This document shows, one piece after another, positions 1-64,000 of a DNA stretch of 64,000 bases. Within the stretch, counting starts at the first letter, position 1; the number at the start of each line of letters is the position of its first letter. The DNA comes from Actinomycetota bacterium (GTDB lineage: Bacteria > Actinomycetota > Thermoleophilia > Solirubrobacterales > 70-9), in assembly GCA_018268415.1 (NCBI GenBank), contig JAFDWO010000136.1, forward strand, positions 494-64,493. Reading direction: 5' to 3'. The position numbers and the translations under genes were made by a program. The notes beneath the pieces are model-generated. The model ran no database searches. It was not told the DNA's origin and was given only the letters and a program-made list of their open reading frames with translations.

Positions 1-1077
1 AATGCCGTCAAGCCGCAGCCGACCGACGTCAAGGTGATGACCCGGAACATCTACCTCGGCGCCGACCTCGGCCCGGCGATCGCGGCCAAAGGCGTCACCG
101 CGTTCACCGAGGCGACCGGCCAGATCCTCCGCGAAGTCACCGCCAACGACTTCCCGGTGCGGGCCAAGGGCCTGGCCAAGGAGATCCTGCAGAAGGAACC
201 CGACCTGGTCGGCCTGCAGGAGGTCGCCGAGTGGCGCACCGGGCCGCCCAGCCTCGAAACCCTGCTCGGCGGCTCGGCACCGCACGCGACCACCGTTCGC
301 TACGACTACCTCGCCGAACTCCTGAAGCAGCTGAACAAGGGCAAGCAGCGCTATCGCGCGGCGGTCGTCAACCCGGAGTTCGACTTCGAAGCGCCGGCCG
401 ATGAAAACGGGGCGCCCGGGGACGGGCCGAACTCGCTGATCGCCAACGCCGAGATCAACGGCCGGCTGACGATGCGCGACGTGATCCTCGCCAAGGTCGG
501 TCCCGAAGTGAAGGTCTCGAATCCCCGCAAGGGCCACTTCAAGAGCCTCCTCACCGAGGAAATCTCCGGCGCCAAGGTGACCGTGACCCGCGGCTGGGCC
601 TCGGTCGACGCGACCGTGAACGGCTCGACCCCGTTCCACCTCGTCGACACCCACCTCGAATCGTTCGACCCGCAGACGGTCGTGCCGAGCATCCGCGCCC
701 AGCAGGCCGCCGAACTAGTCGCCCCGAACGGGCCGCTGACGAGCAAGCTGCCGACGATCCTGGTTGGTGATCTCAACTCCGACACCAGGACGGCCGTCCA
801 GCCCGGCGATGGTCAGGCCTACGAAACGCTGGTCAAGGCCGGGATGCGGGAACGCAGCACCTACGAACCGCTCAGCTGCTGCCTCAAGACCTCGCTGCTG
901 CCGGTCGCCGACGGCGGCGCCGCGAGCCAGTTCGACCACAAGGTCGACCACATCATGACTCGCGACCCGAAGCAGGTGAAGCTGGTCAACTCCTCGGTCA
1001 CCGGCCGCAGCCCCCAGAACGGCTTCTGGGACTCCGACCACGCGGGCCTCTTCAGCACCCTGAAGATCTACCCCTGA
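1..1077 (+). CDS. endonuclease/exonuclease/phosphatase (EEP) family protein, probably truncated at the 5' window edge
   Basis: ORF 34..1077 (347 aa). The frame stays open back to nt 1. NIYLGADL near the N-terminus and GDLNSD, DHIM, SDHAGL near the C-terminus fit the EEP metal-phosphoesterase fold. Confidence 0.75.
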   Translation, partial: NAVKPQPTDVKVMTRNIYLGADLGPAIAAKGVTAFTEATGQILREVTANDFPVRAKGLAKEILQKEPDLVGLQEVAEWRTGPPSLETLLGGSAPHATTVRYDYLAELLKQLNKGKQRYRAAVVNPEFDFEAPADENGAPGDGPNSLIANAEINGRLTMRDVILAKVGPEVKVSNPRKGHFKSLLTEEISGAKVTVTRGWASVDATVNGSTPFHLVDTHLESFDPQTVVPSIRAQQAAELVAPNGPLTSKLPTILVGDLNSDTRTAVQPGDGQAYETLVKAGMRERSTYEPLSCCLKTSLLPVADGGAASQFDHKVDHIMTRDPKQVKLVNSSVTGRSPQNGFWDSDHAGLFSTLKIYP

Positions 1078-1084
1078 CGACGGC

Positions 1085-1133
1085 GTTGACGGGCCGAAAA
1101 CTCCAGACATAGTGGAGTTTTCGGCCCACCAAC
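1085..1133. repeat. REP-like palindromic element, copy 1 (GTTGACGGGCCGAAAACTCC ... GGAGTTTTCGGCCCACCAAC)
   Basis: 20-bp arms with 2 mismatches and a 9-nt loop. Same family as 8635..8683 and 15360..15408. Lies just downstream of the EEP gene stop. Confidence 0.85.
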
Positions 1134-1163
1134 CGGTGTGGCGCGCGGCCGGCTGGGGCCCGA

Positions 1164-1345
1164 GGGAAGGGCCGGCGCTCAGGCAAGCCGGCGCCCGGGA
1201 AGGGACGGGGGCCTGGGTGAGCCGGCGCCCGTGGGGGAAGGGCCCCCGGCCCCTCAAGCTGCCGCCCGTGGGGAAGGGTCCCCGGCCCCCCTCAAGCTGC
1301 CGCCCGCGGGAAAAGGCCCCCGGTCCCCTCGAGCTGCCGCCCATG
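1164..1345. repeat. tandem array, about 5 copies of a 33-38 bp unit (GGGAAGGG..CCGG..CTCAAGCTGCCGCCC)
   Basis: GGGAAGGG or GGGAAAAGG recurs at 1164, 1197, 1235, 1271 and 1308. The last three units are near-identical. There are no unique spacers between units. Confidence 0.8.
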
Positions 1346-1502
1346 GCGCAAAGGGATGCGGCCGTCTCGTCCACGGCCCGGGCAGGCTGTGGCCGTGGCC
1401 GAGACGGCCGGGGGTGCGGGGAGCGGGCGGGGGAAGCACGGAAGGCCCCCGCGGGAGGGTGCGGGAGAGTGAGGCGGATCCCTCACGCGAGGGACACGGG
1501 TC

Positions 1503-1621
1503 TCCCACGGATCCCCCGATCCCGGCGTCCGGGGGCCGGAGGGTGCGACCGATCCGTCACGGGACCGTCACCGAAGGGGGACCCCGTCACGGAGACGTAG
1601 GGAACGTCACCCTTCCCTCCC
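1503..1621. repeat. about 118-bp dispersed repeat unit, copy 1 (TCCCACGGA..CCCGGCGTCCGGGGGCCGG..CCGTCACGGGACCGTCAC..CCCCGTCACGGAGACG..GGGAACGTCAC..CCTCCC)
   Basis: Aligns by eye along its full length with 1691..1806 with few mismatches. Its 3' 40 nt recur at 12541..12580 and, inverted, at 1923..1953. Confidence 0.8.
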
Positions 1622-1654
1622 ACCCTTCGCCATTACTCAAGGATCTCCGTGTTT

Positions 1655-1681
1655 AGTTTCGGTTGCTCAGCAACCAAAACT
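1655..1681. repeat. hairpin AGTTTcGGTTGC-TCA-GCAACCaAAACT
   Basis: Inverted repeat read directly from the sequence. It sits between the two 118-bp units. Confidence 0.6.
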
Positions 1682-1690
1682 CGACGCGCG

Positions 1691-1806
1691 TCCCACGGAC
1701 CCCCGATCCCGGCGTCCGGGGGCCGGAAGTGCGACCCTTCCGTCACGGGACCGTCACGGAAGAGCGACCCCGTCACGAAGACGTCGGGAACTCCACGCCT
1801 CCTCCC
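1691..1806. repeat. about 118-bp dispersed repeat unit, copy 2
   Basis: See 1503..1621. Confidence 0.8.
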
Positions 1807-1830
1807 GTGTTGTCCAACGCTCACGGACGC

Positions 1831-1874
1831 GTTCCGGACTTTGACCCTGCCATGGCAGGGTCAAAGTCCGGAAC
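1831..1874. repeat. 44-bp perfect palindrome GTTCCGGACTTTGACCCTGCCA|TGGCAGGGTCAAAGTCCGGAAC
   Basis: Left half 1831..1852 is the exact reverse complement of 1853..1874, with a central CCATGG. Flanked on both sides by copies of the GTCACGAAGACG..GGGAAC motif in opposite orientation. Confidence 0.9.
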
Positions 1875-1922
1875 GTGTTCCCGGGCCCTCCTTCCGGGCC
1901 CGGGAACGGACCAAAGGGTCCC

Positions 1923-1953
1923 GGGAGGGTGACGTTCCCGGCATCTTTGTGAC
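1923..1953. repeat. inverted partial copy of the repeat-unit 3' end (GGGAGGGTGACGTTCCCGGCATCTTTGTGAC)
   Basis: The reverse complement GTCACAAAGATGCCGGGAACGTCACCCTCCC matches 1586..1621, 1772..1806 and 12545..12580. Confidence 0.7.
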
Positions 1954-2016
1954 CGATCGGGGCGGGGTGTGGCCCCTCCCGCACGGACCCGTCACGGAAG
2001 TCCGACCCCCTCCCGT

Positions 2017-2070
2017 CCCGGGCGCCTCATGGCGCTCACAGCCTGCCAGGAGCGCCATGAGGCGCCCGGG
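2017..2070. repeat. inverted repeat with perfect 21-bp arms (CCCGGGCGCCTCATGGCGCTC / GAGCGCCATGAGGCGCCCGGG) and a 12-nt loop
   Basis: Read directly from the sequence. Confidence 0.85.
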
Positions 2071-2072
2071 AC

Positions 2073-2235
2073 CATCTCGGACGGGTGCGGGGCCCGGGGT
2101 CGCGCCGCATCTCGGACGGGCGCGGGGGCCCGGGGTCGGGACGCAACTCGGACGGGCGCGCGACCCGGGCCGCTCCGCATCGCCGCCCCCGTGCCGCATC
2201 TCGGACGGGTGCCACGCCCACGAGTCGCGCCTGGC
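2073..2235. repeat. tandem array, about 5 copies of a 29-36 bp unit (CATCTCGGACGGGYGCGGGGCCCGGGGTCG)
   Basis: CATCTCGGACGGG or CAACTCGGACGGG occurs at 2073, 2108, 2144 and 2206, with a degenerate copy at 2177. A further CAACTCGG lies near 2358. Confidence 0.75.
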
Positions 2236-2253
2236 CCTTCTCGACGGTCCCGC

Positions 2254-2304
2254 CCCTCCGCTAGTTCCTATGCGCCTCATAGGCGCATAAGGAACAGCGG
2301 AGGG
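2254..2304. repeat. imperfect inverted repeat CCCTCCGCTAGTTCCTATGCGCCT-cat-AGGCGCATAAGGAACAGCGGAGGG
   Basis: About 23-bp arms with two single-nt indels. Confidence 0.7.
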
Positions 2305-2456
2305 ATCTCGGGGACGGCGGGACGGGCGCGGACCGCGCCGCCCCGCGCCCCCCAGGACGCAACTCGGCCGGCCGGCCCGGCCGCGAGCCACGCCCGACCC
2401 CCCCGCCAGCCTCAAACGCCGTGGAAGCCTGCCGGTGCTGGGATCGCCGGCGCTGC

Positions 2457-2864
2457 TCAGCCGGCGCCGGCGACGGTGCCGACGAATTCGGCGACTTCTT
2501 TTTGCTGCTCGGGATTCAGGATCCCGGGGGGCATCCGGCCGGGGGCGGAGGAGTCGACGCCTTCCTTCTCCGCGTTGAGGACGCGTTCGGCGACGCCTTT
2601 GGCCGCTTCCGGCGTTTCGGCCTGGCCGGACGGGGCGAGAAGTTCGTCGAGGTCGGGGCCGTAGTTGCCGTCGGTGCCCGCCGCGTAGAGCGTGTGGCAG
2701 GTGCCGCAGTTGGTCTGGAAGAGCGCCTGGCCCTGTTTCAGGTTCGCGGGCACGGCTTCAACGCCCGTGTTTGCGTCGCCGCTGCCGCGGAACGCCAGCC
2801 ACGGGATGACCACCGCGAGGACGAAGACCAAGAGGCCGAAGGTGATGAAAGTGCTCTTCTTCAT
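2457..2864 (-). CDS. membrane-anchored class I c-type cytochrome
   Basis: 135 aa. N-terminal hydrophobic helix (FITFGLLVFVLAVVIPWLAF) and a single haem-binding CGTCH (CxxCH) motif. Confidence 0.8.
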   Translation of the reverse strand: MKKSTFITFGLLVFVLAVVIPWLAFRGSGDANTGVEAVPANLKQGQALFQTNCGTCHTLYAAGTDGNYGPDLDELLAPSGQAETPEAAKGVAERVLNAEKEGVDSSAPGRMPPGILNPEQQKEVAEFVGTVAGAG

Positions 2865-2935
2865 GGAGAGGCGGCGCGGATACTAACTCGCGGCACCCCC
2901 AGAGGCGGCGTCGCCACCCGCCGGCGCCGGCGGGG

Positions 2936-3658
2936 TCACCCGTCCGCGATCAGCTCGCGGTGGTCCAGCTCCCGGTACCAAGGGCACATCCGGCGCAGGT
3001 CGCAGTCCCCGCATTTCGGCTTGGGACGGCAAAGCGTGCGCCCGTGGCGGATCAGGTTGACGTGCAGCTCGTAGGCGTCCTCGGGCGGCACGACGGCCAG
3101 CATCTCGTCGTGGGCGCGCTCGAGCGAGGCCTTCGCCGGGAACAGCCCGAGTCGCCCGCCGACCCGGTGGATGTGGACGTCGACCGGGATCTCCGGCAGG
3201 CCCCAGCTGAAGATCAGGACGCAGGCGGCGGTTTTGCGGCCGACGCCGGGCAGGCTCAGGAGATAGGCGCGTGACTCCTCGATCGGCGCGTCCTCGGTCC
3301 AGTCGAGGTTCGGCTCCGGCCCCAGCTCGCGCAGGATCGCCTGGATCCGCGGCGCCTTCTGTTGCGCCAGCCCGCCCGGCCGGATCGCGTCCTCGACCTC
3401 CCCGACCGGCGCGTCGCGCACTTCGTCCCAGCTCGGGAAGCGCGCCCGCAGCAGTTCGAAGGCGCGCCCGCTGTTGCGGTCGTTGGTGTGCTGGGACAGG
3501 ATCGTCAGCACCAGCTCGTCGATCGGCCGCCGGTTCGGCTCGTTGACCGGCACCCCGTACATCTCCCGCAGCCGTTCGCGGATCGCGCGCACCCGCCGTC
3601 TGTCCGGGCGTCGCCAGACAGGTTTGTTTTCGCGCTTGTTCGGGGAGGTCGTCGCCAT
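2936..3658 (-). CDS. nth: endonuclease III-type HhH-GPD DNA glycosylase with a 4Fe-4S cluster
   Basis: 240 aa. HhH motif LPGVGRKTAACVL and C-terminal C-x6-C-x2-C-x5-C (CRPKPKCGDCDLRRMC). Confidence 0.8.
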   Translation of the reverse strand: MATTSPNKRENKPVWRRPDRRRVRAIRERLREMYGVPVNEPNRRPIDELVLTILSQHTNDRNSGRAFELLRARFPSWDEVRDAPVGEVEDAIRPGGLAQQKAPRIQAILRELGPEPNLDWTEDAPIEESRAYLLSLPGVGRKTAACVLIFSWGLPEIPVDVHIHRVGGRLGLFPAKASLERAHDEMLAVVPPEDAYELHVNLIRHGRTLCRPKPKCGDCDLRRMCPWYRELDHRELIADG

Positions 3659-3700
3659 CGTCAGGGTCCCTGCTTAACGCAGGATTACAATCGAGGTTTC

Positions 3701-4498
3701 ATGTCGCGTGTCTTCTCTGCTGTCACCGCCAGGCTGCCCAAGGGTTGGGGCGACGCCGGGAGGCAGCTCGGGATCCTCGTCCTCGTCGACCTGATCTACG
3801 AGCTCGGCCGTGGCCTCGCAGATCAAAGCAGGCCTGACGCGATGCGCCACGGCGCCCAGATCATCGACTTCGAGCGCTCTACCCACACGCTCTTCGAGCC
3901 GGCTCTGCAGAAGCTCTTCCTCCCCGCCCAGTGGACGATCGACGCCGCCAACTTCCTCTACATCAACGCCCAGTTCTCGATCGCGCTCGGCTTCCTCGTC
4001 TGGCTCTACCTGTTCCGCAACGAGTCGTACTACTTCGTGCGCAACATGTTCGTGGTCTCGATGTGCCTGGCGCTGATCGGTTACATCGGCTTCCCGACCG
4101 CGCCGCCGCGGATGTTCCCGCAGGATGGGTTCATCGACACGATCGTCAAGTTCTCCTCGATCAACCACGACTCGGCGATCGCCAAGGTCTTCATCAACCC
4201 CTACGCGGCGGTGCCGAGCATGCACTGCGCCTTCGCGCTGATGATCGGCGCCTCCGGGATCGCCGTCTGCCGCCACTGGTGGGCGAAAGCGTGGTGGGCC
4301 TTCTGGCCGATCCTGATCGCCTGGGTGGTGATGGTCACCGCCAACCATTATTGGGTCGACTGGGCGCTCGGCTGGATGGTCGCGGTGGCGGCGTTCGCGA
4401 TCGCCAAAGGCGCGCTGGCGCGCTGGAAACCGGAGGCCTGGGACTGGCAGTCGCCGAACCGAAGGCGCAGCGGGCAGCCGCAGGAGGTCGAGGCTTAG
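3701..4498 (+). CDS. PAP2_3 / lipid-phosphate-phosphotransferase-like integral membrane protein (IPC-synthase-like)
   Basis: Internal ATG at 3701 of ORF 3362..4498; the upstream part is antisense to nth. Several hydrophobic segments. PSMHCAF (SxH) and NHYWVDW (HxxxD) motifs. A TACAAT box lies at 3686..3691. Confidence 0.65.
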   Translation: MSRVFSAVTARLPKGWGDAGRQLGILVLVDLIYELGRGLADQSRPDAMRHGAQIIDFERSTHTLFEPALQKLFLPAQWTIDAANFLYINAQFSIALGFLVWLYLFRNESYYFVRNMFVVSMCLALIGYIGFPTAPPRMFPQDGFIDTIVKFSSINHDSAIAKVFINPYAAVPSMHCAFALMIGASGIAVCRHWWAKAWWAFWPILIAWVVMVTANHYWVDWALGWMVAVAAFAIAKGALARWKPEAWDWQSPNRRRSGQPQEVEA

Positions 4499-4570
4499 GA
4501 GGGAATCGGGCGCGTCGACGAGCCGATTTGTCCGGCGGGCCGCCCCACGACCCTCTAGCCTCATAAGTCG

Positions 4571-5260
4571 ATGGCATCGTCGACGGCGCCCCCGCGGGCA
4601 CCCGGTGGCCGCAACGGCCGCCCCGCCCCGCCCCGCAACAGCCAGGAGCTGCGCGCGTACGCCCGCGACCGCCTGATCGAGTCGCGGCTGACGCCGAACG
4701 CGATCTCGCTGATGGGGCTCTTCGGCAACCTCGTCGCCGCCTTCCTGGTCACCCAACGGCTCTTCTTCCTCGCCGGCGTCGCCTTCATCCTCGGCTCGGT
4801 GATGGACACGCTCGACGGCCGTTACTCGCGGATGTCGGGGAAGGGGACGCTCTTCGGTGCTTTCCTCGACTCGACCCTCGACCGGATCGAGGAGGGGATC
4901 GTGATCGCAGCTGTCGCCGGCTACTTCGCCTCGCGCGGGGAAGACTTCGCCGCGGCGATCTGCGTGGTCGCCGTGCTCGGCTCGCTGATGGTCTCCTACA
5001 CGCGCGCCCGGGCCGAGGCGCTGGGGGTCGAGTGCAAGGTCGGCCTCGCCACTCGCCCGGTTCGCGTGGTGCTACTTTCGATCGGCTTGATCTTCGCCAA
5101 GGGCGCCGGAATCGGGGATTTCGAACTCCTCGCACCGGCGATCTACGTCATCGCCGGTCTGACGATCTTCACCGTCTTCCAGCGCGTCTGGCACGTTCGC
5201 AACGAACTGACCCGGATGGACGCGAGCGCGGCGGACGAGGGCGAGGGCGGGCCGTCGTAG
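4571..5260 (+). CDS. CDP-alcohol phosphatidyltransferase (phosphatidylinositol-phosphate synthase-like)
   Basis: 229 aa membrane protein. DTLDGRYSRMSGKGTLFGAFLDSTLD matches D-x2-DG-x2-(A/S)R-x8-G-x3-D-x3-D. Sits next to ino1. Confidence 0.8.
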   Translation: MASSTAPPRAPGGRNGRPAPPRNSQELRAYARDRLIESRLTPNAISLMGLFGNLVAAFLVTQRLFFLAGVAFILGSVMDTLDGRYSRMSGKGTLFGAFLDSTLDRIEEGIVIAAVAGYFASRGEDFAAAICVVAVLGSLMVSYTRARAEALGVECKVGLATRPVRVVLLSIGLIFAKGAGIGDFELLAPAIYVIAGLTIFTVFQRVWHVRNELTRMDASAADEGEGGPS

Positions 5261-5343
5261 GGCCCTGCAAGTCTGTAACCAGCACGGGCGCCGGGTGTCC
5301 TTACCCACTCAGCGCCATTCCTTGAGGAGGAACCAGAGAACTT

Positions 5344-6489
5344 ATGAGCGAGAGCAACGGAGCACACGGGCGCGACGAGGCCAAGGTCCGCGTCGCGATC
5401 GTCGGGGTCGGCAACTGCGCCAACTCCTTCATCCAGGGCGTCCACTACTACAAGGACGCCGATCCGACCGACGAAGTCCCGGGCCTGATGCACGTCGACC
5501 TCGGCGGGTACCACGTGCGTGACGTCGAGTTCGTCGCCGCCTTCGACATCGACCAGGAGAAGGTCGGCAAGGACCTCTCCGAGGCGATGTGGTCGGGGCA
5601 GAACGACACGATCAAGTTCGCCGACGTGCCGCACATCGGCGTCACCGTCCAGCGCGGCATGACCCACGACGGCCTCGGCAAGTACCTGAAAGAGAAAATC
5701 ACCAAGGCGCCCGGCGAAACCGTCGATGTCGTGAAAGTCCTCCAGGACACGAAGGCCGACGTCGTCGTCTGCTACCTGCCGGTCGGCTCCGAGGACGCCA
5801 CCAAGTGGTACGTCGAACAGGCCCTCAAAGCCGGCGTCGGCGTCGTCAACTGCCTGCCGGTGTTCATCGCCCGCGAGGACTACTGGGACAAGCAGTTCGA
5901 GAAAGCCGGGCTGCCGATCATCGGTGACGACATCAAGAGCCAGGTCGGCGCGACGATCGTCCACCGCCAGCTCGCCCGCCTGTTCCACGACCGCGGCGTG
6001 CGCCTCGAGCGGACCTCGCAGCTGAACGTCGGCGGCAACATGGACTTCTACAACATGCTCGAGCGCGAGCGGCTGGACTCGAAGAAGATCTCGAAGACCA
6101 ACGCCGTCACCTCGATCATGGGGCATGACCTGCCGCCCGAGAACGTCCACGTTGGCCCCTCCGACTACGTGCCGTGGCTGACCGATCGCAAGTGGGCGCA
6201 CATCCGCCTCGAGGGCAAAGCCTTCGGGGACGTGCCGCTGACCGCGGAGCTGAAGCTCGAGGTCTGGGACTCGCCGAACTCGGCCGGCGTCGTGATCGAC
6301 GCGGTGCGGCTGATCAAGCTGGCGTTGAACAACGGCATCTCGGGCCAGCTCGACGGCCCCTCCAGCTACCTGATGAAGAGCCCCCACTCGCAGCGTCCCG
6401 ACGACGAAGCGCGGGAACTGACCGAGGAATTCATCGAGGTCAACGCGCGCGGCGCGCGGACGCCGGTGGCCGAAGTTCCGCAGGACTGA
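5344..6489 (+). CDS. ino1: myo-inositol-1-phosphate (inositol-3-phosphate) synthase
   Basis: 381 aa. N-terminal Rossmann [22 protein letters not shown] and overall actinobacterial Ino1-like sequence. GAGGAGG RBS upstream. Confidence 0.9.
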
Positions 6490-6497
6490 GTCGAGGC

Positions 6498-6564
6498 GGG
6501 GGAGCGGGGTGACCCCTCTCTCACGAACAGCAGGGAGGTTCGTTCGGGGTCACCCCGCTCCCCC
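6498..6564 (+). terminator. long GC hairpin downstream of ino1 (19-bp outer arms GGGGGAGCGGGGTGACCCC / GGGGTCACCCCGCTCCCCC plus inner ACGAAC/GTTCGT stem)
   Basis: Starts 9 nt after the ino1 stop. No U-tract, so it resembles the hairpin-only terminators described in high-GC actinobacteria. Confidence 0.6.
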
Positions 6565-6611
6565 TCGTCTCGCAGGAGCCTGCTTCGGCGGGCTCCTATT
6601 GTTTAGCTGAC

Positions 6612-7916
6612 GTGCCCTTGTCCCAGTCCTTGACGATTGCGCAGGTTTCGCCGCACCGGCGGACGACGCGGAAACCGGTAAACGAATTTGTCGCGCGGCT
6701 GAGTGAGGAGCTGGCGGCGCGGGGGCACAAGGTGGTGCGGATCGGCAGTGGCGAGCCGGTGAAGCGGCCGCTCACCGCGCGGCCCTTCGACGTCGTCCAC
6801 GTTCATGAGCCGTTCGCGCCGAGCGTCTCTGCGGCGGCGCTCCGGCACTCGGTCTCACTGAACGTGGCGACCTTCCACGCGCCGCAGGAGCGGGTGCTCT
6901 CCACGCAGGTGGCGCGGCCCCTGGTGGAGATCTTCTTCGGGCGGATCGACGCCCGCACGGTCACCAGCGGAGCGACCGCGGAGCTTCTCGATGGCTATTT
7001 CCCGGCGAGCTACGAGCTGGTCGGCCCGCCCGCGGACGGGCGCGACTGGGCCGCCGTCGCCGACGACTTCGAAGCTGTCTACGAGCGTGTCCTCGCGCGG
7101 CGTCACGACCCGACCGGGGATCCGCAGCTGCGCGCCCGGCTGGCCCGGCGACCCCTGATCGAGGTCGACCTCCACATGCACACCGACCACTCCGGCGATT
7201 GTGCGACGCCGGTCGAGGTCCTCCTGCAGACGGCGCGGGACCGGGGGCTCGGGGCGATCGCGATCACCGACCACAACGAGGTCTCGGGGGCGCTGGAGGC
7301 GGCGGAGATCGCCGCCGGGATGGACGACCTCAAGGTGATCGTCGCCGAGGAGGTGAAGACCGCCGAGCAGGGCGAGGTGATCGGCCTCTTCCTCAAGGAG
7401 AAGATCCCCAAGGGGCTGACGATGGCGGAGACGATCGCCGCGATCCGCGAGCAGGGCGGCCTCGTCTACGTCCCGCACCCCTTCGACCGCTTCCACTCGG
7501 TGCCCGACTACGAGCACCTGCTCGACATCGTCGAGGACGTCGACCTGCTGGAGGTCTTCAACCCGCGGGTCATGCTCACCTCCTTCAACGAGGAGGCGGT
7601 GCGCTTCGCGAGCAAGTACCGGATCATCCCGGCGGCCGGGTCGGACTCCCACGTCGCCCAGGGGTTGGGGAGCGTGCGGCAGCGGATCCATGACTTCGAC
7701 GGGCCGGCCGAGTTCCTGGAGGCGATGCGGGACGCCGACATCACCCGCAAGCACAAGAACCTGGTCTACGTCCAAACCCTCAAGTTCCTGCAGACGACGG
7801 GGCGGCCGAAGGCGCCGAAACGGCGCGTCAGCAACGCCAAACCGGCGCGTGGGGGGCGGCCGCGGCGGCCCGTCTCGGCCCGCCGGACGGCGGGTGGCGG
7901 GGCCGGCAAGAGCTGA
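6612..7916 (+). CDS. fusion protein: degenerate GT4-like N-terminal region plus PHP-family metal-dependent phosphoesterase domain
   Basis: 434 aa. Residues about 1-180 resemble a glycosyltransferase family 4 N-domain (VVHVHEPFAPS) but lack most of the C-terminal Rossmann half. Residues about 185-400 carry PHP motifs (DLHMHTDHSGD, ITDHNEVSG, YVPHPFD, GSDSH). Confidence 0.65.
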   Translation: MPLSQSLTIAQVSPHRRTTRKPVNEFVARLSEELAARGHKVVRIGSGEPVKRPLTARPFDVVHVHEPFAPSVSAAALRHSVSLNVATFHAPQERVLSTQVARPLVEIFFGRIDARTVTSGATAELLDGYFPASYELVGPPADGRDWAAVADDFEAVYERVLARRHDPTGDPQLRARLARRPLIEVDLHMHTDHSGDCATPVEVLLQTARDRGLGAIAITDHNEVSGALEAAEIAAGMDDLKVIVAEEVKTAEQGEVIGLFLKEKIPKGLTMAETIAAIREQGGLVYVPHPFDRFHSVPDYEHLLDIVEDVDLLEVFNPRVMLTSFNEEAVRFASKYRIIPAAGSDSHVAQGLGSVRQRIHDFDGPAEFLEAMRDADITRKHKNLVYVQTLKFLQTTGRPKAPKRRVSNAKPARGGRPRRPVSARRTAGGGAGKS

Positions 7917-8578
7917 TGCACTCCGCTCGTCGCAAAGGAGGCGCGCCGACCTCGTCAAAGAGGTCCCGGCAGATGCATTCGACCGACGACGAGATCCGCG
8001 AGAAGTACCTCGAGAGGGCGATCCGCGAGCTCAACCAGATGAGCCGCGAAATCCTCGACTGCCCCTATTGCCCGCGCGGGAAGCTGATGCCGGTGCTCGG
8101 CTCCGGGCACCCGCAGGCGGACGTGATGATGATCAAGCACTCGCCGCTCTCCTCCGAGATCGAGGAGGGGGTCGCGTTCTACGGGCGCTCGGGCAACGCG
8201 CTGATGAAATCGTTCAAACGACTGGGGATCGACCCGATCGTCGTCTACGGGACGCTCTGTGTGAAGTGCCCGGTGGCGGAGCCCGACCTCGCCCCGCAGG
8301 AGTGCGTCGCCCGCCTGGTCGAGGAGATCGCGATCGTCCAGCCGAAGATCGTCGTGGTCATGGGCGAACCCAGCCTGCGTGTCCTCAACGGCCTCCAGGT
8401 GCCCCTGTCGCGGCCGATCGAGCAGCGTGAGGGGGAGATCCAGGCCTTCACCCCCACCATCGACGCCCTCTACGTCCCCGACATCGACGAAAGCCTCGAC
8501 GAAGAGGGCGCCAAGCAGCGCTTCTGGCGAGCCTTCCGCATGCTCGGCAAGTGGTACGAGGACCTTCCGCCGTACTAG
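7916..8578 (+). CDS. uracil-DNA glycosylase superfamily protein (family 4/5-like)
   Basis: 220 aa. GSGHPQADVMMIKHSP ... FYGRSGNAL ... CVKCP resembles the GEGP..VM.VGE.PG / PF.G..G pattern. Its ATG overlaps the upstream TGA by 1 nt. An alternative start is Met at 7976. Confidence 0.7.
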   Translation: MHSARRKGGAPTSSKRSRQMHSTDDEIREKYLERAIRELNQMSREILDCPYCPRGKLMPVLGSGHPQADVMMIKHSPLSSEIEEGVAFYGRSGNALMKSFKRLGIDPIVVYGTLCVKCPVAEPDLAPQECVARLVEEIAIVQPKIVVVMGEPSLRVLNGLQVPLSRPIEQREGEIQAFTPTIDALYVPDIDESLDEEGAKQRFWRAFRMLGKWYEDLPPY

Positions 8579-8634
8579 GGCGCCGGACTGGCGGGCGGCG
8601 GGCGTCTTCCGCCACGCTCTCTCAACGCCCCGAT

Positions 8635-8683
8635 GTTGATGGGCCGAAAACTCAAGCATGGCTTGAGTTTTCGGCCCATCAAC
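8635..8683. repeat. REP-like palindromic element, copy 2 (perfect 22-bp arms GTTGATGGGCCGAAAACTCAAG / CTTGAGTTTTCGGCCCATCAAC, 5-nt loop)
   Basis: Lies between convergent genes. The stop codon of the minus-strand methyltransferase ORF falls inside the right arm. Confidence 0.9.
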
Positions 8684-10067
8684 CTGGAGGTGTTGGGGAA
8701 GTGTGGCGTTCCAGCAGGGCCACGCACTCGATGTGGGGGGTCTGGGGGAACATGTCGACGGGGCGGACGCGGCGGAGCTTGTAGCCGGCCTCCTCGAGCT
8801 GGGAGGCGTTCGGGGCCAGGGTGGTCGGGTTGCAGGAGACGTAGACGATCTTCTGCGCCTCGCACTCGATCAGGCGGCGGACGATTTTCTGGGAGAGCCC
8901 GGCGCGGGGCGGGTCGACGACGACCACGTCCGGTTTGCCCGCCTCCTCGATCAGGGGGCGCACGCCGGTGCGGGCGTTGGCGGCGACGAACCTGGCGTTC
9001 TCGATCTTGTTGCGGCGGGCGTTGCGCTCGGCGTCGGCGATCGCCTCGGGGACGATCTCGAGGCCCCAGACCTCGCCCGCCGCCCCGGCCATCGAGAGGC
9101 CGATCGTGCCGATGCCGCAGAAGAGATCGAAGACGCGCTCCCGTCCCGTCAGCCCGGCGAACTCGGTCGCCACCGCGTAGAGGCGCTCGGCCATCTCGGT
9201 GTTGGTCTGGAAGAAGGCGCCGTGGGACATCTCGAAGTCGAGACCGCAGAGCTTCTCGTGCAGGCGCTCTTCGCCGAGCGCGCCGGTCGGGCCGTCGGTG
9301 CCGCCCGAGTCACCCTCGATCGTCGTGTGGAGGTCGACCGGTGGCCGCGGCAGCCGTGACGCGGTGGTGACCAGGCGGGTCTGGATCTGGCCGGTCCGCC
9401 GCCCCTCGCGGACGACGAGGTTGCGCAGCACGCCGCGCCGCGCCCGCGCGTCGTAGGCGGGGACGTCCTCCAGCCGGGCCCATTCGCGCACCCCGTTGCG
9501 CGCCGCGTTCCCCGCTTCGGAGGCGAGCTTGCAGTCGTCGACGTCGACGATCAGATCCCAGCGGCCGCGCGCGTGGAAGCCGAGCGCGACGCCCTCGTCG
9601 GCGGTGCCGACGGCACCCTCGCCGAAGGAGTACTCGAGCTTGTTGCGATACCGCCACTCTTCGACGGCGGGGACGATCGGCTCCATCTCGAAGCCGTCGA
9701 GGCCGCCGATCCGTCGCAGCGAATCCTCCACCTGGGCCTGCTTCTCGGCCAGCTGGCGCTCGTAGGGAAGGCCCTGCCACGGGGCGCCGGGGCAGGGCTC
9801 GCCGCCGTGGATGCAGCGGTCAGGGGTCCGGTCGGCGCCGGGACGAAGGAGGTCGATCGTGCGCGCCTCGGCGAAGCGCTTCTTGCCTTTCGTCACCTCG
9901 GCGAGGACGCGGTCACCCGGCAGCCCGCCCGCGACGAAGAGGACGAAGCCGTCCGCGCGGGCGACCCCGCGGCCGCCGAAGGCGAGCGAGTCGATCTCCA
10001 CCTCGAGCCGCTCGCCTCGGCGCGGCGCCTTCCGCGGCGCCGCCTCGGTTCCGGTCCCGGCCTCCAC
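8679..10067 (-). CDS. TRAM-domain class I SAM-dependent RNA (uracil-5) methyltransferase, RlmD/RumA family
   Basis: 462 aa with a GTG start. N-terminal TRAM-like region (LEVEIDSLAFGGRGVAR), then DLFCGIGTIGL, DPPRAGL and YVSCNPTTLA motifs. Confidence 0.8.
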   Translation of the reverse strand: MEAGTGTEAAPRKAPRRGERLEVEIDSLAFGGRGVARADGFVLFVAGGLPGDRVLAEVTKGKKRFAEARTIDLLRPGADRTPDRCIHGGEPCPGAPWQGLPYERQLAEKQAQVEDSLRRIGGLDGFEMEPIVPAVEEWRYRNKLEYSFGEGAVGTADEGVALGFHARGRWDLIVDVDDCKLASEAGNAARNGVREWARLEDVPAYDARARRGVLRNLVVREGRRTGQIQTRLVTTASRLPRPPVDLHTTIEGDSGGTDGPTGALGEERLHEKLCGLDFEMSHGAFFQTNTEMAERLYAVATEFAGLTGRERVFDLFCGIGTIGLSMAGAAGEVWGLEIVPEAIADAERNARRNKIENARFVAANARTGVRPLIEEAGKPDVVVVDPPRAGLSQKIVRRLIECEAQKIVYVSCNPTTLAPNASQLEEAGYKLRRVRPVDMFPQTPHIECVALLERHTSPTPPG

Positions 10068-10528
10068 TAAGGGAGTTTCCTGCGCGCCTGGCGGACCAGC
10101 TTTTCCAGCTCCGTGAGCAGCGCGTCGGTCTGTTTGCGGCCGCGTTTGAGCAGCTCGCCGATCATCTTCTCGGCGTCCCCGTGGGTCATCCGGCCGCGTT
10201 TGACGGCGTCGTCGACGACCTCCTGGATGCGCTCACGACTCAGCGTGACGCTGTGCTCGAGTGAGTCGCGCAACTGGGCGAAGCTTTTGTCGAGGCTCAC
10301 CGATTTCGATTTCGACGACCCGGCTTTTTTGGCTTTCGCCGCCGTCGTTTTTTTCGCGGCCTGTTTTTTGCCCGCGTTCGGTTTCGCTTTTTTGCCCGCG
10401 GCTTTTTTCGTTTTGCTCGCCGCCGCTTTTTTCGGTTTCGCTTTCGCTTTTTTCGGTTTCGCTTTCGCTTTTTTCGGTTTCGCTTTGCCGGCGTCCGCTT
10501 TGCCGGTGTCTTTGTTGTCGGCCATCAC
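10067..10528 (-). CDS. Lys/Ala-rich histone-H1-like repeat protein with a phasin-like (COG3937-like) C-terminal coiled coil
   Basis: 153 aa. N-terminal half is KKAKAKP repeats. C-terminal 75 aa (RERIQEVVDDAVKRGRMTHGDAEKMIGELLKRG) look like a PHA-regulator/phasin-type helix. Its stop overlaps the GTG start of the downstream methyltransferase by 1 nt. Confidence 0.55.
   Translation of the reverse strand: MMADNKDTGKADAGKAKPKKAKAKPKKAKAKPKKAAASKTKKAAGKKAKPNAGKKQAAKKTTAAKAKKAGSSKSKSVSLDKSFAQLRDSLEHSVTLSRERIQEVVDDAVKRGRMTHGDAEKMIGELLKRGRKQTDALLTELEKLVRQARRKLP
10425..10487. repeat. 3 x 21-bp perfect tandem repeat inside the Lys/Ala-rich gene (encodes KAKAKPK x3)
   Basis: GCTTTTTTCGGTTTCGCTTTC is repeated head to tail. 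Confidence 0.9.
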
Positions 10529-10584
10529 GCGCCCCCTTTGTCACCGATTTCGAGTCTGGGACCTGTACCCACGCCCCGAATATC

Positions 10585-11427
10585 TCAATTCGCGAGCGCG
10601 GGTGGGTCCCCTCTGGTGAAGACCGCCTCGATCGGGGCGTGGTCGGAGAGGCGGAGGGCCTTGCCGTCGAGCGAGAGCTCGCGCCGCTCGGGCGGCCACG
10701 GAACCGGCGCCGTGTCAACCTCGAGGCCGCGCACGAGCACGTGGTCGATCTTCTTTGGCCCGGTCGTCGGCGAGGCGAGGCCGAAGTCCGCGGCCAGGCG
10801 CTCGAAGACCTCCGGGTCCTCGGCCGGGCGCAGGTTGAGGTCTCCGCCGAAGACGAGCGGCGCGTCGCCGGCCCAGTCGCTCGCCGCCCGGGCGCCGCGC
10901 AGCACGTCGGCGCTCGCCAGCTTCGGCCGGTCGTTGGTCGCGTGCAGGTTGGCGACGCAGAGGCCCGAGGCCGTCCGCGTGAAGGCCATCGCCCGTCGCT
11001 CCGGCTCGCCCGCGTGGATCTCCAGCTCGCGCCGCTCGGCGATCCCGCCGAGCTTCCCCGGCACCCGCACCAACGTCGTGTTCGAGCCGCCCTCGCCGCT
11101 CGCCATCAGGTCCGGGTTCTGCCGTGCCAGCAGCGCCCGCCAGAAGCCGAGCTCGTTGCGGGAGGTGAGGACGCGGTGGTACTCGGCAGCGCTCGCCCGC
11201 GCCAGCGGCCCGGCGAAGCGCGGCGGGCACTCCTGCAGCATCGCCACGTCCCAGGCGGCGCTCGAGAGCAGCGTCGCGAACTCCGGGGTGAGATCGCGGT
11301 TGACCTGGATGTGGGTCTCGTTGGACTCGTCCAGGCGCAGGAAACGTGAGCGCCAGGTGCGTAGCTCGGGGTCCGGCGGGAAGTCGCGGCCGTGGAAGAG
11401 GTTCCAGGAGAGGACGGTGATCTTCAT
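10585..11427 (-). CDS. endonuclease/exonuclease/phosphatase (EEP) family protein
   Basis: Internal start MKITVLSWNLFHG at 11427 of the 683-aa ORF 10585..12636; upstream of this the ORF is antisense to argF. 280 aa. C-terminal GGDLN and LSDHAPI motifs. Confidence 0.7.
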   Translation of the reverse strand: MKITVLSWNLFHGRDFPPDPELRTWRSRFLRLDESNETHIQVNRDLTPEFATLLSSAAWDVAMLQECPPRFAGPLARASAAEYHRVLTSRNELGFWRALLARQNPDLMASGEGGSNTTLVRVPGKLGGIAERRELEIHAGEPERRAMAFTRTASGLCVANLHATNDRPKLASADVLRGARAASDWAGDAPLVFGGDLNLRPAEDPEVFERLAADFGLASPTTGPKKIDHVLVRGLEVDTAPVPWPPERRELSLDGKALRLSDHAPIEAVFTRGDPPALAN

Positions 11428-11448
11428 GTCGTCCGTAGTATCGGCGCC

Positions 11449-12342
11449 TTGAAGCGAGACTTCCTCACCGGTGAAGAGCTGAGCGCCTTCGAGCTGGAGC
11501 GCCTGCTCGATCGCGCCGCCGACCTCAAAGCGGGTCGTGATCCGGCGCGGAAGGGCGGTCGCCTCGGTGCCGACTCGCTCGCCGGGCGCAGCGTCGCGCT
11601 CGTCTTCGAGCGCCCCTCGACCCGCACGCGCATCTCCTTCGACGTCGGCGCCTCCGAGCTCGGCGCCCATCCGGTGGTGCTGCGCGGGGACGAAATGCAG
11701 CTCTCCCGCGGCGAGTCGATCGGCGACACCGCGCGCGTCCTTTCCCGCATGGTCGACGGAGTGGTGATCCGCTCCGGGTCCCACGAACGGGTGGTCGAGC
11801 TGGCCAAGGCCGCCGACGTCCCGGTCGTCAACGCCCTGACCCCGTTGCACCACCCCTGCCAGGCGATCGCCGACCTGCTGACGCTGCGGGAGCGCTTCGG
11901 TGATCTCGCCGGACTGCGCCTCGCCTACGTCGGCGATGGCAACAACGTGGCGCGGTCGCTGGCCGTGCTGGGGGAGCTTGCCGGGGTCGAAGTGGTCGTC
12001 GCGGCGCCCGCTGATTACCAGCTCGAGGAGGCCCACGGGGTGAAGCTGACCGGCGATCCGCGCGCCGCCGCGGCCGACGCCGACGCCCTCTACGCCGACG
12101 TCTGGGTGAGCATGGGCGACGAAGACGAGGAGCGGCGGCGGCGTGATCTCGCCCCGTTCCGGCTCGACGCCGACCTGCTCGACGCGGCGAAGGACTCGGC
12201 GGTCGTTCTGCACTGCCTTCCGGCCCACCCGGGCGACGAGATCACCGCCGACGTCCTCTACGGCCCGCAGTCGGCCGTCTTCGACCAGGCCGAGAATCGC
12301 CTGCACGCGCAGAAGGCCCTGCTCGAGCTGCTGCTCGGCTGA
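11449..12342 (+). CDS. argF: ornithine carbamoyltransferase
   Basis: STRTRISFDVG, HPCQAIADLLT and LHCLPAHPGDEI motifs. A TTG at 11449 gives the usual N-terminus (KRDFLTGEEL) and avoids overlap with the EEP gene. The ORF-track start 11392 is the alternative. Confidence 0.85.
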   Translation: MKRDFLTGEELSAFELERLLDRAADLKAGRDPARKGGRLGADSLAGRSVALVFERPSTRTRISFDVGASELGAHPVVLRGDEMQLSRGESIGDTARVLSRMVDGVVIRSGSHERVVELAKAADVPVVNALTPLHHPCQAIADLLTLRERFGDLAGLRLAYVGDGNNVARSLAVLGELAGVEVVVAAPADYQLEEAHGVKLTGDPRAAAADADALYADVWVSMGDEDEERRRRDLAPFRLDADLLDAAKDSAVVLHCLPAHPGDEITADVLYGPQSAVFDQAENRLHAQKALLELLLG

Positions 12343-12540
12343 CCCGCGGGGCGCGCGGGGCCGAGCCGGCGCTCGGGGACCGCGGCCCGGCCGAGCTGTC
12401 GCCCGGGCCCGAGGGGACGCTGCCGCCTCGAGCTGTGCCCGAGGAAGGGGACGTGGCCCTCTCGCCGCGACCCCGGCAGGTTGTGGCCGTGCCGAGAGGG
12501 CCGGGGTATGAACGGCGTGGAGGATTCGTGACCGAACTCG

Positions 12541-12580
12541 CCCCGTCACGAAGACGCCGGGAACGTCACTCCTCCTCCCC
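12541..12580. repeat. copy of the repeat-unit 3' end (CCCCGTCACGAAGACGCCGGGAACGTCACTCCTCCTCCCC)
   Basis: Matches 1582..1621 and 1767..1806. It is embedded in a 600-bp non-coding region that shares further motifs with 1078..2456, such as CCTCGAGCTG and CCCTCCCGTCCCGGG. Confidence 0.75.
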
Positions 12581-12590
12581 GATCCCTCCA

Positions 12591-12659
12591 CGCTCAGGAA
12601 TGTCCGTGGAATATTGCCGTTGCTGGGGAACGGCAATATTCCACGGAGGTTCCTGAGCG
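12591..12659. repeat. long hairpin: perfect 18-bp core CCGTGGAATATTGCCGTT / AACGGCAATATTCCACGG extended by CGCTCAGGAA / TTCCTGAGCG
   Basis: Read directly from the sequence; 7-nt loop. Confidence 0.85.
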
Positions 12660-12941
12660 TTGATCCGGGCCCGGGAAGCGACCGGGCGCCGGTTCCTCCA
12701 GACGATCACGGAGGCACGACTTCGTGATCGTCCCCGTGTCGTCTTCCCCACGCACCCCTCCCGTCCCGGGTACGCACCTCGGGGGCCGCCCCGCCACGCA
12801 TCCGACGTCGATGGCGCGTCAACATCCCCGGCGCGCCTGATCGCTATCGTGTCCGACCCGCTGCCCAAGCGGAATTCTCGCTACCATGGGCGGCATACGC
12901 AAGAGTTTTGGAGCGGTCAACCAAGAGAGGATAGGCGGGGA

Positions 12942-13787
12942 ATGTCGCCTGTAGAAACTGAGAAGCAGGAGGGTCCTTTGGCGCGCACCGTGAGCGCGTT
13001 GGTCGACGATGCGGCGGAGCGTCTTGCCGCGGTGGGGATCGATACCCCGCGCGAGGACGCGGAAGCGATCGTTGCCGACGCCCTGGGCGTCAAACCCTCG
13101 GAGCTCTCGGTCGACAGCGCCGACGACGTCTCCGCGGAGGCTGCCGCCGCGATCGAGGCGATGGTCCGCAAGCGGGTCGAACGCGAACCGCTGGCCTACG
13201 TCCTCGGCCGCGCCCCGTTTCGCGATCTCGAGATCGCCGTCGACTCGCGCGTGCTGTGGCCGCGCAAGGAGACCGAGCTGCTGGTCGAGGTGGGGACGAA
13301 GCTGCCGCAGGGTGCCCGCGTCCACGAGGTCGGCACCGGCTCCGGGGCGATCGCCCTGGCGCTGATGTCGGAGCGTCCCGACCTGAAGATCACCGCCTCG
13401 GACCTCTCGCCGGAGGCGGTCGAAGCGGCGCGCGAGAACGCCGAGCGCCTCGGCCTCGACTTCGACGTGCGGGTCGCCAAGGGCCTGCCGGACGACCTCG
13501 GCGAGGTCGACATGGTGATCGCCAACCTCCCGTACATCAGCGACGAGACGATCGACCAGCGCTCGCCGGAGATCCACGCCGAGCCGCTGATCGCGATCAC
13601 CGCCGATTGTGGGCCCGACGGGCTCGGGGTGATCCGTGGGTTGATCGCGGAAACGCCTTCGGGCACGCTGATGGCAATGGAGCACGACACCCACCACGGC
13701 CCGGCGATGCAGGAACTGCTGAACGAGGCGGAAACCCTGCGCGACTACGAGGGCAACGAGCGCGTCAGCGTCGGCAAGGCGCCGTGA
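12942..13787 (+). CDS. prmC: release-factor glutamine N5-methyltransferase PrmC/HemK
   Basis: ATG at 12942 of ORF 12660..13787; the upstream part is repeat DNA. VHEVGTGSGAIAL (SAM motif I) and NLPYI (NPPY-type) motifs. Confidence 0.8.
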   Translation: MSPVETEKQEGPLARTVSALVDDAAERLAAVGIDTPREDAEAIVADALGVKPSELSVDSADDVSAEAAAAIEAMVRKRVEREPLAYVLGRAPFRDLEIAVDSRVLWPRKETELLVEVGTKLPQGARVHEVGTGSGAIALALMSERPDLKITASDLSPEAVEAARENAERLGLDFDVRVAKGLPDDLGEVDMVIANLPYISDETIDQRSPEIHAEPLIAITADCGPDGLGVIRGLIAETPSGTLMAMEHDTHHGPAMQELLNEAETLRDYEGNERVSVGKAP

Positions 13788-15352
13788 CCGACGAGCCGTC
13801 GGGGCAGGACGCGGCGGCTGAGGTGGGGGCCGCCGCCGAGAGCAAGGCGCCCGCGAAGGGCGATCGCTCGGCCGACACGTCGGGCGCGAGCGAGGCAAAT
13901 CGCCGGGCGAAGGTGGAGCGGCTGCGCGGGGAAGGGATCAATCCCTACCCGCACAGCTTCCTGCCGCGTGATCACGCGGCCGACATCGTCGCCGCGCACG
14001 ATCCGGCGACGCTGGAGGAGGGCGAGCACCCGGAGTTCGGCTACCGGGTGATGGGCCGGGTGACCGGCAAGCGCGGGCACGGCAAAGTCGTCTTCTTCGA
14101 CATCCGTGACGTCAGCGGGACGATCCAGGCCTACGCGCGGCGCGACAAGCTCGGCGAGGAGGCCTTCGAGCGGATCGAAGAGCTCGATCTCGCCGACATC
14201 GTCGGGGTCGAGGGCGTCCTCTACGTGACCAAGCGGGGGGAGCTCGCGGTCAGCGTCGACACCTGCACCCTGTTGGCGCCGGCGCTGAAAGACCCGCCCG
14301 ACCTTTTTCACGGGATCAAAGACCCGGAGGTGCGCTATCGCCAGCGCGAGCTCGACCTGATCGCCAACGAATCGTCACGGGAGATCTTCAAGAAGCGCTC
14401 CGAGCTGACCTTCGCGATCCGCGAGTACATGCACGAGCGGGGCTGGGTCGAGCTGGAAACGCCGATCCTGCAGCGGCTCACCGGTGGTGCGGCGGCGCGG
14501 CCGTTCGTCACCCACCACAACGCGCTCGACCGTGATCTCTTCCTGCGCACGGCGACCGAGCTCTACCTGAAGCGGGCGATCGTCGGCGGCTTCGAGGACG
14601 TCTACGAGTTCGGCAAGTTCTTCCGCAACGAGGGGATGTCCCCGAACCACAATCCCGAGTTCACGATGCTCGAGATGTTCGTCGGCGGTGCCGACTGGAT
14701 CGGCGTCATGGAGTTCCAGGAGAACCTCGTCGCGGCCGTGGTCGAGAAGGTGATGGGGACGACGGTGGTCGAGCACGACGGGGTGGAGATCGACTTCAAG
14801 GCGCCCTGGCCGCGGGTGGTCCTGCGCGACGAGCTGCTGAAGGACACCGGCGTCGACATCTACAAGGCAAGCCGCGACGAGCTGGCGGAGCTGGCCGGGG
14901 ATGATGCCGAGGAGACCGACGACTGGGCCGGCCTCGTCGACACCCTGCAGGGCAAGCTGGTCGAGCCGAAGCTGATCCAGCCGACCTTCATCACCGTGCT
15001 GCCGATCGACATCTGGCCGCTGGTCAAGCACCACCCCGACGACCCGAAGGTCTGCGAGGCGTTCGACGGCATCGTCGCCGGGCTCGAGATCCTCGGCGGC
15101 GGCACCGACATCAACGACCCGATCGAACAGCGCGAGCGCTTCATCGGCCAGCGCGAACGTCAGGAGACCGGGGCCGAGGAGGATCCGCACCCGACCGATC
15201 TCGAGTTTGTGCGGGCGCTGGAATACGGGATGCCGCCGGCGAGCGGCTGTGGCCTCGGCATCGACCGCCTGCTGATGCTGATGACCGGGTCAAAGACCCT
15301 GCGCGACGTGATCATCTACCCGGCGATGAGGGAGCTCCCAGGCGAGCAGTGA
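13784..15352 (+). CDS. lysS: lysine--tRNA ligase, class II
   Basis: GTG at 13784 overlaps the prmC stop (GTGA). OB-fold N-domain, then class II motifs (FRNEGMSPNHNPEFTMLE, GLGIDRLLMLM). Confidence 0.9.
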   Translation: MTDEPSGQDAAAEVGAAAESKAPAKGDRSADTSGASEANRRAKVERLRGEGINPYPHSFLPRDHAADIVAAHDPATLEEGEHPEFGYRVMGRVTGKRGHGKVVFFDIRDVSGTIQAYARRDKLGEEAFERIEELDLADIVGVEGVLYVTKRGELAVSVDTCTLLAPALKDPPDLFHGIKDPEVRYRQRELDLIANESSREIFKKRSELTFAIREYMHERGWVELETPILQRLTGGAAARPFVTHHNALDRDLFLRTATELYLKRAIVGGFEDVYEFGKFFRNEGMSPNHNPEFTMLEMFVGGADWIGVMEFQENLVAAVVEKVMGTTVVEHDGVEIDFKAPWPRVVLRDELLKDTGVDIYKASRDELAELAGDDAEETDDWAGLVDTLQGKLVEPKLIQPTFITVLPIDIWPLVKHHPDDPKVCEAFDGIVAGLEILGGGTDINDPIEQRERFIGQRERQETGAEEDPHPTDLEFVRALEYGMPPASGCGLGIDRLLMLMTGSKTLRDVIIYPAMRELPGEQ

Positions 15353-15359
15353 CCTCGGT

Positions 15360-15408
15360 GTTGACGGGCCGAAAACTCAAGATGGACTTGAGTTTTCGGC
15401 CCGTCAAC
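15360..15408. repeat. REP-like palindromic element, copy 3 (perfect 22-bp arms GTTGACGGGCCGAAAACTCAAG / CTTGAGTTTTCGGCCCGTCAAC, 5-nt loop)
   Basis: Lies between the convergent lysS and SDR genes. Followed by CTGG, as in copy 2 (copy 1 has CGG). Confidence 0.9.
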
Positions 15409-15416
15409 CTGGTGCC

Positions 15417-16169
15417 TCAGACGGATCGCAGGAGGCCGCCGTCGATCGGGATCGCCGTGCCGGTGATGTAGGCGGCGCGGTCGGAGGCGAGGAAGGCGAC
15501 GAGGTCGCCGAACTCGGCGGGGAGGCCGAGGCGCTTGGCCGGAACCGTCGCGCGCGCGCTCCGCTCCGCGTTCTCCATCGAGCCCTCGTTCGCGGCCAGC
15601 CGGTCGGTGGCGAATTTGCCGGTGACGACGGTGTTGACGGTGATCCCGTCGGCGGCGACCTCGCCCGCGAGCGTCTTCAGGAACCCGACCGCCGCCGAGC
15701 GGACCGAGTTGGAGATGGCGAGGGTCGGGATCGGCTCGACGGTCGAGTTGGAGCCGACGTTGACGATCCGCCCCCAGCGGCGCTCCCGCATCCCCGGCAG
15801 GACGCCTGCGGTCAGCACCCGCACCCCGAGGACGAGCGAGCGGTAGGCCTCCTCCCACTCCGCGAGCGAGTTGTCGAACGGGCCGCCCATCGGTGGGCCG
15901 CCGCTGTTGACGACGAGGATGTCGACCGGCCCGAGCGCCGCCTCGACCTCGCCGGGAAGCTCCGCGAGCCGGTCGAGGTCACCGGCGTCGGCGACGAACG
16001 CGGTCACGTCACCGCCGAGCTCCGCGACCGTCGCGTCGAGCCGCTCGCGGCTCCGGGAGGCGACCGCCACCCGCGCCCCCTCGCGGGCCAGTGCCGCGGC
16101 GATCCCGCGCCCGATCCCCTTGCTCGCGCCCATCACCAAGGCGACGCGGTCGTCGATCCCGAGGTCCAT
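15417..16169 (-). CDS. SDR-family oxidoreductase (FabG-like)
   Basis: Start MDLGIDDRVALVMGASKGIGRGIA at 16169 (TGxxxGIG motif). 250 aa. Confidence 0.8.
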   Translation of the reverse strand: MDLGIDDRVALVMGASKGIGRGIAAALAREGARVAVASRSRERLDATVAELGGDVTAFVADAGDLDRLAELPGEVEAALGPVDILVVNSGGPPMGGPFDNSLAEWEEAYRSLVLGVRVLTAGVLPGMRERRWGRIVNVGSNSTVEPIPTLAISNSVRSAAVGFLKTLAGEVAADGITVNTVVTGKFATDRLAANEGSMENAERSARATVPAKRLGLPAEFGDLVAFLASDRAAYITGTAIPIDGGLLRSV

Positions 16170-16179
16170 GCGGTCGAGC

Positions 16180-16908
16180 CTACGGGGCGAGGCGTTCGAG
16201 CACCTCGCCGTCGGCGGAGACGGCGAGGACCGTAGGGACGACCGCGATCCCGTACTTGCGCGCAAGGTCGGGGCGCTCGCGCACGTCGAGCTTGACCAGC
16301 GTGCCGTCGGCCGCGAGCCGCCGCTCCCACTCCTGGCACTCCGAGCAGAGCGGGTGGGTGAACTCGACGAAGAGCCGGTCGGGCGCGTCGGCGGGAAGGT
16401 CGGCGGCGTCGATGCGGTCGTGGTGGCGGGGCGAGATGCCGCGCAGGCGGGCGGAGAGCTTGTAGATCTCGCAGCCGGTGCAGAAGTTGGTGACGGCGGC
16501 GAGCAGCGCGAGCGCCGCGACCAGTCCGCCGAGCACGGTGCCGACGGTCGGCGCCCCGAGCCACCAGGCGAGCGCCGCGGCGCCGAGGAAGGCGGCGCCC
16601 ATCATGTTGGCGAGGCGCGGCGGGCGCGAGTCCTCGAGCTCGCCCTCGCCGAGGCGCGGCTGGATCAGCTCGTAGTAGGCGAGGCAGGTGAGGCAGAAGC
16701 GCCGGCCGAACGTCAGCCCGAGGAACAGCTGGAGCCCCATCAGCGCCCACAGCACGGGCCAGCCGAGCACCGCCCCCGCGAGCGCCACGATCCCGACCAC
16801 CGCCTGATTGAAGCGCGGCGCGCGGGCATCGATGACGTCGGTGTCCCGCCAGGGGTCGGCGGTGCGCGGTCGGTGGGCGCTCGTGGCTGGGGATGCGGTG
16901 GCCATCAC
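16180..16908 (-). CDS. DUF4395-like membrane domain fused to a thioredoxin/glutaredoxin-like domain
   Basis: 242 aa. N-terminal about 150 aa are hydrophobic with FCLTC and FCTGCEIY cysteine pairs. The C-terminal about 80 aa carry FTHPLCSECQ (CxxC) plus a VVPTV beta-strand typical of the Trx fold. Confidence 0.6.
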   Translation of the reverse strand: MMATASPATSAHRPRTADPWRDTDVIDARAPRFNQAVVGIVALAGAVLGWPVLWALMGLQLFLGLTFGRRFCLTCLAYYELIQPRLGEGELEDSRPPRLANMMGAAFLGAAALAWWLGAPTVGTVLGGLVAALALLAAVTNFCTGCEIYKLSARLRGISPRHHDRIDAADLPADAPDRLFVEFTHPLCSECQEWERRLAADGTLVKLDVRERPDLARKYGIAVVPTVLAVSADGEVLERLAP

Positions 16909-16929
16909 TACTGAGCTTAGGGACCCGGT

Positions 16930-18543
16930 TTAGTTGGGAATCGGGAGTGCGACCTCGCGGTCGAGCCGGAGGGCGGCGGCGAAGGCCGTGTCGTGGGTGG
17001 CGACGACGAGCGCGCCCGGCCAGTCGAGGACCGCCGCCTCGAACACCTCGAGCGACTCGATGTCGAGGTGGTTGGTGGGCTCGTCGAGGAGCAGGCAGGT
17101 GGCGCGCCGGTGGGCCGCAAGGGCCAGTTCGGCGCGGGTGCGCTCGCCGGGGGAGAGGGTGGAGGCGGGCCGCTCGACCTGGGCGGCGGTGAGGCCGAAG
17201 GCCGCCAGCGCGGTGCGGGCGTCGGTCTCGTCGAGCCCGGTGGCGGCGCGCAGGACGGCGGTCGCGGTGCGCTCGCCGCCCATCGCTTCGCGGTCCTGGC
17301 CGAGGGTGGCGACCACCGCGCCGGGAGCGGCGCGGCGGCGGCCTGCGGCGAGCGGCAGCCTGCCCTCCAACGCGGCGAGGACGGTCGACTTGCCCGCGCC
17401 GTTCGGTCCGGCGAGCCGCAGCCGGTCCCCGTAGGAGACGGCCAGGTCGAGCGGACCGAGCCGCCAGCCGGCGCGGCGTACCTCGGCGCCCTCGAGGGCG
17501 AGCGCGGCGCCGCCGCGCCGCTCGGCCGCGCTCAGCTCGAGGGCGAGGCGCGCCGGCTCGATCGGCTTGTCGGGGACCTCGACCTGCGCGCGGCGGGTGG
17601 AGAGGCGCGCGGCCCGGTGTCGCATGCCGTCGGCGCGTTGGCGGACGTACTCGCGCGCGTGCTTGTCGCCGTCGGGGGAGCGCCGCGAGTCGACCCGTGC
17701 CGCGCTGGCCGCGGCACGCCGACGGATCTCCCGGTCGACGGCGGCGAGGCGGTCGCGCTCGGCGATCGCCTGCTCGTACTCACGCGAGGCACGCGCCCGA
17801 GCGTCGGCCCGCTCTCGCTGAAATGCCTCCCAGCCGCCCGAGTAGCGGGTCGCCTTGCCTGCGTCGAGATCGACGATGGAGTCGGCGAAGTCGGCCAGTA
17901 ACGCGCGGTCGTGGGAGACGAGGACGATGGCGCCGGTGTGTTCGCCCAGCAGCGCGCGCAGCCGGGCGAGCCCGTCGGCGTCGAGGTGGTTGGTCGGCTC
18001 GTCGAGGAGCAGGACGTCGCAGCGGGCCACCCGGACGGCGGCGAGTCCGCCCCGCGATGCCTGCCCGCCGGAGAGGGTCGACAGGGGTCGGTCCAGCAGC
18101 TCCGGCGCGAGCCCCAGCTCTGCCGCCGCGCCCGCCAGCCGCGCCTCGGCGTCCTCGCCGCCGAGCGCGAGCCAACGGTCGAGGGCGGCGGCGTGCGCCT
18201 CGATGGCCGCGAGGTCGCCGCCCTCCAGGGCCGCGAGGTGCCGATCGACCTCCCGCGCCGCCCCCGCGACCCCGATCCGCGCGAGGATCGCCTCCCGCGC
18301 CGAGGTGGTCGGGGTTGCGACCAGCTGCGGCAGGTACGCGACGCTCCCGTGTCGCGCCACCGTCCCCCCGTCGGCCTCGCCCTCCCCCGCGAGGATCCGG
18401 AGCAGCGTCGACTTGCCGCTCCCGTTGCGGCCGACCAGCCCGATCCGGTCCCCGTCGTGGACCTGCAGATCGACCGACTCGAGCACCGTTCGAGTCCCGA
18501 ATGAACGACTGACGCCCCGGGCGTCAAGAAAAGTAGAAGGCAT
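16930..18543 (-). CDS. ABC-F family ATPase (two ABC domains, no transmembrane domain)
   Basis: Start MPSTFLDARGV at 18543. Walker A GRNGSGKST and GPNGAGKST, signatures LSGGQ and LSPGE, with an inter-domain linker. Confidence 0.85.
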   Translation of the reverse strand: MPSTFLDARGVSRSFGTRTVLESVDLQVHDGDRIGLVGRNGSGKSTLLRILAGEGEADGGTVARHGSVAYLPQLVATPTTSAREAILARIGVAGAAREVDRHLAALEGGDLAAIEAHAAALDRWLALGGEDAEARLAGAAAELGLAPELLDRPLSTLSGGQASRGGLAAVRVARCDVLLLDEPTNHLDADGLARLRALLGEHTGAIVLVSHDRALLADFADSIVDLDAGKATRYSGGWEAFQRERADARARASREYEQAIAERDRLAAVDREIRRRAAASAARVDSRRSPDGDKHAREYVRQRADGMRHRAARLSTRRAQVEVPDKPIEPARLALELSAAERRGGAALALEGAEVRRAGWRLGPLDLAVSYGDRLRLAGPNGAGKSTVLAALEGRLPLAAGRRRAAPGAVVATLGQDREAMGGERTATAVLRAATGLDETDARTALAAFGLTAAQVERPASTLSPGERTRAELALAAHRRATCLLLDEPTNHLDIESLEVFEAAVLDWPGALVVATHDTAFAAALRLDREVALPIPN

Positions 18544-18702
18544 GCGTTTGCTCCCTTCCGGAGCCAAAAGACTGCGAGCACAAGATGCCGCGGATCCCGG
18601 CGATGCCGGATCCCTCAAAGGCGGCTGTCAGTGCGCGTCACGCATGCGATGGCCCGGCTCACGGGCCGCGAACCACCGTAGCAACCCGTCGCTCCGGTCG
18701 CG

Positions 18703-19464
18703 TCAGCCGTTCGACTCGAACATCGCCACCGGCCGCAGGGGTGAGCCGGAGCCGTCGCGGATCCGCAGCGGCAGGGCGATGATCAGGCCGGTGGGCGGGA
18801 GCAGGCCGAGGTTCTCGAAGCCCTCGCCGATCAGGATCCGGTTCGGCAGGAAGTAGGTCCGATGCCCGAACTCGGTCAGCACCTCGCCGTTGACCAGCGA
18901 GATGTCGCAGGCGACGGTGTCCGAGCAGACCGCCTTGACGCCGCGCCCGGCGAGGTAATCGCAGGCGTCCTCGGCGAGCCCCGCGTTGAAGTCGGCCCAG
19001 TAGCGCCGCCGCTCCCAGTCCGGATCGTCGGGACGGAAGTACCTGCTCCAGCCGAAGTCGACCAGCGCGACGTCGCCTGCCTGCAGGCGGAAGTCCGCCC
19101 GCTCCTCCTCGGCCTGCAGCTGGGCGCGCGTGATCAGTTGGCCGGGCTGCGGTGCGAGCCGACCGAGGTCGTACTTCTTGTAAGGGCCGAGCAGCCCGTC
19201 GATCTCGACGTTCTCGATCGTCGCGTCGGTCATCTCCGGGTGGACGTGGATCGGCGCGTCGACGTGGGCGCCGTGGTGCTCGGAGATCACCAGGGTCTGG
19301 GCGTAGTAGCCGTGGCGCTCGTGGCTGCGGGCGTCGTGGATCACCTCGAGGTCGGGGTGGACGGTCATTTTCGGCAGGTCGGACTGCAGGCGCGGCGAGA
19401 GGTCGACCATGCGCGTCCGCGATCGCAGCTCGGCGAAGAGCTCGACGATCGATTTCTCCTCCAT
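18703..19464 (-). CDS. cyclase-family protein (arylformamidase/kynurenine formamidase-like metal hydrolase)
   Basis: Start MEEKSIVELF at 19464 of the artefactually long ORF 18703..20640. HHGAHVDAPIH motif. Confidence 0.75.
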   Translation of the reverse strand: MEEKSIVELFAELRSRTRMVDLSPRLQSDLPKMTVHPDLEVIHDARSHERHGYYAQTLVISEHHGAHVDAPIHVHPEMTDATIENVEIDGLLGPYKKYDLGRLAPQPGQLITRAQLQAEEERADFRLQAGDVALVDFGWSRYFRPDDPDWERRRYWADFNAGLAEDACDYLAGRGVKAVCSDTVACDISLVNGEVLTEFGHRTYFLPNRILIGEGFENLGLLPPTGLIIALPLRIRDGSGSPLRPVAMFESNG

Positions 19465-19499
19465 CGCTCCTCCTACGGTTTGACGGGTGGCGCAATGAT

Positions 19500-19515
19500 G
19501 TATATACGTCTGTAC
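19500..19515. promoter_or_regulatory. candidate GntR-type operator: adjacent GT-N4-AC boxes GTATATAC GTCTGTAC
   Basis: The only AT-rich patch in the 78-bp divergent region between the cyclase and GntR genes. GntR-family sites generally follow GT-Nx-AC. Confidence 0.3.
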
Positions 19516-19542
19516 GACTGAAGTCCACCCGAAGGTGGCGAA

Positions 19543-20247
19543 TTGGCCCTCGCATACGAGCGAATCAGCGACGACATCCGTTCCCAGATCGACGCCGGCA
19601 GCCTCTTGCCGGCCGATCGGCTGCCCGCCGAGACGGCCCTGGCGGAGCGTTACGGAGTAACGCGGATGACGGTGCGTCACGCCCTGACCTCGCTGGTCGA
19701 CGGCGGCTACCTCTACCGTCGCCACGGCGTCGGCACGTTCGTCGCCGACCCGGCTCGCCGTCGGTCCCTGAACCGGCTGCGGAGCTTCGCCGAGGAACTG
19801 CGCGAGGCGGGACGCGAGGTCTCGACCGAGATGCTGGCGAGCGCGGTCGTCCCCGCCGCCGGAGAGCCGGCCGCCGAGCTCGGTCTCGAGCAGGGGGAGG
19901 AGGTGGTCTTCCTGGCGCGGCTGCGGCTGGTCGACGGCGGACCGGCTGCCGTCCAGCAGTCCTGGGTCCCGCGCCGGCTCGCCCCCGGGCTCGAGGACGA
20001 GCCACTGCTCGAGGGCTCCCTCTATCGGACCCTCGAGGCGCGCTTCGGGGTCGTCGCGAGCTACGCCGACCAGCGGATCCTCGCCGTCGCCGCCGACGTC
20101 GCCCTGGCCGAGGCCCTCGCGGTCGAGCCGGGATCGCCGCTGCTGCAGACCGACCGGACCGCCCGCGATCACCGTGACGTCGCGGTCGAGCACGCCCGCA
20201 GCTGGAGCCGGCCCGAGTTCGAACTGGTCACCCATCTCGAGCGCTGA
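19543..20247 (+). CDS. GntR-family (HutC/UTRA subfamily) transcriptional regulator
   Basis: 234 aa with a TTG start. N-terminal wHTH (LPAETALAERYGVTRMTVRHAL) and a UTRA-like C-terminal domain. Confidence 0.8.
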   Translation: MALAYERISDDIRSQIDAGSLLPADRLPAETALAERYGVTRMTVRHALTSLVDGGYLYRRHGVGTFVADPARRRSLNRLRSFAEELREAGREVSTEMLASAVVPAAGEPAAELGLEQGEEVVFLARLRLVDGGPAAVQQSWVPRRLAPGLEDEPLLEGSLYRTLEARFGVVASYADQRILAVAADVALAEALAVEPGSPLLQTDRTARDHRDVAVEHARSWSRPEFELVTHLER

Positions 20248-20271
20248 GGCTCGGGCGGAAAAGGAGGAGCG

Positions 20272-21993
20272 ATGAAAGCGGACCTGGAGCGGAAGGTGAG
20301 CGGCGGCGAGGTGGTCGTCGATGCCCTCCGTGCCCTCGGGATCGACGTCATGTTCGGCGTGCCAGGGGGGCAGACCCTGGCGATCGTCGACGCGGTGCTC
20401 GACACCGAGGAGATCCGCTTCGTCACCGCCCGCCACGAGGGCTCGGCCGCCTGCATGGCCGATGCCTACGCGCGGATCACCGGGCGCCCGGCGGCCTGTA
20501 TCGCCACCACCGGCCCCGGCGCCACCAACATGCTGACCGGCATCGGCGGCGCGTTCCGCGACTCCAGCCCGGTGATCGCGATCACCTGCAACAACCGGCT
20601 CGCCGACCTCGGCCGCGACGACGCCCAGGCGGCCGACCACGTGGCGATCTACCAGCCGTTGGTCAAGTGGGCGAAGCTGGTCTCCACCGCGGGCTCGATC
20701 CGCCAGGTGTTGGAGGAGGCCTACATCCGCGCCACCGGCGGCTGCCCCGGGCCGGTGCTCGTCGACTTCGCCCGTGATGTGCTCGAGGACCCGGTCGACT
20801 TCGACTTCGAGCCGCGCCCCGGTCCGGCGTCGATGGCGACCCTCGCGCGCCAGCGGATCGCCGGCGACCCGGCGCGGATCGACGCCGCGGCGGAGGTGCT
20901 GGCGGGCGCCCGGGCGCCGGTGCTCTGGGTCGGCAACGGGGTGAAGATCGCCGACGCGGGAGCGGCGGCGCTCGCCCTCGGGCGGCGGTTCTCGATGCCG
21001 GTGATCACGACCTTCAACGGGATGGGCGCGGTGCCGACCACCGATCCGCTCGTCTACGGGGCGCTCACCCGGATGGGGACCGACCTCTCCTCGCGCGTCC
21101 TCGCCGATGCCGACGTGCTGGTCGCGGTCGGCAACAGCCTGAACGCCGTCTCGACCGGGCGCTGGTCGATGGCGCTGCCGGAGACGATCATCCAGGTCGA
21201 CGTCGAGCCCGCCAACGTCGGCCGCTACTACGCCGAGCGCACCGCGGGGATCATCGGTGATGCGGCCGCCGTGATGACGGCGTTGGCCGAGGCCTCGGCG
21301 ACCGGTGGGCGTGACGAGGCCGCCGCCGCTGCCCGAGCCGAGCGGCTCGCCGACCTGGCCGCGGCCCGCGAGCGCTGGTGGGCCGACACCGACGTGATCG
21401 CCGCGGCGCCGGGGACGATCTCGCCGGCCGCGGTGATGCGCGAGGCGCGGGCCGGTGCGCCGGAGGAGACGATCGCCCTGGTCGACGCCGGCAATCCGGG
21501 CATCTGGTCCTACCTGTGGCCGATCCTCCGGTCCGGCACCTACTTCAAGCCGGTCGGCTTCGGCAACATGGGCTTCGCCCTCCCCGCGGCGATCGCCGCC
21601 AAGATCGCCCGCCCGGCGGCGCCGGTGCTGGCGCTGATCGGCGACGGCTCGCTGGGGATGACCCTCGCCGAGCTGGAGACCGTGGCTCGTGAGGAGCTCG
21701 CGGTATGCCTACTGGTGATGAACGACAGCGGCTACGGAAACATCCGTCAGGAGCAGCTCCTCCACTACGGCGAGCGCCGCCTCGGAGTCGACTTCGTCGA
21801 CGTCGATTACGCGGCGATCGCGCGCGCCTGCGGGTTGCAGGCGGTGCGGGTCACGGAGGCCGGGGAGCTGGCCGACGTCGTCGCCGACGCGTTCGCCTCC
21901 GGCCGGCCGTGGCTGATCGACGCGGTCATCGACCCCGACATCAGCGCCTGGACCTACCCGCCCTTCCGTCCGTACCGGACCGGGGACGAGTAG
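20272..21993 (+). CDS. thiamine-diphosphate-dependent enzyme, acetolactate-synthase-like family
   Basis: 573 aa. N-terminal TPP-pyrimidine domain (GVPGGQTLAIVDA, TGPGATN). C-terminal GDGSLGMT ... NDSGYGNI TPP-binding motif. Confidence 0.85.
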   Translation: MKADLERKVSGGEVVVDALRALGIDVMFGVPGGQTLAIVDAVLDTEEIRFVTARHEGSAACMADAYARITGRPAACIATTGPGATNMLTGIGGAFRDSSPVIAITCNNRLADLGRDDAQAADHVAIYQPLVKWAKLVSTAGSIRQVLEEAYIRATGGCPGPVLVDFARDVLEDPVDFDFEPRPGPASMATLARQRIAGDPARIDAAAEVLAGARAPVLWVGNGVKIADAGAAALALGRRFSMPVITTFNGMGAVPTTDPLVYGALTRMGTDLSSRVLADADVLVAVGNSLNAVSTGRWSMALPETIIQVDVEPANVGRYYAERTAGIIGDAAAVMTALAEASATGGRDEAAAAARAERLADLAAARERWWADTDVIAAAPGTISPAAVMREARAGAPEETIALVDAGNPGIWSYLWPILRSGTYFKPVGFGNMGFALPAAIAAKIARPAAPVLALIGDGSLGMTLAELETVAREELAVCLLVMNDSGYGNIRQEQLLHYGERRLGVDFVDVDYAAIARACGLQAVRVTEAGELADVVADAFASGRPWLIDAVIDPDISAWTYPPFRPYRTGDE

Positions 21994-21996
21994 ATC

Positions 21997-23463
21997 GTGG
22001 CGACTCCGCCCGGAGTCGTCCTGGCGATCGACGTCGGCAGCTCCCGCACCCGCGTCACCCTGCTCGACCGTGAGGGGCGGGCGCTCCGCCACGAGGCGGC
22101 GCCGACCCCGGTCGAATGCCCCGCCCCGGGGCGCTCGGAGCTACGGCTGGACCGGCTGTGGGGGGTGCTGAGGGCGGCGGTACGGGCCCTCGAGCCGGGC
22201 GAGTCCGCGGTCGCCGCGATCGGCGTCACGGGCTTGATGAGCACCGCCTTCCTCGACTCCGAGGGCAGCGCGGTGGGGTCCGCGATGCTCTGGAACGACG
22301 ACCGTGCCGCCCCGTTCGCGGCGGCGGGAGAGGACCTCGCACGGCTCACCGCGCGGACGGCGAGGCGCCCACCGAACGGCGAGATGTGGGGCCCGCGGCT
22401 GGCCTGGCTGGGCCTGAACGAACCGCGCCGACGTGCCGCCGTGGCGCGCCTCGGCACGGTCAAGGACGCCGTGGTGGCGCAGCTCACCGGGCGCGTGGTC
22501 ACCGACCCGACCTCGGCCTCCTACAGCGGCCTCTTCGAGGTCGCCGCCGGCTCCTGGTCCGCGGCGGCGGCGGCCGCCTGGGAGGTGGGTGAGGAGCTCC
22601 TGCCGCCGGTCCTCGCCGCCGCGGGGCTCGCCGGGGAGCTCGCTCCCGCCGCGGCGACCGAGCTGGGGCTGGCACCGGGGATCCCGGTCTGTGCGGGCGC
22701 TCCCGACGGCAGCGTCGGTGCGCTCGCGGCGGGTGGCGTGGGCGCCGGTCGCACCGTCGACATCGCCGGCACCTCGGACGTGATCAACCACCTCCTCGAC
22801 CGTCCCTCGTCGGCCGAGGCCGGTCCGACGGTGCTCAATGCCTTCGTCGCGCCGGGCCTGTGGGGGCTCGGCGGGCCGACCGGGATGACCGGCGGCGCCC
22901 TCGACTGGACCGCGCGCCTGCTGGGCTACCGGTCGGTGGCGGCGGCGCTCGCGGTGCTCGGCCCGGAGATCGACCGGATCGGCCCCGGTGCCGGCGGCGT
23001 CAGCTTCCGGCCGCACCTCTCGGGCAGCCGGTTCCCGGAATGGCGGAGCGCCGCCGCCGGCTCGATCGCCGGGCTGCGGCCCGAGCACGGGGCCGCCCAC
23101 CTGCTCGCGGCGGCGCTCGAGGGAGCCGCCTTCACGGTCGCTGCCGGCCTCGAGGCGATCCGTGATCGCGGGGAGACGGTGCGCGAGTTGCGGGTCGGTG
23201 GCGGTCTGGCGGGCGAGGGCCGCTCGCTGCGGCTGCGCGCCACGGCCGCCGGCGTCCCGGTCCGCGCGTCGCTCGAGCCGGAGATGTCGACGCTAGGCGC
23301 CGGCCTCCTCGCCGCGGTCGGTGCGGGGCTCTTCGACGACCTTCCCGCGGCAGTCGCCGCCTTCGCCCCGGAGGCCGTCGTCGTCGAGCCCGACGAGGCC
23401 GCGGCCCCCGCCCTCGCTGCCGCCTTCGACCGCTGGCGGGAGCTCGGTCCCGGGGCGCCGTGA
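21997..23463 (+). CDS. FGGY-family carbohydrate kinase
   Basis: 488 aa with a GTG start. LAIDVGSSRTRV phosphate-1 motif and GGLAG near the C-terminus. Confidence 0.75.
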   Translation: MATPPGVVLAIDVGSSRTRVTLLDREGRALRHEAAPTPVECPAPGRSELRLDRLWGVLRAAVRALEPGESAVAAIGVTGLMSTAFLDSEGSAVGSAMLWNDDRAAPFAAAGEDLARLTARTARRPPNGEMWGPRLAWLGLNEPRRRAAVARLGTVKDAVVAQLTGRVVTDPTSASYSGLFEVAAGSWSAAAAAAWEVGEELLPPVLAAAGLAGELAPAAATELGLAPGIPVCAGAPDGSVGALAAGGVGAGRTVDIAGTSDVINHLLDRPSSAEAGPTVLNAFVAPGLWGLGGPTGMTGGALDWTARLLGYRSVAAALAVLGPEIDRIGPGAGGVSFRPHLSGSRFPEWRSAAAGSIAGLRPEHGAAHLLAAALEGAAFTVAAGLEAIRDRGETVRELRVGGGLAGEGRSLRLRATAAGVPVRASLEPEMSTLGAGLLAAVGAGLFDDLPAAVAAFAPEAVVVEPDEAAAPALAAAFDRWRELGPGAP

Positions 23464-23479
23464 GGGCGGCACGCCGATC

Positions 23480-24193
23480 TCAGCCGCGGGCCGCCGCGAC
23501 CGCGGCCGTCCCCGCTTGCTGCAGGAGGCCGAGGTCGGAGGAGATGGCGCGGAAGCGGACCCGCGGATCGTCCAGCGCGATCCCGCCGAGCACCGCGCCG
23601 CCCGCCTCGACCGCGTCGCAGATCTCGGCCACGCGGGCGTCGAACGCCTCGTCGTCGAGCCCGACGTCGGCGCGCAGGTCGGCGGTGCCGACGAAGACGA
23701 CGTCGGGGCCCGCGGCGAGGATCTCGGCGAGGCTGTCGTCGGTGGTCGCGGTCTCGATCTGGGCGACGACGAGCGGCGGCTCGGCCGCCGCGGAGGCGAG
23801 ATAATCGCCCATGCCGACCGCGCCGTACCCGGCCCGTCGGTGGGCGAGGCTGATCGACCGGGTGCCGGTCGGGGCGTAGCGGGTGGCGGCGCGCAGCTCG
23901 TGGACCTGCGCTGCCGTCCGCACGGTGGAGAGCTGGATGCCGACGCAGCCCGCCTCCAACAGCCGGTTGACCAGGCCGCGGTCGTTGGCGGCGATCCGCG
24001 CGAGCGCCGGGAAGCCGATCGCCGCCGCGTGGGCGGCCAGCCCGATCGCGTCGCCCTCGTCGAGCTGGGAGTGCTCGAGGTCGATCAGGCAGAAGTCGAA
24101 CCCCGCCCCGGCGGCGATCTCCAGTGCCTGGGTCGAGGGGAGCTTGACGAAGAGTCCGAGGTTCTGGGAGCGGAGTTTCACGATATATGCCAC
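23480..24193 (-). CDS. HpcH/HpaI-family aldolase (2-keto-3-deoxy-acid aldolase / citrate-lyase beta-like)
   Basis: 237 aa. DFCLIDLEHS, RV and AQIET motifs typical of the family. Confidence 0.75.
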   Translation of the reverse strand: MAYIVKLRSQNLGLFVKLPSTQALEIAAGAGFDFCLIDLEHSQLDEGDAIGLAAHAAAIGFPALARIAANDRGLVNRLLEAGCVGIQLSTVRTAAQVHELRAATRYAPTGTRSISLAHRRAGYGAVGMGDYLASAAAEPPLVVAQIETATTDDSLAEILAAGPDVVFVGTADLRADVGLDDEAFDARVAEICDAVEAGGAVLGGIALDDPRVRFRAISSDLGLLQQAGTAAVAAARG

Positions 24194-24951
24194 CCTTTCA
24201 CATTGTGAGTTCTTCTGGGAGAGGGAAGAAGGCGGAGCGCAGCGATCCCGACGAGTCGAACACCGGCTTCCAGGCGGTCGCCCGGGCGACCGAACTGCTC
24301 GGCATGTTCAGCACCGACGAGCCGGCCCTCAGCCTCGCGCAGATGTCCGCGCGGCTCGAGGTCAGCAAACCGACCGCCCACCGTTATGCGACCGCGCTGC
24401 GCCGGGCGGGTTTCCTCAACCACGCCGACGGCGTCTACACGCTGGGCCCGCGGGTGGTCGAGCTCGCGGCGGCGGCGCTGGCGGGACTCGACGTGATCGA
24501 GGTCGCCGGCCCCCACCTCGACCGACTCGGCGCCGCCACCCGCCAGACCTCGGTGCTCGCGGTCTGGGACGGCGAGGCGCCCGTCGCGGTCCGCGTCCAC
24601 GATGCCGCCGCCGGACAGATCGTCCGCGTCGTCGTCAGCGTCGGCTCGCGCCTGACCACCGACGGTGCCCACGGACGGGTCTTCCGCGCGTACCTCGACC
24701 CCGGCGACGAGAGTCCCGAGCTGATCCGCGCGCGCCGCGACGGCGTCGTCTACTCGGCGAGCGTCGTGGAGGGCATCCGGGCCCTCGCCGCGCCGGTCTT
24801 CCAGGGCGACCAGATCGTCGCGACGATGGCGCTGGTCGGCACCGCAGCTGCGATCCCGGGGGGCACGCGCAGCCAGATGGCACGCAGCCTGCGCGAGGCG
24901 GCGGCGGCGCTTTCGCTCGATCTTGGTCATGTGGCTGACGTCGGTGGCTGA
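24187..24951 (+). CDS. IclR-family transcriptional regulator
   Basis: 254 aa. HTH SLAQMSARLEVSKPTAHRYATAL and a C-terminal effector domain. Its start overlaps the divergent aldolase start by 7 nt, so the exact start is uncertain. Confidence 0.75.
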   Translation: MPPFHIVSSSGRGKKAERSDPDESNTGFQAVARATELLGMFSTDEPALSLAQMSARLEVSKPTAHRYATALRRAGFLNHADGVYTLGPRVVELAAAALAGLDVIEVAGPHLDRLGAATRQTSVLAVWDGEAPVAVRVHDAAAGQIVRVVVSVGSRLTTDGAHGRVFRAYLDPGDESPELIRARRDGVVYSASVVEGIRALAAPVFQGDQIVATMALVGTAAAIPGGTRSQMARSLREAAAALSLDLGHVADVGG

Positions 24952-24967
24952 ATGACGAGGCTATTCT

Positions 24968-24979
24968 GCATACGTATGC
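24968..24979. promoter_or_regulatory. LacI-type palindromic operator candidate GCATACGTATGC (site 1)
   Basis: Perfect 12-bp palindrome with a central CG, about 50 bp upstream of the PrpD-like operon. The same motif occurs at 47312..47327 and 51032..51043. Confidence 0.45.
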
Positions 24980-25028
24980 TGGTCGATGCGGCGCCGTCCG
25001 CCACGACCACGTCAGGAGGAGGGATCAC

Positions 25029-26420
25029 TTGAGTTCGACCGCTTCTAAAACGACCCTGTCGACCGCGCTGGCGGAGTGGATCGTCGACTTCGACCTCGAC
25101 GCCCACGGCGACGAGCTGCGCGAGGCGGGCCGCCGGGCGCTGATCAACTCGGTCGGCACCGGCGTCGCCGCCTACGGCCTGCCCGATGTTCAGCGCCTGG
25201 TCGAGATCGTCGCCGAGGAAGGCGCGACCGGGCCGGCGACGGTGCTCGTCAACGGGGCCAAGACGGCGGCCCAGGTCGCCCTCTGGCCGAACGCGGCGCT
25301 CTTCAACGTGCTCACCCAGGAGGAGACGCACACCGTCAGCGGCACCCACCCGGCGGAGACGACGGCGCCGATCTGCCTGACCCTCGGCGAGCGCCTCGGC
25401 AGCCGCGGCGCCGACCTGCTCGAGGCCTTCGTCGTCGGCATCGAGGCGACGGTCGCCTGCGCGAGCATGGAGCTGACCCCGGAAGTCAAAGTCGACAACT
25501 GCCAGGGTCCGGCCGTGTACGGCTCGATCGGCGCGGCCGCGGCGGCGGCAAAGTTGCTCGGGTTCGACGCGGCGACCACCGCCAACGCGCTCGGCCTCGC
25601 CGTCAACACCACCGCCGGGCTCTCCGAGTGCGTCCACGTCGGCACCAGCGAGTACCACTTCAACGTCCCGCACGCCTCGGTCAACGGCTGGATGGCGGCG
25701 GCGCTGGCACGCAAGGGAGCGGTCGCCGCGCCGACCGCCTTCGAGGGCTATGCGGGCTTCTACCAGCTGTTCGGCGCCTCCCCGCGCGAGCAGCTCGCCG
25801 CCCATGACGTGGTCGGCGACGTGCTCGGCCATCTCGAGGGTCCGGAGTGGGGCGTGGCCGAGGTCATCTACAAGCCCTACCCGGTCTACTTCTTCAACCA
25901 GGCGCTGGTCGACGGCGCCAGGAAGATCCGCGAATCCGCCGACTTCGACCCCGCGGCGATCGAGTCGGTCCGGCTCGAGATGGGCACTTTCGCGATGGCC
26001 TCGGGCGGTCCCAACCGGCCGCCGTATGCCGACCGCGACAACGTTCTCGGGGCCGGCGCCTTCTGTGTCGCCGCGATGCTCCTGCGCGGTGCCCTCGGCC
26101 TCGCCGAGACCCAGGACGTCGCCGCCCCGGACATCCTCGGGCTGCTGGAGCGGACCGAGGTGGTCGGCGTCGACGGGCTGATGACGGCGAGGATCGAGGT
26201 CGCTACCGGGTCCGGCTCCTTCGCCTTCGACGCCGACCGGGAAGGGCGGGACTACCGCCTGTCGACCCCCGAGGTCGAAGGCATCTACCGCGAGGCGGCC
26301 GCCAACGTCTACGACGAGGAGCAGGCGGAGCGACTGCTGGCGATGTTGCGCGAGATCGAGGACGTCGGCGACGTCGGCGACCTGGTCGCGGCGATGACCC
26401 TGGCGGAGGGAAGCGGATGA
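25029..26420 (+). CDS. MmgE/PrpD-family protein (2-methylcitrate dehydratase-like)
   Basis: 463 aa with a TTG start. Family-typical N-terminal region (LAEWIVDFDLD ... GRRALINSVG). Confidence 0.75.
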   Translation: MSSTASKTTLSTALAEWIVDFDLDAHGDELREAGRRALINSVGTGVAAYGLPDVQRLVEIVAEEGATGPATVLVNGAKTAAQVALWPNAALFNVLTQEETHTVSGTHPAETTAPICLTLGERLGSRGADLLEAFVVGIEATVACASMELTPEVKVDNCQGPAVYGSIGAAAAAAKLLGFDAATTANALGLAVNTTAGLSECVHVGTSEYHFNVPHASVNGWMAAALARKGAVAAPTAFEGYAGFYQLFGASPREQLAAHDVVGDVLGHLEGPEWGVAEVIYKPYPVYFFNQALVDGARKIRESADFDPAAIESVRLEMGTFAMASGGPNRPPYADRDNVLGAGAFCVAAMLLRGALGLAETQDVAAPDILGLLERTEVVGVDGLMTARIEVATGSGSFAFDADREGRDYRLSTPEVEGIYREAAANVYDEEQAERLLAMLREIEDVGDVGDLVAAMTLAEGSG

Positions 26421-27883
26421 GCGCGCCCGACCGACAGGGCGTCTTCGTCGGCGGCGCCTGGAGCACCGGTGCGGGCGAGGCGCGACCGGTCCTCGACCCC
26501 TCGAACGAGCAGCCGCTCGCGACCGTCGCCGACGCGAGCGCCGAGCAGGTCGCCGCCGCCGTGGCCGCTGCCCGCGAGGCGCAGCGCGACTGGAGCCTGC
26601 GCCCGGCGATCGAGCGCGGCGAGGTGCTGCGCAAGCTCGGGGACCTGCTCGAGGCCAATGCCGGGAGCCTGGCCGAGACGGTCACCGCCGAGGTCGGCAA
26701 GCCCGCCGCGCAGGCGGCGGGCGAGGTCGGCTTCGCCGCCGCGATCTTTCGTTACACGGCGGAGTGGGCGCGCCGGCTGACCGGCGACGTCCTGCCCAGC
26801 GACGAACGCGACGAAACGATCAACGTGCTGCGCGTGCCGATCGGGACCGTGGCGGCGATCTGCGCCTGGAACTTCCCCCTGGCGCTGTTCTCGCGCAAGG
26901 TCGCGCCGGCCCTGCTGGTGGGCAATACGGTGGTCGCCAAGCCGAGCGAGCTGACCCCGCTCGCGGCTCTGGCGGCGACCGAGCTGGCGGTCGAGGCGGG
27001 CGTCCCGGCGGGCGTCCTCAACCTCGTCTGCGGTGGCCCGGAGACCGGGCGGGCGCTGGTCCGTGACCCGCGGATCGGGATGGTGACGATGACCGGCAGC
27101 ACCCGCGCCGGCCGCCAGATCCTCGCCGACGTCGCCGAGAACATGACCCGGGTCTCGCTCGAGCTCGGCGGCAAGGCGCCGGCCATCGTCCTGCGCGACA
27201 CCGACCTCGACGCCGCGGTCGCGAACGTGGTCGGCGCGCGGCACCTGAACAGCGGCCAGGTCTGCACCTGCGCCGAGGTCGTCTACGTCGAGCACGCCGT
27301 CGCCGACGAGTTCGCCGCCCGTTACGCGGCGGCCGTCGCGGGCCTGCGGGTCGGCGACCCGCGCGAGGACCCCGACCTCGGGCCGCTGGCGAGTGCCGCG
27401 CAGCTGGAGAAGGTCGGCGGTGCGGTCGGCGGCGCGCTGGCGGCAGGCGCCACGGCGCTGGTCGAGGGGGGACGGCTCGAGGACCGCGGCCCCGGCTACT
27501 GGTTCGCGCCGGTCGTCCTGCGCGACGTCGACGCGTCGATGCCGGTGGTCGCCGACGAGGTCTTCGGCCCGGTCACGCCGCTGGTCGAGGTCGGTTCGCT
27601 GGGGGAGGCGATCGAGCACGCCAACGCCTCGCCGTACGGCCTCTCGGCCTACCTCTACACCAACGACTACGGCAAGGCGATGCGCGCCGCGCGCGACCTC
27701 GACTGCGGCGAGCTCTACATCAACCGCAGCATCGGCGAGGCGCTCCAGGCGCACCATTCCGGCCACCGCCAGTCGGGGATGGGCGGCGAGGACGGCCTCT
27801 ACGGACTCCAGCGCTACACGCAGCTGCGCAGCGTCTACCACCACTTCGGAGCAGCAGAGAAGGAGAGCCCTGATGGCATTTGA
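26417..27883 (+). CDS. NAD(P)-dependent aldehyde dehydrogenase
   Basis: ATG 26417 overlaps the upstream stop (ATGA). ELGGKAP and GQVCTCAE (catalytic Cys) motifs. 488 aa. Confidence 0.85.
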   Translation: MSAPDRQGVFVGGAWSTGAGEARPVLDPSNEQPLATVADASAEQVAAAVAAAREAQRDWSLRPAIERGEVLRKLGDLLEANAGSLAETVTAEVGKPAAQAAGEVGFAAAIFRYTAEWARRLTGDVLPSDERDETINVLRVPIGTVAAICAWNFPLALFSRKVAPALLVGNTVVAKPSELTPLAALAATELAVEAGVPAGVLNLVCGGPETGRALVRDPRIGMVTMTGSTRAGRQILADVAENMTRVSLELGGKAPAIVLRDTDLDAAVANVVGARHLNSGQVCTCAEVVYVEHAVADEFAARYAAAVAGLRVGDPREDPDLGPLASAAQLEKVGGAVGGALAAGATALVEGGRLEDRGPGYWFAPVVLRDVDASMPVVADEVFGPVTPLVEVGSLGEAIEHANASPYGLSAYLYTNDYGKAMRAARDLDCGELYINRSIGEALQAHHSGHRQSGMGGEDGLYGLQRYTQLRSVYHHFGAAEKESPDGI

Positions 27884-28460
27884 CCGCACCAAGCCACCGG
27901 GCGAGGCGACCCTCGCCCAGACTCCCGAGGCGGCCTACGGCCTCGAGTTCGGCAAGACCTACGTGGCCCCCGAGGATGAGCGGCCGGCAGTGTCGCTGAA
28001 CCCCGACCAGGGTCGCGTCCTGGCCGCCTGGGCCGACCGCCTGATCCCCGCCGGGGATGGTTGGCCGGGGGCCGCGGAGGTCGGCGCGGTCACCTACGCC
28101 GACAACGTCGCCTCGCGCTCGCCGCTCCTGCGGGCGATGCTCCTGCGGGCGGTGGACCTGGTCGAGCGCGAGGCGCTCGGGCGGCACGGGGAGGGCTTCG
28201 CCGGCTGTACCGACGAGCAACGCGCCGCGCTCCTGGGCGAGCTCGAGGGGGACGAGGACGACGGCCCCCTCTTCGACCTGATCCTGGAGCTGATCTTCGA
28301 GGGCTACTACCGCGCCGCGCCGGTGCTCGAGATGGTCGAGAAGAGGACCGGCTTCCGGGTGATGGCGCCGGTCGAGGGAGTCGAGATCGAGCCCTTCGAC
28401 GAGAGCCTGCTGGGGCGGGTCAAGCAGCTGCCCCGACGGTGGCGGGAGGTGGCCGCATGA
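27873..28460 (+). CDS. gluconate 2-dehydrogenase subunit 3-like small subunit
   Basis: 195 aa starting MAFDRTKPPG. ADRLIPAGDGWPGA region. Overlaps both neighbouring genes. Confidence 0.55.
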   Translation: MAFDRTKPPGEATLAQTPEAAYGLEFGKTYVAPEDERPAVSLNPDQGRVLAAWADRLIPAGDGWPGAAEVGAVTYADNVASRSPLLRAMLLRAVDLVEREALGRHGEGFAGCTDEQRAALLGELEGDEDDGPLFDLILELIFEGYYRAAPVLEMVEKRTGFRVMAPVEGVEIEPFDESLLGRVKQLPRRWREVAA

Positions 28461-30043
28461 ACGCGACCGAGCCCGACGTGCTGGTGATCGGGGCGGGCGC
28501 CGCCGGCGCCGCGCTGACCTGGCGACTCGCCTCGAAAGGCGCCTCTGTCGTCTGCCTCGAGGAGGGCGACTGGGTCGACCGCGACACGATCCCGAAGGGT
28601 CACGTCGACTGGGAGGTGCGTGGCCGCCACTACTGGAACCCCGCCCCGTCGATCCGTGATCGCGAAGTCGATTACGCGGTGACCAACGGGGGCGAGAACC
28701 CCGTCGACCCGTTCATGTACTCGGCCGTCGGCGGGAGCACGATCGGCTTCGGCGCCCAGTACTGGCGCCTCCAACCATCAGACTTTCGCGCCCGCACGCT
28801 GGATGACTTCGGCGTCGACTGGCCGATCGCCTACGAGGACCTCGCCCCCTACTACGACATCAACGAGCGCGAGACCGGCGTCTCCGGCCTGGCCGGAGAC
28901 CCGACCGGACCGCAGCGCCCGGCCCCGCCGCTGCCGCCCAACGCGATGGGCTCGGTGGGCCGTCGCTGGGCGGCGGGCTTCGAGAAGCTCGGCTGGTACT
29001 GGTGGCCGCAGGACAGCGCGATCATCAGCCGCGACTATCGCGGCCGCGCCGCCTGCACGAACCGCAGCCAGTGCGCCTTCGGCTGTCCGCAGAAGGCGCT
29101 CTCGACCGCCGACGTCACCTACTGGCCGGTCGCCCTCGAGCTGGGGGCGGAGCTACGCGTCCGGGCGCGGGTCCGGCGCGTCATCCTCGACACCGCGGGT
29201 CGGGCCGTCGGGGTCGAGTACTACGACGCCGACGGTCGGCTGCAGGAGCAGCGGGCGAAGCGGGTGGTGATCTGCGCCGGGGGCATCGGCACGCCGCGGC
29301 TGCTGCTGATGTCGGCGAGCGCGACCCATCCGGACGGCCTCGCCAACTCGAGCGGGCAGGTCGGGCGCAACTTCATGGTCCACTGCCAGACCCTCGTCGC
29401 CGGGCGTTTCGAGGAGCCGACCGAGTCCTACGCCGGGACGGTCGGCTCGATGTCCTCGCGGCAGTTCTACGAGACCGATCCCGATAACGACTTCGTCCGC
29501 GGCTTCATCGTCGCCGGCAACCGCGGCTACTCGCCGCTGTTGACCGCGCTGCAGTTCCGGCTCTGGGGCGGCGAGCATCACGAGAAGCTCGAGCACCACC
29601 TCAACCACGACGCCACCGTGTACGTCTGCGGCGACGACGAGCCCGAGGAACACAACCGGGTCGAGCTCGACCACGGCCGGCTCGACGACTTCGGCCTGCC
29701 CGGCGTGACGACCAGCTACACGATGTCGGAGAACAGCCGGCGGATGACCGAGGCGGCGATCGGCCGCGCGACCGAGCTGTGCATGGCCGCCGGGGCCGAC
29801 TCGGTGCGTGACTTCGGCGTCGCGCCCGGCTTCGGCTGGCACCTGCTCGGCACCGCGCGGATGGGCGCCGATGCGGGCGCCTCGGTGGTCGACGCGGACC
29901 ACCGGGCGCACGACGTGCCGGGCCTCTACATCGCCGACGGCAGCTCGATGCCGACCGGCGGCGCGGTCAATCCGGCGCACACCATCCAGGCGCTTGCCCT
30001 GCGTGCCGCCGACCGGATCTGGGAGGGCCGCAACGATGGCTGA
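28457..30043 (+). CDS. GMC-family FAD oxidoreductase
   Basis: ATG 28457 (ATGA overlap). DVLVIGAGAAGAAL FAD motif. C-terminal HDVPGLYIADGSSMPTGGAVNPAHTI. 528 aa. Confidence 0.85.
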   Translation: MNATEPDVLVIGAGAAGAALTWRLASKGASVVCLEEGDWVDRDTIPKGHVDWEVRGRHYWNPAPSIRDREVDYAVTNGGENPVDPFMYSAVGGSTIGFGAQYWRLQPSDFRARTLDDFGVDWPIAYEDLAPYYDINERETGVSGLAGDPTGPQRPAPPLPPNAMGSVGRRWAAGFEKLGWYWWPQDSAIISRDYRGRAACTNRSQCAFGCPQKALSTADVTYWPVALELGAELRVRARVRRVILDTAGRAVGVEYYDADGRLQEQRAKRVVICAGGIGTPRLLLMSASATHPDGLANSSGQVGRNFMVHCQTLVAGRFEEPTESYAGTVGSMSSRQFYETDPDNDFVRGFIVAGNRGYSPLLTALQFRLWGGEHHEKLEHHLNHDATVYVCGDDEPEEHNRVELDHGRLDDFGLPGVTTSYTMSENSRRMTEAAIGRATELCMAAGADSVRDFGVAPGFGWHLLGTARMGADAGASVVDADHRAHDVPGLYIADGSSMPTGGAVNPAHTIQALALRAADRIWEGRNDG

Positions 30044-31145
30044 GGCGACGCAGATCGAGTTCCCCGCGGTCGAGGAGGTGCGGCTGCGCCGCCTGGCGAT
30101 GCCGCTGGAGGAGCCGATCCGGAGTGGCATCCACGCGATCGACTCGATCCACCTGTTCACCGCCGAGGTGAGCGCCGGCGGCTCTACCGGCCTCGGCTAT
30201 GCGTTCTCGTTCCGGCCCAACGAGATCGCCGCGGTGGCGGCCCTGGGCGCCGACCTGGCGAAGGTCGTGATGGAAGGGCGGCGGGGCGTGCGCGCTCACT
30301 GGCAGGCGATGTGGGACCACCTCAACTTCATCGGCCACGAGGGGGCGGGCGTGATGGCGATGGCGGCGATCGACACGGCGCTCTGGGACCTGCTCGCCCG
30401 CGAGGCGGGCCTGCCGCTCTACCGGCTGCTCGGCGCGGCCGAGCCGGGCGTCGACGTCTACGGCGCGGGCGGCTGGATCTCCTGGCCGGTCGAGCGGGTG
30501 GTCGAGGAGGCCCGCAGCTTCGCCGCCGCCGGCTACCGCGCCTACAAGATGCGGGTCGGCTCGCGCGACTGGCGCGGCGACGCCGAGCGGGTGCGCACGG
30601 TGCGCGAGGCGCTCGACCCCGGCTTCGGCCTGATGGTCGACGTCAACCAGGCCTGGAGCGTCGACGTCGCGATGCGGTTCGGACAGGCACTCGAGGAGGT
30701 CGGGCTGATCTGGATCGAGGAGCCGACCGATGCCCAGGACCACGCCGGTCAGGCCCGCCTGGCGCGCCGCCTGCACACCCCCATCGCGGCGGGGGAGACG
30801 CTCTGGGGACGGCGGGGCTTCACCGAGCTGCTCGCCGCCGGTGGGGTCGACGTGGTCCAGCTCGACCTGATGCGGTGTGGCGGGATCACCCCGTTCATGG
30901 CGATCGTGCCGCTGGTCGAAGCGACGCGCGCGCCGGTCACCTCGCATCTCTTCACCCCGATCAGCGCCCACCTCCTGGCGGCCTGCGCGCGGCCCTACAT
31001 GGCCGAGCACCTGCCGAGCTGGTTCGACCCGTTCTTCGCCCAGCCGCCGCGGATCGTCGACGGCACCCTGCTGCCGACCGAGGAGCCGGGGATCGGCCTC
31101 GAGCTGGCCGCAAGCGCGCGCGAGCGCTGGGAGGTGCGCTCGTGA
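30036..31145 (+). CDS. enolase-superfamily enzyme (mandelate racemase/muconate lactonizing, acid-sugar dehydratase-like)
   Basis: 369 aa. YKMRVG, MVDVNQAW, IEEP and DLMRCGG metal/base motifs. 8-nt overlap with the GMC gene. Confidence 0.8.
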   Translation: MAEATQIEFPAVEEVRLRRLAMPLEEPIRSGIHAIDSIHLFTAEVSAGGSTGLGYAFSFRPNEIAAVAALGADLAKVVMEGRRGVRAHWQAMWDHLNFIGHEGAGVMAMAAIDTALWDLLAREAGLPLYRLLGAAEPGVDVYGAGGWISWPVERVVEEARSFAAAGYRAYKMRVGSRDWRGDAERVRTVREALDPGFGLMVDVNQAWSVDVAMRFGQALEEVGLIWIEEPTDAQDHAGQARLARRLHTPIAAGETLWGRRGFTELLAAGGVDVVQLDLMRCGGITPFMAIVPLVEATRAPVTSHLFTPISAHLLAACARPYMAEHLPSWFDPFFAQPPRIVDGTLLPTEEPGIGLELAASARERWEVRS

Positions 31146-32041
31146 ACGCCACCGAGCTGCTGCGCGGGGCGGTCGATCTGCACATCCACCCGAGCCCCTC
31201 GCCCTATCCACGGCGGGTCGATGCGATCGGTGCGGCGGAGGCGGCGGCGCGCCACGGGATGCGGGCGATCGTCCTCAAGTCCCACCACAGCGACACGGCG
31301 ATGCTGATCGACGCGTTCGCCGACCGTGGTCTCGCCGAGATCCCGGTGACGGTAAAGGGCGGCGTCGTCCTCAACAGCCAGGTCGGCGGCATCAACCCGC
31401 ACGCCGTGGCGCTCTCGCTGGCGATGGGCGGGCGCATCGTCTGGCTGCCGACGATCTCGGCCCCGCCGCACATCGCCTCGACCGGGCACGCCTTCCCGAC
31501 CGCGACCGTCGACCTGCCCGAGGAGCCGCCGGTCGACGTCTGGGCCGACGCGGAGGGCGGCGAGCTGAAGCCGGAGCTGCACGAGATCCTGGCGATGCTC
31601 GCCAAGGCCGACGCGATCCTCGCGTCCGGCCACGTCGGCGCGGCCTCGATCGTCGCCACCTTCGAAGCCGCCCACGCCGCGGGCGTCAGGCGCCTCCTGG
31701 TCAACCACCCGAACTTCATCGTCGACGTCGGGTCGGCCGAGGCGAGGCGACTGGTCGAGCTCGGCGCCTACATCGAGCACGAGGCATCGATGTACGACGA
31801 GCGCTCGAAGTTCCACGCCTACGGCATCGAGACGCTGGAAGGGTGGATCGAGCTGGCGGGCCCCGAGCACACCGTGCTCGCGTCCGATCTTGGCCAGGCG
31901 AACAACCCCCTGCCACCGGAATCGCTCGCGCTGATCGCCGAGCGGTTGTCGGCCAACGGCACCGCGGCCGAGGACCTCCGGGCGCTGCTCGCCCGCAACC
32001 CGGCGCGGCTGCTCGGACTTGACGAGGACGCCGCGGCGTGA
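31142..32041 (+). CDS. putative metal-dependent hydrolase of unknown function (amidohydrolase/PHP-like, DUF6282-like)
   Basis: GTG 31142 overlaps the upstream stop (GTGA). DLHIHPSPS, LKSHH, ASGH and VNHPN His-rich motifs. 299 aa. Confidence 0.55.
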   Translation: MNATELLRGAVDLHIHPSPSPYPRRVDAIGAAEAAARHGMRAIVLKSHHSDTAMLIDAFADRGLAEIPVTVKGGVVLNSQVGGINPHAVALSLAMGGRIVWLPTISAPPHIASTGHAFPTATVDLPEEPPVDVWADAEGGELKPELHEILAMLAKADAILASGHVGAASIVATFEAAHAAGVRRLLVNHPNFIVDVGSAEARRLVELGAYIEHEASMYDERSKFHAYGIETLEGWIELAGPEHTVLASDLGQANNPLPPESLALIAERLSANGTAAEDLRALLARNPARLLGLDEDAAA

Positions 32042-32069
32042 AATGGTGTGGGCCACCAAGCGGTTCAGT

Positions 32070-32086
32070 GTTCCACTATATGGAAC
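32070..32086. promoter_or_regulatory. palindrome GTTCCA-CTATA-TGGAAC, candidate operator upstream of the second IclR gene
   Basis: Perfect 6-bp arms in the only AT-rich patch, 33 bp upstream of the ATG at 32119. Confidence 0.3.
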
Positions 32087-32118
32087 TCCACAGCTGGACC
32101 GCTTGCACCACCGGGAAG

Positions 32119-32937
32119 ATGGAAGAGAACGGCAGTCAGATTCAGGTGATCGACCGCGCGGTCGCGTTGATGCGGGCGCTTTCCGATGCCGACGGCCCGG
32201 TGGGCCTGCGTGATCTCGCCCGTCGCGTCGGACTGTCGCCCAGCACCACCCGCCGGATCCTCGCCTCGCTCGCCCACCACGGGCTCTGCGAGCAGACGCC
32301 GGAGGGGTCCTACCGACTCGGGCTGGTCCTCTTCGAGCTCGGCAGCAAGGTCGAAGCCAACCTCGACGTCCGCACGCGCAGCCTGCCCGCCCTGCAGCGA
32401 CTGTCCGAGCAGTCGCACCTGACGGCGTTCGTCTGCATCCAGCGCGACGACCGGGCGATCGCGATCGAGCGGGTCGACGGACGCTATGCGTTCTCGCTGG
32501 CGCTGACCGTGGGCGGCTCGCTGCCGCTGCACGCCGGCGGCGCCTCGCGGGCGCTGCTCGCCTTCCTGCCCGAGGAGGAGATCCGGCGCCTGCTCGGCTC
32601 GAGCCCGCGCGAGGCCTTCACCGGACGCACCATCACCGACCCCGAGGAGATCGTCGCCGACCTGCGCGAGGTGCGCGAGCGCGGCTACGCGATCTCCGAC
32701 GAGGACGTCACGCCTGGCGTCGCCGCGCTCGGCATGCCGGTTTTCGGCCACCTCTACGCCGATCGCCCGGTCGCCTCGGTCTCGATCGCCGGCCTCGTGC
32801 CGCAGGTGCTGGGGGACGATCGCGAGCGGCTGCTCGGCCTGCTCCGCGAGGCCGCCGAGGAGATCTCCCGCGAACTTGGCCATGGCCTCACCGAGGGCCA
32901 GGAACCCGGCAAACCGAGCGAAGGAGCGGCCGCATGA
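32119..32937 (+). CDS. IclR-family transcriptional regulator
   Basis: Met at 32119 (MEENGSQIQVIDRAVALMRAL) within ORF 32038..32937. HTH LRDLARRVGLSPSTTRRILASL. Confidence 0.8.
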   Translation: MEENGSQIQVIDRAVALMRALSDADGPVGLRDLARRVGLSPSTTRRILASLAHHGLCEQTPEGSYRLGLVLFELGSKVEANLDVRTRSLPALQRLSEQSHLTAFVCIQRDDRAIAIERVDGRYAFSLALTVGGSLPLHAGGASRALLAFLPEEEIRRLLGSSPREAFTGRTITDPEEIVADLREVRERGYAISDEDVTPGVAALGMPVFGHLYADRPVASVSIAGLVPQVLGDDRERLLGLLREAAEEISRELGHGLTEGQEPGKPSEGAAA

Positions 32938-33314
32938 GCGAGCAGAACGAGTTGGTGATCGACATCGGTGAGGGCCGTGACTTCTACGGGCTCGGCGCCC
33001 GCGTGCACCGGCTGGTCCACCCGAAGACCACCGGCTCCGACCAGGTCGGGGTCTCGGTCGCCATGCACGGTCCCGGCGAGATCGTCAAACGCCACCGCCA
33101 TCCCTACGAGGAGGCCTACTACGTGATCAAAGGGGAGGGCGTGATGTACATGGAGGGCCGCGAGGAGATCGAGCTCCATCCCGGCCGCGCCGTCTACATC
33201 CCGCCGGAAACCATCCATGGGCAGCGCAACACGTCGGACGTCGACGACCTCTGGATTCTCTGCTCGCTGTCGCCACCGCCCCCCGAGGGCGAGACCCCGG
33301 AGCTGTTCGAATGA
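32934..33314 (+). CDS. cupin-domain protein
   Basis: 126 aa. HRHPYEEAYYVIKGEG and YIPPETIHG motifs. ATGA overlap with IclR. Confidence 0.7.
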   Translation: MSEQNELVIDIGEGRDFYGLGARVHRLVHPKTTGSDQVGVSVAMHGPGEIVKRHRHPYEEAYYVIKGEGVMYMEGREEIELHPGRAVYIPPETIHGQRNTSDVDDLWILCSLSPPPPEGETPELFE

Positions 33315-34177
33315 GCCCCGCCGCCACCAACGCGGTCGACCGCGAGACGATCGAGCGGCTCGAAGAGCGCGCCCTCTTCATCCGCAAGGAAACGATCCGG
33401 CTGATCTCGATCGCCAAGGTCGGCCACTACGCCTCGGCCTTCTCCTGCGCGGAGATCCTCTCGACCCTGTTCTACGGGGTGATGGACCTGAAGCAGGGGG
33501 AGCCCGACTGGCCCGACCGTGATCGCTTCATGTTCGGCAAGGGCCATGCCGCCGTCGCCCTCTACCCGATCCTCGCCGACCACGGCTTCCTCGACCGCGA
33601 GGTGCTCGACGAGTACACCAAGCTCGGCAACCCGCTCGGCGATCACCCGGACCGCACCCGGGTCCCTGGGGTCGACTTCTCCAGCGGCTCGATCGGCCAT
33701 GCCCTCTCGGCGGGCCTCGGGATGGTCCTCGCGGGCCGGCTCGACGGTCGCGACTTCAACTCGTTCGTGCTGTTGGGCGACGGCGAGCAGAACGAGGGCC
33801 AGGTCTGGGAAGCGGCGATGTCGGCAGCCCACCACCGGGCCGGCCGGGTGATCGTGATCATCGATCGCAACCGGTACTGCCTCGACGGCGAGGTCGACGA
33901 GGTGATGGGGATCGAGCCGCTCGACGAGAAGTGGCGGGCCTTCGGCTGGGACGTCCACGAGGTCGACGGTCACGATGTCTCGGCGCTCTGCCCGCTCCTG
34001 CGCTCGCTCGCCGACCGCGAGGCGCCCGAGCAGCCGGCGGTGGTCATCGCCCACACGGTCAAGGGCAAGGGCGTCCCCTTCATGGAGAGCGAAATCGGCT
34101 GGCACCTCGGCTACCTCAGCCCCGAGGACGAGGCGAAGGCCCTGGAGTACATCGAGTCCGCGGCGCAAAGGAGCTGA
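33311..34177 (+). CDS. transketolase, N-terminal (TPP-binding) subunit
   Basis: 288 aa. GHYASAFSCAEIL, GSIGHALSAGLG and GDGEQNEGQVWEA motifs. Confidence 0.85.
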   Translation: MSPAATNAVDRETIERLEERALFIRKETIRLISIAKVGHYASAFSCAEILSTLFYGVMDLKQGEPDWPDRDRFMFGKGHAAVALYPILADHGFLDREVLDEYTKLGNPLGDHPDRTRVPGVDFSSGSIGHALSAGLGMVLAGRLDGRDFNSFVLLGDGEQNEGQVWEAAMSAAHHRAGRVIVIIDRNRYCLDGEVDEVMGIEPLDEKWRAFGWDVHEVDGHDVSALCPLLRSLADREAPEQPAVVIAHTVKGKGVPFMESEIGWHLGYLSPEDEAKALEYIESAAQRS

Positions 34178-34179
34178 CG

Positions 34180-35184
34180 ATGGCGGCACAGCAGACGATC
34201 CAACGAACCACCGCCGAGAGCTGGACCCTGCTCGACCTGCTCGACCAGGCACCCGGGCTGCACGCGCTCGCCGATGCCCTGATCGAGATCACCGAAGAGG
34301 GTGCGCCGGTGGTGGCGCTGACCGGCGACCTGAAGTACTCCAACGGCCTCGTGCGGTACGCCGAGCGCTTCCCCGAGCGCTTCTTCAACATGGGGATCTC
34401 CGAGCAGAACATGGTCAGCGTCGCGGCCGGTATGGCGACCACCGGCCTCACCCCGTTCGTGGCCGATTTCGCCTCCTTCCTGCCGCTGCTCTGCTGCGAG
34501 CAGATCCGCACCGACGTCGCCTACTCGCAACTGCCGGTGCGCCTGATCGGCCACCACGCCGGGATCACGCTGGGCTTCTACGGGACCTCCCACCACGCCA
34601 CCGAGGATCTCTCGATCACCCGCGCGATCGCCAACCTGACCGTCGTCGCCCCGACCGACGCGGCGATGCTCGCGGCGTCGATCCGCGCCTCGGTCGGCTG
34701 GGAGCAGCCGATCTATTACCGGATCGGCCGTGGTCGCGAGCCCGACGTCTACACGCCCGCGGAACTGCGCGACTTCGAGTTCGGTCGCGCGATCTGGCAC
34801 CACTGGGGCGGCGACGCCGTCGTGATCGCGACCGGCTCGATGGTGGCGCCCGCCGCCGAAGCGGTCGAGCGCCTGCGCGGCGAGGGCCACGAGGTCGGCC
34901 TGCTCGACATGCACACGATCAAGCCGATCGACCGGCAGGCGATCCTGATGGCATCCGCGGGCGGGGCGCCGCTGATCACCGTCGAGGAGCACAACACCGT
35001 CGGCGGGCTCGGCGCGGCGGTCTCCGAAGTGCTGGCCGACAAGGGCTCGCGCTCGCGCCTGCGACGTCACGGGATCCCCGACGTCTACAGCCTGATCGGC
35101 CCGCCCACCCACCTGTACCGACACTACGGCCTCGAGGGCGCCGGGATCGAGGCGGTCATCCGCGAGGAGCTGGAGCGGGGCTGA
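34180..35184 (+). CDS. transketolase, C-terminal (pyrimidine-binding) subunit
   Basis: ATG 34180 within ORF 33931..35184. FFNMGISEQNMVSVAAGMA motif. 334 aa. Confidence 0.85.
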   Translation: MAAQQTIQRTTAESWTLLDLLDQAPGLHALADALIEITEEGAPVVALTGDLKYSNGLVRYAERFPERFFNMGISEQNMVSVAAGMATTGLTPFVADFASFLPLLCCEQIRTDVAYSQLPVRLIGHHAGITLGFYGTSHHATEDLSITRAIANLTVVAPTDAAMLAASIRASVGWEQPIYYRIGRGREPDVYTPAELRDFEFGRAIWHHWGGDAVVIATGSMVAPAAEAVERLRGEGHEVGLLDMHTIKPIDRQAILMASAGGAPLITVEEHNTVGGLGAAVSEVLADKGSRSRLRRHGIPDVYSLIGPPTHLYRHYGLEGAGIEAVIREELERG

Positions 35185-36038
35185 TGCGCCCGAAGTTGAC
35201 GTCGGTCGAGGAGGCGATCGGCCTCTGCTCGTCCGGGGACGCCATCGCGCTCGGCGGGGCGACGATGCGCCGCAAGCCGATGGGCCTGGTCCGCGCCCTC
35301 GCCGGCGCCGACGTCGGTGACCTGGAGCTGTGGACCTGGATCGGCAGCGCCGACGTCGACCTGCTGATCGGGGCGGGCAAGGTGCGTGCGGTCAACTCGG
35401 CCTACGTCGGCTTCGGCGCCTTCGGCCTCGCCCAGACCAGCCGTCGCGCCTTCGCCGACGGCAGCGTCGACTTCCGCGATTGGAGCGAGAGCTCACTGGC
35501 CGAAGCCCTGCGGGCGGGGTCCGCCGGCCTTCCCGTCGCCCTCACCAAGGCGCTGCTCGGTACCTCGCTGGCGGCGGGGCTGGCGACCGAGGTCGACCTG
35601 CCGTTCACCGAGGAGCGCCTGATGGCGGTCCCGGCGGCGCGCCCCGACGTCGCGCTGATCCACGCCCAGAGCGCCGACGAGCTCGGCAACATCCGCCGCC
35701 GCCGCCCCAACCGCACCGACGACATCGATCACCTGATCGCGACCTCGGCGCGCCGTCTGATCGTCAGCGTCGAGGAGATCGTGCCCCGCGCGGAGGTGCT
35801 CGACGACCGCGACGCGACGATCATCCCGGGCACCTACGTCGACGCCGTGGTCCACCTTCCGGGCGGCGCCCACCCGACCGGCTGTGATGGCTACTACGAC
35901 CCCGACCTGGCCCACCTCGCCGCCTACGCCGAGGCGAGTCGCAGCGCCGCCGGCATCGCCGACTACATCGCCACCTACGTCGACGGCGTCGATCCGGCGC
36001 GCTACCGCGAGTTGACCGCCGGGGAGGTCACGGCGTGA
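35184..36038 (+). CDS. family I CoA-transferase, subunit A-like
   Basis: ATG 35184 overlaps the upstream TGA by 1 nt. 284 aa. Glutaconate/3-oxoacid CoA-transferase A-like N-terminus (SVEEAIGLCSSGDAIALGG). Confidence 0.7.
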   Translation: MRPKLTSVEEAIGLCSSGDAIALGGATMRRKPMGLVRALAGADVGDLELWTWIGSADVDLLIGAGKVRAVNSAYVGFGAFGLAQTSRRAFADGSVDFRDWSESSLAEALRAGSAGLPVALTKALLGTSLAAGLATEVDLPFTEERLMAVPAARPDVALIHAQSADELGNIRRRRPNRTDDIDHLIATSARRLIVSVEEIVPRAEVLDDRDATIIPGTYVDAVVHLPGGAHPTGCDGYYDPDLAHLAAYAEASRSAAGIADYIATYVDGVDPARYRELTAGEVTA

Positions 36039-36817
36039 CCGCCGCCTTCGACACCGACCAGATGATGAGCGTGGCGCTCTCGCGCCTCCTCCACGACGGC
36101 GAGATCGGCTTCATCGGGGTCGGCTCGAGCGGCCGCGCCCACACCCTGGTCACCGGGCTGCCGATGATGGCCGGCCACCTGGCGCGCGGTCGCGGCGTCG
36201 ACTTCGACCTTCAGATCGGCCCTCTGATCGCGCCCGATCTCGAGCAGCCGCCGGGCAGCTGGTTCGACAACGAGATCTACGGCTGGCGCGCCCCGGCGCT
36301 GATCGGCTCCGACGTGAACATGGACGGCTTCAAGCGCGGCGCCGTCTCGGTCGGCTTCATCTCGGGCGCCCAGATCGACCGCCACGGCAACGTCAACGTC
36401 AACCGCGTGCGCGCCGCCGACGGCGGCTGGAAGCGCCTCGGTGGGGCGCTGGCCCTGCCCGAGCACTGCGCCTTCGCGGGCCGGGTGCTGCTGCTCTGTG
36501 ATCTCGCCGAGCGCACCCTGGTCGAGGAAGTCGACTTCGTCACCGGTTTCGGCCATCGTCACCGCGGCGTCACCCGCGCCGAGCTCGGCCTGCCCGGCGG
36601 CGGCCCGGCGGCGCTGGTCAGCGACCTTGCCGTCTTCGACTTCGCGGGCGGCGAGATGCGGCTGACGGGCCTCTACCCGGGCGTGAGCGCCGACCAGGTC
36701 GAGGACCGGATGGGCTTCGTCCCGGCCCGCGCTCCGGACCTCGCCGAGCTCGAGCCGCCGACCGCGGCGGAGCTCGAGCGCCTCGCCGGGCTGAACCTTC
36801 CCGAGCTTCCGTACTAG
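36035..36817 (+). CDS. family I CoA-transferase, subunit B-like
   Basis: 260 aa; 4-nt overlap with subunit A. GSDVNMDGF and GAQIDRHGNVN region. Confidence 0.65.
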   Translation: MTAAFDTDQMMSVALSRLLHDGEIGFIGVGSSGRAHTLVTGLPMMAGHLARGRGVDFDLQIGPLIAPDLEQPPGSWFDNEIYGWRAPALIGSDVNMDGFKRGAVSVGFISGAQIDRHGNVNVNRVRAADGGWKRLGGALALPEHCAFAGRVLLLCDLAERTLVEEVDFVTGFGHRHRGVTRAELGLPGGGPAALVSDLAVFDFAGGEMRLTGLYPGVSADQVEDRMGFVPARAPDLAELEPPTAAELERLAGLNLPELPY

Positions 36818-36837
36818 AGACCAAGGAGCGAGCGCAG

Positions 36838-38220
36838 ATGACGACCAGCACCACGGCACGGATCTGGAAACCGGAGATCGAGACGATGTCTCGCGAGGAG
36901 CTGCGCGAGTTGCAGGGCCGGCGGCTGCGCGAGCAGGTCGCCTACGTCCACGAGCGCTCCCCCTTCTACCGGCGCAAGTTCGCCGCGATCGGGCTCGAGC
37001 CAGGCGACGTGCAGGGCGTCGACGACCTCCGCAAGCTGCCGTTCATCAGCAAGGACGAGCTGCGCCGCTCGCAGGACGAGACGCCGCCGTTCGGCGACCA
37101 CGTCTGCGCGACCCGGGAGGAGATCGCCTGGCTGCCAAGCACCAGCGGTACCACCGGGACGCCGCTGTTGTTGCCGCGCACCGCGGCGGACATCGAGACC
37201 TGGACCGAGCTGAACGCGCGCGCCTTCACCGCGGTCGGGATCGGCCCCGACGACATCTACCAGAACATCCTCACCTACAACTGGATCTACGGCGGCATGG
37301 CCCTCCACCTGGGCGCCCAGCGCACCGGCGCGGTCGTCGTCAACGCGGGGATGGGCAACACCGAGAAGCAGATCTGGGCGCTCAAGTACATGGGCACCAC
37401 CGCCTTCCACGCCACCCCGAGCTACCTGATCCACCTCGGCAATCGCTTCGCCGAAGCGGGCGAGACCGACCAGCTGAAGGTGCGGTCGATCGTCGCCGGC
37501 GGCGAGGTCGGGATGGCCGGCGCCGAGGCGAAGGCGCGGCTGCGGCGGCTGTTCCCGCGGGTCGAGACGCTGGCCGACGTCGGCGGCGTCACCGACGTCG
37601 GCACGATGATCTGGGCCGAGTGCCGGGAGATGTGCGGCGGCCACCTCGCCGAGGACTCGGTGATCTGCGAGATCCTCGACACCGAGACCGGCGAGCCGGT
37701 CGCCCCGGGCGAGGTCGGCGAGCTGGTCTTCACCGACGTCGTGACCAAGGGCGCGCCGCTCCTGCGCTACAAGGTCAACGACCTGACCCGCGTCGACGAG
37801 GCGCACTGTGACTGCGGCCGGACCCTGGCGCGCATCCCCGACGGCATCCTCGGCCGCGCCGACGACATGATCACGGTGCGGGCCGCCAACGTCTACCCGT
37901 CGGCGATCGACGAGATCGTCAAGAGCTTCGCCGAGATTCGCGGCGAGTACCAGGTGATCATCGACAAGCCCGGTGACCTCGACGTGATGACGCTGCGGCT
38001 GGAGCGCGCCGGCGACCTCTCCGCCGAGGCCGAACGCGACCTGCTGCGGCGGATCGACGATCGGGTGAAAATGAACTTCGGGTCGCGCGCCGAGATCGAG
38101 CTGCTCGACCCGGGGACCCTGCCGACCTTCGTCTACAAGGCGAAGCGGATCATCGACAAGCGCAAGGGCGAGAGCGAGCAGGACGCGGTCGACAAAGCTG
38201 CGGAGCAGCAACGGGGCTGA
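36838..38220 (+). CDS. phenylacetate-CoA ligase (PaaK)/coenzyme F390 synthetase-family adenylate-forming enzyme
   Basis: 460 aa. SREELRELQGRRL N-terminus and TSGTTGTPLL P-loop-like motif. Confidence 0.8.
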   Translation: MTTSTTARIWKPEIETMSREELRELQGRRLREQVAYVHERSPFYRRKFAAIGLEPGDVQGVDDLRKLPFISKDELRRSQDETPPFGDHVCATREEIAWLPSTSGTTGTPLLLPRTAADIETWTELNARAFTAVGIGPDDIYQNILTYNWIYGGMALHLGAQRTGAVVVNAGMGNTEKQIWALKYMGTTAFHATPSYLIHLGNRFAEAGETDQLKVRSIVAGGEVGMAGAEAKARLRRLFPRVETLADVGGVTDVGTMIWAECREMCGGHLAEDSVICEILDTETGEPVAPGEVGELVFTDVVTKGAPLLRYKVNDLTRVDEAHCDCGRTLARIPDGILGRADDMITVRAANVYPSAIDEIVKSFAEIRGEYQVIIDKPGDLDVMTLRLERAGDLSAEAERDLLRRIDDRVKMNFGSRAEIELLDPGTLPTFVYKAKRIIDKRKGESEQDAVDKAAEQQRG

Positions 38221-38243
38221 GCGCCCACGAGGGAAGGAGAGGC

Positions 38244-39139
38244 ATGGCAGACAGGAGCGATCGCCAGGTCCGCGGGACGCTGGCGGGGGTCACCGAGGAG
38301 TCGGTAGCGGCGGCCCTGGCGCGGGTCGGGCAGGGCAGGGTCTACAGCCTGCAGTCGCACTGGTGGCGGGGCATGCCCGGGCACCCGGTGCACCCGCAGT
38401 TCGACGTCATCACCTACCGCTCACCGCACGGCGAGCGGGTGCAGAAGGACCAGGAGTACCTGAACCCGCCCCAGAACACGATCGGTTACGGGTTCGTCTC
38501 GGAGATGATCATGGGGACGGCACACACCGGCACCCACATCGACGCGCTCTGCCACGTCACCTGTGGCGAGGACCACGCCTGGCACGGCGGCTTCTCCTCG
38601 GACGAGTACCTGGGGGACTTCGGGGCGCTCAACTCCGACGCCTCCGAGCTGGCGCCGATCATCGCCCGCGGGATCATGCTCGATGTCCCCAGGGCCCTCG
38701 GGATCGATCACTGCGAGGCCGGCTACGCGATCACCGGTGCCGACCTGCAGGCCGCCGTCGACGGGCAGGGGATCGGGGTGCAGCCGGGTGACGTGATCCT
38801 GGTCCGCACCGGGCAGATGCAGTTCTGGCCCGACATGGAGGCCAACGCGGTCGCCGCCGACAGCGGCGTCGGGATGGACGGCTCGCATTGGTTGGCCGAC
38901 CACGAGCCACTCGCCGTCGGTGCCGACAACGTCGCCTTCGAGTGCGCCCCCTCGGGTGTCGAGGGCAGCTCGCAGCCGGTCCACGTCCACCTGATCTACG
39001 AGCTCGGCATCCCGATCCTCGAGTGGGTCGACTGCGAGAAGCTGGCCGCCGACGGGGTCTACGAGTTCACCTTCATCTGCCTGCCGCTCGGGGTGATGGG
39101 GGCGACCGGCTCGATGGTGAACCCGATCGCGATCGTCTG

Positions 39140-39140
<1 letters not shown>
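38244..39140 (+). CDS. cyclase-family protein (second paralogue)
   Basis: 298 aa. GTAHTGTHIDALCH motif. Confidence 0.75.
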
Positions 39141-39883
<743 letters not shown>

Positions 39884-39884
39884 G

Positions 39885-40310
39885 GTGGCGGTCGAGGGGT
39901 TCCGCTTCAGCGTCCGCCAGGAGGTCTCGCCGCGTGATCTCGACGGCTTCGGCCACGTCAACAACGCCGTCTACCTCACCTACATGGAGAACGCCCGGGT
40001 CGCCTACCTGCGCGAGGTGCTCGGCGTCCGCCGGCTCGAGGACGTGCGCAACGTGATGGCGTCGGTGACGGTCGAGTTCAAGGCGCCGGCCTCCTTCGGC
40101 GACGTCCTCGAGGTGGCCGTGCGCTGCGAGCAGATCGGCGGCAAGAGCTTCGGCCTGCGTTACGCGATCGTCGGCGCGGACGGCACCACGGTCGCCACCG
40201 CGACGAGCGCCCAGGTGATGTTCGACTTCGCCACGCAGCAATCGATTCCGGTGCCGCCCGCCTGGCGCTGCTCGATCGAGACCTACGACCGTCAGGTCGA
40301 GGCGCAGTGA
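39885..40310 (+). CDS. 4HBT/YbgC-type acyl-CoA thioesterase (hotdog fold)
   Basis: 141 aa with a GTG start. DLDGFGHVNNAVYLTYME motif. Confidence 0.8.
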   Translation: MAVEGFRFSVRQEVSPRDLDGFGHVNNAVYLTYMENARVAYLREVLGVRRLEDVRNVMASVTVEFKAPASFGDVLEVAVRCEQIGGKSFGLRYAIVGADGTTVATATSAQVMFDFATQQSIPVPPAWRCSIETYDRQVEAQ

Positions 40311-42022
40311 TCGCGCGGCGCTATCAGGAGCCGGTGTCGGTGCCGGACGCGGTCATCGGCGTGCTCGCCGAAGCGGGGGTGGACGCGGTCTTCGGGATGC
40401 CCGGCGGCTACACCCTGAAGCTGTTCGACGCGCTGATCGACCACCCCGAGGTGCGCACCGTCCTCACCCGCGACGAGACCCTGGCCGGGGTGATGGCGGA
40501 GGTCTACGGGCGGCTGACCGGCAAGCCCGGCGTGGTGATCGGACAGGGCGCCTTCCTGGTCGCCAACGCGTTGCTCGGAGCGCTCGAGGCGCACCTCGGC
40601 AGCGCGCCGATGCTGCTGCTCGGCGATGCCACCGATTTTGCCCCGTTCACCCATCACGCGCCCTACCAGGCGGGGATGGCGCTGCCCGGCAACTGGGACG
40701 CGCGGGGAGCGCTCGGCGCGGTCACCAAGTGGGCGGCGGTGGTTCGCGATGGCGCCGAGGCGGTCCAGGTGACCCAGCAGGCGGTGCGGGCCGCGCTCAG
40801 CGACGACCCCGGACCGGTGGCGATGATCTACCACGGCGAGGCGCTCGACGACGAGGTCTCGGCCGCCTCGGTGCCGCGGGTGTACCCGACGTCGGCGTAC
40901 CTGCCGCCCGCCCCGCCGCCGGTCGACCCGGCGGCGCTCGCGGCCGCGGTGCGGGCGTTGGCCACGGCGGAGCGGCCGGTGATCGTGGCCGGCAACGGGG
41001 TGCGGTTGGCGCGCGCCCACGAGGAGCTCGCCGAGCTGGCGCGGGCGCTCGGGGCGCCGGTGGTGACGACGGCGGGCGGCAAGGGGGTGCTCGCGGAGGT
41101 CGACCCCTACGCGCTCGGCGTCTTCGGCAACTTCGGCAGGCCGGCGGCGAACGAGGCGGTCGGGGCCGCCGACGCGGTGCTCGCGATCGGCACCCGGCTC
41201 GCGCCGACCGACACGGCCAACGAGAGCCCCGAGCTGATCGATCCCGAGCGCCAGGTCATCGTCCAGGTCGACGTCTCCGCCACCAACCTCGGCCTCGCGT
41301 TCCCGGTCGACCATGCGCTCCTCGGCGACGCCGGCGAGGCGATGCGCCGGCTGGTCGTCGAGCTCGGCGCGGCCGGCGGCCGGCCGGCGTCCCCGCCCTG
41401 GGCGGCCGGCGGCGAGGAGGTGTGGTCGGCAGGCCCGGAGGCATTCTCCGACGAGGTGCCCGTCTTGCCGCAACGGGCGATCGCCGAGCTGCAGCGCGCC
41501 GCTCCCGCCGACGCCTTCCTCACCTGCGATGCGGGCGAGAACCGCCTCTTCATGCTCCACCACTTCCAGACCCGACAGGCGGGGACGTTTCTCCAGCCCG
41601 CCGCCAGCGGCGGTATGGGCTACGCGATCCCGGCGGCGCTGGCCGCCAAGGTCGTCCATCCCGGGCGGGCGGCGGTCGCGGTCTGTGGCGACGGCGGCTT
41701 CGCGATGACGATGAACGGCCTGATGACGGCGATCGAGATGGAGCTGCCGATCGTCGTCATGGTGCTGAACAACGGCGTCCTCGGCTGGGTCCTGCACGGT
41801 CAGCCGCGCCCGATCGCCTCGCGGTTCGCCCCCTTCGACCACGCGGCCATGGCGCGCTCGATGGGCTGCGGGGGCATCCGCGTGGAGCGGCCGGAGAACC
41901 TCGCCGACGCGCTCGGGCGGGCGTTTGCGGAAAGCGACCGGCCGACCGTGGTCGAGGTCCTCTCGAGCCCCGAGCAGACCTACCGCACGGTCGCCTCGCC
42001 GCTCGCCGAGACCGCGGAGTAG
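40307..42022 (+). CDS. thiamine-diphosphate-dependent enzyme, acetolactate-synthase-like family (second paralogue)
   Basis: 571 aa. GMPGGYTLKLFDA N-terminus and GDGGFAMT ... NNGVLG TPP motif. 4-nt overlap with the thioesterase. Confidence 0.85.
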   Translation: MIARRYQEPVSVPDAVIGVLAEAGVDAVFGMPGGYTLKLFDALIDHPEVRTVLTRDETLAGVMAEVYGRLTGKPGVVIGQGAFLVANALLGALEAHLGSAPMLLLGDATDFAPFTHHAPYQAGMALPGNWDARGALGAVTKWAAVVRDGAEAVQVTQQAVRAALSDDPGPVAMIYHGEALDDEVSAASVPRVYPTSAYLPPAPPPVDPAALAAAVRALATAERPVIVAGNGVRLARAHEELAELARALGAPVVTTAGGKGVLAEVDPYALGVFGNFGRPAANEAVGAADAVLAIGTRLAPTDTANESPELIDPERQVIVQVDVSATNLGLAFPVDHALLGDAGEAMRRLVVELGAAGGRPASPPWAAGGEEVWSAGPEAFSDEVPVLPQRAIAELQRAAPADAFLTCDAGENRLFMLHHFQTRQAGTFLQPAASGGMGYAIPAALAAKVVHPGRAAVAVCGDGGFAMTMNGLMTAIEMELPIVVMVLNNGVLGWVLHGQPRPIASRFAPFDHAAMARSMGCGGIRVERPENLADALGRAFAESDRPTVVEVLSSPEQTYRTVASPLAETAE

Positions 42023-42082
42023 GGATCGCCGGGCGCCGGGCCTCCGCCGGGTTTGACAACTTCTTTCAGACATACAGCCTTC

Positions 42083-42111
42083 TTGAAAACAACTTCCTGA
42101 TGATCTAGGCT
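42083..42111 (+). promoter_or_regulatory. candidate promoter of the RpiR gene: TTGAAA - 17 nt - TAGGCT
   Basis: Lies in an AT-rich patch of a 209-bp intergenic region. A direct repeat ACAACTTC occurs twice (about 42055 and 42089). Confidence 0.3.
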
Positions 42112-42231
42112 CACCGCCAGCATCAGTGGAGCGAGGCGTCGCCGGCGGCGTAACGCGATTCGCCCTGAACAGAGGAGACTGACTGTGCAAAATCCGGATA
42201 CGCTGCTTTCTGGCTTGATTGCGGGCAGACT

Positions 42232-43179
42232 GTGAGCGGAAGCACGGCGAAGGTGAACGGGGACGCGGCGCGGGCGGCGACCGGCGACGGGCCCGGCTGC
42301 ATCGCGCGGATCCAGAGCAGCTTCCAGGACTTCACCCCGGCCGAGCGGCGGATCGCCGAAACCGTCCTCGCCGACCCCGACGGGCTGGTCCTCGCCAGCG
42401 TCACCGACTTCGCCGGGCGCAGCGGCGGCAGCGAGGCGGCGGTCAGTCGCTTCGCCCGCAAGCTCGGGTACGGCAGCTTCGCCGAGTTCAAGCTCGCGCT
42501 CTCCCGCGACATCGCTCCGACCGGCCGGCCGGTCCACGGTGACGTCGAGCTGGGCGACGATACGGAGACCGTCGTGGCCAAGGTCGCGGCCGGCAACATC
42601 AGGGCGATCGACGATGCCGTGAGGCGCGTCGACCAGGCGGCGCTGGCCGAGGCCGCACGGCGCATTTCCGCTGCAAATCGCGTTGCTTTCTGCGGATTTG
42701 CCGGCTCGGCGATCGCCGCCCAGGACGCGATGAACCACTTCGTCCGGGCGATCCCCAACGCCTTCCACTTCGTCGATCCGCACGAGCAGACGATCTGGGC
42801 CTCCCTTTGTGGCTCGGGCGACGTGCTCGTCCTCTGCTCCCACTCCGGATCCTCGCGGGACCTGCTCGAGCTCGCGCAGCTGGCGGTCGACCGCGGCGCC
42901 TTCGTCATCGCGATCACGAACCAGGGCGGCAACGCCCTGGCCGAGATCGCGCAGCTGAACCTCCATACCTCCACCCGCGAGGGCCGCTTCCGCGAGGAGG
43001 CGCTCACCTCGCGGATCGCGACGCTGACGCTGATCGACATCCTCTACGTCCTCGTCGCCCTGCAGCGGCCCGAGGAGATGGCGGAGCGCGGCGAGGCGAT
43101 CCGCGACGCGATCGACTCCAAGCGCGTCTCCGGCCCGCGTACCGGCAGCCTCTCGGCGCCGGTTCGCGTTCGCCCCTAG
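42232..43179 (+). CDS. MurR/RpiR-family transcriptional regulator (HTH_6 + SIS domain)
   Basis: 315 aa with a GTG start. FTPAERRIAETVL HTH region and a SIS motif CSHSGSSRD. Confidence 0.8.
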   Translation: MSGSTAKVNGDAARAATGDGPGCIARIQSSFQDFTPAERRIAETVLADPDGLVLASVTDFAGRSGGSEAAVSRFARKLGYGSFAEFKLALSRDIAPTGRPVHGDVELGDDTETVVAKVAAGNIRAIDDAVRRVDQAALAEAARRISAANRVAFCGFAGSAIAAQDAMNHFVRAIPNAFHFVDPHEQTIWASLCGSGDVLVLCSHSGSSRDLLELAQLAVDRGAFVIAITNQGGNALAEIAQLNLHTSTREGRFREEALTSRIATLTLIDILYVLVALQRPEEMAERGEAIRDAIDSKRVSGPRTGSLSAPVRVRP

Positions 43180-43287
43180 TCGACTCCGCCGACGACCCGC
43201 GCAGTCCGGTCGCCAGGTGTGGGCAGGTTCCCGCGCGGCGTCTCGGTCTACCCCTGCTCTGTAGAAATTTTCGTCATTCATCTAGAT

Positions 43288-43316
43288 ATTGAAAATCTCT
43301 TGCAAATCGATTACGG
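43288..43316 (+). promoter_or_regulatory. candidate promoter of the ABC transporter operon: TTGAAA - 17 nt - TACGGT, overlapped by inverted repeat AGAAATTTTC (43262) / GAAAATCTCT (43290)
   Basis: AT-rich island in the 218-bp intergenic region. The inverted repeat matches 9 of 10 positions. Confidence 0.3.
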
Positions 43317-43397
43317 TTGCGAGGCAGGCCGAGGAGAGGGCAAGCGCGTGGCGTGTTGCGGCATCTCCCGGTCTTTCGAGATCAAAGGAGGAGATTG

Positions 43398-44630
43398 GTG
43401 AAAGTGCCAAGTAGGAACGGCGGCCCCGAGGCCACGAAACAGCGTTGGCTGTCGCTCGTCGTCGGTGTCTTCCTGATCGCCGCGCTCACGGTCGGGCTCA
43501 CGGCCTGCGGCGGTGGCGGCAGCACTACCTCGGGCGGCTCCAACGAAGAAGCCGCGGCGGGGGAAGAAGCCGGCGGCGCCGAAGAAGGTGGGGGCAGCTC
43601 CGAACTCGCCTCCTTCGAAAAAAAACTGGAAGAAGCGAAAGAAACGGAGCCGAACCACTGGGAAGGTCCGACCGTTCCGGTGACTCCGCCCAAACACTTC
43701 AAGGTGGCGGGCGTCAGCTGCTCCAGTCAGCTTGAAGGCTGCCTGACCCCGCTCCAGGGCGCCGAAGACGCGGCCAAGGAACTCGGCTGGGAATTCGAAA
43801 TCTACGACGGCGAAGGCGACCCGACGGTCCAGGCCAAACGGATCCAGCAGGCGATCCAGAAAGGCGCCAACGCGCTGATCCTCGCCGCGGTCGAAGGCAA
43901 CTCGGTGAAAAGCGAGCTGGAAGAAGCCGAAAAGGCCGGGATCATCGTCATCTCGACGACCAACGGCACCGCGCCCGGCGAACAGGGCTACAAGATCGAC
44001 ACCTCGCCGAACGTGACCGCGATCGGCAACGCGGTGGCCGACTGGATGATCGTCGACAGCGGCGGCAAGGCGGTCGTCACCCCGTTCGTCGACCGCGAGT
44101 TCCAGACCAACCTCGACTTCTCCGAAGGCATCGAAGAAGAGCTCAAGCAGTGCTCGGGTTGCAAGATCGAATCGCCGGTCAACTTCGTCGCGACCGACGT
44201 CGGCAGCAAGCTCGGCGCCAACACCACCGCGTACCTCCAGCAGCACCCCGAAGTCGGGTACTTCTACTCGACCTACGATCCGGCGATGGCCGAACAGGTC
44301 GCCGCCGTGCAGCAGGCCGGGATCGAAGTGAAGTCCTGCAGTCAGCTCGGTGACGCTCAGAACCTGAGCTTCATCAAAAACGGACAGGTGCAGGCCTGCG
44401 ACGGTGCCTGGGACAACGAGTATGAGGGCTACGCGACGATCGATCAGATCATCCGCCTGGCCACGCACAAACCGCTCTGGGTCAGCAAGAACGTTCCGCC
44501 GCGGTTCAAATACGGCGAGAACATCCCCTGGGTTCTGCTCGAAAAGAACAACCTGCCCGAAAGCGAAGAAACGTACCGGGCCCCGTTCGACTACATCAGC
44601 GAATACCAGAAGCTATGGGGTCTGAAGTAA
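43398..44630 (+). CDS. sugar ABC transporter substrate-binding lipoprotein
   Basis: GTG 43398 (or 43404) follows an AAAGGAGGAG RBS. Signal peptide with lipobox LTAC followed by a Gly/Ser/Glu linker. Periplasmic-binding-protein type I fold. Confidence 0.8.
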   Translation: MKVPSRNGGPEATKQRWLSLVVGVFLIAALTVGLTACGGGGSTTSGGSNEEAAAGEEAGGAEEGGGSSELASFEKKLEEAKETEPNHWEGPTVPVTPPKHFKVAGVSCSSQLEGCLTPLQGAEDAAKELGWEFEIYDGEGDPTVQAKRIQQAIQKGANALILAAVEGNSVKSELEEAEKAGIIVISTTNGTAPGEQGYKIDTSPNVTAIGNAVADWMIVDSGGKAVVTPFVDREFQTNLDFSEGIEEELKQCSGCKIESPVNFVATDVGSKLGANTTAYLQQHPEVGYFYSTYDPAMAEQVAAVQQAGIEVKSCSQLGDAQNLSFIKNGQVQACDGAWDNEYEGYATIDQIIRLATHKPLWVSKNVPPRFKYGENIPWVLLEKNNLPESEETYRAPFDYISEYQKLWGLK

Positions 44631-46162
44631 AGGACTCCTCCTCCACGCGCCTGCGAGCCGAGGGTCTCTCGAAGACCTTCGGCTCCGCGCGCGTGCTCCG
44701 GGACGTCGATCTCGAGATCGAGGCGGGGGAAATCCACGCCCTGCTCGGAGCGAACGGGTCGGGGAAGTCGACGCTGATCAAGTGCATCACCGGCGTCGAG
44801 CGTCCCGACCCGGGGGCGCGCCTGGAGATCGATGGGCACGACGTGCTCGGGGACTACTCGACCACGGTCGCCCACGATCTCGGGGTGCGCGTCGTCCACC
44901 AGGAGGCGCCGTTGATCGACAGCCTCACGATCGCCGAAACCGTCGGCCACCACCGCGGCTTCCCGACCGTCGGCGGGCTGATCAACAAGCGCCGCCTGGC
45001 CCGCGAGACGCGGGAAACCTTCGAGCGACTCGGCCTCGAGGTCGAGCCGAACGCGCTCGCCTCGACCCTCTCGGCACCGGAGCGGGCGATGCTGATGCTG
45101 GCGCTCGCGCTCGGCAACGGTGACGCCCGTCTGATCGTCCTCGACGAGCCGACCGCCTCGCTCACCTCCGGCGATGCGGAGCGCTTCCTGAAGGCGGTCG
45201 AGGTCGCCGCCCGGCAGGGCGCCGGCGTCCTCTTCGTCACCCACCGGCTCGGCGAGGTCTTCGGGATCTGCACCGGGGTCACCATCTTGCGCGACGGCGA
45301 GGTCGTCCGCCGCACGACGACCGCGGAGATCAACCTCGAGGGGATCGTCGACGAGATCGTCGGCCCCTCGGTCGACCGCAGCTCGGTCGGCTCGAAAGCG
45401 GTGCCGGCCCGCTTCCTCGCCAAGCGGAGCGATGGCGGGCCCGTCGCCGGCGCGCCGGCGACGACGGCGCTGCGGGCCGAGAACCTTCACGCCGCGACCG
45501 TCGACGACATCACCATGCAGGTCGAGGCGGGCGAGATCCTCGGGATCAGCGGCCTGCTCGGCAGCGGTGCCTCGGAGCTCTGTGGCCTCCTCTCCGGCGC
45601 CGCCCCGCTGCGGTCGGGGCGGGTCACGATCGGCGGGCGTGATCTGCCGCACGGCTTCAACAGTCGCGATGCGATGGCGGCGGGTCTCTCCTTCGTCCCC
45701 GGTGACCGACTGCGGGAGGGCGGCATCGGCTCGCTCTCCCTCCTCGACAACATCACCTTGCCCAACCTCGAGTACTACGGGGTCAGCCGCCGCCGGCCGC
45801 TCGACGACTTCGGCACGATCGTCGACTCGCTCGACGTGCGGCCGCCGGAGCCGCGGCGTCCGTTCGGCACCCTGAGCGGCGGCAACCAGCAGAAGGTGAT
45901 CGTCGGCAAGTGGGCGCTGATGCGGCCCTCGGTCTTCCTCCTCGACAACCCGACGGCGGGGGTCGACCCGGGCGCGCGCGAGGACATCCTCGCGTTGCTG
46001 CGGGGCCTCGCCGACGCGGGGACGGCGGTGGTCGTGCACTCCTCCGAGCCGGAGGAGCTGTCCCGCCTGGCGACCCGGGTCCTCGTCATCAAAGAGGGCC
46101 GGATCGTGGCCGAGCTGAAGGAACGGGAAGTGACCGAACGCGGGATCACCGCGGCGAGCTAG
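44615..46162 (+). CDS. sugar ABC transporter ATP-binding protein (duplicated ABC domains)
   Basis: 515 aa. Walker A GANGSGKST, a degenerate second site GLLGSGASE, and an LSGGNQQK signature. Confidence 0.85.
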   Translation: MGSEVKDSSSTRLRAEGLSKTFGSARVLRDVDLEIEAGEIHALLGANGSGKSTLIKCITGVERPDPGARLEIDGHDVLGDYSTTVAHDLGVRVVHQEAPLIDSLTIAETVGHHRGFPTVGGLINKRRLARETRETFERLGLEVEPNALASTLSAPERAMLMLALALGNGDARLIVLDEPTASLTSGDAERFLKAVEVAARQGAGVLFVTHRLGEVFGICTGVTILRDGEVVRRTTTAEINLEGIVDEIVGPSVDRSSVGSKAVPARFLAKRSDGGPVAGAPATTALRAENLHAATVDDITMQVEAGEILGISGLLGSGASELCGLLSGAAPLRSGRVTIGGRDLPHGFNSRDAMAAGLSFVPGDRLREGGIGSLSLLDNITLPNLEYYGVSRRRPLDDFGTIVDSLDVRPPEPRRPFGTLSGGNQQKVIVGKWALMRPSVFLLDNPTAGVDPGAREDILALLRGLADAGTAVVVHSSEPEELSRLATRVLVIKEGRIVAELKEREVTERGITAAS

Positions 46163-46193
46163 ATCTGCAAACGAGCAAAGGACTGGAGCACGA

Positions 46194-47231
46194 GTGACCG
46201 AGACGACGAGCACCGAGAAAAAGGCTGGGACCGGCGGCGCCGGCAACGCCCGCCCGCGGGCGATCGGCTCGAAATCCGAGGGGTCGAGGCCGCGAGACTT
46301 TCTGCAGCGCTACGGCTCGGTCCTGTTGCTGATCCTGGTCTGCGTCATCTTCTCGATCCTCTCGCCGGAAACCTTCGCGACCAAGCAGAACGCGGTCACG
46401 ATCCTCCAGCAGCAGGCGGTGCTCGCCTGCCTCGCGCTCGGGCTGCTGCTGCCGATCGCGGTCGGTGAGTTCGACCTCTCGGTCGGTTACGTGCTCGGTT
46501 TCGCCGCCGTCGAGGCCGCGGCCCTGGGCGGGAAAACCGACCTGCCGGGCGGCGTGATCGTCCCCGCGGTGATCCTCACCGGCATCCTGATCGGGACCCT
46601 GAACGGCGTCCTCACCGCGGGCTTCAGGATCCACTCGTTGATCGCGACCCTCGGCGTCGGGTTCGCGGTCAGCGGCGGCACGGTCGGGATCAGCGGCGGC
46701 ACCACGCTCTTCCAGGGCGTCTCGCCGATCATCCCGAAGCTCGCCAACACCAACATCCTCGGGCTCAAATCGGCCGTCTGGATCGTCTTCGCCCTGGCGA
46801 TCGCCCTTTACCTGGTGCTCGAGTACACGCCCTTCGGTCGGCGCGTCTACGCGGTCGGCGGCAGTGAGCGGGTCGCCCGCCTGGCCGGCGTCCGCACCGA
46901 GATGATCAAAATCGCCGCCTTCGCGATCGCCGGGGGCATGGCCGCCTGCGCCGGGATCCTGCAGCTGGGCCAGGCGGGTGGCGCGACGCCGGCGTTCGGC
47001 GTCAACCTGCTGCTGCCGGCCTTCGCGGCGATCTTCCTCGGCGCCACGGCGATCAAACCCGGCGTCTTCAACGTCTGGGGGACGATCATCGCGATCCTCC
47101 TGCTCGCCGCCGGCTTCACCGGCCTCGGGCTCCAGGGAGTGCCGCTGTGGGTCCAGCCGATCTTCGACGGCGTGGTCCTGCTCGCGGCGGTGCTGGTCAC
47201 CCGCCGCGAGGCGCGCAGCCTCGGTGGCTGA
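46194..47231 (+). CDS. sugar ABC transporter permease (ribose/xylose type)
   Basis: 345 aa with a GTG start and about 8-10 hydrophobic segments. Confidence 0.8.
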   Translation: MTETTSTEKKAGTGGAGNARPRAIGSKSEGSRPRDFLQRYGSVLLLILVCVIFSILSPETFATKQNAVTILQQQAVLACLALGLLLPIAVGEFDLSVGYVLGFAAVEAAALGGKTDLPGGVIVPAVILTGILIGTLNGVLTAGFRIHSLIATLGVGFAVSGGTVGISGGTTLFQGVSPIIPKLANTNILGLKSAVWIVFALAIALYLVLEYTPFGRRVYAVGGSERVARLAGVRTEMIKIAAFAIAGGMAACAGILQLGQAGGATPAFGVNLLLPAFAAIFLGATAIKPGVFNVWGTIIAILLLAAGFTGLGLQGVPLWVQPIFDGVVLLAAVLVTRREARSLGG

Positions 47232-47253
47232 GCCGGGGACCAGGGTCCCGACC

Positions 47254-47282
47254 TTCCGGGCGCCGGCGGACGGCGCCCGGAA
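47254..47282 (+). terminator. hairpin TTCCGGGCGCC-ggcggac-GGCGCCCGGAA after the permease gene
   Basis: 11-bp perfect stem, 23 nt after the stop. Preceded by a smaller GGGACC/GGTCCC hairpin. Confidence 0.5.
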
Positions 47283-47311
47283 AGGGCCGGGAGGCGCTAC
47301 GGCGCTTCTAC

Positions 47312-47327
47312 CTGTATACGTATGCAG
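47312..47327. promoter_or_regulatory. LacI-type palindromic operator candidate CTGTATACGTATGCAG (site 2)
   Basis: 15 of 16 positions are palindromic, with core ATACGTAT. It overlaps the first ATG (47322) of the HisD-like ORF. Confidence 0.45.
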
Positions 47328-48647
47328 GTCAACGCGAAGCTGGACGGAGGAACGATCTTGGCCACGTATCTGAAGACCCCGAAAGACGCCGAAAGCGTGC
47401 ATCGCGAGGTGGTCGAGACCGTCGGTACGATGCTGGCCGAGATCCGCCGCGGCGGCGAGGAGGCGGTGCGGCGCTACTCGCGCGAGCTCGACGATTGGGA
47501 CCCCGAGACCTTCGTCCTCGGCCGGGCCGAGATCGAGGCGGCCGCGGCGGCGGTCCCGGACGCGACGCGGGCCGCGATCGAGGCGGCGCTCGCCAACGTC
47601 CAGGGCTTCGCCCGGGCCCAGCGCGAGACGCTCGTCGACCTGGAGGTCGAACCGCAGCCCGGGGTCACGCTCGGCCACCGCCACGTGCCGATCGACCGGG
47701 TCGGGGCCTACGTGCCCGGTGGCCGCTACAAGATGCTCGCCTCGGCGTTCATGACCATCGGCGTCGCCAAGGTGGCCGGGGTCGACCAGGTGGTGGGTTG
47801 CACGCCGCCCGAACGCGGCGTCGGCATGACCCCGCTGATGGTCTACTCGATCGACCTCTCCGGTGCCGACACGATCCTCGCCCTCGGCGGCGTCCAGGCC
47901 CTCGCCACGCTCGCCTTCGGGCTCTTCGGGATCGAGCCGGTCAGCATGCTGGTCGGCGCCGGGAATGCCTACGTCGCCGAGGCGAAGCGCCAGCTCTACG
48001 GCGAGGTCGGGATCGACCTGCTCGCCGGCCCGACCGAGGTCCTGGTGATCGCCGACGAGACGGCCGACCCGGAGCTGATCGCGATCGACCTGCTGAGCCA
48101 GGCCGAGCACGGGCCGACCTCGCCGGCCGTCCTGCTGAGCATCAGCGAGGAGGTGGCGCGCGAGACCATCGCCGCCGTCGAGCGCCTGTTGGCGGGCGAC
48201 TGGCCGACCGCCGACGTCGCCGGCGTCGCCTGGCGCGACCATGGCGCCGTGATCGTCGCCGGCGACCACGAGGAGGCGATCGCCGTCGCCGACGAGATCG
48301 CCTCCGAGCACGTCGAGGTGCAGGTCGCCGACGACCGCCTCGACTTCTACGAAGATGGACTGGTGAACTACGGCTCGCTTTTCGTCGGCAGGCAGGCGAC
48401 GGTGAGCTATGGCGACAAGGGGATCGGCACCAACCACGTGCTGCCGACGCGGCGTGCCGCCCGCTATACCGGCGGCCTCTGGGTCGGGCGCTTCCTGAAG
48501 ACGCTCACGCAGCAGCGCCTGACGCCCGCGGGGGCGGCGCTGATCGGCCCCGACGTCGTCGCCGTCGCCGAGGCCGAGGCGATGCTCGGCCACGCGCGCG
48601 CCGTCGCCGAGCGGTTGCGGCGCAACGAGGTCGCGGCGACGCGATGA
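47322..48647 (+). CDS. histidinol-dehydrogenase-family NAD-dependent dehydrogenase (paralogue in a sugar/polyol context)
   Basis: 441 aa. QAEHGP and GIGTNHVLPT motifs. The true start may be TTG 47359, because ATG 47322 lies inside the operator-like palindrome. Confidence 0.8.
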   Translation: MQVNAKLDGGTILATYLKTPKDAESVHREVVETVGTMLAEIRRGGEEAVRRYSRELDDWDPETFVLGRAEIEAAAAAVPDATRAAIEAALANVQGFARAQRETLVDLEVEPQPGVTLGHRHVPIDRVGAYVPGGRYKMLASAFMTIGVAKVAGVDQVVGCTPPERGVGMTPLMVYSIDLSGADTILALGGVQALATLAFGLFGIEPVSMLVGAGNAYVAEAKRQLYGEVGIDLLAGPTEVLVIADETADPELIAIDLLSQAEHGPTSPAVLLSISEEVARETIAAVERLLAGDWPTADVAGVAWRDHGAVIVAGDHEEAIAVADEIASEHVEVQVADDRLDFYEDGLVNYGSLFVGRQATVSYGDKGIGTNHVLPTRRAARYTGGLWVGRFLKTLTQQRLTPAGAALIGPDVVAVAEAEAMLGHARAVAERLRRNEVAATR

Positions 48648-49411
48648 CCGCCGCCTCCGGTCCCGATCTCTCCGGGCGCCACATCCTCGTCACCGGGGCC
48701 GGCCAGGGCCTCGGGCGCGCGGCGGCCGAACGGTTCGCGGCGCTCGGCGCGGTGGTGACGCTGGTCGCCCGGGGCGGGGCGGCGCTCGCCGCGGTGGAGG
48801 CGGCGATCGTCGACGCCGGCGGCACGGCCACCGCGCATCCTGCCGACGCGACCGATCCGGCCGCCGTCGCCGCCGTCGTTGCCGCGGCCGAGGAGCGGGC
48901 GCCGCTCTGGGGCGCCCTGCACGCGGTGGGCGGCAACCGCCCGGGTGCGGCGCTCGACTATGACGTCGCCGACCTCGACTACCTGCTCGAGCTGAACGTG
49001 CGCTCGACCTTCCTCGTCCTGCGCGAGGTCGCCGCCCGCCTGCTCGAGCGCGACGAGGGCGGCCGGCTCTGCGCCCTCGGCTCGCAGATGGGTTCGGTCG
49101 GCTATCCGGGCCGCTTCGCCTACTGCGCCGCCAAGCACGCCGTCAACGGGCTGGTCCGGTCGCTGGCGGTCGAATGGGCGCCGCGGGGCGTGACCGTGAA
49201 CGTGCTCGCGCCGACCTTCGTCGAGACGCCGATGACCCGACCGATGCTGGCCGATCCGGAGTTCGAGGCCGAGGTGCGGGGCCGGATCCCGGCCGGGCGT
49301 CTGGCCACGGTCGAGGAGGTCGCCGCCGCTGCCGCCTTCCTGCTCAGCCCCGAGGCGGGGATGGTGCAGGGGGCGGTGGTGCCGGTCGACGGGGGCTGGA
49401 CCGCCTGGTGA
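48644..49411 (+). CDS. SDR-family oxidoreductase
   Basis: ATG 48644 (ATGA overlap). TGAGQGLGRA and YCAAKHA motifs. 255 aa. Confidence 0.8.
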   Translation: MTAASGPDLSGRHILVTGAGQGLGRAAAERFAALGAVVTLVARGGAALAAVEAAIVDAGGTATAHPADATDPAAVAAVVAAAEERAPLWGALHAVGGNRPGAALDYDVADLDYLLELNVRSTFLVLREVAARLLERDEGGRLCALGSQMGSVGYPGRFAYCAAKHAVNGLVRSLAVEWAPRGVTVNVLAPTFVETPMTRPMLADPEFEAEVRGRIPAGRLATVEEVAAAAAFLLSPEAGMVQGAVVPVDGGWTAW

Positions 49412-49451
49412 GCCCCGGCTCGCCGCCGAACCAATAGGAGAGAGGAGCAGC

Positions 49452-49847
49452 GTGAGGAACGAGAAGCTCTACCGCCGCGTCGTCACCTGGGACGAGATCC
49501 CGCGCGAAGACGTTCGCCCGGGCGTGCGCCGCAGCGGCTACGCGACCGACGAGGTGATGCTGATGTGGAACGTGGTCGACGCGGAGATGGAAACCAGGCC
49601 GCACTCGCACGAGGACTTCGACCAGCTCGTCTGCATCTTCGAGGGGTCGTGCCGCTACTTCGTCGAAGGCGTGCCCCACGAGATGGGGCCGGGGTCGATG
49701 ATGCTGGTGCCCGCGGGCGCGGAGCACTACATCGAACCGATCGAGGGCCCGGTCGCCAACCTCGACATCTTCGTGCCGCCGCGTGCGGACTACGCGACGT
49801 CGCTTGCCTGGATCGCCGAGCTCGCGCCGATCGGTCCCGTCCGCTGA
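49452..49847 (+). CDS. cupin-domain protein
   Basis: 131 aa with a GTG start. RPHSHEDFDQLVCIFEGS and LVPAGAEH motifs. Confidence 0.65.
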   Translation: MRNEKLYRRVVTWDEIPREDVRPGVRRSGYATDEVMLMWNVVDAEMETRPHSHEDFDQLVCIFEGSCRYFVEGVPHEMGPGSMMLVPAGAEHYIEPIEGPVANLDIFVPPRADYATSLAWIAELAPIGPVR

Positions 49848-49854
49848 GAATCGA

Positions 49855-50895
49855 TCATCGCGGTGGGGGGCCGGCGGTGCGGCGCCTCACCATCTCGACC
49901 GGGAACTCGAGCACCCGGCCCGGCCCGTCGTAGTCGCCGTTCAGCCGGCCGACCAGGAGCTCGGCGCTCCCGCGGGCCATCTGGTCGAGCGGCTGGCGGA
50001 TCGTGGTCAGGCCGATCGCGCTCCAGGAGCCGACCTCCATGTCGTCGAAGCCGACCACGGTGAGGTCGCCGGGGATCTCCAGCCCGGCGCTGACCGCCGC
50101 GTCCCAGGCGCCGAGCGCGATCACGTCGTTGCCGCAGAAGATCGCGGTCGGCGGCGGGTCCTCGGCGAGCAGCGAGCGGCAGCCCTCGAAGCCGGTCTCG
50201 TGCGTGTAGGGGCCGTGGCGGTAGTGGGCGGGGTCGAGCGTGGCACCGAGCTCCTCGAGCGCGGCCTGGAATCCGGCATCGCGGTCGCGCGCGGTCGAGG
50301 TCTGCGGGGGGCCGGAGATCTGCGCGATCCGCCGGTGGCCGAGCTCGACCAACAGCTCGCCCGCCAGGCGGCCGCCGGCGACGTTCTCGGAGACGACCCG
50401 GTCGAAGCGGTCGTCGTCGATGTGGCGGTTGAGGAAGACGGTCGGCGCCCGCGCCGCGGCCAGCCGGTCGCCGAGCGGGAAGTCGAGCTTGGCGGAGGTG
50501 AAGACGAGGCCGTCGATCGTGCTGCCGAGGAAGTGGTCGATGTGGTCCTGGTCGCCCCGCGCCGAGCCCTCGCTGAAGAGGATGAGGTCGTAGCCGAGCG
50601 CGCCGAACTCCCGCTCGAGGCACTCGACCAGCCGCGGGTAGAAGGGGTTGGTGATGTCGGAGAGGAAGACGCCGATCCGGTTGGCGCGCCGCGTGATCAG
50701 GCTGCGGGCCATCACGTTCGGCGAGTAATTCAGCCGCTGCGCCGCGTCGACGACCCGCGCGCGCGTCTTCTCGGAGATGTTGGGGTCCCCGTTGAGCGCC
50801 CTCGACACCGTCGATTGGGCCACCCCGGCGAGCTCCGCCACGTCGTGGCTGGTCGGCGGGCGCTGCGCACCTGAGGAGCGTTTCGTGGTCGCCAT
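49855..50895 (-). CDS. LacI-family transcriptional regulator
   Basis: Met at 50895 (MATTKRSSGAQRPPTSHDVAELAGVAQSTVSRALNG) within ORF 49855..51111. Periplasmic-binding-like effector domain. 346 aa. Confidence 0.85.
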   Translation of the reverse strand: MATTKRSSGAQRPPTSHDVAELAGVAQSTVSRALNGDPNISEKTRARVVDAAQRLNYSPNVMARSLITRRANRIGVFLSDITNPFYPRLVECLEREFGALGYDLILFSEGSARGDQDHIDHFLGSTIDGLVFTSAKLDFPLGDRLAAARAPTVFLNRHIDDDRFDRVVSENVAGGRLAGELLVELGHRRIAQISGPPQTSTARDRDAGFQAALEELGATLDPAHYRHGPYTHETGFEGCRSLLAEDPPPTAIFCGNDVIALGAWDAAVSAGLEIPGDLTVVGFDDMEVGSWSAIGLTTIRQPLDQMARGSAELLVGRLNGDYDGPGRVLEFPVEMVRRRTAGPPPR

Positions 50896-51031
50896 CGGTC
50901 GCCTCAATCTACGCAGGCGCCGGGACGATCCGGTGCCCCCGACCTGCCTCCGCCCCCGCCAAGCCCCCAACACCGAATCCGGCGCCCACCCGCCCATCGC
51001 CGCCGCATCCCACCCCCACTCCATTCCCTTC

Positions 51032-51043
51032 GCATACGTATCC
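51032..51043. promoter_or_regulatory. LacI-type operator candidate GCATACGTATCC (site 3, one half degenerate)
   Basis: About 140 bp upstream of the LacI gene start, on its promoter side. Confidence 0.35.
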
Positions 51044-51063
51044 CGGTCTACCACACCCTGCCT

Positions 51064-51096
51064 CCCCACGCCCGTCGCCCCCCGCCCCCAAGCCCC
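51064..51096 (-). other. canonical G-quadruplex motif on the minus strand (GGGG-N3-GGGGG-N1-GGGGGG-N4-GGG-N3-GGGG) within a 180-bp strand-asymmetric C-rich tract
   Basis: The plus strand of 50933..51108 is almost G-free, with at least 15 runs of C3-6. Confidence 0.5.
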
Positions 51097-51149
51097 ACCT
51101 ACCACCCGCACCGCTCAGACTTCGCCGCGTGGGTAAAGTTCCCACCCGA

Positions 51150-51245
51150 GCGCCCGTAGCTCAGTGGTCAACGGGTCCCTCCGGGGGCCCAAAGAGCGTC
51201 GGTCTTTCAAGCCGAAGGTCGCCAGTTCGAATCTGGTCGGGCGCA
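51150..51245 (+). tRNA. tRNA-like gene, anticodon UUC by position, with an 18-nt hairpin insertion in the D-loop (96 nt, no encoded CCA)
   Basis: Manual cloverleaf. Acceptor GCGCCCG/CGGGCGC (7 Watson-Crick pairs), TA, D-stem GCTC/GAGC. Anticodon stem TCGGT/GCCGA, loop CTTTCAA, variable loop AGGTC. T-arm GCCAG-TTCGAAT-CTGGT, discriminator A. The D-loop is 31 nt and contains hairpin GGGTCCC-TCCG-GGGGCCC (51173..51190). Confidence 0.65.
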
Positions 51246-51606
51246 TTCCTAGCAGTTCCGGGCAGTGCCGGTGAGGGCCGGTGCAAAGCCAAGTTGTCGG
51301 TTGCGGGTCGGAGATGCGTTCCGGAGGCTTCCTCTCGATTCCGGGGCATTCCGGGAGGTCTGTGTCGCATCCGTGTCTCATTTCGAGGTGCGAGCGATCA
51401 GCTACTCGTGCTTCTCGGCGAGCTTCGCTAGCTCACTCACCGCGCCATCGTCCTGGGCCTGCTGCTCCCGCCATCACCGAATTCATTTCATCTCGCTGCA
51501 TCGACCATCGGCTCCACCCAGGACCGCGTCTATCCGAGCCGAAGGGGCCGAAGTGGGCTCCCCCAGAGGCGCCTCCATCGAAATCGGTCGGCGATACCAT
51601 TGCCAT

Positions 51607-51852
51607 GTGACCACGAAGGAGCGCCTACACAAGCTGGTCGATGATCTGTCGGACCAGGAGGCCGAGGCCGCGTTGGTGATCGTCGAGCGTCGGCGGGACG
51701 ATCCGATGCTGCACGCGCTTGCGGCTGCTCCGCTCGATGACGAACCTTCCGACCCCGACGAGGACGCTAGTGCCGCTGAGGCGCTTGCTGCGTATCGCCG
51801 AGGCGAAGGCGTGTCTTCCGGCGACTTGCGGTCTGAGCTCGATCTCAATTGA
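51607..51852 (+). CDS. putative antitoxin (acidic C-terminus, family not recognised)
   Basis: GTG 51607 within ORF 51265..51852. 81 aa (TTKERLHKLVDDLSDQEAEAALVIVERRRDDP...). Its stop overlaps the toxin start (TTGA). Confidence 0.55.
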   Translation: MTTKERLHKLVDDLSDQEAEAALVIVERRRDDPMLHALAAAPLDDEPSDPDEDASAAEALAAYRRGEGVSSGDLRSELDLN

Positions 51853-52109
51853 CGCCAGGCTGGTCCCTTCGGTTCATGCCCCCGGCGCGGCGTGATTTGA
51901 AGCGACTCGACCGACCGGTTCAGCGGCGCATTCTCGATGCGCTCGATCGGTTCGTCGCCGCTCCACGCAGTGGCGACATTCGGAAGCTCGATTCGGTCCA
52001 GTGGCGGCTGCGGGTAGGCGACTGGCGTGTGCGCTTCAGCTTTGACGACGAGAATCAGGTCATCATCGTGCTGCGCGTCTTGCCTCGCGGGCGCGCATAC
52101 GATCGCTGA
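51849..52109 (+). CDS. RelE/ParE-family type II toxin
   Basis: 86 aa. WRLRVGDWRVRFSFDDENQVIIVLRVLPRGRAY matches the RelE/StbE core pattern (yR.RvGdyRv.y......v.vl.v.hR...Y). Confidence 0.8.
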   Translation: MTPGWSLRFMPPARRDLKRLDRPVQRRILDALDRFVAAPRSGDIRKLDSVQWRLRVGDWRVRFSFDDENQVIIVLRVLPRGRAYDR

Positions 52110-52218
52110 AGCATCATTGGCCGGTGCCTCATGACGGCTGGACCGCCGCCGCGAATCCGCCCGGCAGTCAACGCCTCGGCTTTCAAGCGTCCGGAAGACG
52201 TGAGCTGAGCTGCGCGGC

Positions 52219-53127
52219 TCAGCCGTAGTAGTAGGACAGCGAAGGAGGGCGCTTAAGCGGATTCCGACTCAACGGAGGCGGTATGCGATTCCAGCCGTCT
52301 TCGGCTGAATATCCCACTCGTGCAGCATCGGCGCTTGCGCTCGTTTGGAAAGGAGCGCCGTTCTTGTCGGACACGGTTAAGGAATGTCGTTGCCCATCCA
52401 GAAGATAGGAGAACTTCAAGCGCCACCGCACGTAATGCCGAGTCGTGTGCGCGATCACCAGGAAATGCTCTACTTCTTCGTCCTTGAGCGAGAACTGAAA
52501 CGGTGCCCGTTCAGAGTGATAGCGCCTTCGCGGTTCGAGGAATTCAATGTATGGCCTGGGCGCATCGAGGTCGATCGACAGCAATCGGGTAGGGAGCCTC
52601 GCGGCTTGGAATGGGCAATACGCTCGGACACCTCTAATAGGCGGCTCCCGCGTTACCACCTCAACTTGGGCGCGATTCAGGATCAGTGGGCCGGGCGCGG
52701 TAGACCCCACGTACAGCGAGACATACGTCGATTCCGCGTCGATGCCCCCTTCGCTCTTTGCCCAGGCTCGCCAGCTCTCGCAGCCCGGATCTTCCAGATT
52801 GACGGACGGCGGGATCCGCGCCATTTCTTCTACTGATCTGGCAAAGATGTAGCTATCTGCCGAACTGACCGAGGGTATGCCGGTTGACGAGCTAGCTTGG
52901 ACTTCTAGCGCCGTCGGGCCTCCGCTACGAACTTGACCGATCGTCACGCTCAGGGGATCCGGTTGGACACGCGTGAGCTGATCGAAGGTATCGCTACTCT
53001 TGCTGCCAATTACGCCCCCGACGCTCGCGGTGACAGCAAACAAGACGAGAGCGCCCAAAATCGTGCGGAGACCCCTGCGTCGCGCGGGCGTCCGTTGTGC
53101 CGAGCTCCATTCCCCCCGCTGAGGCAC
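52219..53127 (-). CDS. hypothetical membrane-anchored protein
   Basis: 302 aa. Arg-rich N-terminus, then one TM helix (ILGALVLFAVTASVGGVIG). No recognisable motif in the remainder. Lower GC. Confidence 0.5.
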   Translation of the reverse strand: MPQRGEWSSAQRTPARRRGLRTILGALVLFAVTASVGGVIGSKSSDTFDQLTRVQPDPLSVTIGQVRSGGPTALEVQASSSTGIPSVSSADSYIFARSVEEMARIPPSVNLEDPGCESWRAWAKSEGGIDAESTYVSLYVGSTAPGPLILNRAQVEVVTREPPIRGVRAYCPFQAARLPTRLLSIDLDAPRPYIEFLEPRRRYHSERAPFQFSLKDEEVEHFLVIAHTTRHYVRWRLKFSYLLDGQRHSLTVSDKNGAPFQTSASADAARVGYSAEDGWNRIPPPLSRNPLKRPPSLSYYYG

Positions 53128-53240
53128 AGCGCGCAGGGTACCGCGTCCATAAGGTCTCGGTACGTCTTAGGTTGTTCGATCCGGCACGCCAGCCGTCGCT
53201 AAGGCCCCACCGCTCTGAGGCTGAGGGATCCCGGGGTCCA

Positions 53241-53311
53241 GGCCTCACCTCGGTCACATCGCCGCCGCGATCCCACCCCTCAAGCCAGCGCCCTTCGTCC
53301 TTTCAATCCGA
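53241..53311. repeat. about 70-nt segment paralogous to 57071..57142, ending in a partial tRNA anticodon-arm copy (CCTTCGTCCTTTCAATCCGA)
   Basis: GGCCTCACCTCGGTCACATCGCCGCCGCGATCC aligns with TGGTCTCATTTCGGTCACATCGGCGCCGTGACC. 53292..53311 matches 57123..57142 with 1 mismatch. Confidence 0.6.
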
Positions 53312-53345
53312 TGGAGATTGGCTTTGATGCCTGCGGGCGTCCCGG

Positions 53346-54590
53346 TTATGTCCAGAGAGCGCTGATCGGAACCGCCCAGAGTCGATCGCCGAGCGGGACG
53401 GTCTGGGCGCCGGCATGAATCAGGAACCCGGCGCGGAAGTCCTCGCTGCGAGCATCCCGGATCTTCGCCATCGGCCTCCAGTCTCGTTCCCGGACCGTCG
53501 CCGCCGCCTTGACCTCAAGACAGGCGATCGCTCCTGAGCGATCCTCGAGGACGAGGTCGATCTCGTCGTTGCCGGTTCGGTAGTGGAAGAGACTTGCGTC
53601 GGTGCTCGCCCATTCGAGGTGCTTCATCACCTCCATCGCGACGAAGTTCTCGAGCGCCATTCCGGTGACTCGCTCGTCCTCGCCGAGGCGTTTCGGGTCG
53701 GCTCCGAGCAAATGGGCAAGGAGGCCGCTGTCGACGATGTAGACCTTGCGCGTCGTCGACTCACGAGCTCCGATCGACGGCCTCCAGGCGGGGAGGGTCT
53801 TGACCAGGAAGACGGTCTCCAAGAGGGTCGTGTAGCTGCGGACGGTCTTGTGCTCCAGCTGCAGTCGCTTACCCACCTCCGAGGAGTTCAGGAGGCTCGC
53901 GGCGCGACCCGCCAGCAGCTTCAGCAGCCGCGGCATCTCGCGCAATTTCTGCGCATCGCTGATGTCGCGCAGGTCGCGGTCGAGCGTCGTCTTCAGATAG
54001 TTCTCGAACCAGTTGGCCCGGCGTGAGCCGTTGCGCTTCAGCGCCTCGGGGTATCCACCGGCCGCGATTCGATCGACGAAGGCCCCGCGGCCGACCGGGG
54101 CATCGCGGATCTGAGGCGGAGCCGCGGAGAAGAGGGAGTCGACGATATTGCCGGCCGATCCCTCGATCTCGCTCTGGGACAGCGGCCACAGGGTGATGAT
54201 CTCGATCCGTCCGGTGAGCGCGTCCTGGACTTTGCGGTTGGTGAGGACGTTGGCCGAGCCCGTCAGCAGAAACTGGCCCGGCGTCTGGTCGGCGTCGACG
54301 GCCCCCTTGATCGCGAGCAGCAGATCGGGGCCGGCTCGCTGGACCTCGTCGAGCAGGACCGGGCGCGAGACGCCGGCCACGAATCCCTCGGGGTCGCTGC
54401 TCGCCGCATCTCTCGCTGCTCGGTTGTCAAGGCTGAGCACGTCAGCGAGATGCTCGGTCGCCGCGATCTCTTCCGTCAAGGTGCTCTTGCCCACCTGCCT
54501 GGCGCCCATCACGTAGACGACGCGGGTATCGGCCAGTGCTTCCAGGATCGGCTTGCGACTGTGGCGGGCGAAGTTGGCCGACATCGCCAT
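53346..54590 (-). CDS. AAA-type ATPase with a DUF4143-like C-terminal domain
   Basis: 414 aa. Walker A GARQVGKST, Walker B VLLDEVQ, C-terminal domain typical of the AAA_14/DUF4143 architecture. Confidence 0.75.
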   Translation of the reverse strand: MAMSANFARHSRKPILEALADTRVVYVMGARQVGKSTLTEEIAATEHLADVLSLDNRAARDAASSDPEGFVAGVSRPVLLDEVQRAGPDLLLAIKGAVDADQTPGQFLLTGSANVLTNRKVQDALTGRIEIITLWPLSQSEIEGSAGNIVDSLFSAAPPQIRDAPVGRGAFVDRIAAGGYPEALKRNGSRRANWFENYLKTTLDRDLRDISDAQKLREMPRLLKLLAGRAASLLNSSEVGKRLQLEHKTVRSYTTLLETVFLVKTLPAWRPSIGARESTTRKVYIVDSGLLAHLLGADPKRLGEDERVTGMALENFVAMEVMKHLEWASTDASLFHYRTGNDEIDLVLEDRSGAIACLEVKAAATVRERDWRPMAKIRDARSEDFRAGFLIHAGAQTVPLGDRLWAVPISALWT

Positions 54591-54601
54591 GAGCGTAGTG
54601 C

Positions 54602-54681
54602 AAATTGGGAAAGTCAGCTATGCAATTTGGGAGGTCACTCTAGGGAATATGGGAAGTCGGCAGGAGATAAATGGGAAGGAA
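54602..54681. repeat. four direct iterons (wAAwTGGGArGTC) with exact 22-bp phasing
   Basis: TGGGA starts at 54606, 54628, 54650 and 54672. The units are AAATTGGGAAAGTC, CAATTTGGGAGGTC, GAATATGGGAAGTC and TAAATGGGAAGGAA. They begin 16 nt upstream of the AAA ATPase start codon. Confidence 0.85.
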
Positions 54682-55045
54682 GAGGATGGCAAGCTCGCGC
54701 TCGGAAGGCGAAAGTCGCCGAGACGCCTCCGTAGGGATAGATATGGATCTAGGGACGGGCGTGGATTGCAGCGCGGCGGCTCAGCGCTTCGGCCTCCTCG
54801 CACGTCGGCCTCACCCTAATGCGCCTTCGCGGCTCGACCGAGCATGCGAGGTGCCCCCGGCTCCTGATGCCTAGGAGTCGATGGCGCCCTCCACCGCCAT
54901 CCGCGAGTTGTGTTCCAAGCTCCGCGGGGAAGGTGGGTGTTGGAGTGGGTCTCCGAGCGAATAGTCCAGGAGGAGACCGGCCGGGCGGCTAGGGCGGGCG
55001 CCACCTCGAGGTCGCCGCCATCTTCGATCCCTTTCCCCCGCAAGT

Positions 55046-56815
55046 TTGAGCGAAACCGAGACCACCTCTAACAAGCCCGCGATCTTCGAGCGCCGGGTCA
55101 AAAAGAGCTCCCGCCAACTTGGCGACGCATACCGGAAGCCGTCCGGTCAAACGGATACCAATAAAAAGATGCAGCCGACCATCGCTGGGCTAATCGACGC
55201 GGTGCGCGAAGGGGACTTGGCTCTTCCCGAGTTTCAACGGGACTATCGGTGGCCAGCTCAGTACATTGAGGAACTTCTTCGCTCTGTGGCACGGGGGTGG
55301 CCGATCGGCACTCTTCTACTGCTCGATCAGTCTGCAAGCGCCAAAGGTCTGAAGCTCGAGGCGCGCTCGATCGAAAAGGCGCCGAACTGCAAGAAGCGTC
55401 CGGAAAACCTGATCCTCGACGGCCAGCAGCGGGTGACCGCGCTCTATCACGCGATGAATGGCCTCGGCGACTCCGTCTACTACCTCAACCTCGCCAATGT
55501 CCTGAATGCCGGGGAATTCCTAGACGACGCACTTGGCTCGGCGACCGGCAAGCAGCTTACGCGGACGCTGGGTTCGGAGGACGAACGTCGCAGAAACAAG
55601 ATCATCCTCCTGAAGGAGCTCTACTCGACGGAGCTCTTTGCGCACTGGCTGGGATTCATTCCGAAAAAAGAACGCAACGCGTATGCGGCGCTGCGCGACG
55701 AGCACTTGTCCCTCTTCCGAGAGCACACGGTTGCGATTGAGCGCCTGCCCAACAGTCTGCCCGTAGAGGCGATCGCAAAGATTTTCGAGAGGACCAACAG
55801 AGGCTTTCTCCGCCTCGACGCTTTTGACCTCATGGTCGCGATCATGTATCCCCACGGCTTCAAACTTAGGGACAAATGGAGCGGGGCCGTAACTGCGAAC
55901 CCGATCCTCAAACGCTTCGAGGTCGCGCCTATCGAGATTCTTCGGCTGATCGCGCTTCGTGAGCATCTCCGACAGAAAGAGCGTCGAGTATCGCCGCAAA
56001 CTGTCAAAGGAGTACGACAGAGTGACGTATTAGAAGTCAAACCCGCCACCGTAAAAAAGGAGTGGACCTCGGCCGTTGCGGCGTATGTGCGAGCCCTCAC
56101 GTTGGCTGAGTCACACTGGGGTGTGATCCGGAAGAGGATCGTCCCCGCCGAGGCTCAGTTGCTGCCGTTAGCTGACGCGCTGTACGGCGGCAACGTCCGC
56201 AACGGATCTTCGAAGCACAAAAAGCTCGGCCGGTGGTTCTGGGCCGCAATCTTCTCCAGGCAATATGCGCGCGCGGCGAATACGCGTGCGGTTTCGGACG
56301 CAGAGGCCCTGAGGGCGTGGCTCAAACCGAGCGGACCCGAACCTCGCTACGTCGAGAATTTCAAGGTGTCAACCGAGGACTTTGTCCTCGTCGAGGAGGG
56401 AAACGAGATCCTGGTCAAGGGGCTCTGCTGCTTGCTGGTCAGCGATGGTGCTCGTAGCTGGACCAAGGCAGCGGGTGGAGGGCTGCCGTCGCTCCTAACC
56501 GAAACTGAAGCCGAGTTGGCGGTCCACCACATCTTCCCGAAGAAATTCATGGCACGCAAATCCAAAGGCACCCTGCGTCTGTTGCCTGATGTCGATGCGC
56601 CTGCAAATCAGGTCCTCATCACCGCAAGTCTGAACGGGAAACTGCTGAACGAGGCTCCGGAGTACTCCGCCAAAAATCCCGAGGTCGACATAGGCGGTCT
56701 CAAAAGCCATCGTGTCGACCCAGCCCGGATGAAGGGAAGTCAGTACAAGGCATTCGTGAACGCCCGGGCCGCAGAACTTGTCCCTCTCGTGGACCGGGCC
56801 GTCAAGGGTTATTAA
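55046..56815 (+). CDS. DUF262-domain protein with a C-terminal His-Me-finger (DUF1524-like) nuclease motif, GmrSD-like
   Basis: 589 aa from TTG 55046; a more conventional start is ATG 55169. LPEFQRDYRW and LILDGQQRVTAL (DGQQR) motifs. C-terminal HHIFPKKF ... NQVLITASLNGKLLN. Confidence 0.8.
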   Translation: MSETETTSNKPAIFERRVKKSSRQLGDAYRKPSGQTDTNKKMQPTIAGLIDAVREGDLALPEFQRDYRWPAQYIEELLRSVARGWPIGTLLLLDQSASAKGLKLEARSIEKAPNCKKRPENLILDGQQRVTALYHAMNGLGDSVYYLNLANVLNAGEFLDDALGSATGKQLTRTLGSEDERRRNKIILLKELYSTELFAHWLGFIPKKERNAYAALRDEHLSLFREHTVAIERLPNSLPVEAIAKIFERTNRGFLRLDAFDLMVAIMYPHGFKLRDKWSGAVTANPILKRFEVAPIEILRLIALREHLRQKERRVSPQTVKGVRQSDVLEVKPATVKKEWTSAVAAYVRALTLAESHWGVIRKRIVPAEAQLLPLADALYGGNVRNGSSKHKKLGRWFWAAIFSRQYARAANTRAVSDAEALRAWLKPSGPEPRYVENFKVSTEDFVLVEEGNEILVKGLCCLLVSDGARSWTKAAGGGLPSLLTETEAELAVHHIFPKKFMARKSKGTLRLLPDVDAPANQVLITASLNGKLLNEAPEYSAKNPEVDIGGLKSHRVDPARMKGSQYKAFVNARAAELVPLVDRAVKGY

Positions 56816-57070
56816 CCCACTCGCGGACTGCGTGCCAGGGCCGACGGCTCATACGGTCGAATCCGGCGGCCTCAAGATCACTCGCCTCCGGCCAGGCGCT
56901 TGGAAGGCGCCCGGGACCTCGCTCAAGGAACGACTCGCCTCAACTCCGACCTGAACGCAATCGGCACGCTCGTCGACCTTGGCATCCTCGCGCCCGCCGG
57001 ACGAACGCGACCCTCCAGCAATGCCTGCGTTTACATGGCGCCCGAGGTTGTTGAGATTGCCTCGTCCTAG

Positions 57071-57170
57071 TGGTCTCATTTCGGTCACATCGGCGCCGTG
57101 ACCTCGCTTGCCATGCGGGCCACCTTCGTCCTTTCAAGCCGAAAATCGCCAGTTCGAATCTGTAGGGCAT
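57071..57170. repeat. degenerate copy of the tRNA-like gene 3' portion (att-like direct repeat) preceded by the 53241-type segment
   Basis: 57131..57162 CTTTCAAGCCGAAAATCGCCAGTTCGAATCTG versus tRNA 51204..51235 CTTTCAAGCCGAAGGTCGCCAGTTCGAATCTG. The T-stem and acceptor 3' strands are broken (CTGTAGGGCAT). Confidence 0.8.
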
Positions 57171-57329
57171 CCTCCTTGTTCCGCTCGCCGTTCGCGACCC
57201 TCGGCGCCCGCCGGGAGGCCTATCCGCGCCCACTGTCCCAACAGATTCCGGCGGGCGACGGTGGGGAGCAGGCCGAGTGCGGCCAATTGTTCACCGAGGC
57301 CGGCAGGAGCCGGCCTTCTCCTCTTCACC

Positions 57330-57366
57330 CGATGTCTGTCATCTCGAAGCGAGATGACAGACATCG
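57330..57366. repeat. perfect inverted repeat CGATGTCTGTCATCTCG-aag-CGAGATGACAGACATCG
   Basis: 17-bp arms with a 3-nt loop. About 50 nt downstream of the minus-strand small ORF, so it may act as a terminator or a protein-binding site. Confidence 0.8.
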
Positions 57367-57417
57367 CGAGGACAACCGCAAAACAGTCCGCACGGGGCCG
57401 GCTCGATGCTCGGCGGC

Positions 57418-57609
57418 TCAGGGCTCGGTTCGCGACCGGTGACGCCGTCGCCTGATGTAGAGGACCAGACCGGCGATGAGCGCCGCTCCCCAGAGGACGG
57501 AAGCCCAGATCCCGACCCGTTGGGCGATGAACCCCGCGATGCCGGTCGCCAAGAGGAAGGCGATATAGGCAGCAAGGAGGAGGAGGGCTCGACCGGCCAG
57601 CCTGCGCAC
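57418..57609 (-). CDS. possible small two-helix membrane protein
   Basis: 63 aa with two hydrophobic stretches and an Arg-rich tail. No homology was recognised, so coding status is uncertain. Confidence 0.3.
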   Translation of the reverse strand: MRRLAGRALLLLAAYIAFLLATGIAGFIAQRVGIWASVLWGAALIAGLVLYIRRRRHRSRTEP

Positions 57610-57822
57610 GGGGGAAAGTCTATTTGGCGACCGGCGCTGTTCTAAACCATGTGATGGGAAGTTTTGGATCCAAGATCAGGACAAATAGATCCGAAATTAG
57701 GATTTTGAATGCACCTGATCTATGGTTGGCGCCAGGGTTAGACGGACTGGTGACCGCCAGGAGCTTGGGTAGCTCCTCTGGTTCGCCGGACCTACGCGGC
57801 TACGAGAAGAGGAGAGTTGGTC

Positions 57823-59445
57823 ATGGATCGCTACCGGGCAGCGTCGTATGGAAAATCCCTTGCCGTCCTTGTGGCGGTGTTGGCCGTCATTGCTCTTCCC
57901 GTCGGTAGCGCGTCGGCCGCCACCACCACCACGATGACTCTCGACGAAGCGCATGAAGCTCTGGCTTCGGGCCGCGTGACCTCGGTCCAACTGACCCGCG
58001 CGTTTCTGGCGCGCATCGACAAGTACGAGCCCTTCTACAACGCGTTCACGGCGATGAACCGGAAGGCACTCGCCGAAGCTCGGGCGTCCGATGCGCGGCG
58101 TGCGATGGGCCAGGCGCGGAGCTACGTGGACGGTGTGCCGATCGTGATCAAGGACTCCATCGACGTTGCCGGGCTACCCACCACGGGCGGCTGGCTCTCC
58201 GCCCAGGCGGGGGGTATCAACCTGGTCCCCGACCACGACGCGCCTGCGGTCGCCCGTCTGCACCGCGGCGGGGCGATCATCCTCGGGAAGACCAACCTGC
58301 CCGCCTTCTCGTTCGCCTACAACGCGAACGACAGCTGGGCGGGGCCGACCTTCAACGTCCTGAATCGGCACTGGCTCCCCGGCGGGTCCTCGACCGGCAC
58401 CGCGACCGCGGTCGCGGCCGATTTCGCCACGGCGGGGCTCGGTGAGGAAACCGCCGGCTCGATCCAGGTGCCCGCCGGAGCGCAGAGCCTGGTGGGCATC
58501 AAGCCCACCTTCGGCCTCGTGCCCAACACCGGTGCCCAGCCGCTTGGTGGACCGACGCGTGACGTGCTGGGGCCGATCACGAAGACGGTCTCTGATGCGG
58601 CCGAGATCTTGAACGTGATCTCCGGTTACACGCTGAAGGATCCGAAGACGGTTGCCTCGGTCGGGAACATTCCGGCGGGCGGTTACAAAAGCGACCTCTC
58701 CACGACTGCGCTCGCGGGGACGAGAATCGGCCTCTACGGCCCGGGCTGGAAAAAGCACGGTCGCCTCAATCCCGCCACGACGGCCCTCTACGACAAGGCG
58801 ATCAAGGTCTTGGAAGGACAAGGGGCCACGCCGGTCGCCGATCCATTTGCGGGCAGCGGTTTCGCGTCCCTGGCGACGGCAGGTCTCATCGGTCTGAAGT
58901 CGATGCCGTACGACTTCAACAACTACCTCAAGAACCTTGGTCCGGGCGCCCGGGTCCACTCGCTGAAGGAACTCGACAAGGCTCTCGGTGTCAACATCTT
59001 CGACCCCGGGGGGCCTGCCCACCTGTTCGAGGAACTGTACCCCGAAATGATCCCTTCGGTGAAGCATCCGGCCGTCCCACCGGACATCTCCAGCTTCGTC
59101 AATGCGCGTGAAAAGTACCTACGCATCTTCGATCGGGTCATGGACAAAAATCACCTCGACGCCCTGATGTTTCCGCAAACCACCCAGGCGCTGGGAAAGC
59201 TGTGGGGAGAATCGATCGATCTGACGACGGTCTCCGCGGTGAACGTCGCCGGGCTACCGTTGGTGGTCATCCCGGCCGGGCGCTATCCGAGCGGAAAGCC
59301 GTTTGCCCTCGTCTTCGTCGGCAGGCTCTGGAGCGAGGCCCAACTGATCGGTTATGCCTACGACTACGAACAGGCGGCCCCAGGCCGCATCGTCCGCAAG
59401 CACCTCGCGACCACCCCGGGTCCGAGGCACCCCAAGAAGAAGTAG
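57823..59445 (+). CDS. secreted amidase (amidase-signature family)
   Basis: ATG 57823 follows a GAGGAGAG RBS. Signal peptide ...[20 protein letters not shown] and [12 protein letters not shown] (GGSS) signature. Confidence 0.85.
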
Positions 59446-59481
59446 CGGTCAGGCTACCCACCATCGGCGGGATCCTGAATA

Positions 59482-59506
59482 ATCGGCCCCTGTGGAGGGG
59501 GCCGAT
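59482..59506 (+). terminator. hairpin ATCGGCCCC-tgtggag-GGGGCCGAT after the amidase gene
   Basis: 9-bp stem, 37 nt after the stop. Confidence 0.5.
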
Positions 59507-60455
59507 CCGAGTCGAGCATGGTCGTTCTTGGTCGTCAACGAGGGCGACCGCCAGCACCAGGGAAATCAGGGTTACGACGATGAGCCCAGCCGGTACTACA
59601 GCTGGGACTCGACCGTGCCCAACCGAGACGGACCGCAGGAGGGAGATCTTTGCGCGGTTCGGGACTCGCGAGGCCTGCTGGGTATCTCGCAGATAGACGA
59701 GATTACGCGTAGCGAGGGGGAAGAAAAGACCCGATTGCGTTGTCGGGAGTGCGAAAGCACTGCACTCAAGAGTCGGGCGACGGTGCGGCCGACCTATAGG
59801 TGCAGTAGTTGCAAAGCCGCGTTCGACGAGCCGATCGAACAGCCGATCGAGGTGACCGTCTACCGGGCGGACTACGGACGGAGCTGGGTCTCGGTAGGGG
59901 GAGCGGTGACGGCCGGGGAGCTGGAGGCCGATTGTTATCTATCGGGGGCGAAACAGCACGCAATCCGCCCTGTGGACCCGCAGGCGCTCAGGCAACTGGC
60001 CGCTACCCGGCAGATCCTGATTGCCGGCGAGTGGTGGAGGACCGGCGGTGCCGTCGAAGCCTTGGAGATCCCGGGCGGCCATCGTCGACTCACGGCCCTT
60101 GCGCGAGTCGGGCAGGGAGAGTTCCGTCGGCGCCTGCTCGAGCGGTTCGGTCCCGTTTGCGCGTTCACCGGGCCCCAGCCGGGAAAAGAGCCTGCATGCG
60201 GCCCACGTGATCGATTACGCAAGAGATCCACGACACGAACTCGCCGGGGGGCTTCTGCTCAGGGCAGATCTTCACGCACTGTTTGATGCCCGGCTGATAG
60301 CCGTTGATCGAGACTTGAAGATCCGGGTCGATCCGTCCCTGCGATCCTTTCGTGAACTTTCTCGGCTTGATGGTTCGCCATTACGGATCAACTCTGCCGA
60401 CCCTCTGCTGTCGACGCTTCGGGCGCTGCTCGAGAAGCGGGACAACGGGGCCTGA
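59492..60455 (+). pseudogene. frameshifted HNH (HNH_2-type) endonuclease with an N-terminal reader-like domain and a zinc ribbon
   Basis: ORF 59492..60286 ends in out-of-frame sequence after ...FRRRLLERFGPVCAFTGPQP. The +1 frame (ORF 60021..60455) continues with SLHAAHVIDYA...GLLLRADLHALFD, the HNH_2 core. The shift must lie in 60170..60192 (runs CCCC, GGG, AAAA). CRECES...CSSCK zinc ribbon. Confidence 0.7.
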
Positions 60456-60633
60456 GTCGTTCCACGCCCTAAGAAGCTGTCTCAAAACCCCCGCGCACGC
60501 CTGGACGGCGCCGGACACACTTCGCGGGGCGGCGTCCTCAGTCGGCCAAATGGCCTGCCATTCGACCTCCTTGCGTCCTACCCCCGCTCGGTCCGGCACT
60601 CGCCGGTCGCACACGCGGGTTTTGGGACAGCTC

Positions 60634-61707
60634 CTAAGGCCGCGCCTCCAAGATCAGATTGAACGGGGTCTCCGTTGCTCGGTGGACGTCGGTGAAGCCG
60701 CCGCTTTTGATCACTTCGGCGAGGCGTTTTTCGCCGGCTTGGGCGCCTAGGGCGAGGCCTACCTCCTGGTCGAGGGAGGCGGGGGTGCAGATCATGGTGG
60801 AGGCGCCGTAGAAGACGCGGCCGACGGGGTTGAGGTTGTCCTCGACGTGGTCGCCGGCGAAGGGCTCGACGATGAGCCAGGTGCCGTCGGGGGCGAGGGT
60901 GTCGTGGATGTGGGTCGAGGCGCCGACCGGGTCGCCCATGTCGTGGAGGCAGTCGAAGACGGCGACGAGATCGTAGTTGTGGCCGGGATAGTCCTTGGCG
61001 GTGGCGACCGCGAAGTGGGCATTGTCGACGCCGGCTTTGGCGGCGAGCTCGCGGGCGCGGTCGATCGAGGCCTGGTGATAGTCGAAGCCGTGGAACTCCG
61101 AGTCGGGGAAGGCTTCGGCCATGAGGATGGTGGAGACGCCGTGGCCGCAGCCGATGTCGGCGACCTTCGCGCCTTCTTTGAGCTTGGTCTCGACACCATC
61201 GAGGGCCGGGATCCACTCGGCGACGAGGTGGCCTTTGTAGCCGGGGCGGAAGAAGCGCTCGGTGCCCTCGAAGAGGCGGTGGTCATGCTCGTGCCAGCCC
61301 ATGCCGCCGCCGGATTTGAAGGCGGTCGCGATCTTGTCCTCGTCGGCGTAGAGGGAGGCGATCAGCTCGTAGGCGCCGAGGAGGTAGAACGGGCTCTCCT
61401 CGTCGGCGAGCGCCATTGCCTGCTCGGGGGGCAGTTCGTAGGTTTCGCCCGCCGCGTCGTAGGTGACGTAACCGCCGGCCGCCTGGTTGCGAAGCCACTC
61501 GCGCACCGAGCGCTCGGCGACGCCGGTGCGCTCCGCCAGCTCCGCCGAGCTCAGCGGCCCGGCCCCCGCCATCGCCTTGTAGAGGCCCATGCGCTCGCCG
61601 ATCACGAAGAGGGGCGCGCTGATCACCGCCCCCATGTCGGTTACCGCCTGGCCCATGAACGCTTCGAGCTTCTCGGGATCGATCTCAGTCGCGGCCATCG
61701 TCATCAT
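60634..61707 (-). CDS. class I SAM-dependent methyltransferase with an N-terminal winged-helix domain (Rv2258c-like)
   Basis: 357 aa. VADIGCGHG motif I and DLVAVFDCLHDM motifs. Confidence 0.8.
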   Translation of the reverse strand: MMTMAATEIDPEKLEAFMGQAVTDMGAVISAPLFVIGERMGLYKAMAGAGPLSSAELAERTGVAERSVREWLRNQAAGGYVTYDAAGETYELPPEQAMALADEESPFYLLGAYELIASLYADEDKIATAFKSGGGMGWHEHDHRLFEGTERFFRPGYKGHLVAEWIPALDGVETKLKEGAKVADIGCGHGVSTILMAEAFPDSEFHGFDYHQASIDRARELAAKAGVDNAHFAVATAKDYPGHNYDLVAVFDCLHDMGDPVGASTHIHDTLAPDGTWLIVEPFAGDHVEDNLNPVGRVFYGASTMICTPASLDQEVGLALGAQAGEKRLAEVIKSGGFTDVHRATETPFNLILEARP

Positions 61708-61846
61708 CTCCAGGAGATCTATGAAGTTTTTAGTTGCGATCCCTGCTCAACCCGAGTAGAACCCACGCGCCGAGCCGCTGTCAAGGTGTCGGGCGGTCTC
61801 TCTAACCAGATTCATCCCGACGCAGGCACGAAGTGATTGTGCCCTC

Positions 61847-62995
61847 TCATTCCACCTCGAAGCGACCGTGTGAGGTGAGGGGCGTCCGTTGCGCCACCTC
61901 GGGGAGGTACTCGTCGAGGAAGACGCGGGCGACGAGCTCCTGGCGGGTCGAGACGCCGAGCTTCTCGAAGAGGCTCTTGACGTGGTCGCCGACGGTGTGG
62001 GGGGAGAGGACGAGGGTCTCGGCGATCTCCGGGTTGGCGAGGCCGCGGGCGATCAGGGTCGCCACCTCGCGCTCGCGCGGGGTCGCGCCGTGGGCCTCGA
62101 GGCGGACGGTAGCGGCCCGCGGTCCGGCGGCCGCTTCGATCACGATCGCGACCCGGTCGCCGGTGGGGTCGGGCTTCGAGGCGTGCAGCGTCACCCAGCC
62201 ATCACGGCCGGGAACGGTGACGACGTCGCCTTCCTCCGCCGTCGTGCCGCCGGCGCGGACGTGCGAGTCGAGCGCGACCACCGCCGCGGGGAGCTCGCCC
62301 CGGTCGAGGTCGAGCACCTCGTTGGCGAGCGACTCGAGCAGCGGGCGCGCCGGCGGCGTGATCAGCTCCACCTCACCCGCCGCGTCGAGCACGACGAGCC
62401 CTGGCGCTTCGGCGCCGGAGGCGCGGCGGGCGGCGTCGAAGCGCAGCGAGCCGCGGATCCCCGCGGTGATCGCCGGGACGACCTGCGCGAGGACGTCGGC
62501 GTCGCGCGCGGTGAAGGCGCCGCTCTCCGCCCGCCGCGCGATGTGGACGGCGCCCCAGACCCGGCCGCGCGCGACGAACGCGGCGCGCAGCTCGTGCGGG
62601 ATGCCCGACGGCTCGAGCAGGTCCCGATAGCGAGCGCTGCGCTCCGGCCTGCCACGCGTCGCCTGGGCGAGGATGCCGACCGGCACGCGGCGGGCGGCGA
62701 GCTCGGCGAAGCTGTTGCGGTCCTCGGCCAGGTACTCGCTGCGGACGATCAGCTCTCCGGCGGCGGTCACGTCGTCGGCGCCGTAGATGCCGCGGTCGAT
62801 CATCTCGCGCGGTTCGTCGCTGGTCAGCAGGCGCGTCTGCGGGTCGAGCGTGTGCCAGCAGCTCGCGTCGTTGTCGATCGCGCGGCGCAGCCGCGGCGAT
62901 AGCTCGGCGAAGTACTCCTCGCGCGGGAGGCCCCGGGTCCCGAGGACCTCGATCTCGCTCTTCAGCCGGTCGACCGACCACTCCGGCTCGCGCAT
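61847..62995 (-). CDS. LuxR-family transcriptional regulator with an N-terminal GAF-like sensor region
   Basis: Met at 62995 (MREPEWSVDRL) within ORF 61847..63304. C-terminal HTH REREVATLIARGLANPEIAETLVLSPHTVGDHVKSLFEKLGV. Confidence 0.75.
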   Translation of the reverse strand: MREPEWSVDRLKSEIEVLGTRGLPREEYFAELSPRLRRAIDNDASCWHTLDPQTRLLTSDEPREMIDRGIYGADDVTAAGELIVRSEYLAEDRNSFAELAARRVPVGILAQATRGRPERSARYRDLLEPSGIPHELRAAFVARGRVWGAVHIARRAESGAFTARDADVLAQVVPAITAGIRGSLRFDAARRASGAEAPGLVVLDAAGEVELITPPARPLLESLANEVLDLDRGELPAAVVALDSHVRAGGTTAEEGDVVTVPGRDGWVTLHASKPDPTGDRVAIVIEAAAGPRAATVRLEAHGATPREREVATLIARGLANPEIAETLVLSPHTVGDHVKSLFEKLGVSTRQELVARVFLDEYLPEVAQRTPLTSHGRFEVE

Positions 62996-63116
62996 GGCCC
63001 GATTATCGCCCCGATCCGCCCCGCATGCGCAAAAGATCCCCGCTGCCGCGGGATGGGAAGGCGGCGTCGGCGGCGCCAGGCTTGGCCGACCGTCAGCAAG
63101 TTCAAAGGAGAGAGCG

Positions 63117-63617
63117 ATGAACACGAGTACCGATACGGTCGCGCCGATCTTCGCCGGCCCCGGCGAGGGCGAGGCCCTGTGGTTCCTCGGCGGCCTCGTC
63201 ACGATCAAGGCCTCGAGTGAGTCAACCGCCGGATCCGTCGCCGTGATCGAGCACCTGGCCCGGCAGGGCAACGGCTCGCCGTTGCACGTCCATACCCGCG
63301 ACAACGAGTGGTTCTACGTGCTCGAGGGCGAGGTGACCCTCTGGGTCGGCGGCGAGACGATCGTCGCCCCGGCCGGGGGCTTCGTCTTCGGCCCGAAGGG
63401 CGTCCCGCACACCTACACCGTCAGCTCCGAGCAGGCCCGCTTCGTCGTCGTCGCCGAACCCGCCGGCTTCGACCGGTTCGTCCGTGCGGTCGGCGAGCCG
63501 GCGCCGCGGCTGGAGATCCCGCCGGCGGCGACCGAGCCCCCCGACATCGCCGCCCTCACCGCGATCGCCGCCGAGCACGGCATCGAGATCACCGGCCCTC
63601 CCGGGATCCCCGCCTGA
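63117..63617 (+). CDS. cupin-domain protein
   Basis: ATG 63117 follows an AAAGGAGAGAG RBS. GSPLHVHTRDNEWFYVLEG motif. 166 aa. Confidence 0.7.
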   Translation: MNTSTDTVAPIFAGPGEGEALWFLGGLVTIKASSESTAGSVAVIEHLARQGNGSPLHVHTRDNEWFYVLEGEVTLWVGGETIVAPAGGFVFGPKGVPHTYTVSSEQARFVVVAEPAGFDRFVRAVGEPAPRLEIPPAATEPPDIAALTAIAAEHGIEITGPPGIPA

Positions 63618-63635
63618 GGACGCCAGAACTGCCTG

Positions 63636-63674
63636 CTGGAGCCTTTTGGTGGTGATGGCACCAAAAGGCTCCAG
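63636..63674 (+). terminator. hairpin CTGGAGCCTTTTGGTG-gtgatgg-CACCAAAAGGCTCCAG
   Basis: Perfect 16-bp stem, 19 nt after the cupin stop. Same style as the other A/T4-containing long hairpins in this window. Confidence 0.6.
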
Positions 63675-63757
63675 CGGGCAGCGGGAGGTGGGGAAGGCGC
63701 GGGGGAGCGCGGGGAGCAACCAGGCAGGTTTCCCTTTGTGCTGTGCGCGGTTCGTTC

Positions 63758-63801
63758 GGTCACGCGGTGTTCACAAGTCGGTCACTGACTCGTCACAAAT
63801 C
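63758..63801 (+). promoter_or_regulatory. four 11-bp-phased direct repeats GGTCACgcggt GTTCACaagtc GGTCACtgact CGTCACaaatc (PHO-box-like, OmpR/PhoB-family type site)
   Basis: Hexamers start at 63758, 63769, 63780 and 63791, spaced exactly 11 bp. They lie about 75 bp upstream of the next ATG, and a TAGCTT -10-like box follows at about 63817. Confidence 0.5.
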
Positions 63802-63876
63802 CCGTAGGGCGCCGCTTTAGCTTGCCGCTCGTTCTCGTCTCGTCCCTGTCTTGTCCACTCTCAGTAGGGAGAACCG

Positions 63877-64000
63877 ATGCGTAAGTTGATCGGCGCCTGC
63901 GTGGCGCTTGCAGCTCTTGTCTTGGCCGGAGTCGCGGTCGCTCAGATCGTCTCCGGGGTTCCGTCGGCACAGCCGGCGGAAGGCTCAAAAGCGAACCTGC
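63877..64000 (+). CDS. secreted protein, 5' fragment (continues beyond the window)
   Basis: ATG 63877 follows a GGGAGAA RBS. MRKLIGACVALAALVLAGVAVAQ looks like a signal peptide. The frame is open to the window end. Confidence 0.5.
   Translation, partial: MRKLIGACVALAALVLAGVAVAQIVSGVPSAQPAEGSKANL

Follow-up and report, generated by a model that had tools for sequence, protein, structure and literature searches.

A probable decayed island of stacked integrative elements behind the single-copy tRNA(UUC) gene of an uncultured Solirubrobacterales bacterium

Results and discussion

The DNA behind the single-copy tRNA(UUC) gene of an uncultured Solirubrobacterales MAG is very probably what is left, after decay, of two or more small integrative elements belonging to a single family. 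It was found in a stretch of 64,000 nucleotides, which was analysed as a whole and is referred to as the window. The features of the region are listed in Table 1.

Table 1. Features of the island and of the adjoining low-GC tract (positions in the window).
Feature	Position	Strand	Characteristics
Target tRNA (attB, regenerated at attL)	51150..51245	+	UUC anticodon, Arg(ACG)-type body, 25-nt D-loop hairpin insert
Left direct-repeat copy	51204..51235	+	identity block from first anticodon-loop base (C32) onward
P' arm adjoining tRNA	51246..51401	+	non-coding, 156 nt; 73-90% identity behind the tRNA in at least 12 relatives
XRE/HTH gene remnant	51402..51443	-	last 13 codons and stop; tblastn against relatives
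Antitoxin candidate	51607..51852	+	81 aa, no family match; overlaps ParE start
ParE/RelE-type toxin	51849..52109	+	PF05016, 5e-12; phrog_1213
Possible third, strongly decayed junction	52126..52190	+	70% similarity to 53242-53278; contains CTTTCAAGC
302-aa protein	52219..53127	-	N-terminal membrane anchor; no family match
Internal junction B	53241..53311	+	arm, CTTTCAA core and decayed tRNA 3' half
AAA_14-DUF4143 ATPase	53346..54590	-	Pfam; PADLOC PDC-S01, 4e-153; candidate defence protein
GmrSD-like (DUF262) protein	55046..56815	+	PF03235 (GmrSD_N), 8e-22; PADLOC PDC-M55C/HEC-05
P arm before right repeat	57072..57130	+	alignment with attR sites of 8 relatives; attR HMM; GTCNCAT motif
Right direct-repeat copy (attR core)	57131..57162	+	30/32 identity to left copy
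Further low-GC tract	57163..60633	.	no detectable att end; GC3 0.70-0.82; amidase and frameshifted HNH_2 gene
Amidase gene	57817-59445		within the 57163..60633 tract
Frameshifted HNH_2 gene (fragment)	59492-60455		within the 57163..60633 tract

The target tRNA

The target tRNA scored 64.5 bits with the Rfam tRNA model, and ARAGORN assigned no identity to it. Throughout its 96 nt, the gene showed 91-100% identity to its counterparts in 21 further genomes of the same genus, and it is identical in G001 and G012. Across 12 variants, 27 of 27 base pairs are kept, and three of the six pairs of the D-loop hairpin covary. This tRNA(UUC) is present in a single copy and is presumably a tRNA-Glu. Since it is the only tRNA of the genus that reads GAA, the integration site is strongly conserved. 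An origin of the UUC tRNA as a chimera, formed by integration into a tRNA-Arg(ACG) gene, was considered and rejected: both halves are equally Arg(ACG)-like, and the anticodon loops differ at three of seven positions. A literature search for D-loop-hairpin tRNAs in the Solirubrobacterales-type group yielded nothing pertinent.

Direct repeat, arms and junctions

The left copy of the direct repeat (CTTTCAAGCCGAAGGTCGCCAGTTCGAATCTG) spans the anticodon loop to the T-arm. Its two mismatches to the right copy lie next to each other (GG to AA at 57144-57145), and about 13 nt after position 57162 represent a degenerate part of the acceptor stem. In G001, the identity block comprises 47 nt and reaches 5 nt beyond the end of the tRNA. 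The imperfect right copy counts against the island model. Its imperfection and the missing clean 3' end are also the sole point in favour of regarding it as a random match or as an independent tRNA paralogue that has degenerated, a reading with next to no probability. None of 100 dinucleotide-preserving shuffles of the window yielded two repeat matches at ≤3 mismatches, no tRNA was found by Rfam at the 57.1-kb copy (E ≤ 1), and the preceding 60 nt share homology with the arm that eight relatives have ahead of attR. In addition, an att HMM trained solely on the attR sites of relatives matched positions 57071-57167 (E 2.7e-22). Chance match and paralogue were ruled out by these results, and the 32-nt tRNA repeat with two mismatches, from which the preliminary description had started, was confirmed.

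Both arms carry paired GTCNCAT motifs, at 51364 and 51375 in the P' arm, where they are phased by 11 bp, and at 57073 and 57084 in the P arm. These pairs are candidate arm-type integrase sites.

Internal junction B was recognised by the same relatives-only HMM (E 2.4e-19) and shares 87.5% identity, across 80 nt, with an internal site of G001, the closest relative. It shows that at least two modules are stacked and would be the old attR of the inner one. The third junction listed in Table 1 fell short of significance when searched with the relatives-only HMM (E 1.9) and was downgraded to 'possible'. No further att end was detected by the attR HMM between 57.2 and 64 kb, and the small ORFs around both ends of the island matched no Pfam family.

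Islands at the same tRNA in related genomes

Nine other genomes of the genus contain the same tRNA with its 3' half repeated downstream, at a spacing of 2.8-19 kb and with different cargo in each. The copy begins at the same base (query position 55) in G001, G004, G008, G009, G011, G013 and G016, and somewhat earlier in G017 and G019 (query positions 40 and 48, respectively). Site-specific integration at the tRNA, as proposed in the preliminary description, is supported by these differences in gene order and cargo behind one and the same tRNA.

A tyrosine integrase is intact and of full length in 10 of 18 relatives, in which it lies 1.6-2.1 kb from the tRNA; it is truncated in four and absent in the other four. 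In public genomes, 192 stretches encode members of this family (79-100% aa identity), all of them in uncultured soil Solirubrobacterales-type MAGs. Among 80 fetched loci, 48-49 have the family integrase behind the tRNA at a distance of 0.9-3.3 kb (median about 1.8 kb). Complete family members in the relatives are 6-8 kb units of xis, int and cargo, and the cargo of the relatives' islands includes a Dam-type methylase and a MazF-like toxin-antitoxin (TA) pair.

Two further results count against the island model. An empty site was not found among the 18 relatives examined, all of which are occupied, and the 24-mer specific for the junction of a circular attP form was absent from IMG/VR. We infer integration from the structure of the locus and not from a before/after pair. 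To the right of the 57.1-kb repeat, no synteny with relatives was found, which leaves the outer boundary undefined and likewise counts against the model. When the flanks beyond attR of seven relatives were compared by tblastx, both among themselves and against the window, no common downstream backbone emerged. The upstream flank of G001 and G012 maps to C40:11.9-15.8 kb, 35 kb from the tRNA in the genome of the window. The downstream methyltransferase occurs among the relatives only in G012, on a different contig and without common neighbours, and an exact-protein look-up in public assemblies gave no record of it.

Loss of the integrase gene

No match to the tyrosine and serine recombinase families PF00589 and PF00239 was obtained across the 72-kb contig at E ≤ 1, and tblastn searches with the family's own integrases gave only noise (best E 0.25-0.7) and no integrase remnant. 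The absence of a recombinase, which had already been noticed, is thereby corroborated. Furthermore, the integrase of the element's family is absent from the assembly, in which the best matches are XerC/D-like genes with 25% identity. The assembly is 94% complete, and the cognate integrase could possibly lie on an unassembled piece.

The 360 bp next to the tRNA, described beforehand as non-coding, are not devoid of features, as this region contains the conserved P' arm and the remnant of an XRE gene. The residues encoded at 51405-51443 are identical (13/13) to the C-terminal end of G001's 110-aa XRE protein (tblastn E 6.5e-4), and the remnant also matches G011. It sits where complete relatives have their XRE gene. 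The homology of the relatives' arms with the window ends at 51434-51444, and the relatives align among themselves beyond this point. A deletion with its left edge at about 51444 most likely took the rest of the XRE gene together with xis and int, which explains why the integrase is absent.

Alternatively, the island might be alive as a true CIME or a satellite that can still be mobilised in cis or in trans, being excised and moved by a family integrase supplied from elsewhere. At 57131 as well as at the tRNA, the CTTTCAA core is intact together with the half-sites on either side of it, the paired GTCNCAT motifs are retained in both arms, the AAA gene, as an example of the cargo, is 92% identical across distant genomes, and the TA pair is compatible with selection for retention. 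However, the lack of the family integrase in the 94%-complete assembly and the degenerate 3' end of attR make such activity unlikely.

Composition and outer extent

The region between the repeats (51246-57130) has a GC content of 62.4%, compared to 70.3% (SD 2.2%) in 6-kb windows of the genome, only 0.45% of which are as low. GC3 is reduced as well, with values of 0.65-0.85 in the island genes and 0.91-0.94 in the flanking LacI, methyltransferase and LuxR genes. The lower GC content described beforehand is thus reproduced, and the suggestion that acquired DNA may extend to about 60.6 kb fits the GC and GC3 values. The tract at 57163-60633 has a GC content of 64.5% and is probably an older module.

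The repeat-bounded 6 kb may be the inner part of a larger acquired region from 51.2 to about 60.6 kb, the outermost att site of which was lost and in which the 57.1-kb copy would be an internal seam comparable to that at 53.3 kb. The GC3 values of the tract (0.91 beyond it) argue for this extension, as does a homologue of the HNH gene at 59.5-60.4 kb, which lies inside the island of G012, 4 kb behind the same tRNA. Arm-like sequence behind the attR of G008 shows stacking in relatives. On the other hand, the search between 57.2 and 64 kb revealed no att-like sequence, and the amidase is possibly an unrelated acquisition. The chances of the larger region are about even. This reading is compatible with the model of stacked elements and not exclusive of it.

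Cargo genes

The accessory genes named in the preliminary description were all recovered: the ParE toxin, the AAA_14-DUF4143 and GmrSD_N proteins, the amidase, the HNH_2 fragment and the anchored protein without a family. The TA pair was found in the islands of five relatives. The antitoxin candidate shares 77-84% aa identity with the partner gene in these islands, and the ParE toxin 85-90% aa identity with the full-length copies in four of them; the fifth copy (G008) is split. The AAA_14-DUF4143 gene showed 93% aa and 92% nt identity to a gene adjoining attR in G008, the arm of which is only about 75% identical. For the GmrSD-like protein, the PADLOC match to PDC-M55C/HEC-05 covers only the N-terminal part.

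Searches of the cargo with Pfam and PHROGs revealed no phage structural, packaging, replication or conjugation families, and PHROGs assigned only a RelE-like toxin and families of unknown function in the region. The region is therefore very unlikely to represent the remains of a prophage or a cassette array of the integron type. Integrases with about 50% identity do occur at the ends of two (only two) 41-50 kb viral contigs of IMG/VR, and the small modules are separated by similar sites of about 75 nt. Yet phage structural or replication families were not found, an IntI-type integrase and attC-like hairpin sites are absent, the seams consist of an arm plus tRNA fragments in a single, direct orientation, and complete members of the family are the xis-int-cargo units described above.

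A doubtful, more far-reaching reading is that the integrase-less modules are units of a tRNA-anchored cassette system, in which modules of 1-4 kb, each ending in an arm-plus-core site, would be stacked, reshuffled or exchanged between genomes by a lambda-type family integrase acting in trans. If this were true, the system would represent an always-occupied array of defence genes behind the single, structurally unique tRNA-Glu(UUC) of the genus.

Proposed origin and mobility

According to the stacked-element model, one tyrosine integrase family would have put elements successively into the anticodon loop of the single-copy tRNA(UUC). Each incoming circle would have carried, between two arms, the tRNA portion that extends from the anticodon loop to 5 nt beyond the 3' end, and each integration would have regenerated the tRNA and displaced the earlier 3' half downstream. 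The younger module (51246-53311) would then have lost its XRE-xis-int block and kept the ParE TA pair and the membrane protein, and the older module (53312-57162) would have retained two defence-type genes, encoding the AAA-DUF4143 ATPase and the GmrSD-like protein. As its cognate integrase is absent from the assembly, the island should be unable to excise itself, and it would stay fixed unless a related element arrives. Since the regenerated tRNA has remained a perfect target, such a newcomer could stack on the tRNA or co-excise with the island. We infer both this order of events and the immobility of the island.

Comparison with known systems

Cis-mobilizable elements (CIMEs; definition in PMC5704250) and tandem accretion have been described for the ICESt1-related islands of Streptococcus thermophilus. 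The island in the window resembles them: it probably arose by deletion, shares the 3' end of the target gene with a second decayed module arranged in tandem, keeps attL (tRNA and P' arm, 51150-51401) and attR (57072-57162) and has no integration and transfer genes; the 13-codon XRE remnant and the break in homology at about 51444 point to an origin by decay. It differs in its host, an uncultured member of the Solirubrobacterales, in its partly degenerate attR, in its only putative cis-mobilisation and in its parents, which are xis-int-cargo units of 6-19 kb without recognisable conjugation genes. The decayed island is thus CIME-like and an additional case of a known type, of which the tRNA target is the unusual part.

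tRNA-integrated islands of the Islander type comprise a tyrosine integrase, a regenerated tRNA and a displaced 3' fragment at the far end (PMC4383910). In the window, too, the tRNA is intact, a 3' fragment has been displaced in direct orientation, the composition deviates and the content varies among relatives, but the defining integrase, which is present at the same site in 10 of the 18 relatives, is missing from this copy. Defence islands and integration hotspots with anti-phage genes (e.g. PMC10201445) are comparable in their cargo, here a TA pair, the PDC-S01 ATPase and the GmrSD-like nuclease; the similarity to GmrSD is confined to the N-terminal domain, and a role in defence is that of a candidate.

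The classification of tRNA integration sites by Williams (2002) reportedly includes an anticodon-loop class. The window agrees with this class in that element and tRNA are identical from the 7-nt anticodon loop through to the 3' end, and in that the anticodon stem provides symmetric half-sites flanking the putative crossover. It differs in its target, which is a five-armed tRNA.

Conclusions

The decay of tRNA-integrated islands to integrase-less, att-flanked remnants is textbook knowledge, and the island by itself is therefore of little weight. It is, nevertheless, a concrete example of an island that integrase-based finders would miss because the integrase gene is lacking, and it draws attention to candidate defence cargo in the form of the PDC-S01 ATPase and the GmrSD-like protein. 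Of greater weight is the tRNA target, with its Arg(ACG)-type body, its covarying D-loop hairpin and its role as the sole GAA decoder. The island documents, for uncultured Solirubrobacterales of soil, an integration hotspot that extends across the genus and the corresponding integrase family, both of them undescribed; intact, truncated and integrase-less islands occur side by side, so that all stages of decay are visible.

Direct repeat and base composition

The preliminary description had proposed a 32-nt direct repeat reaching from the anticodon loop to the T-arm of the tRNA gene (51204-51235) and recurring at 57131-57162. This repeat, whose first nucleotide is the first base of the anticodon loop, was recovered with two mismatches, both owing to a GG to AA change at 57144-57145 in the right copy. 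When the window was shuffled 100 times with dinucleotides preserved, two matches with at most three mismatches never occurred. The interval between the two copies, described as low in GC, has a GC content of 62.4%. In the source assembly (4.74 Mb, 160 contigs, 70.4% GC), of which the window is C40:494-64493, 6-kb segments show a mean of 70.3% (SD 2.2%), and a value as low as that of the island is found in just 0.45% of them. Third-position GC (GC3) ranges from 0.65 to 0.85 in genes located at 51.6-60.5 kb and from 0.91 to 0.94 outside (LacI upstream; methyltransferase and LuxR genes past 60.6 kb). Of the genes named before, ParE, AAA_14+DUF4143, GmrSD_N, amidase and the HNH_2 fragment were detected by Pfam, and the reported lack of an integrase or recombinase held for the whole 72-kb contig, in which the Phage_integrase and Resolvase domains had no match at E ≤ 1. 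The preliminary description was upheld on every point observed.

Attachment sites and element arms

The 96-nt tRNA, including its insertion, is present with 91-100% identity in 21 further genomes of its genus, nine of which possess a partial second copy on the same contig and strand (see table). The partial copy starts at query position 55, in the anticodon loop, in seven genomes and a few bases earlier in G017 (position 40) and G019 (position 48). In G001 the repeat is perfect over 47 nt and ends 5 nt beyond the tRNA.

Modules of the island and downstream copies of the tRNA 3' half in related genomes
Feature	Genome	Position or distance	Content
Inner module	Source genome	51246-53311	TA pair (candidate antitoxin and ParE toxin) and 302-aa anchored protein
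Outer module	Source genome	53312-57162	AAA-DUF4143 and GmrSD-like genes
3'-half copy	G017	2.8 kb	
3'-half copy	G019	4 kb	
3'-half copy	G011	6 kb	
3'-half copies	G008	8 kb (and 19 kb)	
3'-half copy	G004	10.5 kb	
3'-half copy	G013	11.6 kb	
3'-half copy	G009	17 kb	
3'-half copy	G001	18.4 kb	
3'-half copy	G016	18.8 kb	

The segment 57072-57130 is homologous to the approximately 60 nt preceding the downstream copies in the relatives, which are also homologous to each other, and an att HMM trained on the relatives' sites only matched 57071-57167 (E 2.7e-22). At the left end, the DNA from 51246 to about 51440 (156-190 nt after the tRNA) is 73-90% identical to the post-tRNA DNA of at least 12 relatives. 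Both arms of the element are therefore recognisable. The motif GTCNCAT is present twice in each arm with a spacing of 11 bp (at 51364 and 51375, spanning 51364-51384, and at 57073 and 57084, spanning 57073-57093), and the same pair is located at +119/+130 past the tRNA in seven relatives; these pairs are candidate arm-type integrase sites. The 11-mer GTCTCATTTCG occurs exactly twice within the window, once per arm. An empty site was seen in none of the relatives, and a search for a circular form in IMG/VR gave no match.

Integrase family and gene loss

A tyrosine integrase catalytic domain is encoded 2.2-3.7 kb past the tRNA in G001, G004, G005, G006, G007, G011, G016 and G024. The G001 integrase (362 aa) has 192 relatives with 79-100% identity in public genomes; the integrase-bearing relatives are uncultured Solirubrobacterales or Thermoleophilia MAGs, mostly from soil. 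Of 80 loci that were fetched, 48-49 have the integrase start at a distance of 0.9-3.3 kb downstream of the UUC tRNA, with a median of about 1.8 kb. In 15 of the 80 loci (e.g. L042, L043, L059, L070, L071 and L078) an integrase with at least 79% amino acid identity lies 1.6-3.2 kb downstream of a tRNA-Arg(ACG). As the integrase is found behind both tRNAs, one family targets the Arg tRNA and its putatively Glu-decoding look-alike.

In G008 and G011, small elements of the family that are complete have the order tRNA, arm, XRE genes, Xis-like HTH gene, integrase, cargo (Dam-type methylase, TA pair, AAA-DUF4143) and attR, the right-end copy. Two islands of like design were observed elsewhere in the source genome: C1:9999-25393, where the 3' half of a tRNA-Glu(CUC) recurs at a distance of 15 kb and C1:10784 is the site of an integrase, and C146:2141-11402, where the 3' half of a tRNA-Arg(ACG) recurs at a distance of 9 kb and the integrase is located at C146:5230.

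As tblastn queries against the window, the integrase, Xis and XRE proteins of G001 and G011 gave only noise, save for the C-terminus of XRE: 51405-51443 (minus strand) codes for the last 13 residues of the G001 XRE protein (13/13 identical), followed by the stop codon at 51402-51404 (minus strand). In G001, this gene is placed between the tRNA and the integrase gene. The homology of the window to all relatives stops at 51434-51444, while the relatives' mutual alignment runs on, which marks the left edge of a probable deletion that took out the remainder of the XRE gene together with xis and int. Elsewhere in the assembly the integrase family is not represented, the best matches being XerC/D-type genes with 25% identity. 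Among 18 relatives, integrase DNA is of full length in ten, truncated in four (G009, G010, G013, G019) and absent in four (G003, G012, G015, G017), which indicates recurrent loss.

Stacked modules and cargo

At 53241-53311 there is a second junction, in which an arm is followed by CTTTCAA and by a degraded 3' half of the tRNA; it splits the island into the inner and outer modules of the table. The relatives-only HMM matched it (E 2.4e-19), and its 80-nt alignment with an internal site of G001, which takes in the decayed part, shows 87.5% identity. Since the tRNA-adjacent arms of the window and G001 diverge to a similar extent (89.8% identity), the junction is older than the split of these lineages. 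A third candidate at 52126-52190 was not significant with the same HMM.

The TA pair also occurs in the islands of five relatives (about 78% nucleotide identity). The AAA gene is 92% identical to the G008 copy at the nucleotide level, although the arms of both genomes share only about 75% identity, a difference in sequence that points to cargo exchange. PADLOC assigned the ATPase to the candidate system PDC-S01 (4e-153) and the GmrSD-like protein, by its N-terminus only, to PDC-M55C/HEC-05. Phage structural genes were not detected by PHROGs.

Right boundary and flanks

The preliminary description had noted lower GC up to about 60.5 kb and had suggested that the acquired region may be larger than the repeat-bounded part. 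Both GC and GC3 remain low over 57163-60633. A homologue of the frameshifted gene at 59.5-60.4 kb lies 4 kb past the UUC tRNA in G012; together with the base composition, this leads to a reading of 57163-60633 as an older module with a lost end, which may be right or wrong with about equal probability. The HMM found no att-like sequence between 57.2 and 64 kb. The flanks after attR differ from relative to relative, the methyltransferase at 60.6 kb is shared with G012 only, where it is on another contig, and the block upstream of the tRNA in G001 and G012 is 35 kb distant from it in the source genome. Consequently, synteny does not settle the right boundary.

The frameshifted HNH_2 gene (59492-60455) has a homologue with 63-70% amino acid identity in G012 (locus L014, 7099-8059). 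In the G012 copy the middle and HNH parts share one frame and the N-terminus lies in a different one, so that the breaks in the two genes do not seem to coincide. A short way to the right of the attR copy, 57330-57366 forms a perfect inverted repeat of 17 bp whose halves are separated by 3 nt, CGATGTCTGTCATCTCG AAG CGAGATGACAGACATCG; it may serve as a terminator or as a binding site for a protein. Upstream, about 35 kb of native-like GC3 (~15400-51100; sugar ABC transporter, RpiR, LacI, HisD-like, SDR and cupin genes) part the tRNA from the block sited 1.8 kb upstream of it in G001 and G012. The difference reflects either a large insertion specific to the source genome or a loss from the relatives.

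The target tRNA

The tRNA gene (51150-51245, plus strand; Rfam 64.5 bits) carries a 25-nt insertion in the D-loop. ARAGORN returned 'tRNA-???' for it and Pro(ggg), Ala(agc) or '???' across the loci; these labels are miscalls. Its body is nearest to the source genome's tRNA-Arg(ACG) (59/71 positions identical), with the same acceptor stem, D-stem and variable loop and one different base in the anticodon stem; the anticodon loop CUUUCAA gives the anticodon UUC. The insertion forms a 6-bp hairpin with UNCG-type loops. The structure has five helices with 27 pairs, none of which is broken in any of 12 sequence variants from 79 loci, and three hairpin pairs change on both sides, one of them with five pair types.

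In the complete genome G010, the insert-bearing tRNA is the only one of 46 with a UUC anticodon. Each genome of the genus encodes a single canonical Glu-type tRNA (CUC) and a single GluRS-type synthetase; a canonical tRNA-Glu(UUC) was found in none of them and is present in two other families of the order. Of the Glu codons, 19.5% are GAA. At 210 aligned positions GAA is answered by GAG or GAA in 78%, and its side spectrum equals that of GAG, unlike that of Arg codons; by this codon comparison, GAA behaves as a synonym of GAG. The five-armed tRNA is thus probably the essential GAA decoder and would carry Glu.

Mechanism and classification

The structure of the island, its homology to the relatives' elements, the missing integrase and the stages of decay are directly visible. 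They point to crossover within the anticodon loop, to integrations one after another, the newest adjoining the tRNA, and to a subsequent deletion of the recombination block; the island would be immobile at present. Islands integrated into tRNA genes follow a general scheme (PMC4383910), of which this is a new example in a lineage that has received little study. Its design is an ordinary one, the target tRNA being the sole unusual feature.

Follow-up and report, generated by a model that had tools for sequence, protein, structure and literature searches.

Which protein would read four short, evenly spaced repeats that stand directly in front of an ATPase gene, and what would such an arrangement be for? 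The question is raised by a stretch of 64,000 nucleotides from an Actinomycetota bacterium of the order Solirubrobacterales, the whole of which is called the window throughout this text. In it the motif TGGGA starts at 54606, 54628, 54650 and 54672 on the plus strand, with a spacing of exactly 22 bp. The gene that follows lies on the minus strand, and read in its direction the promoter-proximal box 1 (TTCCCAATTTGCAC) occupies 54598..54611, approximately -27 to -14 from the predicted transcription start at 54584. Further out on the same strand are box 2 (CTCCCAAATTGCAT) at 54620..54633 (approximately -49 to -36), box 3 (TTCCCATATTCCCT) at 54642..54655 (approximately -71 to -58) and the distal box 4 (TTCCCATTTATCTC) at 54664..54677 (approximately -93 to -80), so that on the 54584 numbering the boxes cover -14 to -93.

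Comparison of the four units leaves 7 of the 22 columns invariant, and Tandem Repeats Finder returned no output on the array because only the cores of ~13 bp are alike. The regularity itself was evaluated with a chance model based on the 5-mer frequencies of the genome, in which any 5-mer with at least two A/T may recur four times at one constant period of 10-40 bp; the expectation is ~0.5 per 4.74-Mb genome and ~0.007 per 64-kb window. The four same-orientation TGGGA cores at exact 22-bp phasing, which an earlier note on this DNA had pointed out, are borne out at the same four positions. In the 160 bp before the start of the window gene the autocorrelation is highest at lag 22 (p = 0.005, compared with shuffles), and the GC content of the array stretch is 48%, compared with 70% for the genome. 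A genome-wide search for the motif, which had been proposed along with the array, found 49 occurrences of TCCCAWWT on both strands, and the window array is the sole site with at least two of them within 120 bp. The consensus wAAwTGGGArGTC that had been given for the units stands only in part: the TGGGA core is retained, the rGTC half is variable in orthologous loci, and the conserved core lies on the opposite flank of TGGGA, that is, GCAAwTTGGGAA on the plus strand or TTCCCAwwTTGC(A) on the gene strand. The window has 6 matches to the earlier form WTGGGARGTC, compared with an expectation of 10.7, and hence no enrichment. A search of 50.5-58.5 kb with Rfam at a permissive threshold gave a tRNA only, with no RNA family on the array.

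The gene behind the array (53346..54584, minus strand) encodes a protein of 412 aa; the open reading frame as called, 53346-54590 on the same strand, runs from a first ATG that is not conserved. The Pfam matches are PF13173 (AAA_14) and PF13635 (DUF4143), and the protein matches the PADLOC family PDC-S01 (AAA_14 plus DUF4143, COG1373) over its full length, with residues 1-412 aligned to positions 8-419 of the 422 positions of profile PDLC04790, a single-gene unit (E = 1.1e-152). The Walker A motif GARQVGKST, the Walker B residues DE79-80 and the PD-(D/E)xK nuclease residues D343, E357 and K359 within DUF4143 are invariant in 86 of 86 homologues. In the AlphaFold2 model made with these 86 homologues (pLDDT 93.6) an AAA+ core and lid, a winged helix and a C-terminal alpha/beta domain can be distinguished, the last of which holds D343, E357 and K359. 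The modeled winged helix has helices at 234-241 and 245-257, a wing at 261-264 and the sequence SSEVGKRLQLEHKTVRSYTTLLETVFLVK. The best matches in the PDB by Foldseek are STAND NLRs, RuvB, ORC/Cdc6, clamp loaders and MuB, all of them modules composed of NTPase, lid and winged helix. The match to 2qby_B, which is Orc1/Cdc6 on origin DNA, has E = 4.5e-5; whole-chain TM-scores are low (0.2-0.4), and a sequence-profile search of the PDB with the ATPase gave no match.

The ATPase and PD-(D/E)xK nuclease domains of PDC-S01 have been described (PMC12988326, PMC3424549), DUF4143 being a PD-(D/E)xK family (PMC3424549). PDC-S01 is reported to be the fourth commonest "defence system" annotation in prokaryotes, with ~39,000 detected copies (PMC12988326). 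The defence label is a prediction by genomic embedding, and in the only published phage assay of the family a representative failed to protect E. coli B from T4, T5 or T7 (10.1101/2024.09.26.614923). The paper that defined the PDC candidates makes no mention of repeats (10.1101/2024.01.29.577857). A published description of repeats upstream of PDC-S01 genes was not found; the literature that we found consists of statements on the protein and on its abundance, and upstream arrays are not mentioned there.

The position of the array relative to the gene start is instructive. The conserved start codon is the second ATG (54582..54584, minus strand), which is kept in the orthologous loci (as GTG in the locus L007); a leaderless mRNA probably begins at the same position. 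In place of the ATG at 54590, L002-L005 have ATA, and L007 and L008 have ATA or another codon. That the mRNA of the window gene is leaderless, with a predicted start at ~54584, appears probable from the sequence because there is no Shine-Dalgarno sequence before the start of the gene and because a TAnnnT lies 7 nt before the conserved ATG. This predicted -10 box, TACGCT (54592..54597, minus strand), follows box 1 at a distance of 1 nt, and the orthologous loci that retain the region have TACGCT, TATCCT, TACCCT, TAGCCT, TAGACT or TACTCT in its place. A scan for E. coli-type promoters gave 0 matches, its consensus being uninformative for an actinobacterium with 70% GC. The array had been said to cover both the ribosome binding site and the promoter of the ATPase gene; the promoter part of this statement probably holds, and the part on the ribosome binding site does not, since the gene appears leaderless.

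We compared the window with 12 loci in Solirubrobacterales MAGs, nine of which carry full-length homologues (86-98% identity), one a more distant homologue (L009, 69%) and two fragments (L011 and L012). The array is kept in all but the short fragment L012, that is, in 11 of the 12 related loci. The invariant columns of the alignment sit in the four cores, and the bases between the cores as well as the flanks vary. Across the 12 aligned loci TTCCCAATTT is invariant in box 1 and TCCCAAATT.CA in box 2, TTCCCA.ATT.CC is kept in box 3, and box 4 is missing from the most divergent locus, L009. On the gene strand the cores read TTCCCAATTTGCA, TCCCAAATTrCAT, TTCCCAyATTCCC and TCCCAkTTATCT. The examination of homologous loci for conserved phased repeats, which the earlier note had suggested, therefore finds them box by box in 11 close relatives, and this conservation supports the view that the array is a phased element on the ATPase promoter resembling a set of protein sites.

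Homology to the window stops 0-25 bp past box 4 on one side and between a few and ~90 bp after the stop codon on the other. Gene and array are conserved as a unit of ~1.35-1.45 kb, which is found in at least four unrelated groups of upstream flanks. None of the proteins encoded next to the window gene, GmrSD included, recurs at any related locus; since the neighbours are not conserved, the ATPase is left as the sole constant candidate for the binder. The 3' end of the window gene has no second, inverted or bracketing copy of a box, and no target-site duplications were seen at the units of gene and array. We considered the boxes as transposon ends and rejected this because no box copy exists on the 3' side. 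A separate observation concerns damaged loci. In L006, L010 and L011 the array is intact and the 5' end of the ATPase gene is lost (codons 1-15, 1-27 and 1-47, respectively), the deletions beginning directly after box 1 or after the -10 box; L095 has lost the gene and retains the distal boxes only. The 5' losses in the relatives suggest recurrent inactivation at the promoter edge.

The surroundings of the gene deserve a description of their own. A tRNA of 96 nt is located at 51150-51245 (plus strand) of the window, with an Rfam score of 64.5 bits and no anticodon assigned by ARAGORN; by eye it forms a regular cloverleaf with the anticodon loop CTTTCAA (UUC, Glu-like) and a D-loop of 31 nt that contains an extra hairpin, GGGTCCCTCCGGGGGCCC. 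A low-GC island (~51-62 kb) begins right after it. Direct repeats of ~90 bp at 53231-53326 and 57072-57162 bracket the segment with the ATPase and GmrSD genes, and similar repeats bracket the ATPase gene in the relatives L001 (2794-2877 and 4955-5036) and L006 (991-1080 and 5023-5105). Each consists of a conserved part of 55 nt (GTCTCATTTCGGTCACATCGCCGCCG...) followed by a copy of the tRNA from the anticodon arm to the 3' end. Their structure resembles att-type scars left behind when elements integrate repeatedly at the tRNA; an integrase for these tRNA-linked repeats was not identified. The divergent neighbour at 55046-56815 (plus strand) encodes a GmrSD-type enzyme (GmrSD_N, E = 8e-22) with a C-terminal HHIFPKK motif resembling a His-Me finger. 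Its true start is likely the ATG at ~55167 (MQPTIAGLID...), which makes the intergenic gap ~580 bp. A functional link between the ATPase and GmrSD was rejected, since no GmrSD is present in any related locus.

The arrays are by no means limited to this clade. We fetched 80 metagenomic loci with homologues of 32-96% identity, and the upstream set tested comprised 85 homologues of 32-98% identity. By eye, most loci of the family have 3-6 direct repeats immediately before the start, whose sequence is specific to the lineage, for example CGGCAGATCGGCCA, CCGAATCTGCGCA, TTGCAGAATCACAAC, CCCGTGAAATCAGCGAC or the palindromic GGTTGAAAATCAACC. Self-similarity of the upstream region is significant in 52 of the 85 homologues, and in 51 of these 52 the best lag is 22 or 23 bp. 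Control windows of four kinds, placed inside the gene, downstream of it, and at 400-560 and 1000-1160 bp upstream, are significant in 0-8% of cases, with scattered lags. About 40% of the homologues have no significant direct-repeat signal, and many of them have a single palindrome instead. When the cores are put in a common register they share C-k-G-C-A-r-A-T-C-n-r-C-n-A. The same features are seen in plasmid-borne homologues of cultured bacteria, such as those of Thermus thermophilus and Pseudomonas mendocina; in phage records the gene family is rare. At the level of sequence, these data show that phased arrays are a property of the whole gene family. The array is apparently an undescribed family-wide cis-signature of an abundant, uncharacterised gene family, of which the window holds one ordinary instance.

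The relation of the arrays to the promoter is less uniform. In most lineages the distance from the start of the last core to the beginning of TAnnnT is 21-25 nt, the start codon lies 6-7 nt past the -10 box, and the first six bases of the last core often take the -35 position, as in TTGCAG-N17-TAGGAT. In the clade of the window the -10 box begins at +14 and box 1 is inside the promoter spacer. The register of the array against the -10 box thus depends on the lineage (+14 in the window clade, ~+23 or +35 elsewhere), and therefore the regulatory sign is uncertain and may differ by lineage.

Further evidence comes from paralogues. The genome of the window contains a second intact copy on another contig (C22:66835-68097, minus strand; in the fetched locus L093, 1336-2598, minus strand), whose product of 420 aa has 28% identity, contains AAA_14 and DUF4143 and matches PDC-S01 at 4e-63. 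This gene lies directly downstream of purA, and three 23-bp repeats of its own, CTTGCAnTTyyCCCGyTGAA, lie between the purA stop and its start. A third copy, on C146, is truncated at the 5' end and is uninformative on arrays for this reason. We also searched 301 genomes of the order by the DNA pattern alone, asking for two TCCCAWWT boxes 22 bp apart; 5 of the 301 genomes match, and the reversed pattern used as a control gives 0. Of the four matches outside the window itself, L096 and L097 carry PDC-S01 homologues (42-43% identity), L095 is the remnant without a gene and L098 is unrelated. From the sequences, each array is shown to be private to its own gene copy. Three further observations were made on repeats in these genomes. 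In L096 (genome G220, C1 at ~284,700) two arrays of different type stand one behind the other in front of the homologue of 43% identity, the distal one with two units TTCCCAATTyGTC of the type of the window and the proximal one with four units AACTCACGATCTG. In L098 (genome G002, C4 at ~330,800) a 22-bp unit, GGACTCCCATATCAGGTATCGC, is repeated in tandem five times or more, and no PDC-S01 gene lies closer than 1.5 kb. A periodicity scan of the window's genome (G000) also revealed short arrays scattered over several contigs, whose periods are 35-38 bp and which share the cores AAGGGATGCGGCC and CCGTCCGAG, for example at C7:17053, C35:48945 and C120:12609 and at C36:5816 and C89:16360.

If the ATPase reads its own boxes, its recognition helix could be expected to follow them. 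In loci fetched for that purpose a correspondence of classes is seen: helices of the type (E/D)HKT go with cores TCCC(A/C/G), DHRT with TGCCAAT, THDT with TCGCCAT, DRGT with ATCGCAT, HPDT with TTGGAA and HRET with TyCGCAT. The homologue in L097 (42% identity), which was found by the DNA pattern alone, has the helix IDHKTV. On a tree built without the helix columns the H-K pair arises at least two and up to four times, each time with TCCC-type boxes, and at least two of these origins are forced by well-supported branches. The sister loci L016 (SDK; CTCCGAATCTGCGCA; CCGAAT) and L102 (DHK; TCCCAATCTGCGCA; CCCAAT) differ in one core base. The formal tests are less generous. A partial Mantel test of array similarity against helix identity, given the identity of the rest of the protein, yields -0.13 (p = 0.96), the top 50 residue-base pairs by mutual information show no enrichment in residues 240-262, and the independent-pairs test on the tree has 2-4 usable contrasts (p = 0.5). 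The covariation of helix and bases is thus suggestive and not significant. Direct readout of the boxes by the winged helix of the ATPase appears likely from these comparisons, but it is unproven because there are exceptions, namely the proteins of L063, L074 and the C22 paralogue, which lack H-K and have TCCC-containing repeats.

Several known systems resemble this arrangement in part. The iterons of theta-replicating plasmids (R6K pi, pPS10 RepA, P1 RepA, RK2 TrfA) are 3-5 head-to-tail repeats of ~22 bp that adjoin the gene of a winged-helix Rep protein; Rep binds them and autoregulates, and the sequence is replicon-specific while the geometry is conserved. Four boxes at 22 bp beside the gene of a winged-helix protein that putatively binds them itself give the window the same outline. 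However, the protein is an AAA+ ATPase-nuclease and not a WH1-WH2 Rep, the loci of the window type are chromosomal, scattered and without origin features that we could see, and the array overlaps the predicted core promoter of the gene. The order of AAA+ and winged-helix domains in the model and the boxes beside the gene are also reminiscent of archaeal Orc1/Cdc6 with its origin recognition boxes and of DnaA with DnaA-box arrays. In contrast to Orc1/Cdc6, the window protein has low TM-scores, no PDB profile match and an extra C-terminal nuclease domain, and in contrast to both, no origin features were seen and a genome contains many PDC-S01 paralogues, each of which has an array of its own. 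Defence genes of the BrxR/CapW type, finally, are controlled by dedicated wHTH repressors with an operator at the promoter of the potentially toxic immune effector. Restraint of a potentially toxic effector through a promoter operator is what we propose here as well, but the DNA-binding domain would be inside the effector, and the operator would be a phased array of several sites instead of a single palindrome.

The answer that we favor, and hold to be probable on the comparative evidence, is that the boxes are private cognate sites for the winged helix of their own ATPase, with cooperative autoregulation as the predicted result. The earlier note had mentioned the DUF4143 protein itself as a candidate partner, and this reading is the one toward which the private arrays and the absence of any other conserved gene point. 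A winged helix in an NTPase-lid-WHD arrangement like that of ORC and STAND proteins, which is confidently modeled, would support such self-binding. According to this proposal, the winged helix of the encoded ATPase-nuclease would bind the four boxes, all of which lie on one face of the DNA given their 22-bp spacing, and protomers or dimers would bind side by side, coupled via the AAA+ domain. One box may hold a dimer, given the partial palindromes that many cores form around AATT or GATC. The occupied array would hinder RNA polymerase, since box 1 fills the promoter spacer and box 2 is just upstream of the -35 position (-49 to -36), and the resulting autorepression would keep a potentially toxic nuclease low and self-limited. 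We infer all three elements, the ATPase as the binder, the cooperativity and the negative effect on transcription. Cooperative autorepression would be the simplest outcome, its sign, ATP dependence and stoichiometry per box being presumed in the same way.

Other explanations have to be weighed against this one. One would argue that the array is nothing but a tandem duplication in decay, or a pattern that arose by chance in an AT-rich promoter, without any sequence-specific function, as merely ~13 of 22 bp are alike and Tandem Repeats Finder finds nothing. However, the cores are invariant across loci despite diverged spacers, the period of 22 or 23 bp recurs in 51 of the 52 significant homologues and in none of the controls, and the expectation per window is minute (~0.007), so that this notion, already contradicted by the pattern of conservation in the sequences, has a nearly negligible probability. 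Iterons that serve the replication or partition of an integrated plasmid or ICE, to which the earlier note had likened the array, would agree with the classical geometry of four direct repeats at 22-bp spacing and with the location in a low-GC, tRNA-linked island. The absence of a Rep or ParB gene nearby, which had been noticed before, is confirmed: a Pfam scan of the larger ORFs of 49.8-60.3 kb gave AAA_14/DUF4143, GmrSD_N and an amidase only, with no Rep family, and no Rep, ParA/B or relaxase gene is near the array. Similar arrays stand before family members at unrelated, scattered chromosomal sites (e.g. after purA), where they always abut a -10 box, and neither an AT-rich unwinding element nor DnaA boxes were noticed when the region was read by eye. 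The iteron explanation is therefore not upheld, and we consider it very improbable.

It is more difficult to dismiss the idea that the boxes are sites of another host-encoded transcription factor or of a nucleoid protein, given that the covariation with the helix of the ATPase is not significant. On the other hand, the arrays are private to each copy, with two paralogues in one genome having different arrays, and no other cluster of the motif exists in the 4.74-Mb genome, both of which make a host factor unlikely. Moreover, the sequence of the array changes with the lineage of the ATPase, across phyla and on plasmids, and no neighbouring regulator gene is conserved; we give this explanation about the weight of an outside chance. 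Somewhat higher, yet still doubtful, stands the possibility that the array is a docking strip for a resting or sensing ATPase-nuclease, or the cis site of a portable one-gene cassette, with autoregulation as a by-product. The unit of gene and array occurs in at least four upstream contexts, L096 carries two array types in tandem, arrays survive beside the 5'-deleted genes and without a gene in L095, the catalytic residues of nuclease and ATPase are invariant, and the one PDC-S01 representative with a published phage assay gave no protection (10.1101/2024.09.26.614923), all of which would fit. However, there is no bracketing box copy at the 3' end of the gene and no target-site duplication was seen; the varied flanks are explained by ordinary island shuffling, because the tRNA-linked island is in part common to the close loci, and the position on the promoter is sufficient to account for the conservation. 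In its boldest form, which we regard as unlikely, PDC-S01 proteins would be a very large family of ATPase-nucleases programmed for sequence, each recognizing its private box of ~14 bp through a few residues of the helix (here H245-K246 for TCCC). The array would serve an ATP-dependent oligomer as a strip for its assembly, in 22-bp register, in a resting or sensing state, and perhaps also as the cis site of a portable unit, and would thus be more than a repressor site.

A conserved and copy-specific phased promoter element is the first concrete handle on the abundant PDC-S01 family. The boxes are a predicted DNA ligand for binding assays, footprinting and cryo-EM, and they offer a route to testing sequence specificity. 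Array-bearing homologues exist in cultivable hosts, for instance on a plasmid of Thermus thermophilus. Clones in defence screens that lack the native upstream 100 bp may be mis-expressed. Private arrays would also provide an explanation of how many paralogues of the family can coexist without cross-talk.
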